In this document: piece by piece, positions 1 to 64,000 of the stretch
Layout of the letters: each line of letters opens with the position of its first letter
Numbering within the stretch: position 1 is the first letter of the stretch
NCBI GenBank assembly: GCA_047495785.1
Contig: JBLDXI010000033.1
Location: forward strand, 2,294,001 to 2,358,000
DNA: 64,000 nucleotides
Direction of reading: 5' to 3'
From: Lepidodermella squamata
Lineage: Eukaryota > Animalia > Gastrotricha
Notes under the pieces: generated by a model
The model's database searches: none
What the model was told of the DNA's origin: nothing
The model's input: the letters and a program-made list of their open reading frames with translations, nothing else
Made by a program: the position numbers and the translations under genes

Positions 1-713
1 GAATTTGATCACGTCGAATTCGAACAAATCAATGGATTCAAAAAATATAAGGATCATAGTCCCGTGTATAATTACTGGTATGCAATCAACTTCGACAAAG
101 ATACTTACACATTCAGACTTCCGCTAGCGTTGACGCAGCAGCGACTTAAGTTCCCTTATTATAATAGTGTTTGTGGCATTGATATTAGCGGCGTGCCCTG
201 CATGTATGTTTATACCTGCGGTGACGCCTCGTTGGATTGCATTTATGACTGCCGACCGAAGAAGGACATATTGCGCTGGTTCGAATGCAGAGAAGAAACT
301 AATAGATTTCTATGGCAATACCCTATAACGAAAAAGGCAGAGGTGCGACTAACTAGGCATTTGTTCATTTATCAGTCTTCAAATGATTTCACCATGACTC
401 TTCGATGCCCGCGGTTCCCAGCGTGGGAGAATATCTCTTGGTATTATTTCGACAATGGCAAGTCACTTGAGTTTGAACCCGAATATTCGCAATCTATAAA
501 TTCTGATGAAGATGGAGATCGAACGTCGTTGGTTTTTGTGACTAACAACATAAGTACTTTTCAAACTTGGTGCATGAGACGTACTATAGGACGCCGCGGC
601 TTGCTGAGAATCAGAAAAAGTGTGATATTTTTAATGAGGTCCAAAGTCCAACTCGACCAATGAATCATCTCATTACACTTTTTGCAATCATCTCAAGCCT
701 CTTTTTTGCTTAA
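1..713 (+). CDS. Partial (5'-truncated) orphan, possibly Ig-like surface protein
   Basis: Frame is open from base 1 to 663 with an Ig-like 'TLRCP...ISWYY' pattern. A possible intron (~527-589) would join a hydrophobic tail (NHLITLFAIISSLFFA*, TAA 711-713). The 3' structure is uncertain. Confidence 0.4.
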
Positions 714-869
714 GATCAACGAGATCAACACATCTTTACACAGCGTCACGCCGATCTTTTGCTGTAAAAGAATTCTCATCAGTTTTTAATTATTGACATT
801 TAAAAAATTAAAATTTTATAAATTAAAATTTCTTTAATTTCGAAATTACTGGACTAAAATTTAATTCGT

Positions 870-1915
870 ATGCACATTCCGATATGCACAGTCCGCGGCC
901 TTCAAGAGGCCCATGTAACGGGTGCTTCGAAGCCGCGGCGTCCTATAGTACGTCTCATGACTTGGTGGGCTATTCGTTGCGGACACAATTTTCCTGTGAA
1001 ATATGCGAACGGAAAGGAACAAGACCTGTACAAAACCTTGAAGAACTATCATGTTACAGTCAATCACGCGCAAGATTCCCCCATCGAGTGGTGTGTTTTG
1101 TATGCAAACGATGTGCCGATTGTTGGTCCCGTGGCTGTATTTCCAGATTCAAATGACGCTCAGTTGCAGCTACGCTTGTTATGCCAACCTGTGGACAAAA
1201 CATGTGGTGATTCGTTAGCTTCCTACTTTGTCGATTACGACGATGAAGGCTTGTGGTTGCCGAACATTGAAGTCAATTGGCATGGCGAGACCATATATCG
1301 CAATAATTTCCAAATATTTCAGAAGTCCCTACCGTCATGGTTGACTGTAAAAGTTACCCCGTTGTCTCTGGAAGACAGCTGTCAGATCAGTTTGAAGATT
1401 CGAATAAAGAAAGTTGGCAAAGCCGCGAACTGGGGTCACTTTGGGGCATTTACGATATCGATCTTCGATGATCATAACCCGAGCGAAATCATACCTCTTT
1501 ACGATTTCGAAGTAATGACTTCGCGAAGTGAAACAAGCCGCTTCTTTCCAATAGGAAATTTCTTCCCGAACGGTAAATTTTCACTGCTGAGAGGCGTTTG
1601 ATTGATGTTTCGATAATTTTTGTGTTCCTTTTTCATTTTTTGCCAGCACCGCTTGAAGCTTCGACGACATTCGGTACTCGGCCGCCGAAATTAACAACTA
1701 CTCGAGTCGCGCAATCAACAAGTACGCCTTATGCGCCGACTGAATCCGTGCCTAAAGACGATAAACACTTTGTTCATCCTAATTTGTTCAAGACTTCGAC
1801 GCCATTTTGGTGGCCAGACGATACAATTATCACGAGCGCTAGTAACCGAAAACTTGCGTACATTTTCGGCTATCTTCAGATTATTCTTAGCTTGTGGACT
1901 AGTTTTCTCAAGTAA
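870..1915 (+). CDS. Orphan surface protein with Ser/Thr stalk and hydrophobic C-terminus (GPI/TM-like); 5' end uncertain
   Basis: ORF 870-1572 joins ORF 1647-1915 in frame via phase-1 GT-AG intron 1573-1646; T/S/P-rich stalk followed by a hydrophobic tail. Confidence 0.55.
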
Positions 1916-2137
1916 AATAAAAAGTTGAATGTTTAACCGATGATTTTTCGGATTCCTATCCAGCTGGACCAGTTATCAGTTTAAGATAATGGTTACTTAT
2001 GAGAAACCATAAAGATAAGATATCACTGTTAATACCTTAATTTTGCGTAAAGTTTCTGATTACGCCAACGTAGAACTCCGTGCATAATACTAAAATAGTT
2101 GCAGCTTGAAATCAAGTTCTAATTCTGTGATCGAATC

Positions 2138-2466
2138 ATGACCCGCGGCGAAGTTGAATCAGGTTTGATTTGCAAATTTCCCGCCAAATGTTGCTCACCT
2201 TATGACTATAATTATGACAAAATCTAGATCACGACGATGATGGAGTCGTATATGCAGTGCCACTGAATCCCGAAACGGCACATGCTCTGAAATATTATTT
2301 CACTCTTGGCCTCGCTCTGGTGTCGATTGGCATCTTCGCGGCAATGGTCATACTGGCATGGCTTGCCAATAAACCGTCAGAAATGAACGTTGAACTATTG
2401 GATTCAATGAAAAACACCATCGACAGCGAACATCACATTTCTTCAACACTAGCACCAGGTTACTAG
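2138..2466 (+). CDS. Small single-pass membrane protein (~87 aa)
   Basis: ATG 2138 and phase-1 intron 2163-2227 give MTRGEVESDHDDDGVVYAVPLNPE..., followed by one ~23-aa TM helix. Confidence 0.55.
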
Positions 2467-2871
2467 TGCTGTAACGCTGTAATAGGTCGATGCTTTTATG
2501 TATTTCGATCAATGCAATTTTTAGGTTCAAAATAAAATGTGATAAGGGCGTATTTTGGGACTATCGATTTTTCGAAATAAGTTTGACCCTTCAACCAAGG
2601 TAAACAGATGGTTTCCGAAAAGACTCTATCAGATTAGAGAAAATAAATTTGTTTGCTACTTGAATTGCTACTTGAACTATCTTGAATAAAGATTCTAGGA
2701 AAGTCGAAGATTCAAATCAGTTCCAATATTACGCAGCGGTTACGCAATATTTCGACTCTCGCGCTGATGCTGTTGAGAAACAATCAAGAGGCGGATGAAT
2801 TTATAAGCCTGATTTTTTCTTTCTTTTTCACTGCATTTTCCGTGTTTGTATAGATACAATAACTATAGAAA

Positions 2872-3981
2872 ATGACAGAGGCTATGCAAACCTTAAGAAT
2901 CGATAGCTCAGATTTGAAGCCAGAGGCCCATCTGATTTCTCTTTTCAACCTGGAATTTCTTCCCAAATGCTTGGAGCTGGTTGTCAATTTCAACATTGCC
3001 AACGCCATTTCGACCAAAACCGGGCCTGTTAAAGTCTCTGATCTGGCTAAGCGACTTGGTCTTGACGCCAATAACCTGAAACGAATTCTCAGCTTTCTCG
3101 CAAGCTTCGACATTTTCCACGAACTCGAAGATGGTGAAAGCTTTACTGGCACCGAGCGGTCGGATCTGCTTCGAGATGATCACGAACTATCGCAGGCCCA
3201 CATGATTCGACAGTTGAATTTGCGGCCGAGTCAGCTGGCCATCACGGCTATGGAGCATTCGCTGAAAACCGGAAATGCGGCCTACAACCACATCAACGGC
3301 ACTTCTTTCTATGACTTCTTAACAAATCACCCCGAGTGCGAACGCGTTTTCGACTTCGCGATGACCAACATGAGCAAAGGCCTTCAAGACGCCCTGGTTG
3401 AAAAGTACGATTTTTCGCGATTTGAACGAATTTGCGAGATAGGCGGCGGTCGCGGCGGGCTGTTGTACCGAATTTTGAAGAAGAACGACAATGTCGAAGA
3501 AGCAATCTTGTACGAAAGACCGGCCGTAATTCCGAACATCATGGAAGAACTTCATTCCGACGAGGCCATCCGCAGTCGATTCAAACCTGTTGTTGGCAAC
3601 GCCTTGTTCGACATTGAAGTTGACGCTGATTTGTACATGATTTGCAACGTGCTGCTCGATTTCGACGATAGCGATGCGTTGACTATTGTCCTCAACATTG
3701 GCAAGGCAATGTCACGCCGAAACAAAGAAGTTGGCGCTGATAAACAACCAGCCCGGTTGTTGATTGTCGAGCCGGACATTGCTGGTCTGCCCCCGAATGA
3801 GCCGTCCCTGTTCAAACGCGGCCTGGATGTTTTGATGCTGACGCTTCTTGGCGGTAAGGTGCGCTCGCCTGATCGCTGGCGAGAGCGCCTCGATCGTTGC
3901 GGATTGAAGGTTTTGGACATTATTAAACTCACCCCTTCGCACATGGGAATCGAATGCGAAGCTGCTAAACATGATATTTAA
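2872..3981 (+). CDS. Class II SAM-dependent O-methyltransferase (dimerisation + Methyltransf_2), paralogue 1, intronless
   Basis: 369 aa; N-terminal wHTH (LAKRLG...LKRILSFLAS), YDFSRF, EIGGGRG SAM motif, GGKVRS C-terminal motif. Confidence 0.92.
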   Translation: MTEAMQTLRIDSSDLKPEAHLISLFNLEFLPKCLELVVNFNIANAISTKTGPVKVSDLAKRLGLDANNLKRILSFLASFDIFHELEDGESFTGTERSDLLRDDHELSQAHMIRQLNLRPSQLAITAMEHSLKTGNAAYNHINGTSFYDFLTNHPECERVFDFAMTNMSKGLQDALVEKYDFSRFERICEIGGGRGGLLYRILKKNDNVEEAILYERPAVIPNIMEELHSDEAIRSRFKPVVGNALFDIEVDADLYMICNVLLDFDDSDALTIVLNIGKAMSRRNKEVGADKQPARLLIVEPDIAGLPPNEPSLFKRGLDVLMLTLLGGKVRSPDRWRERLDRCGLKVLDIIKLTPSHMGIECEAAKHDI

Positions 3982-4089
3982 CTCTTTTTCATAACCGATT
4001 TGTCTTCCTAATAATAAACTTTTTGCATTCATGTTACCACCTCTAGACATATAATTAACAATTACTATTGACACATTTTTCTCGCGACA

Positions 4090-5282
4090 ATGGCTGATGT
4101 TAGAGAAGGCAAGCCTTTATTGCGCCAAGCTGTATCATTTTTTTATTATTTCTGTATTAGGTACGGTTTTGACGATTGACAGCAGTACCACCCTAACCCA
4201 AGAGCACTACCTGATGTCACTGATGCAGTTGGGTTCGTTGTCCAAGTGCATTTCATTGCTGGTCGAGTGTAACATCGCCAACTTGTTGTCATCGGCGGAC
4301 GAGCCAATCGAAGTCGGAGAGCTGGCGAAGCGTCTTGAAGTCGACGAAAACGCGCTGTATCGCATTCTCGGATTTTTGGCAAGCTTCGGCATCGTAGCCG
4401 AGCACAATAGCGGTATTTTTTATTTTATAGGTCAATTTATTTATTCTATTTTTTGTTTTTTAAGGTGGTCGTTTTACTGGCACGGCTTTGTCTGATTTAT
4501 TGCGCGACGACAACCCTGACAGCTTGGCCAATGTGATTCGCCATTTGGGCAGTCGTCCGATGCAACTGGCCCTTCTCGACATGGGCTATTCCTTGCAAAC
4601 CGGCAAACCGGCGTTTGAACACACAAATGGCGCGCCTTTTTTCGACTACCTGAGCTCTCACGCTGAGAACGAGCGCCTCTACGATTTGTCCAAAGCTAGA
4701 ATGACGGAAAAGCTGCACGCCAAGATCATTGACGCGTACGACTTTTCACGCTATGGCGAGATTGTCGACATCGGCGGCGGCCGAGGTGATATGCTGCTGA
4801 AAATTCTCGAGCGCTGGCCAGATACATCAGTCACGCTGTTCGAACGCCCGGCAGTTCTGTCGAAAAACGTCACCGAAGGTCACGCTGATCGGCCGAATTT
4901 CCAGGCGATTGAAGGCAATGCTTTCGAGTCGATCGATGTTGAAGCGGATCTCTTCATGGTCGTCGCTACGTTGAGCAACTTTGACGACGAAAAATTGACG
5001 AAAATTCTGACGAATATTGCCAAGGCGATGTCGATGGGCAACAAAGATCGCGAAGCTGCTCGCTTGTTGATTGTCGAGGCTGATTTGGGTAAGCTAGCGC
5101 CGAATGAACCAGCTGCGCTGCTGAGAACTTGGGACCTAGTTAAGATGGTATCAATCGGTGGCCGCATCCGGAACGAAGAAGACTGGCGCAATTTGCTGAC
5201 TTCGAAGGAGGTCGGCTTTGAAATCCTGAACAGCTTTAAGATTCACCCGATTCATCGAGCATACGAGTGCAAGCTTGCATAA
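4090..5282 (+). CDS. Class II O-methyltransferase, paralogue 2 (3 exons)
   Basis: ATG 4090; GC-AG intron 4109-4160 and GT-AG intron 4413-4464 keep the frame; VDIGGGRG motif; colinear with paralogue 1. Confidence 0.9.
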
Positions 5283-5417
5283 AATTTCCCTCAATACATG
5301 AACTTCATCATTCAGCTTTTACTTTCTAATTATTATAACTTCTTTTGAACAACAACAATAAAATAAATCATTTGTTATGCAAACATTTTGCGTGTATTTT
5401 TTGAGATGAAGAAAAGT

Positions 5418-8400
5418 TTACAGAAGTTTGACAGCATCCGCGAAGTAGAATGCTGAAGCCAATGAAATCGCCAGGCAAATTAAGAACCCGGCTATTTCCA
5501 GCCAAACAATTGTCCTCAACTTCCAGAGGACTTTCTTTGCTCGGTTCGAATAAAAGGTAACAAACCACATCATTAAGATCGAATGGAGAGTCGTCAGAGC
5601 ACAAATCAGACTCATCATCTGAACGCAACTGTTCAGCCAAACGCGTTCTGGTGTTCGCGGCAATTCGATTAAAACCTGGGCCTGTTCGAGGCAGATCGCT
5701 AGATACAAGTAAACATTGAAGCATAGTCGATCGCCCTCGTCGGGTGGCATGAGGAATGCAACCAAGGCTAGAACAGTCAGGACAATGCAAGGCGCGAGCA
5801 GATTGACGATATAATAAGCTGGATTTCGTCGCAATTTCAGCTTGTAAGACGCAACGCTGAACAAGCCTTCATCGCCGATACTTTCTGAATATTGCTCAGG
5901 CCAATAGTCGATCAGTTTCCATTTACTGCCGAGCGAAAACATCTCCAGATTAACCGACAAGGAGGCGTTGTAATATTGGACAAGATTCGTGTTTTCAGTC
6001 ATTGTGAATTCAAAGCTACAAGTCTGGGTATCGAAAGGGAAATTCGCTAGTTGAAGAGCTGAAATAGGCAAATATCAAAAATGATTCAGCGCCGACATGA
6101 TTATATTACCGCATGAAACAGAAATAACTCCACGTCTGGTCCAGAAGAAAAACACCGACCAAGTTGGCGTTGTTGGAACAAAAATCAGTTCGAGTCTGTC
6201 GAACAGAGCGCTGTCTCGCATGAGTATGTCCTCTTTGCTGTTGCTGAGCTCCAAAGGAGGCCGCCAGACATCGTTGATTGACTCGGCTCGGATGCGATAC
6301 ATTGAGTCGGGCGATACGCCGTCGTTCAGATGCTTGTTGGCACAAGTAAAAACTGCCCAAGTATGAGTGAGTACAACACTAGCTGTCAAGGTCTGCTCGG
6401 TGTCAGAAATGTCGACAAGGCGGTCCAAATGAAGCGCAACGAAAATTGCTGAAATATTTTATAGTAGTTTTAATGTTAAATCCTCATACAAATTTTCTTA
6501 CGAGCCGCGAATTTGTTGAAAAATTTGCGAGGACTTCGAATCTTTGAATCCAAGTCCATGCAATTGTCAGCGAGTTCTACGGCTGAAACCGGTGATTTAG
6601 CCGTAGCTTCGGGTAATGCCGGATTCTCAGGCACTTTCTCGGCCGATTTCGAAATGGTCAGGTTCAAATTGGGTATCACAATTTTCTCGGGTGTCATTAT
6701 AGTAGTAGTGGAAGCTAGAGCAGCTGGCGTATTGCTAGAAGTAGCTCTAGACGTAATTCTGGACGTAGTACTAGAAGTTGTTGACGTTGATATTGACTGC
6801 GACAACGTGGTGGAGGTTGTAGTGGTTGGAGTCGTACAATTTCCATCGTCGCTAACGAATATCTCATTTGAATCCGCGACAACTGAAAAATCACGACAAT
6901 TCATAGTATGCATAAATCTATCCACTTGATCAAACCTGGTGAAGTTCCTTGCATAAGCTGATAGATTGCTGCCGTTATCAAGTCTACATTGGGTGACTTC
7001 GACGGTGGAGCGTTTGCCTCGTATTTAATTTGATAGGTTACCGGCGGACCGGCAATAGCCACGCCTTGTGAGAGCACCATATGAGAAATCGTTGAGCCGC
7101 CGCATTTCAAAGTCATATATAGAATAGATTGGAATTTTTCCACAATAACCATGTTAACAGCACCTGCAACCAAACAACGATCGACTGAAGACTTGCCAGA
7201 AATAGCGGGTGATGCGCTCGTCAATATTACGTTGACCGTTCCATTGTTTGCTGATGCACTTGACAGAGCGATGTTTAACACATCTGGCAAATAATGTAAA
7301 TGATGGTTAAAACAACTCCTGTTTGAATGGGCAATCAAGATGCCCTTTATACCTGACTGAGGATTGCCTGATTGATATATTACAAAACTGATCGATGCAC
7401 CAGCTATTAATTCGGAGAACGAAAATTGAAACTCAACTCGCCAACTATCATGCATGAAACCCTTGAAATCATACAATGGCTGTAGGCTATATCTTGTAAA
7501 AAATGGTAATTTAAATGTACAGCGTCTACACCGGAATTGATGGATCCAAATTTGTTCGTTGAGTCTAAAAGTCTTATGACAACACCAGCTTCGGCAGGAA
7601 CGGCCCCGCCTCTAAACATCCAACGCGAGCCTGAAAATAAGATAGAATCACCCTTAGGATACTGAACCAAATAATGTAATAATTACCCATGTCAGCGATG
7701 TTTGCCGATAAATCTCGGCGATATACCCCATAATACCCATTCGGCAATTCTCGCAAGTCTATACTCGGGTTGAGCAGCGATGCTATTCAGAGATGCAAAA
7801 TTTAGCAATGGGAAAAACTTGACTGCCAAGCTTTTTATACCTCGCTCGCAAACCTTTGCCACGAGTTCAAGTTGACTTGGCGTTAGGGCGGTGCTGTGAA
7901 TCATCCAGCACGAAATCATTCCTTCAGTGAAATCTCGCTGATAGCACCTGCAATGGCATTGGTATTATTGAAACAGAAGGCAATTCTTAATAACCTCTTG
8001 GTTCGAAACCCGGCATCATAAAAATTAACATCTAAGGTAGCATTTACGACCTTTGCTACATCGGAGCTTTTTTCCAAGTCACAGTACAGCACAATTGATT
8101 TATCTTGCTCATCGTATACGACTGAGATAAATCTCCACTGATCGTTAAAGTTGCAATCCATTCTGACGACTTCAGATACGTTTATGACTCTGAAGAACAG
8201 CTTGTTTGCTTGTGGAAAGTTCGCCCAAAGTTGAAGGCGAAGAGAGCTAGAATCAACAGCAAATGCCTCGAACAATGGAGATCTTTTCTCCGACGTCAAG
8301 TGAACGAATGCCGTTAAAGTCCAAGAACTTTTCATTGTTAGTGCCTCCCGTTTCACTGGGAAGATAATGTAAGCGTCTTCGTCTGACCCAATACTGTAAG

Positions 8401-8746
8401 AAGTTTGCGCAATTCCGAAGGGGCCGTCGTCCTCTAGTTGTACAGAAGTCGACGCAGCTAGTGCGTTGAAACCTTTAGGCCCGAAATCGCCCAATCTAGA
8501 TGCCGACGTGAAAGGCCAGTAGCTAATCAGATTGGGATTAGCTGAAAGATTTCGCGATAGTTCAAAATGCAGCTGAAATTTTTGGGTAGCAAACTTACTT
8601 CTACCACAGTCGTTACCGGACCACTGACCTACGCACTGGCAGTTCCCATTCCCGTCCACTTGCCCACCATGCAGGCAACTACCACCCACTGCGCAAAACT
8701 GGAGGGATGTTAGCGCAACTAGTGTGAAGAGTTGAAAATGCCCCAT
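5418..8746 (-). CDS. Cys-loop (pentameric ligand-gated) ion channel subunit with N-terminal EGF, LamG-like, beta-rich and mucin-like extensions (~939 aa)
   Basis: Nine phase-compatible GT-AG introns (8542-8598, 7948-8009, 7783-7840, 7631-7686, 7480-7529, 7284-7352, 6883-6935, 6449-6501, 6059-6109) leave 2820 coding nt. Signal peptide, EGF (CLHGG...CQCVGQWSGNDC), Cys-loop C-ALQLANFPFDTQT-C, RRNPAYY-M1 and four TM helices. Confidence 0.85.
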
Positions 8747-9036
8747 TTCTTCGGCCCTAAATTGAATTATTTTGAAAACTTGCAACTGCTGAGCTAAGCC
8801 TAGACGATTTCATAATTGAAAATTTGCTCAAAATTAACAGCGCAGGTATTTTCCGTTATGTTTACTTCTAATTAAGTATCACCGATCTAATGCAATGTTT
8901 GAAGTCGCAATATAAAGAACCGCAAAATTCGATTTTATTAGCAAATAATTCAATCAGTGAGTGTTTACTCGATGTTTCTAGCAATGGCTCCTAGAAAAAG
9001 TTAAATAACTCTTCTTTCGATTTCCGCATTCCCATC

Positions 9037-10191
9037 TCAGACAAGTTGGCATTCGTGAGCAATATGTGAAGGTGGGATGTGGATTGTTTTCAGCACCTTC
9101 AAACCACTTTGTTCCACCAAACCCTGCCAAGTTTTCGCCGAGCGGAACTTGCCACCCATAATCGACATCAAAAACATGTCAGCGCCGCGTTTGAGAATCG
9201 ACGGTTCGTTAGACTGATCATCGGTCGCCTGGTCCGCTTCGACAATAAGGAGCCGTGGGATCTTGCTGTCTTTCTGGCTTTTCGCCATTGCTAGTGCGAT
9301 ATTGGCAATGATCTTCGACGCGTCTTCGTCGTTGAAGTTGCATAGCGTGTTCGCGATGATGAACAGTTCAGCTTCGACATCGATCTTCTCAAGGACATTT
9401 CCAGCGAAGGTGCAGAAGCGATCTTTAACATCTGAGGCACTTAGCTCGGGCACAACGTGGGCTAAAGCGGCCTCGCGTTCGAACAAGGTTCCGCGAAGTT
9501 TAGCGTTTTGACGCAAAATCTTAGCGATCAAGCCTCCGCGGCCACCAGCTATATCGACCACCGAGCTGAAGCGAGAGAAGTCGTACAGAGAGTAGACCAG
9601 CTTGTTCTGCATCGGCTCGTTCATGGACGATACGGCCTTGTCAAAGGAGGCCTCGGTTTCGGGGTGGCGGGTCATGTAGTCGTAGTAAGAAACGCCATTT
9701 GCAATCTTGAATGACGGCTCGCCGCTCTTCAAGCTCTTTCCCAGGTCGACAAGCGCCAACTGCATCTCCCTACGGCTAAATTATTGAAAAGAATTTGAAA
9801 AATTTGAGATTTTTAAGGGTCGTTACAACCTCATGTGACGGACGAGCTGAGAAATTGAATGCGGGTGGTCGTCGTGTAGTACGTCGGAGAACTCGGTGCC
9901 CATGAATTTGTCACCATCGATTTCCTTGAGAATTCCATGGCTAGCAAGGAAGCTGAGAATTCTATGCAGAGCGTCCGTGTTGTACTCGAGGCGTTTCGCG
10001 AGCACAGAAACTTCGATAGCTTCGAGGCTCGAGATATGGTTAACGATGTTGTACTCGACCAGAATTTCGATGCATTTCGGCAGGGTTTGAAGGTGAACCA
10101 GCGACATGACGAACTGCTGGGGCGGCATATTTGCCCGGCTGTCCAGAGTCAGGCATGTGCCATCGCTGTCAGTATTCGAACTCTGATTCAT
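9037..10191 (-). CDS. Class II O-methyltransferase, paralogue 3 (2 exons)
   Basis: Intron 9776-9829 joins the two ORFs; YDFSRF, VDIAGGRG, GGKFRS. Confidence 0.9.
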
Positions 10192-11262
10192 TTCGCAAAA
10201 TTTAATAGAGGCGAAAAGCGGTAAAAAAAAATAAGTTTAAATAATGCTCGGTTTATAGCATCAAGTCAGAGGGTGTGGCAAATGAACTTTCATCTTTGGC
10301 ACGGGCTTTTAAATACGTCACGCTTGACGAGTGCGCCGCGCAATAACAATCCTTGCCTGTCATTTGTCGCGTGCCGTCGTTTTTGCATTGTTTTGAGAAC
10401 ACTTTGAATTGCAATGCAGATTATGGGCTGATGCATTTCCCGCTTTTTTAAAGACCATTATAGCATATCACCTCTATCGCAGGTACCTCAAAAAACCGTC
10501 TGGATAAGACCTGGTCAAGGAGACCAGATGCCTAAAAAATAGGCATAGCTCAAATCTCAAATGATAGTGGAGTAGTTAGAGGTTTATTACACTTTGATAG
10601 AATAGAAAATTACACTTTGATGGCTGTGTAAATTACACTTTGATAAGTAGATGAATCATATTATTGTCGATTTTTTTTTCTGCTGCGCTGCTCTTCGAGA
10701 AAATACGCTCTAGGGTATTAACGAAATTGAGATATTCATGACAAATCTCAGTCTTAAATGTCTTAAAACTTTCTTAGCTCCGCGCAAGAATATCCAGAAA
10801 AAGATGAACATGGTTTATAAATCAGAACTCATCTTTTTTTTTATTTTCCAATGCATTTGTTAATTTTGATGGCATCTAAATATTAATTAGCACCTCATGA
10901 ATATTCATACTTTTACACCTATTAAAATTTCTCAGACTATCCAAGTTGCACTTTTTAGTTTTGGGTGATTTGAACCCACATTTTGAGCTAAAAATAGTTC
11001 GGGCGCCTGCGAGACAATTTTTGTTTCAACAACTGACCGCGTGCAACTTCTGTAAAAAATATTCCTCTATGCTGCCTCCTTTCTCTTCCCTTACATGACT
11101 GGTGACCTGCGTCAAAACGCTCATTTTCTAATTTGTACACGGCTTGGCAATAAACGGCAACTCATTGTGGCCTGAAGACCTTGCATTTAGATTTATTTTC
11201 ATTTTTCAAAAATATTGACAAGACAGATCTTTCAATAACCGCATAATAAAGGTGTTCATTTA

Positions 11263-12291
11263 TCACTTCTGAGTGTTGTAGCCACCACACTGCTTACACT
11301 TGAGAAGCCCAACAAAATAGTCCCGCACTGTGCTTTTCTGGTTACAGTCATTGCAATAAATTTCAACATCGCGCAGCTCGGTTTCAGGAATCGTATTTTC
11401 CGCAACCGCCCGTTCCAGCATGTCGTCGAACGGCTTCCAATCGACCTCGAACAGCGTCTTCTTACACGTAGGACAGCCCAAGGTGCCGTTTTTCACCATC
11501 ATATTCCAACATTTGCTATGCCTGTAAATAAAAATTTAATTACACATTTATTCGCTAATAAATCTGAAAATCTTACACTGGATGGCCGCATTTGGGTAGG
11601 ATCAAACCGACCCGACTGTCGTGTAAGTTACCATAACAAATTGGACACAGATTCCTCGAAGCATCCTGAACGCATTTATGACTGTCTTTCATGGAGTTCG
11701 CTAGGCAATAGCCACATTTGTCACAGTGAAAGAAATTATCTTTGCCTCCAACACTAAAACAAAAATTTTAGCATTTGATTGGATTTAAAATTAGCTCATT
11801 TACCGGCAAATTCCGCAGCCTTCGCAGTGCCACTGGCCTTTTTCAACAAAATCGAAAATTCGACACCGCAGGCAAACATATTTGCCGAATTCCGCATCGC
11901 ACTTTGAGCATTTTTCTGCCGGCGGTTGTCGAAGTTCGCAAGACCGGCAGACGACTTCCTTAATAGCAAACCGGTCCACCTCGTGGTCTTCCGCAACAGC
12001 CGCATTGTGGCACAATCGACACGGGAACAATTTGTCGCAGCACGGGGCTATTATTGAGCAGCCGCATTTGTAATGCGAACACCCGCCATCCTCCGTCGCG
12101 GCTGCGACTTCCTCGACTTCGGACTCGGTTTCGGTCGCAACTGGTCCGGCAGACTCCTCCTCTTCGCCTAAAATCTCCTCGTCTGAGTCCGCCGTTTCGT
12201 AAGAATCATCGTTTGACTCTCCATCTGGATGCTCTGCGTCATCGTTATTTTGTTCGGGAGGAGGATTTGGAAGCCCATTATTGTCGGACAT
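11263..12291 (-). CDS. RCHY1: RING/CHY zinc-finger E3 ligase (Pirh2-like), copy 1
   Basis: GCSHY...APCCDKLFPCRLCH CHY finger, HCEGCGICR, RING exon ~11577-11754 and C-terminal CNDC...CKQCGGYNT; two short introns; acidic N-terminus. Confidence 0.9.
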
Positions 12292-12493
12292 TTTTCATGC
12301 GAAAATAAAATTCTAAAACTAAATTTTTGAATAACATCATTTTTTATCACATTTTATATATTTTTTTCCTGGTCAACTTTTTTCGACGTTACTGATGCAA
12401 AAAACCGAGCCTTTTCCCAGAAGAAGACACAACATATGTTAATTTTTTTAGTATATAACCGAAAGCATTGAGCGGGAGTAATATTCGACTGCA

Positions 12494-12833
12494 TCAGCTG
12501 AAAAATCTGTAGAAAAACGAGCAAAAATGATCGAAGACGAGTTAATTAAACCGAAACTTACACTATCATGAGAAACATAACAAAAATGTTCCATATCGCG
12601 ATAAACACCCGGAAAATGCGAAGTGAGAAGAGAAACTGTCGAAGTTTGTCACCGATTGTTGGCGCCGAGTCTCCCGTTGGGGCAAACATGATCTGATCAG
12701 GGTGGCCTAGTTTGTAGTTCAGTATCGCACCGGCATTCATTAGCAACGTTCTGTAAGCAAAAAACCATTATTTCAATCATTTTTGTCCAAATTCGCTCAA
12801 AACTTACACTGATATGACGAGATCTGCAAGCAT
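12494..12833 (-). CDS. SMIM7: Small integral membrane protein 7
   Basis: Three exons splice to MLADLVISVTLLMNAGAILNYKL...[34 protein letters not shown], which matches the SMIM7 signature (TLLMNAGAVLNFKL; FLxSLRxFRxFIAxWNIF). Confidence 0.9.
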
Positions 12834-13559
12834 TTTTGATTGATATACGAAAAAATCTAGTAAAAACAACAGAAATTGGAGATTAAAGTCGCTTTTTTTA
12901 TTATAAACGTTTTTTGAAAGATGCAACCGAGCGCGACTGAATGAAGTCTTTGCAAATCATCACATGGGGTAAATAGCTTGATAAGATTGAAATTTTACAC
13001 CAGTTCCATCGACTTGGCGGACGACTGAAAACGAGGTACAATTACTTTGTGGCCATTAAAATGAAGTGGTAAAGGTGTACACAGGGAATAATAAGAGTAA
13101 TGATTGCGACTAATTTTCTTCACATGAGCGTCAACAGATTTTGCAAAGATTTTGCAGATCAGCCTAATATTGTAGGTTGTTAAAATTAAATTATGGTAGA
13201 AAAATCAACAACAAGTAGGTCCCGGTTTGTTCGCAAAAATGTGACATTATGCATCCAAACATGGTAGGCTCAACAAGAAGGTAATAAGTCGTGTAAATAA
13301 ATTTTTGATTTCTAGGGCAGTATTTTCTTTTTTTTTTACTTACGAGTGTAACTCCAGGTGAGATAGGTCTTCCACTGGAAAATACAAATAATACCAAGTC
13401 AGCGATAAATATATAACATTCACAGGAGGCAGAGCGTGATGATCAGAACATAAATTATACAAAACAAGCAAAACAACGAATTAACAGATGGTAATTGCGA
13501 TAGAAGTATTATGAAAAATTAAAATGAAGGACAAGTGAGCGCGAGTAGACGCGAAGCAG

Positions 13560-14990
13560 CTACCGCTGCGTGTTGTAGCTACCGCAACCTGGGCACTTGA
13601 AGTAGCCGATTATGTTGTACCGCACCGAGCTGTGCTGTTGACAGTCGTTGCAGAATATGGGGAGACAAAATTCAGCGGGAAGACGGTTCAGCTGATCGCC
13701 GATCCGGTTGTCGAGGTCCGCCCAAATGTCGGTCAGATCGACAACCGCCCGGCGGCACGTCGGGCAGAAATAGCGCCGCGAGTCGATCATTTGCCGCCAG
13801 CACGACCGGTGCACAGGGTGGCCGCAGGCTGGTACGACCAGCGGGGTTCGGGTGTCGTGCAGGTCGGATAAGCAGATTGCACAACCGGTCCGGGTGGCGC
13901 GTTCGATGCATCGGTGATCGCCCCGAAGCGCCACTGATAGGCAATAACCACACCTATCGCAGTGGAAGAAGTGGTCTTTGCCGCCGAGTCGGCAGATGCC
14001 GCAGCCATCGCAGTGCCACTGGCCCTTGAAATCCATGTCCCAGACGCGGCATTTCAAGCACACGTAATTGCCGAACAAAGCCGCGCAGTCGATACACCTA
14101 TCTGTAATCGGCTGGCGTTTTGTGCAAGTCAAACACACGACTTCAGAAATTGCGAATCGATTGATTTCGTGCTGCTCGTTCTCGTTGTGACAGTGGCGAC
14201 AGGCGTACTGCTTGTCACAACAAGGCGCAACGAGAGCACAGCCCCGCCGGTAGTGCGAACAGCCTGGACCGGGTGAAATTTTGTTGCTGGCAGGGATGTC
14301 GAGAGGGTTCTCGTTTTCTTCCTGAGCCTCCTCGCCTTCCTCTTCCATGATTTCCTCGTCATCTTCATCGTCTTCTGCGAGAAAAATATTCATAATTAGA
14401 AGAACAATTCGAAATTTTAAGGAGGATATATCGAGCTCCTTTTGCGTAAAGATGGTAAAATCAGGCCTGATTTCGAAATCTCGAATTTCAAATTTTTCGA
14501 ATGTTATGATTCAGAGCTATTTCTATTCCTGAGTTCTTTTCGATCAATTTGATTTACATCTGCCAAGATGTCCATGAATCTTCATAAAAATCAGTTTTTT
14601 TTTTACAAATTCAAGTAAAAAATTCCGCAACATGAATTGTAAAAAGGGATGCATTCAAATTTACTCACCCAGCTCGTCGTCATCCTCGTCTGAATCTGAT
14701 TCTTCTTCAGAGTGGTCTCCATTTTGTAGCACCTCTTGTTCTAGTTGTTCGTTGAGCACAAGCGCTTCGTCTGCGTCTACGACGTTTAGACCTATATCCT
14801 CACCACCAGCATCACTGGCGGCCTCGACAGCATCTTCTACTAACACGGCAGCAGCGACGGGTGGGTCTTCCACGGCGGCGACTGCTTCTTCACCGGGTTC
14901 AATCACTTCACCAGCCTCGCTGTTGTTCTCGCTGCCCTGAGCTGAGACGAACTGTTCGTGATCCGACTGACTCCCATCATTTTCTGCCAT
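13560..14990 (-). CDS. RCHY1: RING/CHY zinc-finger E3 ligase (Pirh2-like), copy 2
   Basis: Acidic exon 1 (G|GTGAGT donor at 14668) joins exon 2, which carries the full CHY, CTCHY, RING-H2 and C-terminal Zn ribbon. Confidence 0.88.
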
Positions 14991-15213
14991 TTCAGGTTAA
15001 AATGACTAAATTAAAACGAAAAAACGATACAGTCGCTAGTTCATATCATATCAAATTTCACTTTAAAACTCCTCTTGAGTCAACAGATAACTCAAATTGC
15101 ACAGACACATATAATATACATATAATTTCGAAAACTTGGAAAGGCACGTTTCGCAATTGCAACGAAGTTATCATAATTTATGTGGCAGCAATCGGAATGA
15201 TTTCGAATTCCTT

Positions 15214-18196
15214 TCAAGTTTTTGAGTCAGCTTTCAGCTGTCGGCGGCCTTGAAGCCACTGTTCAATTTTCTCTTTAAGCTCTGGCATTGGAATCAGCTG
15301 ATCAGGCGATAGTGGATCGCGATTGAAAGGGTCGTTTTGGTCACTGAGTAAATGGCGCATAATCACCTGCCTGTCCATGACTTGCTTGCTAGCCGGTAAC
15401 ATGACCGGGTCATGCATCAACGTGCCGAGAATAGGGTCGAGAAATTCTTCCGGTGCATTGGCGGCGATCGCCTCTTCGTCCTCGACTTGCTTCGTCGTGC
15501 CGATTATCAACCGCGAAACTTCGTCAAACTTATCTATTTCGTCTATACTCGCCCGAATTCGAACGAGGACACGCGAGGCACGCGCGAAAAGATCCGCTGA
15601 AAACGATCGGCCGTCGGAAACTACAGCGATTCTAAACGGCTCTAGATGACCGAGATTAACGTAGATCGAACATATCGACTGAACTACGATATCTGGCTTG
15701 AATTCCACGTCTAGCATATTCTCCACCTTGAAATCCCGCTGTTTCGGCCCGACCAAGTGCAGTAAGAAGTAGTTCGCCATCGATGCGATGCGGTCATCGA
15801 GAGAAAAGTGCGTGAAGAACGTTGGCACTAGGGATGTTACTAGTGACAGCGCCCGAATCGTATCTCTCGACAAAATATTCAACGATCGACACTGTGACAG
15901 CATGAAGTCGTGTTGTTGGATGCGCTGTTGGCGTTGCATTGGCGGCAGCCGGTCCCATTCTCCCGAAGCACGCTCCTCCTGTTCGTGCTTGATTTTCACC
16001 AACATTCCCAGGGCTTCGTCCAACAAATAGATGGCGTCATTGATCAAAAGATTGACAAACCGCAGGAACAGCGGCGGTTCTTCGGCACTTGCGACATCAT
16101 ACTGGGCCACAGCCGCATTTGCTAGTGCGTTCAGTTGGGTCTTATGAAGCTCCAGAGAACAGCAGTGGTGAATAATCGCGTAAATAGGTCGACGGTACGA
16201 GAATTTTTCGTAAAAGTTGACACCCTGTCCTGTCATTTCAATACTCACAAAAACTGATAACACAACAGGAATCACGCCAGCTGACAACGGGTGTTGATTT
16301 GAGGCGATTGAAAGATCGAAACCCTGGCTGCCATAGCCACCCATAGAGCCAGGGCCTGAAGAAGCAGGCGGGACAACAAAAACTTCAAGTAAATCCGCGA
16401 GTTTTGCTCGAAGGTGAGGATTGTTCAATCGCTCGCGAGATCCGATGAAAGCCAACATGAAAGAAACAACATGCTCCGCGTTTTCTCGCAAATGCATCAA
16501 AATTTCCTGGTTAATTCCGACATGAAATCGCTTCCAAAACAAGAAAATCTCCAAAACATTTTCGATAATAAATTCCGGAATGTGAATAGCATCAGCTGCT
16601 CGTGTTTTTGAAATTATAAGATCAATCGTCAACTCTTGTTGGCTTGAAATGCCCAAACAGTGAGCGAGTAGCCAAGTTGTTGTAGAGGTGAGAAATGCGA
16701 CAAGGTCTTGGCACAAATTAGGCTCGAACAAGCAACTCCGAATAGTTAGATAGCTTCGCGTTTCCATCTCAATGCGAGTTCCAAGTAGTTCAAACTGCTG
16801 TGGGCTCATTTGCATTCGGCCACTTTCAACCGCTTCGTGCATTTCAGTTATACGCTGCAAATCTTGAGCCGAATGAAGAAACCGCTCTACAACGCGACGA
16901 TATCCAGCAGCAGTACAAGCATGAGTCAAATAGAACAAATCAGCTCGAAACGGAAAGGGTTGGTTGCAACCACCAGGCGACATGGGTTGAGAAGACGGAG
17001 TCGACGGCACCATTTTCGTGTCACTTGAAAAGTCGATGAGACCACCGCGGTAATCGGGTGAAATCGAGATGAGGCCTTGATGCCACGGTTTTGAGAAAGG
17101 CTTCGCCAATTTCGCGAAAACCGCAAGCAAATTTACGAGAAATCCATCTGAGCATTTACCGGTTTCATGTCCGAAAAAAGCTAATTGAGAAATACCGCCA
17201 TCGAAACCGGCATTTCGGCCAGCTCTGTTCAGTTGAATCGCACTGGCCAGCCACTTCAATAGATCAGATTTCGCGTCATCTGACGCTTTTAGAGTAGCGT
17301 AGAAAATGTCGAAAGCAATCGACGTCGATCGGCTGGTTAAAGACCACAATTGCTGGTTTGCTGAGCTCAAATCTCCCGCCGTCAATCGACGCGGGTTGAC
17401 AAAAAAGCCGTTTGAAACTTCAGGATCTGACAAAGCACCGGTCGACAGCAGATTTCCGAGTAGTGATTCTTCGAAAGCTCGAGCGCGTTTTGGGTCATTT
17501 TGAGCTGGGTTCGAGACTGAAATTATCGCCCGAGCAGCTAATCCACAATTCGAGAGCAGAACCATGCTAGTCGTAGACGCAATATCACCCGGTTTCTTCT
17601 TCAAACGAATCGAAATAAAGCGGGCAAGTCTCTCTAGCAGTTCGAGACAGGCATCAGCAGAAGATTGCTGCTCCATGGCGGCGATAACTCGACGCAAGAA
17701 ATCGATCAGTTCAACTTTGTAAGCCGAATAATTTTCGTTTGACAGATTTACTAATTGCCTGAAAAATGCCTGCTCGCTCCCATTAGCGATAAGGTCAGGG
17801 GTCAAAATAGCTGTAGCAGCATTTAAGGTTATGGCCTCAATGCATTTATCAAAAGCAGCCTGATCGAAATTTGCCTAAAAATAAAAAATATGGTCATTTC
17901 TGGGCACAATAATTCTGGAAAGTAACGCTTACCAGTTCATCTTTCGCGCGCAGGAATGATTCAAAAAGGTAGAAAATAATGCCTTTTTGATGGGCTCCAC
18001 CGTCCAGCATTAGCCGTTCGAAAACAACCTGTTGCACATTTTCAGCGTTGATGAGCGGAAGATCGCCGGGTACTGAGTCAATATAGACGAATTTCGATTT
18101 TTGATCAGGTCGAACTGTCGTCAGGAGTGCACGCTCGAAACGATCATTCAACTGACTTAGGTCCTTAGTATTCAACAAAGCAAACGGATTATCCAT
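15214..18196 (-). CDS. UBE4A: Ubiquitin conjugation factor E4 A (Ufd2 core + U-box)
   Basis: NPHLRAKL, IEMTGQ...EKFSYRRP, FLRFVNLLINDA and U-box PEEFLDPI...HLLSDQNDPFNR; one intron near 17876-17931. Confidence 0.92.
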
Positions 18197-18263
18197 TTTT
18201 AACACTTTCTATGAAACGGAGAATAATGAATAGAAAATTTCATTGAGATCATAAGAAATATCT

Positions 18264-19514
18264 TCAACAAAAATAAGTTGAAACGGAGTTGAGAAAGAAG
18301 GCATAGTTAGTGCAACTTCCAGAGGTTATGAAATCGCGCAAATCTGACAATTTCAGGTAATTCGAAATTAGCACGGGCAAATCGAAAGTCTCGAGTGAAT
18401 CTATATTTCCGACGGCTTTCCGAATACGTGACCGAGCAAGAGATTGAAGAGACGAAACATGACTGTTTCCAGGACTACAAAAAACGTTCATTGAGATGAA
18501 ATTGATGATACCAAAGTCAGATGAATCGAAATTGCAATTTGAGACAAAATACTGATAGCGCTCGAGGCAGTTGTTGAAAACATTGAAGAATACAAGAAAC
18601 AAAAAGATTTCAAAGGAATCTCGCTCTACAGTAAAATCGAGGTCGCCTGAGTCGCAAGCGTTCAGTCGATGGCCATCTCGAATCATCAAGCAAAGTAATC
18701 GAGGGCAGCACTTGTAATGCCGACGTAGGCAATAGTCAAGCACGGTTGAGTCAAATAACTCTCGATTTCTAATATCAGTATCGACCAAAATTCCTCTAGC
18801 GTAAGCTTCTTGAAAAACCGAGCAGTAATTGGTAGCGATAAAATGAACAGAATAACCTTGAAAATCAACGGCTGAAAGTTGGAAGGCGGTGTCTTGCAAG
18901 TTTGAAAAAATGTCAGAGGGCCATGACCGATTACAAATGAGGTAACGCATTAAAAACGTTCGACCCGAACAGTCGGAATAGTTTTCAATATTACTAATCG
19001 ACTTCAAGGCAAATAAATTTTGAATAAACTCTCTTTCTGGACTAATAGCATTTACAGCAAAATGTCTAAGGTTTTTCAAGGCTTCAATGAAGAGCATTTG
19101 GCTGTTGTCTCCAGACATGACTTGAAAGCAGTGTAGAAGCCAATATTCAAAGAAGCTATCAGGAGAAGCGTTGCTTATTTGACTCATAGTTTCTAGGAAG
19201 CACATCACGGCCTCGGTATCACCTGAAAAGGCCCTTTCGCAAGTGTAGAGGACAGGTCGATAACCAAAATTATCTGTGGTGAATACAGCTGACATGTCGA
19301 AGCGGGTTATCATTGTTATAGCGGACAAATTCGGAAAATATTTGGCAGCTAAATGAAGAATAGTTCGCCCTTTTGAATTCCGAAAGCGTATCATTTCGGG
19401 ATGTTTCGTCAGCAAATCCTCCAACTCTCGAACATTTATGCCACATTTTCGACGAATTAGACATTTAGCTCTTGAAAACAACAACTCGGATGATTTATCG
19501 TCGCTCGAGTCCAT
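18264..19514 (-). CDS. Divergent ankyrin-repeat and SOCS-box protein, intronless
   Basis: NSKGRTILHLAA and DNFGYRPVLY ankyrin motifs; C-terminal SLQSLARSRIR...LPVLISNYL SOCS box. Confidence 0.8.
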   Translation of the reverse strand: MDSSDDKSSELLFSRAKCLIRRKCGINVRELEDLLTKHPEMIRFRNSKGRTILHLAAKYFPNLSAITMITRFDMSAVFTTDNFGYRPVLYTCERAFSGDTEAVMCFLETMSQISNASPDSFFEYWLLHCFQVMSGDNSQMLFIEALKNLRHFAVNAISPEREFIQNLFALKSISNIENYSDCSGRTFLMRYLICNRSWPSDIFSNLQDTAFQLSAVDFQGYSVHFIATNYCSVFQEAYARGILVDTDIRNRELFDSTVLDYCLRRHYKCCPRLLCLMIRDGHRLNACDSGDLDFTVERDSFEIFLFLVFFNVFNNCLERYQYFVSNCNFDSSDFGIINFISMNVFCSPGNSHVSSLQSLARSRIRKAVGNIDSLETFDLPVLISNYLKLSDLRDFITSGSCTNYAFFLNSVSTYFC

Positions 19515-19672
19515 AAATCAAATGCTTAACATCTACAAAACGGAGTTTTGGCACAAATATAAATTTGAGCAGTCGATTTCTTCACATTTTAATGCACCAA
19601 TTCAATTGATAAAAGCCCCAACAACAGCAGTAATTGTTCTACTTATTTGTATCAAACCCAAGTAGCGAAATA

Positions 19673-21568
19673 TCAAAGAGCAGTGAAAGGCAACGCGGAT
19701 TCATCGGATGTAGGCTGAACGTATAAAACAAACGGGGGTTCATTAGGAGTGGTTTCGAAATCTTGGACATGCTGAATTTGATGGTGTGGCATAGTAGAAT
19801 AGATATGATTGTCACTTTCTACAACCTGAGCTGGGTCATTGTGATCCAAAAACCCAGCATTTTCGACTTCTTGAGCTTCAATTGCTAAATAAACTTGTTT
19901 GAGCTGATTGACACGCTCTCCCTGCATTCTGTAGCAGCCATCTGAATCGAGAACGTAGCGAAAGCGACCACTACCCTCGTTGTAAGTCACATTATGTGCT
20001 TTCTTGAGATGATTGGTCAGTGGACTACGATTGTTAAAGCGGGACGAACATAGGTGGCAAGCGTACTGCAATTGCGGATGGTTGATGCCCTGTAAACGTG
20101 ACAGAACTACCGTGATGATCCGAAAATACGAAATTCCGAATTTCAACATGCCTCATGTTCTTTCTTTAAATGCGTCACCAATTTGGAAAAATGGATGCAG
20201 GAGAATCCGCAAGATTCAACAAAGCATTCGAACTTCGTTTCCTTTCGATGGACGTCGGAAATATGGCGTTTCAAGTCGAACTCCCACTTAAAACTTCAAA
20301 GCAAAATAGGTCGATAATTATTGCGATATATTAGCAAGCGTAGACGAACCAAGCCATGCATTCAGCTTCAGGGCAAATGAACGGCTTTTCATTTTGGTGT
20401 TTGTTAAATATGTGACGCTGTAAATCCTGGAACAAATAAGTCAAAAGTAAGGGAAACAGCTCATCATCAAGTTACCGAAGGAGCTCGGACGGTCAGTGAG
20501 CAAAATGGACAAATGTAATGATTCACTTGGGTAGGGAAAAATTAACATTTGAATCGATAAGGATACTAAATGATATACCATGGTGATACACGTGTTGCAG
20601 CAGCAATGAATTCGTAGGGAACGTCTTATGGCAGAAGCTGCACTCATTCTTTTCTTCAATATCTGCGAAGAATCAATAATCGATTGCTGCCGAAATGCAT
20701 ATGAAGCTCATGAACTAACCAGAAGGGTTTTGTTGACGCTCAACATGCAGCAATAGCTTTTCACGATTTGAAAATGTTCCGCCACAACACGGACATGCAA
20801 TGGCCTTCTCCAAAGTATGCGTTCGAAGATGTTCGCGAAGATGAGATCTGGTGTTTACGCTAATTATACGAATGAAAAATCAAGGACATCATACTTTATA
20901 CTTTACACTTCTCCGTAAATTCTCACCTTGTCGAGCATTCGATCCACAAGCAAGCACAATGACGAGCACCTTGATTCTTCGCAGTAAATATCTCAGCGTG
21001 ATTTGACACGTGCCGATAAAATTCCGAAACAATGTTTGAAGAGTAGCCACACTCCATCCATGAACACGCAAAAGGCTGCATATGCAATGCGGGAACGGCA
21101 TTGATGGTTTCTGATGATTGCTTGCATATAGCCTTGGTTTTTGACTAATAAAATTCCTTTAAGCATGAGCAAATTTTCAACTGATATATTTTACCTTCAG
21201 ATAACATTCTCCCAGGTATTTCAGGTGACTATGATGAACATGAAGCGACAAATGGCGCATTGCGTCAACAAACGAAAGCGAATTCTCGGCTGGCGAATTG
21301 CACTTGTGCCAAAGACATGAAATAGAACCTAAGAGAAACCAAATAAATGTTGATCAATAAAATAACAATCTGAGAGGTTACCTGAATCTTCGTATGGTTC
21401 CAAATGCGAAACGACATGTATCATTAACTGATCAATATCCGAGAACGTTTCTGAGCAAAGCCACCAATGACACCTGTGGCGAAAATCGCAAACATCTAAT
21501 GTTCGCTTTCTAGTCTGCTTTCTCTCAGAATTCTGAGAAGCATGATCGGCATACACAGCTTCAGCCAT
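19673..21568 (-). CDS. HINFP: Histone H4 transcription factor (multi-C2H2 zinc finger)
   Basis: Several C2H2 exons including [18 protein letters not shown], and the C-terminal GRFRY...DGCYRMQ motif typical of HINFP. Confidence 0.8.
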
Positions 21569-22002
21569 GAGCCATGAACGTCGAAATTAATAAAAAGCTA
21601 GAGAGTAGAAGAAAGCAAATACTTGAGCAGAAAGCAGAAGCGCCTAGTGAAACGTCCAAGGTTATAGACTTCACCCTTCACCGTTCTCAGAACAGAGCGG
21701 TGGCGGCGATGTTGGGCCAATACAGGCTCAGGTAGCACGCGTATAGCCTATAGCCTAGCTTTCTCCACTCTTAGACCGTAGCCGCCGACTCATGGCAGAA
21801 GGTAACAACATCTCGACGACGTTGAGCTCCAAGTCATCTGTCATAGGAATATTTGCGTTTGCCGCATCGTTTTGTCCCAAGCTCGTTGTACCCCTCGTCG
21901 ACTATAAAATAATTTTAAAATAATTAATACGAACAATAAACAATGTTTAATTGTTAAAATTACACAAATTTTCGTAATGTTTGTATTTTAGATGTCAAAA
22001 CT

Positions 22003-22016
22003 GTTGCTAGGGCAAC
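22003..22016. promoter_or_regulatory. RFX X-box
   Basis: GTTGCTAGGGCAAC matches the X-box consensus, ~360 bp upstream of ciliary gene CFAP144. Confidence 0.65.
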
Positions 22017-22252
22017 AACGCTACATACGTTGCTATCCAATTGGAAGTTCCGGTGATTTAGGTTAGGTCAACCGTGTGGAACTTTTGGTCAGCTGAACTA
22101 ATCCTAATTTCAGGCCTGAAGTACAATGCCTATCAAAGTTCTGATACCATAGATGCGAAATGTTTACTTAGGCTCAATAGCTTCAACAGAAGGTCTCAAT
22201 ATTGAAATATTGTAAATAATAGCCTGAAAATCCCATATTTTTCGATGACGTT

Positions 22253-22266
22253 ATTTCCTTGGAAAC
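22253..22266. promoter_or_regulatory. Second RFX X-box-like site, next to a CCAAT box (ATTGG ~22290)
   Basis: ATTTCCTTGGAAAC (rc GTTTCCAAGGAAAT), ~110 bp upstream of ATG 22374. Confidence 0.5.
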
Positions 22267-22373
22267 CGAAGTCTTAGACTCGTCCTCTGATTGGCTGCAC
22301 TTCTCCCCATAAAGGATGCTCATTATTACCATACTCTTATACTCTTAGCTCTTGGGCTATTAATCTGTTTGAC

Positions 22374-22985
22374 ATGGCAGCAGCAGGTAAAGCGAAAGAT
22401 GCCGGTCCCAGAGAAGCCATCAATCAGGTGCACAAAGAATGCATTTTAGCGGAAACCGTTAGGAAAGAAAGGGCAACGATTAAACTGCACACTCGATACT
22501 CTGTCAACCCTGTAAAAAAGCGTAAGTGAAATGGATTTATAATACTTCAACCAATACCTAATCGATGATCGATATTTTGTCACAGAGCACATCATATGCG
22601 GGAAAATCAATTCAGTTCAAGAACAAAGAGAAATGGAGCAATTTAAAGAAGACAGTAAGTTAATTAATAGGTTCTATTTTAATTGCTGTCTCATTAACTC
22701 ATGTGAAGGTCAGTTTTTGGAACTGATTGCCAGGGCTAACTTGGAGCCCACTAAGAAATACATCCAACCTCAAACTGAAGCACAGGAAATCGGCTGGATT
22801 ACTACGCCTTTGGTAAGTTGGCTTTTATTTATGACTGTAGCCTTTTTATCGGATGAATCTAGATTGACAAAGATGTTACCGATTCGCGGCTCAATTTCCC
22901 TCGCAAGCTCTGCGAAATGACAAAATTTATGCATCAGTTTTGGCTTGAAGAAGAGCAGAAAAAAATGAACGATGGAAAGAAATAA
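22374..22985 (+). CDS. CFAP144: Cilia- and flagella-associated protein 144 (FAM183 family)
   Basis: Four exons; ILAETVRKE...YSVNP, EPTKKYIQPQTEAQEIGW, RLNFPR motifs. Confidence 0.85.
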
Positions 22986-23257
22986 CTCGTATGTCTATGA
23001 GATGAACAATGAAATAAATGGATCATTATTTTCGAAAACGTCTAATGAATCAACGAAGTTTTCAACTAAACATTTGTTACTCCCTTGTTTGTTTGTTCAG
23101 CACCTTTGAAACCACCACAAGTCGCCAATCCTTTTTTATTGATTGGCTTTGGTTTGAAGGAATATCCAATCCCCAACAAACATTCCTAACATTGTGCTAA
23201 TAACTGATAATTTGCTTTAGATTTTATCACATAAGAATTCATCTTGTCAACGATATC

Positions 23258-26006
23258 ATGGAAGTCCTTCCAGATAATCAGAGCGTCGCGATGGGCGGCT
23301 TAGCTACATCTTCGGAGTTCAACGAAGACCTCACACGATTGAATAATGCAAGTCCTCGTGATGATCTGTTCCAAAGAAATCGCGACTATGACACATCAGT
23401 AGAAGAAAGCGAAGACTCCTTATGTGACCCTCCCCTATCTCAGGAACTTCTCGGCGAAAGAGTAATTGTTATCGACGGGAAAACCGTTGGCCTGAACATG
23501 GGCAGTTTAGGCCTCAAGAAGCTTGGAGTTGGTGACATACTCTCAACCATCGCACCCGATCGATTATCGATCCTTGTGCTCGGCCATAACGTGTTGACGG
23601 AAATCCCCGAGTCATTTGCTTACTGTTTTCCGTACACACATGTTATAGACTTGCAGTCCAACAATTTCTCCACTATTCCTGTGCCTATTTGTTCTGTCGA
23701 AAGCTTGAAAGTCTTGGAATTGAATACCAATTTCATAACGAATATTCCCGTCGAAATCGGGCGTTTGAAAAATCTGAATAGACTTTCGCTCAGCGGAAAC
23801 CAGTTGAGTGAATTACCTTCAATAATTGGCGAGTTGGAAAATTTGGAAAGCCTCATCATTAATGATAATGAATTGAAGTCGTTACCATCGTCAATTGGCT
23901 CATGTCGGAAGCTGAAGGTGTTGGAGCTATCCAACAACTGTATCACATCTTTACCTGAAGAACTTTGCCAGCTGAGACTACTTGAGCGCCTTGTTGTAAG
24001 TAACAATCAGCTATTCAACTTGCCCAATTCCTTCGCCAACCTCATGTCCATCAAGCAGCTCTTTTTGAATGCCAATGATTTTGAGTTCATTCCAAATCAA
24101 ATGTACGACCTGGAGAGCTTGATTGAACTGGATATGTCGTCCAACAAAATATCAGTCGTTAAACCAGCCATTGCCAAATTGGTTCGTATTCAAAACCTCG
24201 GGTTCAATTTCAACATGATAGAAGTCTTGCCGGTCGAAATGTTCTCGCTGAAGGACATTCGCATTCTGGGGCTTGAGAATAATAAGCTAGAAAAGATACC
24301 ATTGGCGATAGGAAATCTGACAAAATTGGAGGAGCTTTACATCGGTTCTAACAACATAAAGGCATTGCCTGACACAATCGTCACATGCGTTTGCTTAGCT
24401 CTACTTAGCGCTCATCATAATCCTCAGCTAAATCGCTTGCCGAATGAATTACCCGCTCTGAGGAACCTGCAAGCAATAGATTTCTCTAGCTGCAGCTTCA
24501 CTGAAATTCCGAAGCAACTATGCCTCATGGTAGCCCTGGAGCAAATAGCTTTCGACCACAACAAGCTTTCCAGTTTACCTGATGAGTTCAGTGGACTAAA
24601 AAAGTTGAGGGAATTAAAAATAAGGTAAACATTTTATTACCAGTAGCAGCTGAATTTTCGTATTATTTTTCGGCAATTTATTTTCTTTAGTGGAAATGAA
24701 TTCTCCACATTTCCCTTCGCTTTGCTGTCATGCCCAAATCTGGATACCCTGGATATTTCTTGTAACCATTTGTCAGCATTGCCCGATCGCATGGATCACA
24801 TGGAGCAGATCAAAACTCTAAACCTGTCGCAGAATGATTTTGAACACTATCCATTCTCGGTAGTTTTCAATCTGATGTCACTTGCCATTATCATTTAAAA
24901 ATTATTTTTAGCTGTGTAGCGCGAGTTCGTTGATTGTTCTCGACCTTAGCCGCAATCGGCTGCCTATGCTACATCGTGAACTTCGACGACTAACAAACCT
25001 CAGAATTCTGAAGGTGTCATTTAACCGACTTTACAAGTTCGTTTTTGATATCGTTTTTTATATCATTTGGCTAACTAATTGGCAACTTTTGCATGATTAG
25101 ATATCCTCCAGAGCTCTGTCTTATGCCTTGGTTGGAAGAAATTCACGTGGACTCCCAGTCTTCTGAAACTTTTACCTCGCTACCATCGGAGTTGTCTCCA
25201 ACAGATCCTAATATTACATCAAGCCTGAAAGTTCTCAATATATCCAATAACAAAATCGCCGCCCTGCCTGACAGCATTGGCCAACTGAAACAACTAATCA
25301 CAATAAATGCATCAAACAATAAAATATCTAGTCTGCCCGACAGCCTTTGTGAGGTAGATGAATTTTAAGCGCGACATTTCAATTCAATGCATTTTCCCCA
25401 TCTAGCTTGGTCAACTGGAGTCCCTAATTCTAGCCAACAATCAGCTAAGAATTCTTCCAACTGGATTTAAGCGACTTGATTCACTTAAAACTCTTGACCT
25501 ATCCGGAAACTTCACGCTGATTCATCCACCATCAGAACTTTGTGTTGGTGGAAACATGGGGCCAATTTCTACTTTTCTTGATTCGTGTCAATATAGAGAA
25601 GGTGCCGATATACCTTGAAAATTTTCCATTATTTATTTCAATCATTTTAGCAATCCTGCTTGACAGAATGTTCCAGGTTGTTATAACATACGCCGATAAA
25701 GGCGACCTTAACCTGCTGATGCGCAAGCTGAAAACTCCTGACACACGGAAGAAAGAACTTGAAACTCTGTATCCTGGAAAGGAAAAATTCAAGGAAAAAG
25801 TCAAGTTAGTGTTGTAGCTGCTGATATATTTCATGCAAATTCTTAAACTTCATGCCTATAGAGCTGTCTTGGAACAATGGCGGGCTGATGCCGGGTCGCA
25901 AGCATCGCCTTATCGCTTTGAATGGATTTGCCACGTCTTGGGCCTTCAGGAGATTGATACACAACTGGCATGGATTCGAAGAAATGCGCAACAGCTGCGA
26001 TTGTAA
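23258..26006 (+). CDS. Leucine-rich-repeat protein with C-terminal death-domain-like region (LRRD1-like)
   Basis: More than 20 LRRs (LxLxxNxLxxLP) over several exons; last exon reads AVLEQWRADAG...AQQLRL* (helical, death-domain-like). Confidence 0.78.
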
Positions 26007-26254
26007 ACTATATACGATCAATGGGACCGCTTCAAAATTCTGTTATTACGCTGGAATATAGACATTGACTATTTTCAACTCATAATTTATGTGCGTATCT
26101 ATGTCCGGTTACCATTGTAATAAAATTTTGCACGAGAAACACGGTATTGCATCATCACTTTTCATTTTTGATAAATTTCCTCTCTTCCATCGGTAAGCAC
26201 AGAAAACATTATGAATAACTCTCGAACTATTCATCACATGTTCATAGCAAACGT

Positions 26255-26738
26255 CTACGATGAAGTCGCTTGCTGCTTAGCCGAGCGCGCAGCGCGGGTC
26301 TCAGTTCTCGGCCTTGGCTTGGCTCCTTCCCTGAATCCATTCCTACAAAGTAATGAATAGGATATATATATACCGGTAATTAGTGGAAGGATATTTCTTG
26401 ACATACCTGAAGCGGCGCTGTACTTTCTTGATGTGGCGAATGCGGCCAGTGCCAGTGGTCCGCCGGCGTTGAACCTTGGTGCCCCAGCCAGTATCTAATG
26501 GTAAATTTCGATATAAAAATTAATTGAGAAAATAATCCAAAGCAAACATTTTCGAATTCGCTTATCGGGGTAACCACAACTGGCACATCGGTTCTTTTGG
26601 TTGTGGTAAGAACGGCGGCCACAGCGACGGCACAGCGAGTGTGACTTGACGTGGCGCTTACCAAAGCTGCTTGTTCCCTTCGTCTGTAATCGAACAAGGT
26701 TAACAAATAAACAAGTTTCTCAATAGAGAACAAACCAT
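26255..26738 (-). CDS. RPL37: 60S ribosomal protein L37
   Basis: ATG|intron, then [11 protein letters not shown]...[11 protein letters not shown]...CASCGYP...RRRTTGTGR...NGFREG. Confidence 0.95.
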
Positions 26739-27202
26739 GATATAATATCAGACGTAAATCCTATATAAAAATAACCAAAAATAAAAATCATGGTGTAACA
26801 GAAACGAATGGTCATAGATAGAAAGCATCAGTATGCGCGTATGCAATCATATATTTGTACCGCAAAGATTAAACGGTTCAGCGTAAAATCAAAAAAATGC
26901 AATCAGCTCAACGAAGATTTGTAAACTTTGCTTTTCGTTCTCCTGACAAACTCAAGCACTAATAACAATTTTTAGCGATAAAATTGATAATTTCAAACCA
27001 ACTTTATCGATTGGGCAAGTAAAGTTAAAGAGTACTTATACTGATAATGAACAAATCCCTTAAAAGCAAGGCAACAGTTGCATCGCGCTTGGGTCCATAT
27101 AACGAAAGCGTAACGACAGGATAATGAATATACAAAATTATGGGTAAACATTCAACCTGAATGAAAAAATATTAGAGATAATAATAACTCACAAGAGACC
27201 TC

Positions 27203-27668
27203 TGGTTGTGATCGAAACCGATAAGTGCGACATAATTTTGAACTTCAGCATGCGAGATATTAGGAAAACTTTAACGGCTGAAGTTCATGTTTATCACCGG
27301 ATTCTAACTAATAGTTGACGAGCAGCTACTTATCTGTTGATCGCAGCCACTAATATTTCAACTGCATGGGTCGATGAAGAAATCACAGATGATTGTGAAC
27401 TGTGAACTGTTCATTATTAAGTCTTTATTTCCATATTCCAGAGAATTACACTGTGTATTAAGAGGAGGCTCCAGTGAGAATAAATTGATGAGGAATTTAC
27501 ATTTTTCATAATTTGGAGCAATTACGAAGGCGCATCAGATCATTGACCAAATTCAGACAATCAGGAATGTCACATGTTACACAAATCAATCGAACGAGCA
27601 TTTTGAGAGTCGCTGGATATTCACAACTATTCATTCACAACTGACCGAACATGTTTATTTCTACATGC
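27203..27668 (+). ncRNA. Putative structured RNA: branched hairpin 27203-27349 plus C/D-like domain ~27369-27648
   Basis: Stems TGGTTGTGATC/GATCGCAGCCA (G-U pairs on +), GATAAGT/ACTTATC, TGAACTTCAGC/GCTGAAGTTCA; ATGAAGA...TGATGA...CTGA closed by GGTC/GACC; no ORF. Confidence 0.35.
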
Positions 27669-27940
27669 CTTGATGTGATGCTAGGAGATGCTTCAGCGCA
27701 AAAAAGTTTAAGTCAATCGCCAGAGGGAAAGCTTCGCGTTAGTTGACTTCCCGACTTCAGAGAAGCGCGGCACCTCACGCAGCACGTATAAAAATATTGC
27801 GGATTTTATTTTTTCGCGCATATTTTAAGAAAACACTATAAATTTGTTGATAAATGATAACGGTTTGAGGAATAAAATCAATATTTTTCAAAAGTTTGCG
27901 CGCCATTCCGCGCCACGTGCTTCGTCGCCTAGTTCCAGGG

Positions 27941-28642
27941 TTGGCCACCGGTAAGCGCCGGGAACAGGTGACTTCTAAGGGCTCTAATCTTGGCGCTAAG
28001 TGCTAACCTTTGCTCATAAGACTCGTGAGATGTCGGGATGTGGATGGCCTCATTTTCCTCATCTCTAATAGTCGCCATGTTCCGAAAATCCAACAATAAC
28101 ATCGTCGCCGCCGTCCGCCGTTATCCGCAGTCTGAGCCAGTTACTAGTTCAGAAAGTAAGGGTTGTGTAACGCGCAGCCTATTCTGCTCTCTAGGTAACT
28201 TCTCCGCGGATTGCTTATTTAGTAAAACCGCTCTCTAGGATGCACCCCGACTAGCCAACGCATCGATCTTAAAGTCCTGTGTTCAATCGCTCGCACTTTG
28301 CGGCGCTACCTTGGTCAATGGTCAATGCTTGGTCAATGACTCGTTCAAAATATTCGATTCTAGGTTGACGGATCGGTGTGTCTTTGCGGCACCTCTCGCT
28401 ACCTGTTAACTACCTCTTCAGTTTGACTATTTGAATCATTTAGCGGCACCCTGATTTGCCATGAAGCATGAAGACCTCTCCCACCTGAGAGAGCTGGCTG
28501 GTAACCAGACGTGGTTGCGCGAAACCCTGAACTGGGTGGGAAGTCTTCACCATCATTCGCCTCGCCGCCGCTAAGAAGAACTATCGAAGTCATTTGATAT
28601 CCCAACATCCATTTGAACGTTTGGCATTCATTAGTGACATTT
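27941..28642 (+). ncRNA. Putative ~700-nt H/ACA-type structured RNA
   Basis: Long-range stem 27941-27960/28301-28318; hairpin ~28335-28440; hairpin TAGCGGC(28441)/GCCGCTA(28573); H box AGAAGA 28574-28579; 3' hairpin; ACA at 28637-28639. Confidence 0.45.
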
Positions 28643-28809
28643 TTCGAGTTATGTATCTTATTTTTGTAGGATTCGCGTTTTATGAAATATTTGATTAGCA
28701 GCAAGCGCATTTCTGGCGTTTCACCAAATTCAGGGATATCAATATTCGCCACCATTTGAATGTTGTGCTGACGATTCGGAGTTTCGTTTTTTGTGACATG
28801 TTTTAAGCA

Positions 28810-30810
28810 ATGGGAAAACTATTCAATCGTCATGGGTACTCCATAGCTCTTTTGGCTGTTTTGCTAATCAGCCAGGAAGTGTTTTTCTTAGTTAATGTTT
28901 GGAATGGACTATACGGCGCACATCTTGATAACGGCTTCGAAAGAAATTCGAGCAATCATGTTCTACTACCTGGTGAATTGATGTTTACGATAACAATATG
29001 CCCGCATGTCTCGCCTTCAATGCAGAGCATCTGGCGGAATTTCTCCAGTTTACACCAGAGAGTACTCCGATCCGTAGCAAAACATCGCTTTTATCGGCCT
29101 AATTGTTCTGCTGATGCAAATTTGACGATTGTGTCGTATGATGCTGTGAGCAGAGATCATCTTGACACTGCCAATTACAATCCCAACTTCATCGAACAGC
29201 TCTCAAGTATGTACCAGAGTGGCGAATATGCCGGTCGAAAACTGGTCATATTCAATATTTATTCCGGCACCTGGCCGAATTATAGCGATCTGGTTGACTT
29301 TGATCTGAGGCAATCCTTGATTGTGAAGGCTGGTTTGTCATATCGATCGGTGCAATTTCGGAAAAGGGATTCTCTCGCTGATGTTTCGTTTCCACTCTTT
29401 CTTCCATCATTTCCATTTCGCGGACGATTTAAATCAAATTCTAAGCAAAGCGCAAGCAAGTATTTGCTGACTTTCAAGGGCAAGCGTTATTTGACCGGCA
29501 TTGGCATGAAGCCGAGGAATCTTCTCCATCGTATACATGATCCTGACAGAGGGATAATAATGCTTACGACTTGCAAGCACGGATCAAATTGGATGAAATA
29601 TCAGGATGACAGATGTGTGATCGACAATGAGCTTTATGATCAATTTGACTACTGGGATTTGATTGCCAATTCAACTTTTTGCCTGGTTCCCCGGGGGCGT
29701 CGGCTGGGAACATATAGGTTTTTGGAAGTTCTTCAGTTCGGTTGCATTCCAGTAATTCTTGCAGATGACTGGATACTGCCATTTTCTCAAGTAATTGACT
29801 GGCATCAAGCTGCCATCGTTATTCCGGAAGAAAAAGTCTTGGAAATTCCAGAAGTATTACGCAATATTTCTATAACTGAAATTCTAAAAATGCGTCGCTT
29901 CGGGAAATTCTTGTTTGAGGCCTATTTTTCTTCAATCGAGCAAATTGTGTTCACTGCCATTGAAGTTCTTGCCGAAGTAAACGGGGCAATCAGCAAGCCA
30001 TTTGTTATATGGAATCGTCCTCCTGGTGGTTTATTTATTCATTATGCTAATTATTCTACGGAATTGCGTCATTATCCATTTTATCATCAATTACACTGGA
30101 ATCTCTTACCGAATTCGTCTGCTGAAATGAATGCGATTCTGAAAGTGCGCAACTGTGGCATTAAGACTGCAAATCAAGTCGAGAGGGTTCAGCGCATAAT
30201 TTCAGGAGTTTTCCCGCAAGTAATCGTCGACAACAGATGCCGTATGTTCGATAGAGCCAATCCACTATTACTTGATGCTCATCTTATTTTGCGGGAAACC
30301 AAAATCAACGCTGGTGGCGTGCTGTTGATTGACGCAGACTGGATGTCAAACATACCTGATCAGCAAGTGAATAATATAAAGCGCATGATTGCAAATTTCA
30401 AAGCGAATCCATCCGAAATGAGCTCTTTTGTTTCTAAGCGCTACCGGTTTTCTGGTGCTTTTTTGCACGACAGCGTCACGGGAGGCTTTTTAAACTGCAC
30501 AGGCATAGTTGAAATCCCGGATTTCTCCCATGGCGCCTTAGTTTTTCACCGCTATTACATGCATCTCTACTTGGCGACGATCTCTAAGAGTATTCGAGAC
30601 CAGGCCTCGCGAATCGGTCATTGTGAATACTTATTATTCTCGGCCTTGATCGCTCATGTAACTTTATCTCCGAAGCCATTTTATGTCATTCAAAATGTCA
30701 CCGGTGATCTCCAGCATGGTGATTCTGATTTGAGTGTGATGCAATGTTCATGTTTCAAGCTGATCATCGAACTGTATGGTTATATGCCCTTAGCAGCTGT
30801 TATTATGTGA
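28810..30810 (+). CDS. EXT1: Exostosin-1 heparan sulfate polymerase subunit, intronless
   Basis: N-terminal TM; FNIYSGTWP, LTFKGKRYLTGIG, LTTCKHG, STFCLVPRGRRLG, GCIPVIL (GT47); degenerate GT64. Confidence 0.92.
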   Translation: MGKLFNRHGYSIALLAVLLISQEVFFLVNVWNGLYGAHLDNGFERNSSNHVLLPGELMFTITICPHVSPSMQSIWRNFSSLHQRVLRSVAKHRFYRPNCSADANLTIVSYDAVSRDHLDTANYNPNFIEQLSSMYQSGEYAGRKLVIFNIYSGTWPNYSDLVDFDLRQSLIVKAGLSYRSVQFRKRDSLADVSFPLFLPSFPFRGRFKSNSKQSASKYLLTFKGKRYLTGIGMKPRNLLHRIHDPDRGIIMLTTCKHGSNWMKYQDDRCVIDNELYDQFDYWDLIANSTFCLVPRGRRLGTYRFLEVLQFGCIPVILADDWILPFSQVIDWHQAAIVIPEEKVLEIPEVLRNISITEILKMRRFGKFLFEAYFSSIEQIVFTAIEVLAEVNGAISKPFVIWNRPPGGLFIHYANYSTELRHYPFYHQLHWNLLPNSSAEMNAILKVRNCGIKTANQVERVQRIISGVFPQVIVDNRCRMFDRANPLLLDAHLILRETKINAGGVLLIDADWMSNIPDQQVNNIKRMIANFKANPSEMSSFVSKRYRFSGAFLHDSVTGGFLNCTGIVEIPDFSHGALVFHRYYMHLYLATISKSIRDQASRIGHCEYLLFSALIAHVTLSPKPFYVIQNVTGDLQHGDSDLSVMQCSCFKLIIELYGYMPLAAVIM

Positions 30811-31084
30811 TGTTTTTTTATAGTTTCATACTTCGTTTTCGTTAGTTACAAAGCTTGTTTGTTACCCAGGGCAAGTAGGTCAGAAGATATGATATCTAAT
30901 ATCCGGTTGAACCCAGAGCTTTCTCGCAACAAAACTGATATCTCTTGCCCTTGTGAATAATGTTTTGTCAACAAATATATCCGGTATTTTGATAAAACAG
31001 CCATTGCCAGTTAACCCTCATAATCTAAGACAGTCTCAACTATTTCAACTAGGTCAATTTATATACCATATAAGGCTTTCCAAA

Positions 31085-33475
31085 ATGCCGTGGAAAAGCG
31101 TCGATCTGCCTCTGGATATGTTTGCATCTGGCGCGGAGATGGTTGGCCTGGAGGAGTATGTTGAAGAAGAGGGAGATGCCCCAGTGGTAATTTCTGGTAA
31201 GAAAAAGAAATCTCAGAAAAAGGTCACCGTCGAAGAGAAACAACAAAGCCGGAAAAAGCCGGCAAAACCGAAAAAGCGGAAGAAGCAGCGATCAGATGGA
31301 TCTGAATCAGACAACGATTCCGACAACAGCGAGAGTGGCGATGAACCGGTCAGAAGCTATGGCAAGAAAACTAACTTCGTCCCACTTGCCCAAGCCGTCG
31401 ACGTGATGGCCGAATACGAAACCGAATCTCAGCAGGCGAAGCCTGAACAAGCTCCAGTTATCAGTGAAAAGCTGGCGAAAAAAGCTGCAAAGCGCCATAA
31501 GACCCATGAAAAACCGGCAATGGACGGATCGAAAATCGAGAAAAGCATGCCTAAGTGGGCTGGCCTCGGACTACCGGCTGAAATTCTCACTGCGCTCAGC
31601 GAGAACGGCTTTAAGGCTCCGACTGAAATTCAGAAGCAGGCTATTCCCGCCGCACTTTCTGAACATCGCGACGTCATTGCAGCAGCTGAAACTGGCAGTG
31701 GTAAAACCCTGGCGTATGGTTTGCCTCTCCTAACTCATATCCTAGCGAAAATCAAGCAAGAAGCCGAGGAACCTGACCAGCCGATTCAGCGACCGCTCGG
31801 TTTAGTCCTTGTCCCGACTCGTGAATTGGCTGTTCAGGTCAAACAGCACTTGGACACGGCAAGTAAACACTGTAACGGGATTGAAACTGGTTTGATTGTC
31901 GGCGGTCTTTCGGTCGCGAAGCAGCAACGAATTTTGAACCAACGCCCGGTGATCCTAGTTGCTACTCCGGGTCGCTTGTGGCAGATGGTGCGTGACAAAT
32001 TGCCTGGTCTAGAGCAGATGAGCTCAATACGATATTTGGTTGTGGACGAGGCTGACCGCATTGTTGAAAAGGCTCACTTTGCCGAACTAAAGCTGCTGAT
32101 CAATCATATAAACGAGCATCAACCTGAGCGCCAAAAGCGGCAAAGTTTGCTGTTTTCAGCCACGTTGACATTCGCTCAATACGACATAAAGAACAAAGCC
32201 ACTGACCTTGCGGTGCTACAAGACAAATTGCGAAGTCTGATGGAAAATTTGGCGATGAAAAACCGGCCGAAAATTATTGACTTATCGCCTGCTGGAACTA
32301 CGACTCGGTCGCTGGTTGAAGCGAAAGTTGTGTGTGAAGGCGGAGATGTTGAAAAAGACGCTGTTCTATACTCGATTTTGTCGCAATACCCGGGTCGCAC
32401 TCTGGTTTTCGCTAATGCGATCAATACCGTGCGGAAAATCGCAAATATGCTTCGGATGTTGTTTTCGAAGCCCCAGTTCAGCAATAAGCAGAAAAAGAAG
32501 CCATCTGCGCCTTCGAGGCCTATTCTGCTTTTGCATGCTCAGCTGAGGCAGAGAATTCGGCTCAAGTATTTGGATCGATTCCGAGATGAGCCAAATGCAA
32601 TCTTGGTTGCGAGTGATGTTGCCGCTCGCGGTCTCGATATTCCGAACATCGAACACGTCATTCATTACCACGTACCCAATAACACAGAGTCATACGTGCA
32701 TCGGAGTGGTCGAACGGCGCGACTCGCAACGCAAGGTCTTAGTATATTGCTGGTTGATCCGAAAGTCGAGGCTGGTCGTTTCTGGCGATTGATGGCGAAT
32801 TTGTGTCGGCGCGCGACAACTGAAGATGCCAAAGCGGCAGACGTCGCGGATTTCGAGTTGGACCAGTCACTTTTGTCGCAGTGTCGAGAACGTGTTTCTG
32901 TCTGCAAGCAGCTAGAAGCACTATTGCATCAGGAGAAGAAGATTCAGGCTGACAAAAAGTGGGCGTTGGATGGCGGTAGCGATTTCGAATCTTCTAGTTC
33001 CGAATCTGGCAATGACAGTCAAGAGGAGGCCGAATTCGAGGACCCTGCGAAAGCAAAGTTGAGGCAAAACCAAGCCGCGATTAAGCAGTTGGAGATGAAG
33101 TTTGCTCGTTTGATGGCTGTTCCTCTGAAAATCCGAGCCTCTGCGGCTGGTTGTACCAGATACCCGACAGCTCTTGGCCAGGCTGTAACTCTGGAGGCCA
33201 CATCGGCGTTGATTTCAGGCCAGGCCCCGGTCGCCAAGACTGCGATTGAACACATTGCTGCGACTGCATCGAAAAAGAAAGGCGGCAATTTGGCAAAACA
33301 AATCGCGCTGGCTTCGAAGATCGAGAAGCGTCGAACTAAGCGCCAGCAGAAGCAAGACGAGAAGCGCGACGAGCGCAATAAGAAACGAGACGAAAAACGC
33401 AAGTTGCGACGACAGAAGAAGGAGGAACAAGAAAACTCGGCGTTCGCCAATGGCAAAGAAATGGTCTTCTATTAG
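31085..33475 (+). CDS. DDX24: DEAD-box RNA helicase DDX24/MAK5, intronless
   Basis: MPWKSVDLP...GLEE N-terminus, AAETGSGKT, PTRELA, DEAD, SAT, DVAARGLDIP, YVHRSGRTAR. Confidence 0.88.
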   Translation: MPWKSVDLPLDMFASGAEMVGLEEYVEEEGDAPVVISGKKKKSQKKVTVEEKQQSRKKPAKPKKRKKQRSDGSESDNDSDNSESGDEPVRSYGKKTNFVPLAQAVDVMAEYETESQQAKPEQAPVISEKLAKKAAKRHKTHEKPAMDGSKIEKSMPKWAGLGLPAEILTALSENGFKAPTEIQKQAIPAALSEHRDVIAAAETGSGKTLAYGLPLLTHILAKIKQEAEEPDQPIQRPLGLVLVPTRELAVQVKQHLDTASKHCNGIETGLIVGGLSVAKQQRILNQRPVILVATPGRLWQMVRDKLPGLEQMSSIRYLVVDEADRIVEKAHFAELKLLINHINEHQPERQKRQSLLFSATLTFAQYDIKNKATDLAVLQDKLRSLMENLAMKNRPKIIDLSPAGTTTRSLVEAKVVCEGGDVEKDAVLYSILSQYPGRTLVFANAINTVRKIANMLRMLFSKPQFSNKQKKKPSAPSRPILLLHAQLRQRIRLKYLDRFRDEPNAILVASDVAARGLDIPNIEHVIHYHVPNNTESYVHRSGRTARLATQGLSILLVDPKVEAGRFWRLMANLCRRATTEDAKAADVADFELDQSLLSQCRERVSVCKQLEALLHQEKKIQADKKWALDGGSDFESSSSESGNDSQEEAEFEDPAKAKLRQNQAAIKQLEMKFARLMAVPLKIRASAAGCTRYPTALGQAVTLEATSALISGQAPVAKTAIEHIAATASKKKGGNLAKQIALASKIEKRRTKRQQKQDEKRDERNKKRDEKRKLRRQKKEEQENSAFANGKEMVFY

Positions 33476-33649
33476 CTCAATACCTCAATTTGTGCAAATA
33501 ATTAACTCAAAAATGGAAAGAATCGGCTCCATTAGGACAGCCAGTTATCTTTGTTGTGCTTCTCATTGCTTTAAAATAAGAAATCACTGCATATTTGACG
33601 AAAATTCAACTGATGTATTATTTTCAAAAAATTAGGTCTTTTTGGGAAA

Positions 33650-35450
33650 ATGATGAAATTTGCCGCCATTTTGGCGTCCCTGCTAGTCGTCGGCTCATAC
33701 GCCAAGCCGACAGGGCTGAAGGCTCCGCCCAAGTACGACGCCTACATCGTTTCAGGTTTCATCGACTTGCCGTATGCCGAAATCCACGAACAGTTCACCT
33801 TGTTCTATGACCCGAAAAACATGCGTTCTCGCGTTGACTACTACGATGGAATGGTTAAGACGATGCAATTCGCCGCTACCAACCCACCTACCATGGTCAA
33901 ACTGGCACCGATGACGACCGAGACTGTTCTCAACCAGCTGACCTGCTTCCAGGTCAACGGCAGTGTTGACATCCCGGTCTCTCTGCAACCCGGTCTGCCT
34001 GATCTAAGCCAATTCGACTACATGGGCACTGTCGATTTCGAAGGCCATTCTGCCGATCAATGGCGCCATGTTGAAATTGACGGTTCGAAGAAGAATACTG
34101 TAAATTTCTTTTTAATATTCGTAATGTGTATCTTGATAGTCTGTATATTTTGTAGTACACATTTGTCGTCGATCCAGTTACCGCCACGCCGTTTTACTAC
34201 GAGCTCATGGGCTACGACAGTCTTTTTGGCAGCCACTACGACAAATATGGTAAATTTCCATGTGGAGCAATTGATTTTCATTCAAAAAATGTATTTTTCA
34301 GTTGTTTGGTTCAAGTATTTCTCGGCTACCCAGCCCGATTCTTCGGTCTTCGTTGTCCCGCCTAACATTACCTGCAGTGGCTTCCCTGGCCCTGGCGTCT
34401 CCTCCGACCAGTTGGCGCAAATGAACCCGATGGCTGAGTACATCAACGGCAAGAACAAGCACCACGAGGAGATGTTCGAGTCTTTCAAGAAGCAACACAA
34501 CCGCGAATACTCTGACGAGAAAGAAGCGAGCAAGCGCAAGTCAATTTTCACGCACAACAACCGCTTCATCCACTCCCACAACCGCGCTGGCAAGACCTAC
34601 AAGGTTGCCATCAACCACCTGGCTGACAAAACTTCCGACGAACGCAAGGTGATGCTAGGCTTCCGCCGCACCCAACAGTCACCCAACGCTCAGCCCTTCA
34701 ACGCCGCGAAGCACAATCTACGCGGGCTCAAGGACATCCCAGACACACTTGATTGGCGTATCGCTGGAGCAGTTACTCCAGTGAAAGATCAAGCTATTTG
34801 CGGATCGTGCTGGTCCTTCGGAACTGCTGAGACCATCGAAGGCACGAACTTCGTCAAAACCGGCACCCTTGTTCGACTTTCGAGCCAAGAGCTCATGGAC
34901 TGCTCATGGGGCGAAGGCAACAACGCTTGCGATGGCGGTGAGGACTGGCGTGCCTACGAATGGATCTTGAAGCACGGTCTCACCTCCGACGAGTACTACG
35001 GCCCGTACCTCGGCCAAGACGGCATGTGCAAGGTTAACAACGTCTCGGCTGTTGTTCACATCACTGGCTACGTCAACGTTACTGTCAATGACGAGAACGC
35101 GCTCAAGTCAGCTATTGCTATGAACGGCCCAGTTTCAGTCGCTATCGATGCGTCGCACGACTCTTTCTCGTTCTACTCGAGCGGTGTTTATTATGAGCCG
35201 AAGTGCGGAAATGGCCCTGATGATCTCGACCATGCGGTTCTTGCTGTCGGTTACGGAACATTCCAAAACGAGGAGTACTGGTTGGTTAAGGTAACTGACA
35301 CGCTTAATCTTTTTATTTTCAAAACTAATCGATTTGTTTTCATTTCAGAATTCATGGTCCACCTACTGGGGTAATGATGGCTACGTTTTGATGGCTATCA
35401 GAGACAACAACTGCGGTGTAATGACTGCTGCCACCTTCTCAACCATGTAA
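33650..35450 (+). CDS. 26/29-kDa proteinase-type cathepsin (papain family, I29 propeptide)
   Basis: Signal peptide, long N-terminal domain, [21 protein letters not shown] and KNSW; introns 34100-34155, 34250-34301, 35291-35348. Confidence 0.9.
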
Positions 35451-35949
35451 ACTATATAAACTCTTCCAATGACAGTCCAATTTAACTTGTTGATTGTTTG
35501 TGATTTTAACTATGGCTTAACTCCAATTTGAAATTATTTTTTCGCTTTCATTTTACTTCAATCGATTTTGAGATAATTATTATTTTGATGGAAATACATT
35601 CGTTGACAACGCTATTTTTTCCCAAGTTCTTTTTGCCTCATTCCTCGGAAATAACAGTGGTGAATAGTAAGATCAACGTGAGCATTTGAACTCGGCTCAA
35701 GAGCTGGCTAAACGTTAGGGAAAGCTGTGAATGTCAGTTCGAAGAAAACGCAGCCTCACCGAAAATCGCATGCGAGTCTGCATCGTTCCGGGTGTACCTC
35801 CCCTCGAAAACACTGATAATATCGTTAGTATTGCAATCAAAAACACAGGAACCTTTCAAAAAGATCACATAATGCGGGCGCTGTTCTTCATTCATGCGTC
35901 TCTTCATTCGTTTTTCACTAACATTTTCTCCCTCATTTTTCCCGGGATG

Positions 35950-35966
35950 TAGCGCCACCTGGACAG
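35950..35966 (-). promoter_or_regulatory. Possible CTCF site
   Basis: rc CTGTCCAGGTGGCGCTA matches the CTCF core CCAGGTGGCGCTA; lies between convergent gene blocks. Confidence 0.35.
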
Positions 35967-36404
35967 AACTTTCATGGTTAGTTCTTCCCTGCTACCATGG
36001 TTAACAACGTCCAGAGTAAAAACGACTAAAAAGAGCTTTGAGTGCGTAAACTGGAAAAGTCCATGAGCGGTTTCAATCACACCAGCTAGAGTTCGAAAAA
36101 TTGCCGGCTGCTTTGCTGCTGATTGTTTTAGCGTGAGTTACCAGCAATCTGACTGCTACATTTAAGAACATTTTTGGATCTTCACGGTTGTAGTCGGAGA
36201 TAGGTAATTGGTTCGAAAAAGACAGTTTGTTACGGATATATGACTGGTTGAAACCGGTTTTGTTTACGTTGAATACAATATAACACTTGTATAACATCGT
36301 TTCGTTCATTTCGGCACGAAGTAAATGGGAACGAAGGTGTCGCAAATTTAATAATCGTTTCGGAAATTCATCGATTATCGATTTTATCTCGCAAGCATTT
36401 ACTG

Positions 36405-37091
36405 TTACAATTTACTGATAAGTCGTTTTTTTACATTTGTTACGTCTCGTATCTTGCCTACAACGGCTACAGCTTCAAATTCAACACGGAAATTCTGAAA
36501 ATATCGTAAAATAATATATTTACCGAAGCTTGAAAGCTGAGAATTTACTTTAGGCAGGCGGACAACTTGGTATGCTGCCCGAGCTGGGTACTTCCCCGCC
36601 TTGAAGTACTTCTTGTATATTTCATTCATCGCAGTGAATTCGTCCATATCAGCTAACAGCACCGTAACCTTGACCACTACAATAAGCCTTAAAATCGGCA
36701 TACAGAATATTTTGATACCGTAACAAACCATTATCGAAGCCGATACCAGCAGCTGCTAACACATTTGCCAAGTTTTTGAGTGCTTGTTCTGTCTCTGGGA
36801 CGATACCTATGGGATACAAAATCAGGGATGATTAGCCGCCGATGTTATTCGCGGAATTCAGTTGCAAATTTACCACCCGGGACAGTTTCGTTGGTCGCTG
36901 GATCTAGACCAACTTGACCCGATATGTACATCGTAGAGCCGACTCGAACTGCGTGGCTAAACAACAATTTCGAGCAATATTTCGAATGGACATTTCATGT
37001 GACTTCTGTTTCAGAGTTACCTGTAGGGAGCTATCGGTGGGGTCATTCCTTTCGGAACAAGTATTTCCCGCTCTATTTTTTCGGGGGCCAT
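36405..37091 (-). CDS. RIDA: RidA/UK114 (YjgF) enamine deaminase paralogue A with C-terminal SKL
   Basis: [40 protein letters not shown]; ends KKRLISKL*. Confidence 0.85.
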
Positions 37092-37450
37092 TGTTTCTTC
37101 CTTGGAAAAATAAGCCTAAAAATAGACCTAATTTTCATCTAATTCTGTGATTTTTCACTTGCAAGCACTTCCAATCTTTTCTCGTAATACAATGAACATC
37201 GAGCTTCATTAATTGCTATGCCATGAACCAGAAAGAACCGTAGCTTCATAAGCAACACGCCATCAGCTAATTCTCGGCATAGTCTCTTATCAGCTATTAT
37301 GTTACTGTTATACGATATCTAGAACCGGCGCGGAACATGGTATAAGCAATAAGCAGTTTCTCGTAAAGTTTTTGCGTAAGGCAAAGTTCTGATAACTTTG
37401 CGCGTTGTTTTCGGAGGTGTTGCGGTGCATGAAATCATCCATAATGCTAC

Positions 37451-38036
37451 CTAGATGTCATGTATATCACCAATAACTGCGATAGCTTCAATTTCAACCC
37501 GACAGTTCTGAAATGCCAACAAAATACTTTTCGCTTTTAGACTAAAAATGCGTGGGACAAACCTTAGGGACACATGCGATTTGATAGGCTGCCCGGGCAG
37601 GGTACTTTCCAGGCTTGAAATATTTGGCGTATATTTCATTCATTACCCCAAATTCACTGATATCTTGAAGCAAAACTGTCATTTTAACGACTGAAATATA
37701 ACAACTCCATGAGATAAGGGGAGGAACGAAATTTTTTCAAATATACTATTAGAATGATCGGCTCCTACAGCTGCCAAAATGCTGCCGATATTTTTAAAGA
37801 TTTGCTCTGTTTCAGCTTTAATGCCACCCGGTACGACGTCATACGTGGCCGGATCAACGCCTAGCGTCCCAGAAATGTAAATTGTATTTCCAACTCGGAC
37901 AGCGGGGCTAAATTATAGGTGGAATAGAAAGGGGTAAAAAGTAGGCTGGAGGCTAGAAGAATTACGTCATGGGGACCGGTGCCGGGGCAGCCCCTTTTGG
38001 GAAGATGTACTGGCGTTCGACCCTGTTATCAGCCAT
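37451..38036 (-). CDS. RIDA: RidA/UK114 paralogue B
   Basis: [30 protein letters not shown]; four exons. Confidence 0.85.
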
Positions 38037-39246
38037 TAAATCCCAAGCGTGTAAGTTTATGCTAGATACCTATGGATATATTATGAATGAAATAATTTGA
38101 ATTAAAATGATTATTGAAAATTGTTATAATCGATGATTCATCGCTGAGCTGAATAAGAAGTAAAAATGCTGTTGATTTCCGAAATTTGAAAATAAAGCAA
38201 ATAGGAACCCGATAGGCGATAAAACGTTGAAAAGAGTCGAAGGATTTTAGATAACCGGTAAAACCTCTTTCCCTCTTTCTTTGGCAAAATCTTGTCGAAT
38301 AAAAGTTCGTCACGAGGCGCTAGACGCTAGAGGTTTATTGTTCGTACAATTTACCCGACTTTGCCTCCCGTTAATATCTATCTCATGTCGTGTTTTTTTA
38401 TCGCAGCGTAAGTGCTATCAGTTGAGGGATTGACGGCAGTTTACTGTTGGCTTACGTCTGACCTCATGAGAGATGGACGAATTGTGTTCTAAAAAACGTT
38501 TTAATTAATGGACTAATGAAAGCGTATCTATTAAATTTGCTTACTCGTGAAAATTCATATGAGTCAACCAACTCCGGCATTTGCAAGACCAAGCTCAACT
38601 ACGCAACAGTTGAAACCTGGTTATGTGCCAAACCCCAACTGTGTAATGTGTATCCCGATATCATTCTGATACCTATTATTTCTTTATTCATCAATCATGG
38701 TATAATAGTCTTCTAACAAATATTGTTAGTCATTAACTCGTAAAAATTGTGCCTGCGATACATCGGTAGGTATGCCGTGAAAGTGTCGCGTTCTTTTTTA
38801 CACCCATTGAAAACCGCCTGGCTATATGCTCGGCCTAAAAGAAAAAACCACACGCAGGTGTAATATACACTTGAGGCGCATTTTTTTTGTAAAATCAATA
38901 TTCCGCGCACTCAGGCCTTGCGGCGTTGTTTTATTTACCGCTCCGCTGCATGACTCATTTGTGCTCGCATTGCTTGTCGATGAATGTGCGCGCTACGGTG
39001 TCGTAAATACGCAAATAGCAGTTTTAAATAACCACGTCGCCTAGAAAAAAAGCGCGAGCTTCATGCAAAATTACCGCATATTTGACAGATGAGTTCGACG
39101 GATGTGCCCACCCCACAATTTAAGCAGCGCAGCGCAGCTACTGAGAACACATTCCGAGATTCGAGAACAAGAATAAACTTGCATTTGCTTGTTTGGACTT
39201 TTTGTCGCTTGCTTGCTATACCTTCATCGGCCTAAATTTCAGCATC

Positions 39247-39630
39247 ATGAGCACACGATCGAAAAGCATCGATGCCGAGAATAACAACAACCTACCGACT
39301 CTCTACTTCCAGCCAACTATCGATAGGCCGGTAACACAGCGAAAACGATGCAGCCGAAGATGCTGCATCATCGGGACCGTTATCGGCGTTGTTTTCGGCC
39401 TTCTAGTCGTCGGCGTTATCACTTACGTCGTTATGGTTGTGGAATCACAATGCTACCGAGGCTGTCAGCGGATGTGTATCGATAAAAATCACTGCACAGA
39501 TCAGTGCTGGAGTGTCTGCTATAAGGCGCAATGGACAGAATGCCCAGAAGACGGCCAGAAAGCTTGCGCCTTCATCATGTGGGACAAGGCTTTCGTCAAT
39601 ATTCCTGGCCTTTTCCAGAACAACAACTGA
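39247..39630 (+). CDS. Orphan type-II membrane protein with small Cys-rich ectodomain
   Basis: ATG 39247; basic/Cys juxtamembrane segment (RKRCSRRCC), TM helix and eight extracellular Cys. Confidence 0.6.
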   Translation: MSTRSKSIDAENNNNLPTLYFQPTIDRPVTQRKRCSRRCCIIGTVIGVVFGLLVVGVITYVVMVVESQCYRGCQRMCIDKNHCTDQCWSVCYKAQWTECPEDGQKACAFIMWDKAFVNIPGLFQNNN

Positions 39631-40232
39631 ACGATGGACGAATAATGGATGCTCACATCTCTTTTCACATACTAGTTCGCAATTCGTGTGTTTTTTATAA
39701 TTACGTCCCAGACATAATTCCGACTCAGCGATCTCGGTGTTGAATCTTTAATTTTATGTTTCAAATCTCGTTACCTTCTGAATCTATCGCCCGATTTGCA
39801 TAAATAGTGTCATTGGTCTTACTACTTTTTACTAATCGCAAATATTATACTTGTGATTGGTTGTGAGAAAGTTTTTTTTACAATAAAATCCAGTTTTTTA
39901 ACGATCCGCCATGTTTTGTTTCTTATCGGTTTGATCCTTAGAGAACAGAAGAAAAGTTGCATATATCAGCCTAACCTTTTGCAATTTTCAAGTTCAAGAC
40001 CAGGTACCAGGTCTATTCACCATAAAAATAGCGAGTCCAATTTGAAGTACCTATAGTACAGCCGGAGAAAAGCTTTGCCGAAAATTGGTGGGTTGCGCGA
40101 GAAAAGTCTAAAAGACGCTAAAAAGACGCGCATTTTGTGAAAAGATCCTGCTTAAAGAGAACTGCTTCGAATGAATGTTTCAAGTTTCCAGCGTGAGTTT
40201 TCCTCTCTTGTACTCATGTTCTCTATGGTTTG

Positions 40233-41423
40233 ATGGGCTCAATGTTGCAAATGCTTCTGCTGCACTTGATCAATCTATTTGTGATTGCGCGGCTTGTTAA
40301 CGCAAGTTCCTGTAACAAAAATTATATCATGTACTCGAATCAAGAGAGCATCACGATAAGATGCTTCGACGCAAGCGGGAAAGAAAACTTTGACAATTTC
40401 CTGGCATTTTCAGATTCATTCGACCAGTATTCGCCCTTTTCAGATTCCCCCGACCTTGCCAACATGCCTTATGGTTTCCAGCGGAATCGTGTTTTCCTGC
40501 GACAGAGCTCAAGCAGGACGCATCATTGGGTGAAGATAAAGAAAGGAAATTGGAAAACCCCTAAATTCAATTTCTCATGTCCTGGTAATATCAGGGTGTG
40601 CTTCGAATACGATATTGTCTATCCTTTAAAGGCAAATTGCAAATTGAATTCGGCTGACTTGGTGGGTGGAGGCTTGATGACAAGTTTGAATATCGCTGAG
40701 ATCGGCCAATCTTACATTGTGCGAGCTACATGCGCAGCCAATAACCGTATTTGCTCAAAGGAAACATCTAAAGACATGCAGAGAAATGACTGCGTGATAT
40801 TTGAACTGCTACGAGACGGTAAGCGTGTTTGATATTTTCGCCAAGCTTTTTACAAATGACTAGTTAAAGATGCCATCTCCAGCTAGTTCTAAATAATATA
40901 ACGCATAAAATATTTAGAACCAGCTGGATGTTTGGTTCATATCGAACGGCCAATAATGGGAATTAATTTTCAAATTAATTTAACTGGTAATTAATTACTT
41001 ATTCTAGCCATAACTGAAAATCCTGCAGTGGATTCGGCGAAAACTGGTCTCAATCAGAGGAATCGTTTCGATGTCAAATTCGTGCCGAAATTGATAAAAT
41101 TCAATTTTAAGCCCAACATTTGATAGCATCTTTCATTATTCGCGGACGTCTTCCGTCGGGGTAAAAATAAATTAACTTCTCTGCTCTTCTTAATAGGTGA
41201 CTTGATATACCACTCGAGTGCGCAATACAATATACCTCAAACCGGTCTCGTTATCAGTCAAAAAGGAGATGCGAACAGTTACTACATCACAATGGATTTC
41301 GGGATAGGACATGAATTCAATCTAGCTGATGCAGCAAATGTCACCGGCGTTTATCAAGTGGTGATGGTTTACAACTACAAGCTAACGCCGCTGACTGAAT
41401 TCAAAGTTAACTGGGCATTGTAG
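40233..41423 (+). CDS. Orphan secreted Cys-containing, possibly Ig-like protein (multi-exon; middle exons uncertain)
   Basis: Signal peptide, G|GTAAGC donor at ~40819, last exon with D-AANVTGVY Ig-like F-strand pattern. Confidence 0.45.
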
Positions 41424-41661
41424 CGATTAAAACAGATTTGGCATAGGTAAGTTTATTCGAACAAGTTTGCACTGGTTGAAAGGACAATGAGCAATATGAT
41501 TTCTCTAATATTAGCACATAATTGAAAGATAATAGACAATCATTCGATGCATATCACTAACAACGGTTTCATAGGTTGCACAGCTTTTTGGTTTCAATAC
41601 TGGTTTCAATCGAGTCAATTAAAGTTCCTGCAATGCAAGTCACACAGCAGTCTATCCAACT

Positions 41662-42239
41662 CTAAACATCGTGAACCTCACCAACAACAGCAATAGCTTC
41701 AATCTCAACGCGGCAGTTCTGTGGGAACATTGTGATAACCTCAATTTGTCATGTTTGCATTTATTATGAATAAACCAACCTTTGGCAAACAAGCGACTTG
41801 ATAGGCAGCGCGAGCTGGGTATTTACCAGGAGTGAAGTAGTCCTTGTAAACCTCGTTCATAGCAGTGAATTCGCCCATATCAGCCAAAAGCACAGTGCAC
41901 TTGACGACTTAATTTCGACATTTTTAAAATAGGAAAGAATAATTAATTGAAGTTATTACCATTGGAGAATCCTACGCCAGCTGCAGACAAGATGTTTTCC
42001 ATATTCTTGAATGCCTGCTTGGTCTCGGCGGTAATACCACCGGGCACTACGTCATTCGTGGCTGGGTCCATGCCAATTTGGCCAGAAACGTAAAGGGTGT
42101 TACCAACGCGGACGCCAGGGCTAAAATTTCATTAGTTTTAATTGTCAAAGAAAAATTAGTCAGCTTACCTGTAAGGCGCAATTGGAGGGGCGTTGCCCTT
42201 AGGGTAGATGATTTGACGTTCAACTTTATTCGAAGCCAT
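41662..42239 (-). CDS. RIDA: RidA/UK114 paralogue C (most canonical)
   Basis: [39 protein letters not shown]. Confidence 0.88.
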
Positions 42240-42403
42240 TCTGATCGTACTATTCGAGCTAATTAATCGCCGAAGAACAATTGAAGCCAGTCGTAAAAGT
42301 CCTAGATAGATTGAAGATCACGAAGATGCGTTTAACTGAAGTGAAAAGTCAAATGACAGAGACCAAATATAAGAGAAAGAGCGCTATAAAAAGATCATGC
42401 TCA

Positions 42404-44628
42404 TCAGTCAGTTTCCTCCTCAATAGTTCTGAGAAACATATCGTTGTACTCCCGGCACTCGTTCGCATCGTCGTTCGGCATAACACTACTCGGCTCTTTG
42501 AATTGGACTGCTAAATTTTCGGAAGCAGACTCGTCGTCAAAATGACTGGCTGTTGTCGAAATGAGAGTTGATTTGACGTTGAGGCGACTACTTTCGCCGA
42601 GGCAACTCAAATCTCGCAGCCAGCCCCGGGCAGTTTGAACACTGCCTCGAGTTGTCCGAGCGAATGAGATGTAATCGGCAATTACTTGGTCTGACGATGT
42701 GGCGAGATGTTCAGGCAAAATACGCCGAGCTGCGCGTTGTCGCTCGAAAGCTGATCGACGCGTGTTCCATTGAGGTGGGGCATGCAATGGCTTGAAATAC
42801 GAATTTCCGTATTTCGGCGCTTGACTCGCTTGTGTTTCATCCTTCTCGACAAATTTCCTTCTACCTGAGTTGCAATGTGCAACAGCGTAAACTGCGAGAA
42901 GTCCCGCCAGTTCCGTATTATTTTCAAAGGGACTGTCCCAGTTGTTGAAAGCAACATCGCAAAGTGATAGATATCTTTCACTGAGCTCGGCAAGATCGTC
43001 GATGCTTGTATAGAATCCCGGCGCATTATGTTGCAGGAATCCAACGAATGTAGGAGGCGCTACGGGGCAATGTCGAAGCAGGCTGACAGGGTCAAAGGTC
43101 AGGGAATCTGTTTCGAAACGCTTCAGATGATCTGGTAAGGGCACTCGCGGTGGCGGTTTTAGCTCACGGTCATCAGGAGATATCCCTAGGCAAATCAAAA
43201 AACATTTATCTAAAACAAATAGCTCAAGCGAAACTCACTTTTGCAATATAAAACACGACCAAGAGCGCGAAATAATAGTAACGAATGAGAATCATTCTTT
43301 ACATCCGTGTCCGAATGCATGAAATTCTTTAGGTTGAACGAGTGAGATCCACTTTTGCTCGGATTAAGCTTGGAATCTGAATTCGACTTTGCAGATGATG
43401 ACGATGCAAGTTTCCGCTCCTTGGCCGGCCGCTTTGACGCGCCCAAACTTTCCTTGTCGTGAATTTTAATTTTCTGACAAAGAAATTGCAGTTGATTGAT
43501 AGCGGATCGCATGTCCCCTTCGGAAACCTCCACAATGTTATTGATGGAATCTGGGGACAGCATCTATAGTTTCGGATAAGATTTCAGGTCAGTAGAAATG
43601 AAACTTCAAACCTGAACAGTTTTTTCAGAGCTAGCAATCGTAGTGAGCGCTTTAGCTAAAGTTCGAGGGGGAATGGGATTGAACCTTTGACAAAGTCTAA
43701 CGTAGGAACTAAAAATTATAGATTTATCGAAGGGCTTACGAAATCGAATGGATGTTCAGCTCATCTCGAAGTTTGGGTGGGAATAGGCGATGGAGATCAG
43801 GCGGATCTGCGTTCGGCGCATTTGCGGTAAGAATGAAGCAAACATGATTTCTCAAATTATCGGCGCATTTCCTACAGAATAATTCAATCAGACAAAGCTT
43901 TGAATATTAAATTATCAGCTAATTGCCTCAAGATATCGTGGAAAATTGTTTCCGGAGCCAATTCAGAGTTGAAAGACGGCATCTCCTCGATGACAGTTAC
44001 GACTGATGACGCAGAACTTGAGGTTATCATGAGCGATTCGTAAGCGGTAGCGTTTAGCACAAAATCCGAAAATGCCCGAGTTACCCCGCCATCGTAAAAA
44101 TTAGTAACATCGCCTCTTGAATCCATCAAAGACGTAAATTCAGCTAGTGAAAATCACAATTGAGCAAGCTATTTGCATTTTCAAACTCAACTCACAAGTC
44201 GGCTGTGTCCATTCACGTATTCTCAAACCCAATGACTTGGCAACGCAGCGAACAGTAACCGATTTTCCGCTGCCAGGAGGTCCCAATAGCAAAAAAATGC
44301 GAGGCTTGAACAATTCTTATACACTTCAAGTCTGACAGCAAATAAGTAAAGCTACCTCTGCAACTTTTGAAAGCGCTTCGCTCAATTCTGAAACTTTCGG
44401 CTTGGCCACAATCAGCTCGCTTACGGATTTCGGACAGTGTTTTGAAGACCAAGGCGCCTCGCTTTCCTTGAGCTTCAGCGAAGAGAAACTTTTGTCGTAC
44501 GAGTCTTGACTCAGCGAAGATAACGGTCGCTTAGTGCCAGCTGCACCTTTCTTTTTTGAATTCGGCAAAGAAACCGAGACGATTTCACAATCATCGAAGT
44601 CTGACACGACCCAAGGGCCAGGCATCAT
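42404..44628 (-). CDS. RAD17: Cell-cycle checkpoint clamp loader Rad17
   Basis: WSSKHCPKS..ELIV, Walker A GPPGSGKS, VIEEMP, FNPI, GDMRSAINQLQF, LFRALGRVLYCK. Confidence 0.9.
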
Positions 44629-44710
44629 ATAAATTTATGTTCAAATAATCCCCTAGCCTTGAGTAAAATTTATTTATCATCTCTTTGCCATAAATGAAAA
44701 TAAAAAAAAT

Positions 44711-45748
44711 TCATTTAGAAATCACAGCGGTAGGATTATGATGCATTGGTTTCAACGAAGAAGTGTTCACAAAATTAACGCCTTGATCCAGCATAGCTTT
44801 TGTTATTCTCGCTATATTCCTGCAATCATCTAAAAAAAATAGCATAAAATAAATAAAAGCATAATTAAGCATGATAGATGATAGATGATAGACTCGTTAC
44901 CTATTCCAGAGTGATGGCGGCCAAGCAGCGGCAAATTCAACAATGACAATAAATGAGGCATACCACGGGGCCAAACGCCAAACTGATTGGCAAACAACTG
45001 TTCAAACCGAAACATTAAAAATGAAAACTGCTTCGCAAAAATGTTGTGCCATACTTGTTTTATGTTTATCCATTGATTGAAATATTCAGGGGCATTCAGA
45101 TTATAAGCTTTGCACTGAGAAGGTAACCTACGAAAATTGAATGGCACGATGCAAGAGTCTTGTGAGAAGAGACAAATTACGCAGCGATACTTACATCTTC
45201 GCTAAATCCCAATCGCCACAGGTCACGAACGTGAAGGAATTAAGGGATTGGGACCTCAGCCATTTGTCAAACTCCTGGAAATATAGTTTAAAAATGTCAT
45301 AATAAAGAACCACTAAACCTGCCTCAATGACGTTCTCAAAGTAGATGCCAGAATCCACTGTGCTTTGAATTATTCCTGTCAACTAAAATACGCACTATAT
45401 AAAAGAAGTTCTCCAAAGTAACACATACTTCAGTGCAGAAAGGCGTTAGTTGAGGATGAAATCTCGGTTTAACATAGTGGTGAAACTCGCTGACCAGAGA
45501 CCCATCAGTTGATCGTACAAGAAGCGCCGGAAATTCGATTATTTCCTGTAATAACATAGTTTGCAATAATCTCAATTCGATTCGAATCTGGGACGAGTAG
45601 GACAAAACTGCTCACCAAGCTGGAGAGCAATTAACAAAAATTAAATCCTTACCTGGGGATGTGGTTGCCGCTTTTCATCGCATGTAGCTTCGAAATCTAG
45701 GATAATTAGATGCTCGAAATGTTGTTTCAATATTTTTGAGGCTGCCAT
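44711..45748 (-). CDS. ERI3: ERI1-family DEDDh 3'-5' exoribonuclease (ERI3-like)
   Basis: LDFEATC, EIIEFP, FCTELTGI, VTCGDWDL, WINIK, GRHHSGIDD. Confidence 0.85.
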
Positions 45749-46251
45749 TGAGACAGAAAATACGCTTTTCCGACCGCGTAAAACAGTCATATCATATAGC
45801 GGACACGTGAATAATTAAGCATACGCAATCTGCGGTAACTCAACCATGAATCAGCAAGATCAATTCAACGCAGCGGTGTGCGCTCAGATTTTACCAATCA
45901 GCTGAGCTGAGGAGGTCACGTGGTATGTGTTTTGGGGCTTGCGACCTTCACTGTTATATATTTTATTTTATTAATAAAAATTTTAAAAGCATGAAATACT
46001 AAAATTGTCATTTTACAAAATTGAAGCGGGAAAATTTGAAATCACTATAGCGCCCATCTATGTGCAAGTTTCACACCTGATTCTCTGTCTCTTCCGAGTC
46101 CCGAGTCCTTTTGAACGATGGACCTGTTCATTCGCCGACAAGCTCAAGTTAATGTCGCAAAGCCGCCAGCCTTCTATCTTAGGGAGTAGGAATCTTTCTG
46201 TGTTCAGGGAACACCTGTCTTCAGTCTTGTCTTGGCAGCGGCAGGTTAGCC

Positions 46252-46677
46252 TTTTTTCTGCCTAAAATTAGGCAGAATTTTCCGCTATAGCTTTTTCTGC
46301 CTAAAATGGTAAGTAGGCGCTTGAATCGCGTAAAACCCCCCAAAATGCCTTTAAAATTGAATTTTCTAGTCTATCTTGCAATAATAACTAACCTAAATGG
46401 CTCAATCCGTGAATAATCATCATTGGCGCCCATAATAAGGCGGTTACACGTAACACGTAAAGTGTTGTACTTAGCCTGTCTTAGCGCGGCATCTTTAGTC
46501 ATTATCTTTCTATATTTGATTTATTGTTGGTTATAATACGCTTTTTGACTACAAATAAATGGAGCAATACAATTAAAATGATCATTGGCATCGTTTCTGG
46601 GGCCTTCCGCTACATAGCGAAATTTTAGGCAGAAAAAGCTATAGCGGAAAATTCTGCCTAATTTTAGGCAGAAAAAA
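46252..46677. repeat. Perfect 56-bp inverted repeat pair (MITE-like)
   Basis: 46252-46307 is the exact reverse complement of 46622-46677; each arm contains the palindrome TTCTGCCTAA-AA-TTAGGCAGAA. Confidence 0.85.
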
Positions 46678-47107
46678 ATTCTCGCGCGAATGCCTTTTCC
46701 ACTAATGATGGCGCCTTGGTTAACGTTCAACTGTAATAAGATGGTACGCTGATTTAGAATTTATGCAATTCACTGGCGACAATACGCCTTAAGTTGTTAA
46801 AAGGTCGTCATTTTTTCACGACAGCGAGCTACGTGCCCCTTGTATTTCGTATCGCCGCTCATTTGCTATGTTGAATTCTGTTAAGCCAAATCTGCTAACA
46901 GGTTTTGCTTATATCCATCTACGCAAGGCGCAAATATGACTGCAGCTAGTGTGCGAATTACTTTACTAAATTGTCAGATTCATCGTTTGCATATGTTTTT
47001 CATGCTTACTGCTGCTGAAAGGAGCTTGATGGATCATTGGAATCTTCGAAGCTGTAATTTCTAGCGGCTGATTAGTGATAAACTATTAATTTATTTAGGT
47101 TTTGAAA

Positions 47108-48942
47108 ATGTCCGAATTTGCAGAAGGCTGGCAAGCCAAAGAAGTCCTTGGGGAGGGAGCGTATGGAGAGTAAGCAATTACATTTCATTGTTTGAGGAAT
47201 GTAAATTGAATTTCTCTTGACAGGGTGTATTTACTCCATCACCGCGAGACCAACGACATGGTTGCCATGAAAATGCTTGATAGCAGGAAGAGCGCCGACG
47301 CTGATGCTAACATTAGGAAGGAGGTGCGTATTTTTGTCAGATGATTACATTCGGTTTATGCTCCGTTCGTTGTTTATAGATTTCTATCCACAAGCTCTTG
47401 AAACACCCGAACATCGTCGCGTTTCTAGGCTATCGCCAACATGCGCATTACCATTACTTGTTCTTGGAATATGCTATTGGGGGCGAGCTATTCGATCGAA
47501 TTGGTAAAATGACACGGCAATCGTTAATAATATTAAAAACGACGTTGAATTTCGAATAGAACCGGACGTCGGTATGAGCCAAGGCGAGGCCCAACATTTT
47601 TTTGTCCAGCTGTTAGATGGAATTGTATGTACCCATTGTCGCTTATTACCTACTAATTTCAACGTCATTCGTCATACGCATTCTTCTATTGCAGGAATAC
47701 TTGCACTCGATTGGAGTGACTCACCGAGATATTAAGCCGGAAAATCTGTTGCTTGGCTACAACGGTACTAAAGCATAGAATTCAGTAATGTCTTGTTGAA
47801 TTTCTCAAATTTTTGTCATTAGACATACTGAAAATCGCCGATTTTGGCTTGGCTACGCTATTTAGGCTTCCTAACGGTACCGAACGGCAGTTGGATCGCT
47901 GTTGTGGTACACTGCCATATGCTGCTCCGGTTTGATATTATATTATAGTTATTTAATAAAAATACTAATAACATGATTTAACTTGTAATAGGAAGTCGTG
48001 TCACGAAAGCTGTATCGTGCCGAACCTGCCGATATTTGGTCGGCTGGAGTCGTTCTTGTTGCGATGTTAGCAGGAGAGCTGCCATGGGAAAGGCCATCTC
48101 TGGAGTCAAGGGAATTCGGAGCTTGGGCACGCGGAGAGTTCATTCACAGTCCGTGGACGAAGTTGGGCAATCGGCTGCTCTCGTTAATCAGGTCAATTTT
48201 GGCCATCGACCCCTGTCAGCGGAAAACGATACCCGATATCAGAAAGCACTCATGGATGTTGAAAAAATTCAAACGCCGGTCACACGGCTGTCTTGGTGAG
48301 TATTCGTCTCCATCCGACGTCGGTGATTTCAGCCCGGTGAAAAGATCGCGCATGGGAAGTTCGAGTAACAACGAAAACTGCATGCCTGCGTCACAGCCGG
48401 TTGTCGCACGCCAAACGTCGGGTTCGACGGGCAAGGGCGATAAATCGCCATCCCGACACGATTTTCTGTTCTCACAACCTGCTCACCCTGATGATCTGCT
48501 TCTAGCTACCCAACAGTTGACACAGTCGTGTGCTAATGCTTCTCAAAAGTGCGGCGTCGCTGAACTCGCGAAGATGGTTCGTCGCATGACAAGATTCAGG
48601 CTGGCTCCCGATCGCGGCCTCGCTGTCAGCCGACTATGCGGCGTTTTTGCTCAACTCGGTCTTACCTACCGCACATCACCTCTGAATCCTGACCAGGCAT
48701 GAAACAATTGAAATCTTATTTCTGCTAAATTTGATGTTTTTCTTTCTAATTTTCAGATCACTGTTGAGACGATGGATCGGCGTAATGTTTCGTTGGTGTT
48801 CAAAGTCAACTTGCTGCCCTATGCTCAGTCTCCAAGCATTCTGGCCGACTTTCGTTTGTCAAAGGGCGATGGCCTGGAGTTCAAGCGCTTTTTTGTTCTA
48901 ATTCGAAGCAGCATGCAGCCGTTTATTCTCAGCTCGACCTGA
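47108..48942 (+). CDS. CHEK1: Serine/threonine kinase Chk1
   Basis: [33 protein letters not shown] sites, RRMTRF and KA1-type [12 protein letters not shown]; GC-AG last intron 48697-48756. Confidence 0.93.
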
Positions 48943-49173
48943 GCTTAGTTGACGCATGCCAATTATTCTAACATCTTATTATTACTATTATTATTTGTAT
49001 AACTATAATGCCATTTTTGATTTTCGAATCGTGGTAGCTGCTTTGAAATCTGATATAGATGATGTTTTTACTTTGTTTTAATGACAAAATAAAAGAAACA
49101 CGACAGTTTTTTCAAGCCCAACAAAATATTTATTGCTTTTTGGTTATGAATGACATCTGTACAGTAAAACGTT

Positions 49174-51733
49174 CTAGAAACGACCGCCTCGAGACAGTCG
49201 ACCAGCGAAAGACTGCGAAATAGGCGCCGCTGAACGCCGAACAGCTCGACGTTCGGCGCGGTGTTGCATAGTACTTGCAGCTTTATCGTTACGTTTTGGA
49301 CCTTGGCGCTGAAAATAACAAAAAAATGCATAATAAAATTGAGATGGTATTCAAGCGCAAACCTTTTTCTCCCCTGGAGTGAATGTAATAGACATTTGCC
49401 GAGCTGAACCGCCTACGCTTGATATTTGCTGATCAGCGTTGGCTTCTAATCGTTCGCCCAACGAGCGGCCAACTTGTCTAACAGCCTCAGATACAGCCCT
49501 GTTAGGCTGGGCCAGAGCATCAGCACTTAGACCTGCCTTTAACTCGTAAACTCGAGTTCTTTTGCCGCTGAGTTTAGAACCATCAACAGGGTCGAAACGC
49601 TGTTGCCTAAATAAGACATCTCGACGACTTTGCCGGAGATCTTCTTTCCATGCACCATCGTCGTCCGAACCATCTTCATCCTCAGTTGAAGTCGGAGATC
49701 CAGATTCCATAGTGCTAGCTCCGCTGTTCAACGGCACAATAGAAAATTTAAGATCAAAAAATGTCTCAACACTTACCCATCACTATCGACAATATCATCT
49801 GCGCCACTTTCTTCGTCGTCACTTTCGCCAGTGTTCTTCTTGCGACGTTTTTCGCTGAGTTTTTCCTCGATGCCTTTGCTCTTCTTATCACGTATTTTGT
49901 CGAGGCGGCGAATCAATGGATTGATCAATTTAAACTCATCGCTAGCAGGATTAATCTGTTAAATAAAATTTGAAATGCTGACTGAGGTAACGAAAAAAAC
50001 GAATCTCCACCTCAAAATCAGGATTTTTGAACAAATCTTTGAAGCGATCATCAACCAAACAAGACGTGAGTTTGGCTTTCTCGCTCGGTTTCTTCTCTTT
50101 CTTGTCCTTCTTCGATTTGCCCTTGACGTCATCCAGAGCCTTGTCTTCCATTTGCAGTTTAACGAAACGTTCCGCCAACGAACGGTTGACCTGAGGTAAG
50201 TTGGCAGTATCAGCCGGTGCAGGCGCTCGTGGGCCACGTTCCGCCTCGATTTGCGCTCGAATTTTCGCCTTCTTGTACCGGTCGAAAGCGAACGGATCAG
50301 CGGCAAGTCTAGCCTTGTGATACAGCCGCACGTCCATGAAAAATCCATGCATATACGCACGCAGCAACTGCGAGCCAACCAAATGAGTGAGGCCCAAATC
50401 GTCCAGCTCTTTTCGGGTAACAAATTTATAGTCGTCATAAACTACACCGTTGTCGTTGTCTTCTTCCAGTTCTTCGGCTAGATTGTCTAAAAATGAGCAC
50501 CATTTGGGCGCATGTCCCATAGCTGGGATGTAATAAGCGAGAATTTTCGGGGCTTCAGTCGGCATGAAAACGAGCCCACTGCCAGGCCAAACGCATATTC
50601 CGTTGAGATTACTGCCCGGCTCCAGAGAGGTAAGACTTTTGCCGTCAGAGCGGCGCCATATTTTGAGCAAACGAGAGTCAACAGACAGGACGTAATCGTC
50701 GTCGACAGCGCTATGAAATTCGATTCCTTTTATGGGATAACCAAATCCGTGATCTTTCACAACCAAAGGCTTCACAGATCGCATATCGTACATCAGAACC
50801 TGACCAGCAGTCGAACCGACAGCGAAATTCAACGCATTCGCACATTTGATTGCAGAAACTCCAGGCGATTCAATTTTCCTGAAAAATAGTCATGATAGAA
50901 TTTTGGTTCATTTTCGCGTCAGTTTTGTCATACTCTATAGAATGTTGAGATAAGCAGCAGTCGAGAACACCGGCCCGGGTTCTGGAACGAGGATCCCAAC
51001 ACTCAACAGTACCATCAGTGGTACCACACATGAACAAATTGTGTTCAGGATTGAACTGGCAACATGCTATCTCTGTAGCGTCTGTCTCAATCGGCGTCAT
51101 GAATCGACCTTGATTCAAATTTATTCGATAAATGTCACTACTCGACCCGACTACGTACATCTCAGCCGAAGCAGAGTCGTACGCCATGTCTCGGCCTGGT
51201 TTCGGTATTCGCAACCGGAAATGCAACCCAGCTGCTACGTGAAATTCAACATGACGGTCGATTTGAAGTAGCACAAATTTGGAGAAATCTTCCGATAACA
51301 CATGCATCTTTAGTATTTCATAATCGACGCATCGCTCGAATTTGATCGACAAATTCGCAGTTTCATAGCAGCGAACGCGCGGCTTATACACCCCCGCGGC
51401 AAAAATGTATTGCCGATCAGGCGAAATTGTGATGCAGTTGCTGACTGTTGGCATTTCGAAGTCTTGGATCAGCTGAATCCGATTTTTGGCGCTGTCTTTG
51501 GGACAGAAATGAACATGTTAGTGCCTAATTGATGAACACTACGAGGGCGTTCTCTTTTTTAACTCACCAGACGCCTCCTTCTTTTCGAGCCGAGATTTTT
51601 TCTCACTTGACAGCCACTAAAACGGAACAAGATATAAAACAAATTCTAGTATTTTGTATTTACATACTTCGGGAAGCGATTTTCCGGCGCTCAAGTTGTA
51701 AATCTTGATGTTATTAGGGTTTAACACTTGCAT
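49174..51733 (-). CDS. NOL10: Nucleolar protein 10 (Enp2)
   Basis: KIYNLSAGKSLPEWL, IQDFEMP, GVYKPRVRCY, APKWCSFLDNL, LRAYMHGFF, DDRFKDLFKNPDFEV. Confidence 0.93.
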
Positions 51734-51969
51734 TGTAACCAATCATAGATCAAATAAATGAATTTCTAAAACAAAAAAATTGTCATATATCACTTACGTC
51801 CCAGTGGGAAAAATAGGCGTGATTTTGATTTGAAAAAATATCCTTGGGGATGAATAACAATTTCAATTGACGCCTTCTTCCAATGTTCGCAGCAATAAAT
51901 GTAAATAAGTAGTCTGCTCATTTTTCGGTTAGATCGGAATTTCCAGAAAGTTAAAAACTAGCTCACATC

Positions 51970-52981
51970 ATGAAATCCTTCCAGCAAATTGTTCTTCTGA
52001 TAAGTGTGGCAACCCTTGCGTTTATTGATGAAACATCAGCGCATAGGTAAAGATTTTTAATTGCCGTCGATTGTAAAATTTGTTGCCTCTCCGCAGCCAC
52101 GAAGAATTTAAGCGAATGCCGCCAGGATCTCGCGGAAGGGCAGTGTAAGTCAATCGACAGCTACAATGTAATAATATTGCATCCTAATTAAAATATCTTA
52201 AGGGCAAAGCGAGACGAAGATGCAACCTTCGACCTTGATGGTGAGATTATAGACAAGCGCATGCCGCCTGGTTCACGAGGAAAGGCAGTGTAAGTCAACC
52301 GAATAATTAGATTGCACTCTACTTTCAATTTCTCAAGGGCAAAGCGAGACGAGGATGCAACCTTCGAACTTGAAGGTGATCTAATGGACAAGCGCATGCC
52401 ACCAGGTTCACGCGGAAGGCCAACGTAAGAAATATAAGGGACTAGAAATTTGTTAGTATGATTTGTGAATCGAGTAGGAAGCGGTCGTGGTGGAATTTCG
52501 AAACTTTAAACAAACGATTTCCTCCAAGCTTACGCGGACGTGTTTCGTGAGTTGAGATTAATGAGTGTTATTTCAACGAAATAAACCTACACCATCGCCT
52601 AGAAATGTGCAAGAAGTTGGAAAGCGGGCAGGCTTGATTCGCGTCCCAACTTCCAACCCCTTATCCTACAGCAGAAGTCGACCGTACGCCGCGAGCTATA
52701 CTAACAACGGATGGGCTCCTTTTGACAGCGCTGAAAGCATTTTTGGGGAATCTGGGGAAGTCGAGAAGCGCTATTTGGATGCTAATGGCATCATCAGCAC
52801 TTACGGGGACAGCTACAGCTATGGCCCGGAAATGGGTTTACATGGCATGCACGACGATCAGCAAGTATTCTACAAACGCTGGGCTACGAGCAAAAATTAC
52901 CCATCCAAGTTGAAACAGGTATCTAAGCGAGCCGGGTTCAAATCAGGCTACAACAAGCAGTCGCGTCATCATCAGGAGTAA
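51970..52981 (+). CDS. Neuropeptide precursor (3x MPPGSR-G-[R/K], 1x FPPSLR-G-R)
   Basis: Signal peptide, six exons, many KR sites, acidic spacers and repeated peptides. Confidence 0.85.
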
Positions 52982-53195
52982 AAAATTGACTCTCATGGCA
53001 TTGATAAACCTTAACTGATAAGCTTTCGAGTCTGTCCATATTTTCCAACCAGCTGAAACATTCGTTAACGGCCAACAGAAATTTAATAGGTCTCTCGAGT
53101 TCAAGAACAACAGGAGGTCAAATGCAATTGAAAACACAAGATAATGATTGAAAGACCCACGTTCAGCCGGTATACATTTTAAAAGCTTGATGAAA

Positions 53196-56100
53196 TTAAA
53201 AGTCAATGTGAGGATTGCTGGCCAGCGTCTTTTTGAATTCCACAAGTTCTCGAACAAAGGCACGCTCCTGACCATCGGGGACGTAAGCCTTAGGCTTGCA
53301 AAATACCAACTTGGAACAAGTATCATCTTTCGAGGGTGGGAAAGATTCCGCCGCCTCGGCCGGGTCCACCACCTGAATGAACATCTTCTGCTTCTGCGAA
53401 ATGACCTTTTTCGCAAATGCAACCACCTCAGCCTGGGTAATATTCTCTATAAAGTCAGCCTAAATCGATATGTGTAAACAATTCAGCGTTGGAATTTATG
53501 GGATATTTTACCTCTTTGTACCGTCGATCAAACATCCGAGCTCCATGGTTACAAATTTCAGACCAGTAGTAACGCGCCTCGGATTTTATGCTTGAGAAAG
53601 GCGTTAGTTTTAGCTCAACCAGAGCAGCGAGTTGGTCCTCGTAATCTGATGGCGACATGGACTGGATGTAGTCGACCATAGAGATCATGAATTCATCAAT
53701 GGCTTCTTCAACAAGCTTCGGGCTGTGAAACAAAAAATAATAATAATAATAAAACGTGCAATGGCATTTCTGCAACGGCTATTTCCATATTTTCTAATTT
53801 TCCAAATAAATTATGAATATAAATAATTACTTGAACTGCGAGTGGCTGCTTTGGACAGTAACGGAGAAACCGATGGTTCCAGAGGAGTCGTGCATTTCCA
53901 TGAAGCAATTGTAACCCAATTGTTTCTGAGTCCTCAATATGTTGAAACAAGGTTCGGAAATGATTTGCTGATGACAAAAAATGATTAAATAATCACCCAA
54001 CCAATTATAATTAGGACTAACCTCGTACAACTGAGCAACGCAAAAGCTTTCAAAGTCACCCAATCCAAGCTGGTAATAAGCAATCACCGAGAAATTGTCA
54101 TCATCTTCAGTAGAAAAGCGCTGAACGGAGAGAATGGGAGTAACTTCACGTGGAATAATCGCACACTGAGATTTCTGAATTAGCTTCTTTTCTTTCATAG
54201 GTGCCTCGCCAGCGGAACACAAAAAAGGCTCTAAAATGGTTTTGCTACGAGCAAAAATTTGTTTCGCTTCTGCTTCGTCGACGTTCCCCGATATCAAACA
54301 ATCCAACATGCAGCTTTTCGAATTTCGCCAATCCTTCAGGAAACCTTGGAAGTCCGCCAGTGACATGTAGCAATTCGAGGAATGAGCCTTTAGACGCTGG
54401 AACTTGGCGCAGTAATCGTTCAAAATTGTGGACAATCGTATTTGGTGGCCAAAATCCATGGGCGAAACACAACTGTTGCGACAATCTCGCTCAATTTCCG
54501 TCGAAATTATATTGAACATGTCTTCTGAGAACGAAAAGTTGGCTATTTCATTCAGCACCAAATCAACCAAATTTCCCAACTTGTCCGAAAACCCGGTAAA
54601 TCTAATACTAATACCGAATTTCGAGAATTCTTGCAACTTAATTGCACATTTCAAACCAGCAACGCTTGCCGGGTACAGCTTTTCGATTAGGTAAAGCTGA
54701 AGAAGGGCAAGGTAAATGTCGATGGCCATGCGATTTCGCAGGCTATTGCAGAAAATGTCGCCGAAAAGGAGTAGCGAAATTGTACTCTTCGGTTGAGAAA
54801 ACTTGACAGCGCTCGGTTTGTACCACAAGCGGGCGCCGAGAGTTTCATTTTCGACATTTATCAGTCGAATTTCATCATCGGGAAGCTCTTTGACAGCAAA
54901 ATCCACCGGGATAAAATTATTCGGAGCGGGGAGTGAAAAAGGTTCCCAATCTGCTTTGGTAATTCCAGTCCACCACTCAGGCTTTAAAGGTTCTGAGATG
55001 TACTTGGTTTTGAACCAAGGCTCAATTTCGGTTGCATCCTTTAACGATGACTCAAAAAACTTTGATGAAAGAATTATGTTGCACTTCGAAGGTTCCATCA
55101 TCGAGAGCAGATTAGTAACAGATTCCGGCCTCCATTCTGAAAAGATCGTATACCCCTTGAGGATATGGTGAACGGGGTATAGCTTCACGTATTGGCACAG
55201 AGTGCTCACGTTGTCGATGGGCTCAGTTTCATCTTGATAATCAAATCGGAACCGATTGATATGCTGTAATTCTTTAAAGATACGTTCCTGAGGACCGACA
55301 GATTTCAGCATCTCCAAATATATGAAAACGTAGCGCAAAACTGTCTCATAGGCAGCTAACCCGTCATCAGTCAGCTGAATATTAAGTGAAAATTTGCACC
55401 AAAACTGATTGTGTTCATCACCCGACTCATCATTTCCCGCTACGAGTTGTAGCGCTAGCCTTTTCTTTCTCAGGAATGAAATCAGACTTCCAGTTGATTC
55501 GTCTCCCGTAATATAAGATAGGTAGTGGTGAGGCTTTTCCAGGTACTTGCTGAGCTGCGATGGCAATGCCCATGTAATAACAAGCTCGTGCATATCGCGA
55601 GCTGGGCAAAGCCGGTACAGCTTTGTGAATGCATTTTCATCGAAGGGAAAAGTCCAATCGACAGGGTCCACGGTTCTGAAAAAAACAGCGCTAAAACAAG
55701 AAGGTAAATCGAAATTATCAGCTACCTTGATGGAGATGGCGGAACCGCTGAGAACATTTCTTTGACCCACGCTTCCATGGAAGCAAGTGAATGCTGCGAT
55801 TGCAATGTCAAGCACATCTTTTCGGATGAGTAATGCTTGTTAAAGAAATTTCTGAGCTCCATGTTGATATCGATGCCTAATTTCTGGGGTATCTCAACCA
55901 AACTCTTCGTATTGCCAAACGGAAAATTGGCAAACGGATGGCCCTGTTTTGCTATCATTCCCAGTAATTGCAGGCGCCTCGATGAATCTTCCAGAAGGTT
56001 ATCTTCGTACTCTAAAAGGGGAAAAATAAAAATTTATCAATTGTGAATTTGTATTCAATTTACCGCTCTGAATCGCCTTGACCTCGCGATCTGAAGCATT

Positions 56101-56600
56101 CTGAAGCAGCAAGGGCTTGATAAGGAAGCTGGAGAATATGTCCAATGCTCCATGAACGTGATCTTGAGAGACAGCGAAATAATATACGGTTTGTTCACCT
56201 TCAGTGAACGCATTCGAATGACCACTGTGAGATTTCAAGTAATCGTCAAAATGATTTTCCACCGGATATTTTTCGCTGCCCATAAACAGCATGTGCTACA
56301 ATAATCATCAATTAAGCTGGAATCTGCACAAGGTATGTAAAATTGACATACTTCCAAGAAGTGAGCGAGACCTTGAAGGTTTTCTGGGTCAGAAAACGAG
56401 CCAGCGTTTACGCATAAGGCAGCAGCCGCCAAGCGACCTTGGTGTTCTTCGTCTTCCTCTCCACTTAAGTCAACGTCCATTTCACTGGCTGTATCATCAA
56501 CGATTGAGTCGTGAATGAGCAATGCTTTGAGTCCATTTTCCAGCTCGACAAATCGGTATTGCTTCTTATCAGTGATGGGCTTTTCAATCTCTTTTGTCAT
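53196..56600 (-). CDS. NRDC: M16A metalloendopeptidase, nardilysin-like
   Basis: GLAHFLEHMLFMGSEKYP (HxxEH), acidic insert before AAAALCV, EPCFNILRTQKQLGY. Confidence 0.82.
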
Positions 56601-56866
56601 TTCAATAATCACACTAAGAATCAAATTACAACCGAGTCAAATATCCACTTTTATTTAAAAAGGCATAGGATAACACAAAAAATATCACGATAACATATCA
56701 ATATTAACATAAAAAATCAAGTTAAAAGTTCTATTCACCATGAACAGCTTTCCGATGTCGGGCAAATTTGTTACTCAAGCCAGCGATGTCATCTCTGCAA
56801 ATTGAAAATAAACAATTATGAACAAAAATTACGGTAATGTGCCTACGGTAATGTAGTTCTTAAATA

Positions 56867-57161
56867 TCGAGTTACTTTCCAAGCTGGCATAACGGTGATT
56901 TTGATGAGCGAAAATTTGAAGAGTTCACAAACATGATTTCAACTTTTAACGGATCCCTGGGATATTGGGTGACTATTATAACGGCTATAATACTGAGTTG
57001 CAATTTAAAAGAGACTTTAACGATTATATTAAATTTTAATATCTCCACTCAACCCTTATAACAAGCCCCACTAATAGCACCCACAATATTTCTATAATAT
57101 AGCCCTTAAAATTCTTATCAAATAAAATGTTCTAGCAAAGCCTGCTTGGAAAATAACTCGA
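56867..57161 (-). repeat. ~295-nt intronic foldback
   Basis: 22-bp terminal arms match 20/22, with nested inner stems (TGGGTGCTATTA/TAATAGTCACCCA). Confidence 0.6.
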
Positions 57162-57193
57162 CAACTTGTCATATTAAAGATGTAATCAACGTA

Positions 57194-57225
57194 ATCAGTT
57201 CGCTATGGGATATTAGATAAATCAT
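57194..57225 (-). ncRNA. Intronic mini C/D-like element, copy C
   Basis: ATGATTT-ATCTAAT-ATCCCATAGCGAA-CTGA. Confidence 0.5.
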
Positions 57226-57415
57226 TCCGTAAAAATGTATAAACGATGGCCGCAATGAACGAAAAATCCCACTAACCTTTTATTCTGAGCAAACATCACA
57301 TGCAGCACTGAACGACAAATCTGGAAAATAAGAGAAAAAATTAATAGATAAATAAATAAATACATGTATTGATTGAAACTAAAGCTAAATCATAAAAAAA
57401 TGTGCAATCAACTTT

Positions 57416-57447
57416 ATCAGTTCGCTATGGGATAATGAACAAATCAT
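57416..57447 (-). ncRNA. Intronic mini C/D-like element, copy B
   Basis: ATGATTT-GTTCATT-ATCCCATAGCGAA-CTGA, flanked by TTTA/TAAA. Confidence 0.5.
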
Positions 57448-57822
57448 GATAAAAAGGTAAAGTCGAAAAGTATTGTTTAGCTTTATACCTTTTATGAAAC
57501 GACATAACATTCGACTGCAAGCAAGCCAACATCGTATCAACTGCAAAAATAGAACCAGCTTTAATGAGCCTTAGTGAAAGGAATAGCTAAATTCGCGGAT
57601 CTAAATCAAATATTGATCCATGAGAGCTATACCGTACAAATTTATGCTTAAAATGGCTGAGGAAGGACCTCGTGCTTCATATTTCTTCGAAAATCGACTA
57701 AACCCGAAGGGAACAAAATAATCGTAGCAGTTCTGCGCTTACGTACATAGGAAATGCTCTCATGGTCAATGCTCAATTTATCTCATCAAAGCAGTCATAA
57801 TTAGAATGTCAATCAGAGAGAT

Positions 57823-57853
57823 ATCAGTTCGCTATGGGATTAAGGTAAATCAT
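57823..57853 (-). ncRNA. Intronic mini C/D-like element, copy A
   Basis: ATGATTT-ACCTTA-ATCCCATAGCGAA-CTGA. Confidence 0.5.
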
Positions 57854-58809
57854 AGCTTTGATAAACTGGTGAATAAAATTCAATGGCTGCCAACCTTTTA
57901 GCTAGACACAGCAGCGGACTGGAACGTGCTTTGAACTGTCGCATAAAAAACGAGTATAAAAAGATTCGACTTGATCTGAAGATAGAAAAGCCATACTGAA
58001 GAAAGTAAGTCCTTAGGAGAGCAAGCGACGCGACCAAGAACCAGGAACCACGTGCTGACAGCAACCCTAGTAATACCAAAATTTCGGACAAAAAACTGTC
58101 CGGAAACTGAGTGAAAACTAAGCGAATACTGGCCGTTTTTTAGTGGGAAACTAACAGAACACTATCAGATCATCTGTTAGTAAACAATCAGTAAACTGTC
58201 TGAAAAAACAACGAAATCTGTCCGAAAACTGACAGATTAAAAAAATTCGGGACAAAAAAAATAATTAATGCGCCACGCCAGCAGCTGTTGCAAACAATGC
58301 AAAAGCTGCGTGGAAGTGGCGCATGATGATTCAATTTATCGTTTCATTTTTTTATGGTAAAATCTAAAAAAAAAACCGCAAGAATTAGTATAATTGTACA
58401 TTCATATAAAAATAGTAAAAATGAAAGCAAAACAGATGAGAACGTCGGATGGCCATTCGAAAGGGACATTTCAACGAAAGACAGCTAGTTAACAAATGTC
58501 ATTTTTTACAAAATAGATGTTTTCTTTTTAAAATAATATTGATACATATAAATTGAGCGAGCAAAGGTATTTGTGAAGTTAATGCATCACTATTAATAAA
58601 AAATCCTAGCATTATTAGCCGAGTTTTCATCACGAGCATCACTTGAACATGATTTGGTAGATGAATGATATACAAGAAAGGCTTAGATGGCATGACTTTT
58701 CCGCTTATTATCACCGGTAAAAAAAGGTTATGAGAGAAGGCTAAAAGAAAAAGAAGAAGAACAAAGATGTACAAATGGCCACTAGTTAGTTCATGCTCAG
58801 GCTCGAGTT

Positions 58810-60425
58810 TCATTCACTTTCGAGCTGTTCGCCCTGCAGCTGTTCGCCCTGCGGCTGTTCGCCCTGCGGCTGCTCGCCCTGCGGTTGGCCCTGTGGCGCT
58901 GGATCTTGCTGCTGTTGCATCACATTCTTCAACTGATTTAAGGCGTTCACAGTATCGTCGTCAAGCGGCGGCATCAGCGGTAGCTTGGCAACAATTGCCG
59001 CCATCTCCGGATCGTCTAATGCGGGACGAAACTCCATAAAATCCGGGACATTATACTCAGTATAATAGGCGTGTTGATAAGGGAATGGCGCCGGGCCGTG
59101 GAGTCTGGCATCATCAGGATTTGAGCGGCGAATCTTTCGTCGAATATCGTCGCCGTGGTCCGCTAAGACTTTGCGCAGCCTTTTCCACAAATCAGTCATC
59201 TGACCAGAGGTCAGATGACGAAACAACAACATTAAGAAAACTGAAAAGACAGAGATATACTAACTACTGACTGAATGTTGTGCTAACTTACGTTTCACGC
59301 CGTTGACGAGAGTTTGATCGGCGACTATTTTTGAAGCCGCTCGCCACCTTTTTGGCTCAACTAGATAAAGCGCGAGATAATCATCCTGTTGAACAAAAGC
59401 ATTTCTGTTTTCAGTGATCATAAACAGGTAACAGATACACTAACAGGTAAGAATATATCTGCAACAAATTTTCCCACCTCAATGGGGTCATTTGATGTGC
59501 CAAATTTTGATTCTATACGAGCAGTCCAGTTTATGTTGTTTATGTACTTGAAAGAAAATCCAATTTTTAATCGATAATAGCATGAGATATATAAACATAC
59601 AACATGCGGCTTTTCTGCACAAATTACAAAAGGTTCCGATATCTCAGCTTCCTTGACGCCGTGCTTTTTCAAGTACATCAAAAACTGGAAAATTCACCAT
59701 GTAATGAGTAATAAGCTAACTAATTTCGGCCGAATTACTCACCTTTTTCTGATTGCCAAAACCCTGGTCAAGTTGGACTTTGATTTGCTACAGAAAAAAT
59801 ATAACGCATTTCCAATCTCATATTCCAAATCTAAATTCACCTTAAGTGTCACTTGACCAGACTCAGCACTAGACTGAGAAGAGGACGGGGCATCGGACTG
59901 AGAAGTGGACGGGGCATCGGACTGAGAAGTGGACGGGGCATCGAGCTGAGAAGTGGACTGGGCGCCGGACAGGGCACGAGACGTAGTGCCACGCTGAAAG
60001 CTTGCTTGAGAGCCGGATGGAGCGGCGGACTGAGCGGCGGACTGAGCGGCGGACTGAGCGGCGGACTGAGTAGTCTGTCGGACTGACTGTTGGCCGAAGC
60101 CCACAGCATTGCGCTGATTTGGTTTTTGCGAGTTTGGTTGGGACGTTGGTTGGGTTACGAAGCCAGAAGCGGCGGCCTGACTAACCGCTGCGGGCGGCTG
60201 TTCGGAATAACAGCTGTTTCCACCTCGGCCGGTCTGATTTGACGATCGCTGTGGGTTAGCACCCTGCATATTGAGATGGGCCGAAGGTTGCCCATACGCC
60301 GCCAAAATAGCTTGGGCATTGGCTCCTTGAGCTCTCGCTTTTGAGGTTAAAGCAACTATCAAATTCGGGCACGCGCTCCGAATAACCAGGTTGGGATTTT
60401 GTTGACGAACAGGATTATTACTCAT
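58810..60425 (-). CDS. Transposon accessory protein (low-complexity repeats plus helical C-terminal domain)
   Basis: About five exons; coding tandem repeats (SAAQ)n, (STSQSDAP)n and (QGEQP)n. Confidence 0.6.
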
Positions 60426-60489
60426 TTAAAAATCTATAAAATATCATGTGATAATTAACAAGGCAGTAAAAACTTTCGTAGTAAAAAAT

Positions 60490-63265
60490 TTAATAAAGGT
60501 CAGCCCCAATTCCCCAAGGAATGGCGTCGCATATATAGTTGTCATTGCAGGGGCGACGTTGGATAACAACTAGTTTTGATGAGATTTTTTCCAAATCAAT
60601 CAAACAATAACCGGCATTATCTCTCAAATTAGAAATAGTGTAGGAGCGGAAGATGTTCCTAGCGAAATCATCCGATAAAACGTTGCCGATGGCATTCGCA
60701 AGATGCGTCTTGGCTTCAGTTGCCAGCTCGGTAGAACCACACAGAGAGGAAAGTCGCTGCAAAATGACACCAGCATCAGGAAGACAGACATAGCGTCGAA
60801 TTAATGCCTTATCAACAACCATGGGAGTCGCTGCATTTCTCACGAAACCGAGAATTTCTCCACACGCTGAAGTACCGTCATCCAGTTTGAACTCAACGGC
60901 GAACGACCGAGGTAACCGTCGCTTTGTGCCGAATTTCAACCATAGCCCATCAAAACGCTGAGATTTGTAGTAGGCAGTAGTAAAAATAGTATAACCGCCA
61001 TTGACACAGACAGAGTTCAGGATAGCTTGCTGCTCCGAATCCGGGCGAGTCGCGTTGGAGAGCACAACAGTAAGGCGCTTGCTGTAGTCCCTGTCACCTT
61101 TCAACTGACGTCGATGAAGGGCCACCAACATACGATGTATCTGGTGTTGCGTTCCTACGTACACGTGCTTCAACCATCCAATCAACCCTTCGTGAGGAAA
61201 AGCCGAAAAGCTGTCGATTCGCCCGAAACGCTCGGCTTGAGCCGGTAAATGTCCCACTGTATGCAAATTGTAGGTCTCCGTTTTCACGCCACCGTACAGT
61301 ATTGGGAAGAAACGGCGATATTCGTTCAGAAGAGACCGAGATTGTTGTATCGCCTTGAGTTTTTTGTCAGCATCTTCCTCATCGAATTCGATCAACAGGC
61401 GAAAAGCAAGAGACAGGCAAACGGTGAGTAGAAAGTATGTATCTGGCATGAATCGCGCAAGGACGGGGACCCGGACGTAGCCAACCCAAAACTTCATATG
61501 TTTCCCTTTGAACTGGCTCGCCGCGGTCTCGCCAAATACTTTCAGCCTAACCGACTGCATCTGCCTGGGAACTTGTATTTCTCGAAGTATTCGGGCGATG
61601 TAATTACGAATTCGAATCGGTAAAATGTCGTCGTACTGAATAGAACTGCGCAACTCCTGCTTAGCTACGCCTTCACAGATGCAATGGAGGTGGTCGACCG
61701 GTGCATCTCGAGGAAGCAACATGCGGCGTTTACAGAGCACACAGGAGCCTTTCATACCATGCACTACGACTCCAGTTCTATCGATTTCAGGGCCGACTTT
61801 GTTTATTTCATCGGGTGGACGCAAATCAAACTCGGAATCCTCGACGAATCGATATCGACGGCTGCCAAAAAGATGATCTCCTTTGAGGAAGCAGAAAGGA
61901 CAGCCATACTCGGCGTGAAAGCTGCGTATATTGAGACAGTCGCATTTTGCAGGCGCATCGGCAATGAGCGAGAAGAGCCATACAGTAAAGTCTACCTCTG
62001 CCCCCTTTTTCGTAACCAGTCTCTTCTTGACCTCAAAATTTGCGACTGTGTTCGAGAGACAAAGATCGAGGAATTGTTGGTACTTGGGACTGGTAGGTCC
62101 CTGCCAAATCCCCAGGAGGAGCATATTCTCCGGCTTGTACCTGAAACATAATTAACACACTAATCACCGTTTTCTTCTTCTATGTTTTTAAATACCTTGC
62201 ATATTCAGGCAGATTCTTGATGGTTGCCAGCAAAGGCCACACGTTTGTTCCAGTTCCCGCTCGCTTTGACAAGGTAGTACCATCAAAATTTATTTGTAGC
62301 TGAAGATCGAGATTGTGAACATCAGTGAGAGGTACAACGCCAGCGTCGATGAAGTCACTCAATATTACCAATAGTTGCCAGGCTAACGAGGGCACGATGA
62401 TCTCCCCCATACTAGCCGTTGATAATGTTGTTCCACATTGCCCGCATTTCTTTGCAGCATCAACTTGCACAAAACATGACGGGCATAAACTTTGCAAAAT
62501 TTGAGGAAGAACCACGTCACCCATGCCAGTCAGCATTTTTCTGTAAGATTTCAACGAGGACGGAATCGAGGCCAGCTTCGCAGCATCACCTTTGGCAAGC
62601 TCCCGAAAGCCCTTCGTTACAAGATCCAAGCCTGCCTGCGCAAGGCCATGATCAATTTCAAGCGCACGAAGAACCGACATGGGCGAATAGCTGTTGATCT
62701 TCGGGTCTGGATTGGGCTGTTTTACTATTTCAGCATGAACAAAACGATCCGCCGTGTCAGTGATGTTTGTTTTCGCGCCGGCTGGAACTGAAGTTCGTGG
62801 GGCTTCGTCGGCCTCATCGGCCTCGTCCATTTCGAAATCAGACTGGTTTACCTCCCAATCACTTGGGAATGAGTCGCAAGATGACTGTGAAAGCACTTCG
62901 TACTCATCGTCCATCCCTGATTGACCAGGCAGGTCGATTTCATCTGATTCTTCCTCACTGATGGGCCATTGTTCACCATGCGCCGTATAGGATGCTTCAG
63001 CAAACTCAGGAGCAGGCTCATACGACTCGGATGAGGTAGACGGCCTATCAGCAATTACCGAATGCGTGGTTTGAACGTTTGTTGGCCTCTCACCACATTC
63101 CAACGACCTAATTAACGTAGCTGAAGCTATTCTTCGTTGAGTAGCCGACAACCCAACGTCCGATTCGGATTCTTCTTCTTCTTCTTCTTCTTCTTCTTCT
63201 TCTTCAGCTCCGCCGAGCTGTTGGAGTAACAAATCGATCTCTTTTCGAGCCTCTTTCGGCGGCAT
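60490..63265 (-). CDS. CACTA/EnSpm-like transposase
   Basis: CxxC...CxxC, INFDG, VWPL, IADAPAK, YGCPFC, DHLHCICEG, YNLHTVGHL, SAFPHE; an intron at ~62142-62196 keeps the frame. Confidence 0.88.
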
Positions 63266-63373
63266 AAGCAAACGCACAGGGTACAGTTGAACAATGAAAA
63301 GTAATTTCCTAAAACATATTAAGTAATCAATAAGACAAATGGTTCAATGTATCGTTCGTGGCAAGAAATCATA

Positions 63374-63791
63374 TCAATCCTTTATATGTCCCTTTGCGGA
63401 TTTTTTGGATTTTTCCTTAGGTTTCTTAGGTTTTGGCGGGAATGCTAGCGGATGTCGCTTAGTTTCATGCTTCTCAAGCTCATACTTGGACTTGAAACTC
63501 ATATCGCATACAGGGCACACAAAACTACTATTATGTTCTTTTCGCTCATGTGCCTGCACCGTCAACCATTCGTCGGAGTAAAAATCGCATGACTGACATG
63601 AGAAACAGTCTGCGGGTATCAACCGCCCCTTAGCCGGAACTTTGCTAGAATAAACGTAAGACTACTCTCAATCTTATAGACATTTGAAAATAGTTTGCTA
63701 ACCGTTTTTTAATGGGTGGCTGAGGAGCCTCGGAGCTTGAACTGCTTGAGGTCACATCTTCAGCGTCAGAGTCAGACGACTTTGAGCTCAT
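63374..63791 (-). CDS. Small two-C2H2 zinc-finger protein, probably transposon-borne
   Basis: Two exons; CQSC...HERKEH and CPVCDMSF...HETKRH; basic tail. Confidence 0.7.
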
Positions 63792-64000
63792 GAAGATTTT
63801 AACAAAATAGATGGTAAATGAGACGCGCCTTTGAAAAAGCTGCACTTAAAGGCATAAAGCATGCAATATGGGTAGATGAACATATGGACATAGGTACAGA
63901 GCAATCATAAACACTAGGCGTGAACGATCATAATAACTAGAAACTAATTTTTTCAACTTAAAACATGAAGCAACCTGCATGTAATCAACTAAGTTAGCAG

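Follow-up and report, generated by a model that had tools for sequence, protein, structure and literature searches.

Three putative intron-encoded box C/D snoRNA copies in the gastrotrich Lepidodermella squamata with a predicted target at C1379 of 28S rRNA

A stretch of 64,000 nucleotides of the genome of the gastrotrich Lepidodermella squamata (GenBank assembly GCA_047495785.1, contig JBLDXI010000033.1, positions 2,294,001 to 2,358,000; hereafter the window) carries on its minus strand three short, box-bearing elements, which are probably paralogues that arose by an old tandem duplication of a compact box C/D snoRNA, encoded in introns, that would methylate the animal's 28S rRNA at C1379. A first-pass annotation of the same DNA had already read them as C/D guide RNAs. 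Much of that reading stands, as the elements are box C/D-like, are found one per predicted intron on the strand of the neighboring genes and share a single conserved guide, but both the size and the target that it had given to them had to be revised. The copies are most likely an ordinary kind of guide gene with mildly unusual boxes, not a new mini-RNA of 31 nt. The coordinates of the features are given in Table 1.

The core of the elements, the 17-mer ATCCCATAGCGAACTGA, is found in the window three times with zero mismatches, each time on the minus strand (57840-57824, 57433-57417 and 57211-57195). Dinucleotide shuffles gave a chance expectation of 0.02 matches, and none of 100 shuffles reached three. 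With up to one mismatch, a search of the whole assembly (121.2 Mb in 151 contigs) returned the same three copies only, and the looser pattern CCCAYAGCGNNCTGA again returned just these three sites genome-wide. As the motif is confined to three places at a single locus, it is neither a dispersed repeat nor a common binding site, which the first-pass annotation had named as one outcome that would speak against its reading. Its description of the repeated motif also agrees with our results: ATGATTT recurs 6, 7 and 7 nt upstream of the core in the three minus-strand copies, and an invariant block of 18 nt, which consists of the 17-nt core and the T after CTGA, is embedded in diverged flanks that are ~25% identical. 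The spacing of ~40-50 nt from a splice donor was likewise accurate, with the C-like box lying 41, 41 and 51 nt past the G of AAAAG/GT.

A box-anchored comparison of the three copies extends the conserved unit well beyond this block. Each copy is composed of AUGAUUU, 6-7 nt, the 13-nt invariant guide, CUGA, 6-8 nt, UGAUU(G/A)N, 9-10 nt and AUGA, and the box-to-box lengths are 59, 58 and 57 nt for copies A, B and C, respectively. The window contains 647 CTGA sites, and the UGAUU...AUGA pattern comes after the CUGA of the three copies but after none of the others. Pairwise identity is 100% for the C box (7/7), the guide (13/13), the D' box (4/4) and the D-like box (4/4), 81% for the C'-like box, 46% for the second spacer, 32-39% for the first spacer and linker, and 24-27% for the 30-nt flanks. 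Identity of ~25% between the copies outside the boxes and guide is the level found for unrelated sequences. That the elements were kept at fixed spacing while their flanks diverged speaks for selection acting on every one of them and against a recent copying event, and the segment identities suggest that the copies are old duplicates in which five separate short elements were retained.

The D' box is an exact CUGA in all three copies, and the C' box, UGAUU(G/A), lies 6-8 nt downstream of it. The C box, AUGAUUU in all three, fits RUGAUGA at positions 1-5, the G-A core included, and has U,U instead of G,A at positions 6-7, while the terminal D-like box is invariably AUGA in place of the consensus CUGA. 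The best box is thus the internal D', and it is the terminal boxes that deviate, which is the reverse of the usual pattern. In the kink-turn, position 6 of the C box pairs with position 1 of the D box in stem II. U6 of the C box and A1 of the D box are therefore the expected partners, so that a U-A pair would replace the usual G-C, and the AUGAUUU and AUGA deviations possibly form a compensating pair. The bare AUGAUUU...CUGA...UGAUU pattern has eleven other genomic sites, which are probably chance occurrences. Nine of them were checked and none of the nine has complementarity to rRNA; because these nine look like chance, the scaffold appears not to be common to other snoRNAs. A search of the window for canonical C/D snoRNAs yielded just chance-level 9-mer matches, none with a consensus C box. 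No Rfam family matched the whole window at the gathering score, and a search of 56600-58400 with E values up to 10 returned nothing relevant and no match to SNORD48.

Table 1. Positions in the window of the three putative snoRNA copies, their helices and the predicted exons and introns around them.
Feature	Position	Strand	Size	Details
snoRNA copy A	57795..57853	minus	59 nt	C-like AUGAUUU 57853-57847; guide 57840-57828; D' CUGA 57827-57824; C'-like UGAUUGA 57815-57809; D-like AUGA 57798-57795
snoRNA copy B	57390..57447	minus	58 nt	C 57447-57441; guide 57433-57421; D' 57420-57417; C' 57410-57404; D-like AUGA 57393-57390
snoRNA copy C	57169..57225	minus	57 nt	C 57225-57219; guide 57211-57199; D' 57198-57195; C' 57188-57182; D-like AUGA 57172-57169
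Copy A with terminal helix	57782..57865	minus		5' arm 57865-57855; 3' arm 57792-57782
External helix of copy B	57380..57485	minus		5' arm 57485-57476; 3' arm 57389-57380; inverted-repeat search and fold
Long-range inverted repeat	56867..57161	minus	22 bp	57161-57140 with 56888-56867; 91% complementary
Predicted intron 1, with copy A	57541..57894	minus	354 nt	GT...AG; preceding exon ends AAAAG at 57895; from sequence
Predicted exon 2	57489..57540	minus	52 nt	Ends AAAAG before donor; from sequence
Predicted intron 2, with copy B	57321..57488	minus	168 nt	GT...AG; from sequence
Predicted exon 3	57277..57320	minus	44 nt	Ends AAAAG before donor; from sequence
Predicted intron 3, with copy C	56795..57276	minus		Donor 57276; from sequence
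Candidate further non-coding exon	56739..56794	minus		CAG/.../GTGAAT; between copy C and the M16 start; from sequence
First coding exon start, M16 (nardilysin-like) peptidase	56598..56613	minus		3' splice site ends 56614; ATG 56600-56598

Targets were scanned on the animal's own rDNA (18S, 28S and spacers) with the 13-nt guide. The scan, which had been proposed together with one of snRNA and tRNA in the first-pass annotation, returned no perfect match to the guide in the rDNA and a match of 11-13 bp in the correct register in 28S. At position 1379 the 28S reads GGCG[C]UGUGGGAU, in which the bracketed C is opposite the fifth guide position upstream of CUGA. In copy A, guide positions 3-13 pair with 28S in 11 contiguous bp, including one G.U two positions from the nucleotide predicted to be methylated; the pairing extends to 13 bp in copy B and 12 bp in copy C, and the two invariant A residues adjoining D' do not pair. 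Since 41 of 2000 shuffled guides (~2%) also gave at least 11 bp covering position 5, the 28S match alone is suggestive and not decisive. Weight is added by where the match falls, which is on the counterpart of a cytidine known to be methylated in humans. By a rough estimate, ~100 methylation sites in several thousand nt, taken jointly with the 2%, put the odds of the coincidence at roughly one in a few thousand.

In humans, SNORD48 has been reassigned to LSU-C1868 (Krogh et al., 2016, PMC5027482). The human Cm1868 is part of a GCmUG fragment at the base of helix 39, and SNORD48 forms nine consecutive bp from position 2 upstream of its D box (PMC5027482). The published RNU48 sequence ends ...CACCGCAGCGCT-CTGA-CC, from which the human target is GCG[C]UGCGG. 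The corresponding stretch of the gastrotrich 28S, whose conserved surroundings are the same, reads GCG[C]UGUGG, with the same cytidine and register and one base different from the human target. That base, at about position 1382 and three positions downstream of C1379, is the U of GCUG[U]GGG in the animal's own 28S and a C in the target defined by SNORD48, and the gastrotrich guide carries an A that matches the U. As judged from this complementarity, the guide most likely directs methylation of 28S C1379, the homologue of human 28S C1868.

Searches of 18S, the rDNA spacers, U6, U2 and tRNA-Pro gave no target as good as or better than that in 28S, and U6 and U2 had nothing of 8 bp or longer. The tRNA-Pro(UGG) anticodon arm, which had been put forward as a possible target, is not borne out, as the real gene (L018, 1474-1545) gives no contiguous 7-bp run with the guide. 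U1, U4 and U5 were covered through the genome-wide search for a perfect 12-mer complement. That search returned six other genomic sites, a number at or below the rough chance estimate, and none of the six is in an Rfam RNA. The second spacer, from C' to D, has no rRNA target common to the copies, which points to a single-guide snoRNA.

Against this background, it is unlikely that the copies are true C/D snoRNAs whose function lies wholly or partly elsewhere than in the 28S match, so that they would act as orphans on some other RNA with complementarity over the full 13 nt or, without methylating helix 39, as partners that fold it or compete for it. This reading would accommodate the invariance of all 13 guide positions and the flanking U, of which only 11 guide positions pair with 28S in copy A, as well as the G.U near the target nucleotide, the ~2% chance of such a match and the fact that human Cm1868 is modified only fractionally. 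It is opposed by the scarcity of other perfect 12-mer complements, by the lack of anything as good in U6, U2, tRNA-Pro, 18S and the rDNA spacers, and by a 28S match that falls in the exact register on a cytidine methylated in humans.

Several observations on the small-RNA genes were made in the course of these searches. The 22-nt anticodon arm of tRNA-Pro(UGG) has 510 genomic matches with up to two mismatches, and among the matches listed 100 of 100 are exact. Many are in regular tandem arrays with periods of ~3.4, 4.5 or 6 kb on contigs C1, C10, C20 and C24 (e.g., C24:4948544-5017308), and in one array unit (L018, 1474-2893) a stretch of 1.5 kb accommodates nine different tRNA genes, so that the tandem amplification seems to involve entire clusters of tRNA genes. 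Above the family cut-offs, at least 31 copies of U6 and at least 47 of U2 were found, many of them identical and distributed over many contigs, and some are clustered, such as those of U2 on C15 at 3.26-3.29 Mb.

Two of the three copies are bracketed by helices. In copy A, a helix of 11 bp, including two G.U, begins 1 nt before the C box and resumes 2 nt after the D-like box; an adjacent helix as long as this was found in 2 of 5000 shuffles of the flanks, and the fold of the 91-nt copy A region has a z of -2.94. The helix of copy B consists of 10 perfect bp; its 3' arm follows AUGA directly, and 28 nt separate the C box from the upstream 5' arm, which is located close to the donor. A search for a flanking helix of copy C found none. 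These helices bear on the size of the RNA. The ~31-nt element originally described is about half the length of the conserved unit of 57-59 nt, because a C'-like UGAUU and a terminal AUGA are present at fixed spacing in all three copies and the helices bracket the long unit. With 57-59 nt from box to box, the mature RNA would probably be ~65-75 nt long.

That the copies are instead natural single-domain mini C/D RNAs of ~31-35 nt, with the downstream UGAUU...AUGA outside the RNA, is in our view quite improbable. The best-conserved block is exactly this stretch. Single-domain C/D RNAs engineered to contain a 14-nt guide and just one box of each kind, C and D, have been shown to be both processed out of an intron and active, and very short natural ones have been suggested to exist (Deryusheva and Gall, 2019, PMC6770171). 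The minimal engineered RNA, however, needs a consensus terminal kink-turn with a stem (PMC6770171), which the 31-nt unit does not possess: its C box is non-consensus, and no helix adjacent to the 31-nt version (AUGAUUU...CUGA) exceeded chance in any of the three copies. In addition, UGAUU and AUGA were kept at fixed spacing in all three copies despite flanks at the level of unrelated sequences, and it is the long unit that is closed by the helices of copies A and B. The broader proposition, that the copies are either natural single-domain guides of ~31-35 nt or RNAs of 57-59 nt in which the G-C of kink-turn stem II has co-varied to U-A, is also doubtful. If either reading is true, the copies would be a natural counterpart of engineered minimal or altered guides (PMC6770171) and would reveal how much deviation from consensus can be tolerated by the C/D particle of eukaryotes.

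Other structures are present in the introns. The 22-bp long-range inverted repeat is just downstream of copy C, closes a loop of 251 nt and is single-copy in the genome. Introns 1 and 3 have long-range hairpins directly downstream of the snoRNA on the minus strand (57541-57794, z -2.8; 56795-57168, z -3.95), which may shorten the effective distance between snoRNA and branch site or may have been left behind by foldback insertions. The 3' arm of the copy A terminal helix can alternatively pair with a similar sequence near the acceptor of intron 1. A microRNA reading was rejected, as no hairpin carries the core in one arm, and the supplements of the paper on Lepidodermella small RNAs do not contain the core sequence; the public small-RNA data set of L. 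squamata is PRJNA511377.

The three copies are each located in a predicted intron. Polypyrimidine tracts are visible in the predicted introns, whose strand is that of both neighboring genes, and the three exons retain weak similarity to each other. The D-like box of copy B ends 69 nt before the predicted 3' splice site of intron 2, and for intron 3 the candidate acceptors are a CAG ending at 57142, a TAG ending at 57132 or a CAG ending at 56795. On the minus strand between 56700 and 58100, no open reading frame longer than 83 aa was found. A 3' splice site lies immediately before the ATG of the downstream M16 peptidase gene, so that the chain of exons with the snoRNAs may serve as the 5' leader of this gene; as far as can be read from the DNA, the host may thus be either a separate non-coding RNA or such a leader.

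The upstream neighbor is an open reading frame of 140 aa (58810-59232, minus strand) that has no Pfam match and ends with a PQGEQ-type repeat; no transcript or protein record was found that gives its exact product. Just upstream of the predicted first exon, the region 58050-58335 on the minus strand has a strong hairpin at ~58330-58270 and about six copies of a motif containing GACAG/CTGTC (e.g., CGGACAG and CTGTCAG), which may be promoter elements. Its sole Rfam match, at 24 bits (E 0.099) below the gathering score of 44, is a weak one to an H/ACA family (snoR2/U65), and neither an H box nor an ACA box is clearly recognizable in it.

The near-constant distance of 41, 41 and 51 nt from the donor, together with the lack of an Rfam match, could also be explained if there were no RNA gene and the 18-mer were a cis element in DNA or pre-mRNA, such as a splicing enhancer or a protein-binding site, that was copied with the exon-intron unit. 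We regard this as slightly less probable than the mini-RNA, as it leaves unexplained the four further box-like elements in C/D order and spacing, the flanking helices and the 11-13-bp antisense match that ends two nt from CUGA in the methylation register, and the motif is found nowhere else in the genome. The least probable reading is that the copies are decaying snoRNA pseudogenes with drifted boxes, a G.U in the guide and neither assembly nor function, to which the non-consensus C and D boxes and the missing terminal helix of copy C could be attributed, since identical deviant boxes and guide in three copies whose flanks are at the level of unrelated sequences imply purifying selection and no other guide of such form for the 28S site is present in the genome.

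For the favored reading, a compact box C/D snoRNA in three paralogues, we infer expression, processing, protein binding and methylation from the sequence anatomy, genome uniqueness, helices and complementarity described above. During or after splicing of the host, Snu13, Nop56/58 and fibrillarin would assemble on the C/D kink-turn, with the flanking helices of copies A and B aiding assembly, and exonucleases would remove the rest of the intron up to the particle. Pairing of the D' guide with 28S would then allow fibrillarin to 2'-O-methylate C1379, opposite the fifth guide position upstream of D'.

These results add a predicted guide and a predicted 2'-O-methylation at 28S C1379 for the phylum Gastrotricha; no snoRNA annotation was found in the Lepidodermella literature searched. 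They suggest that use of the helix-39 site, for which SNORD48 is the human guide, extends to a distant spiralian, in which the guide has followed a base change of the rRNA. The identical non-consensus C and D boxes of three anciently diverged copies also constitute a small natural test of which kink-turn positions are variable. The arrangement of one snoRNA per intron in a tandemly duplicated exon-intron unit is already well known.

Among known snoRNAs, the gastrotrich copies are most readily compared with human SNORD48 (U48/RNU48). Both are intronic single-guide box C/D snoRNAs, the gastrotrich ones by prediction, and by the box+5 rule both point to the homologous 28S cytidine at the base of helix 39, where the conserved context is GGCG[C]UG. 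The two guides differ at two positions, one of which follows the C-to-U change in the animal's own 28S, while the other creates the G.U. Unlike SNORD48, the gastrotrich copies have non-consensus boxes and carry the guide upstream of D' rather than upstream of the terminal D box, and no sequence or covariance-model similarity between them and SNORD48 is detectable. With the same target site but no detectable similarity, a different guide domain and odd boxes, they are better described as a functional analogue of SNORD48 than as a demonstrated orthologue. No orthologue was found in a metagenome contig of a related animal (L017, an ENA metagenome scaffold of 55.6 kb) or in one metagenome pattern scan. 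The former carries an M16 peptidase that is 59% identical and has no such guide, and the latter gave a single match in a bacterial coding sequence, which was discarded as chance. In L017, the neighbors of the M16 peptidase gene include an EF-hand gene, a NOL10-like gene and kinase genes.

Hosts with one snoRNA per intron include mammalian UHG and GAS5 and the Drosophila Uhg genes, and snoRNA-bearing 5' leaders are exemplified by RCC1/SNHG3. The gastrotrich locus resembles multi-snoRNA hosts in its short exons, with no open reading frame longer than 83 aa, each followed by a predicted intron with one C/D snoRNA, and in the tandem duplication of the exon-intron unit, here deduced from sequence. 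It differs from them in that all three introns hold the same guide.

The engineered single-domain C/D RNAs share with the gastrotrich copies one functional guide, a very compact form and processing from an intron, the last being predicted for the latter. In such engineered RNAs an internal kink-turn can substitute for an imperfect terminal one (PMC6770171), a result that bears on the odd boxes of the gastrotrich copies. The engineered RNAs are artificial and need a consensus terminal kink-turn with a stem, whereas the gastrotrich units, at 57-59 nt, have retained a second half with C' and D.
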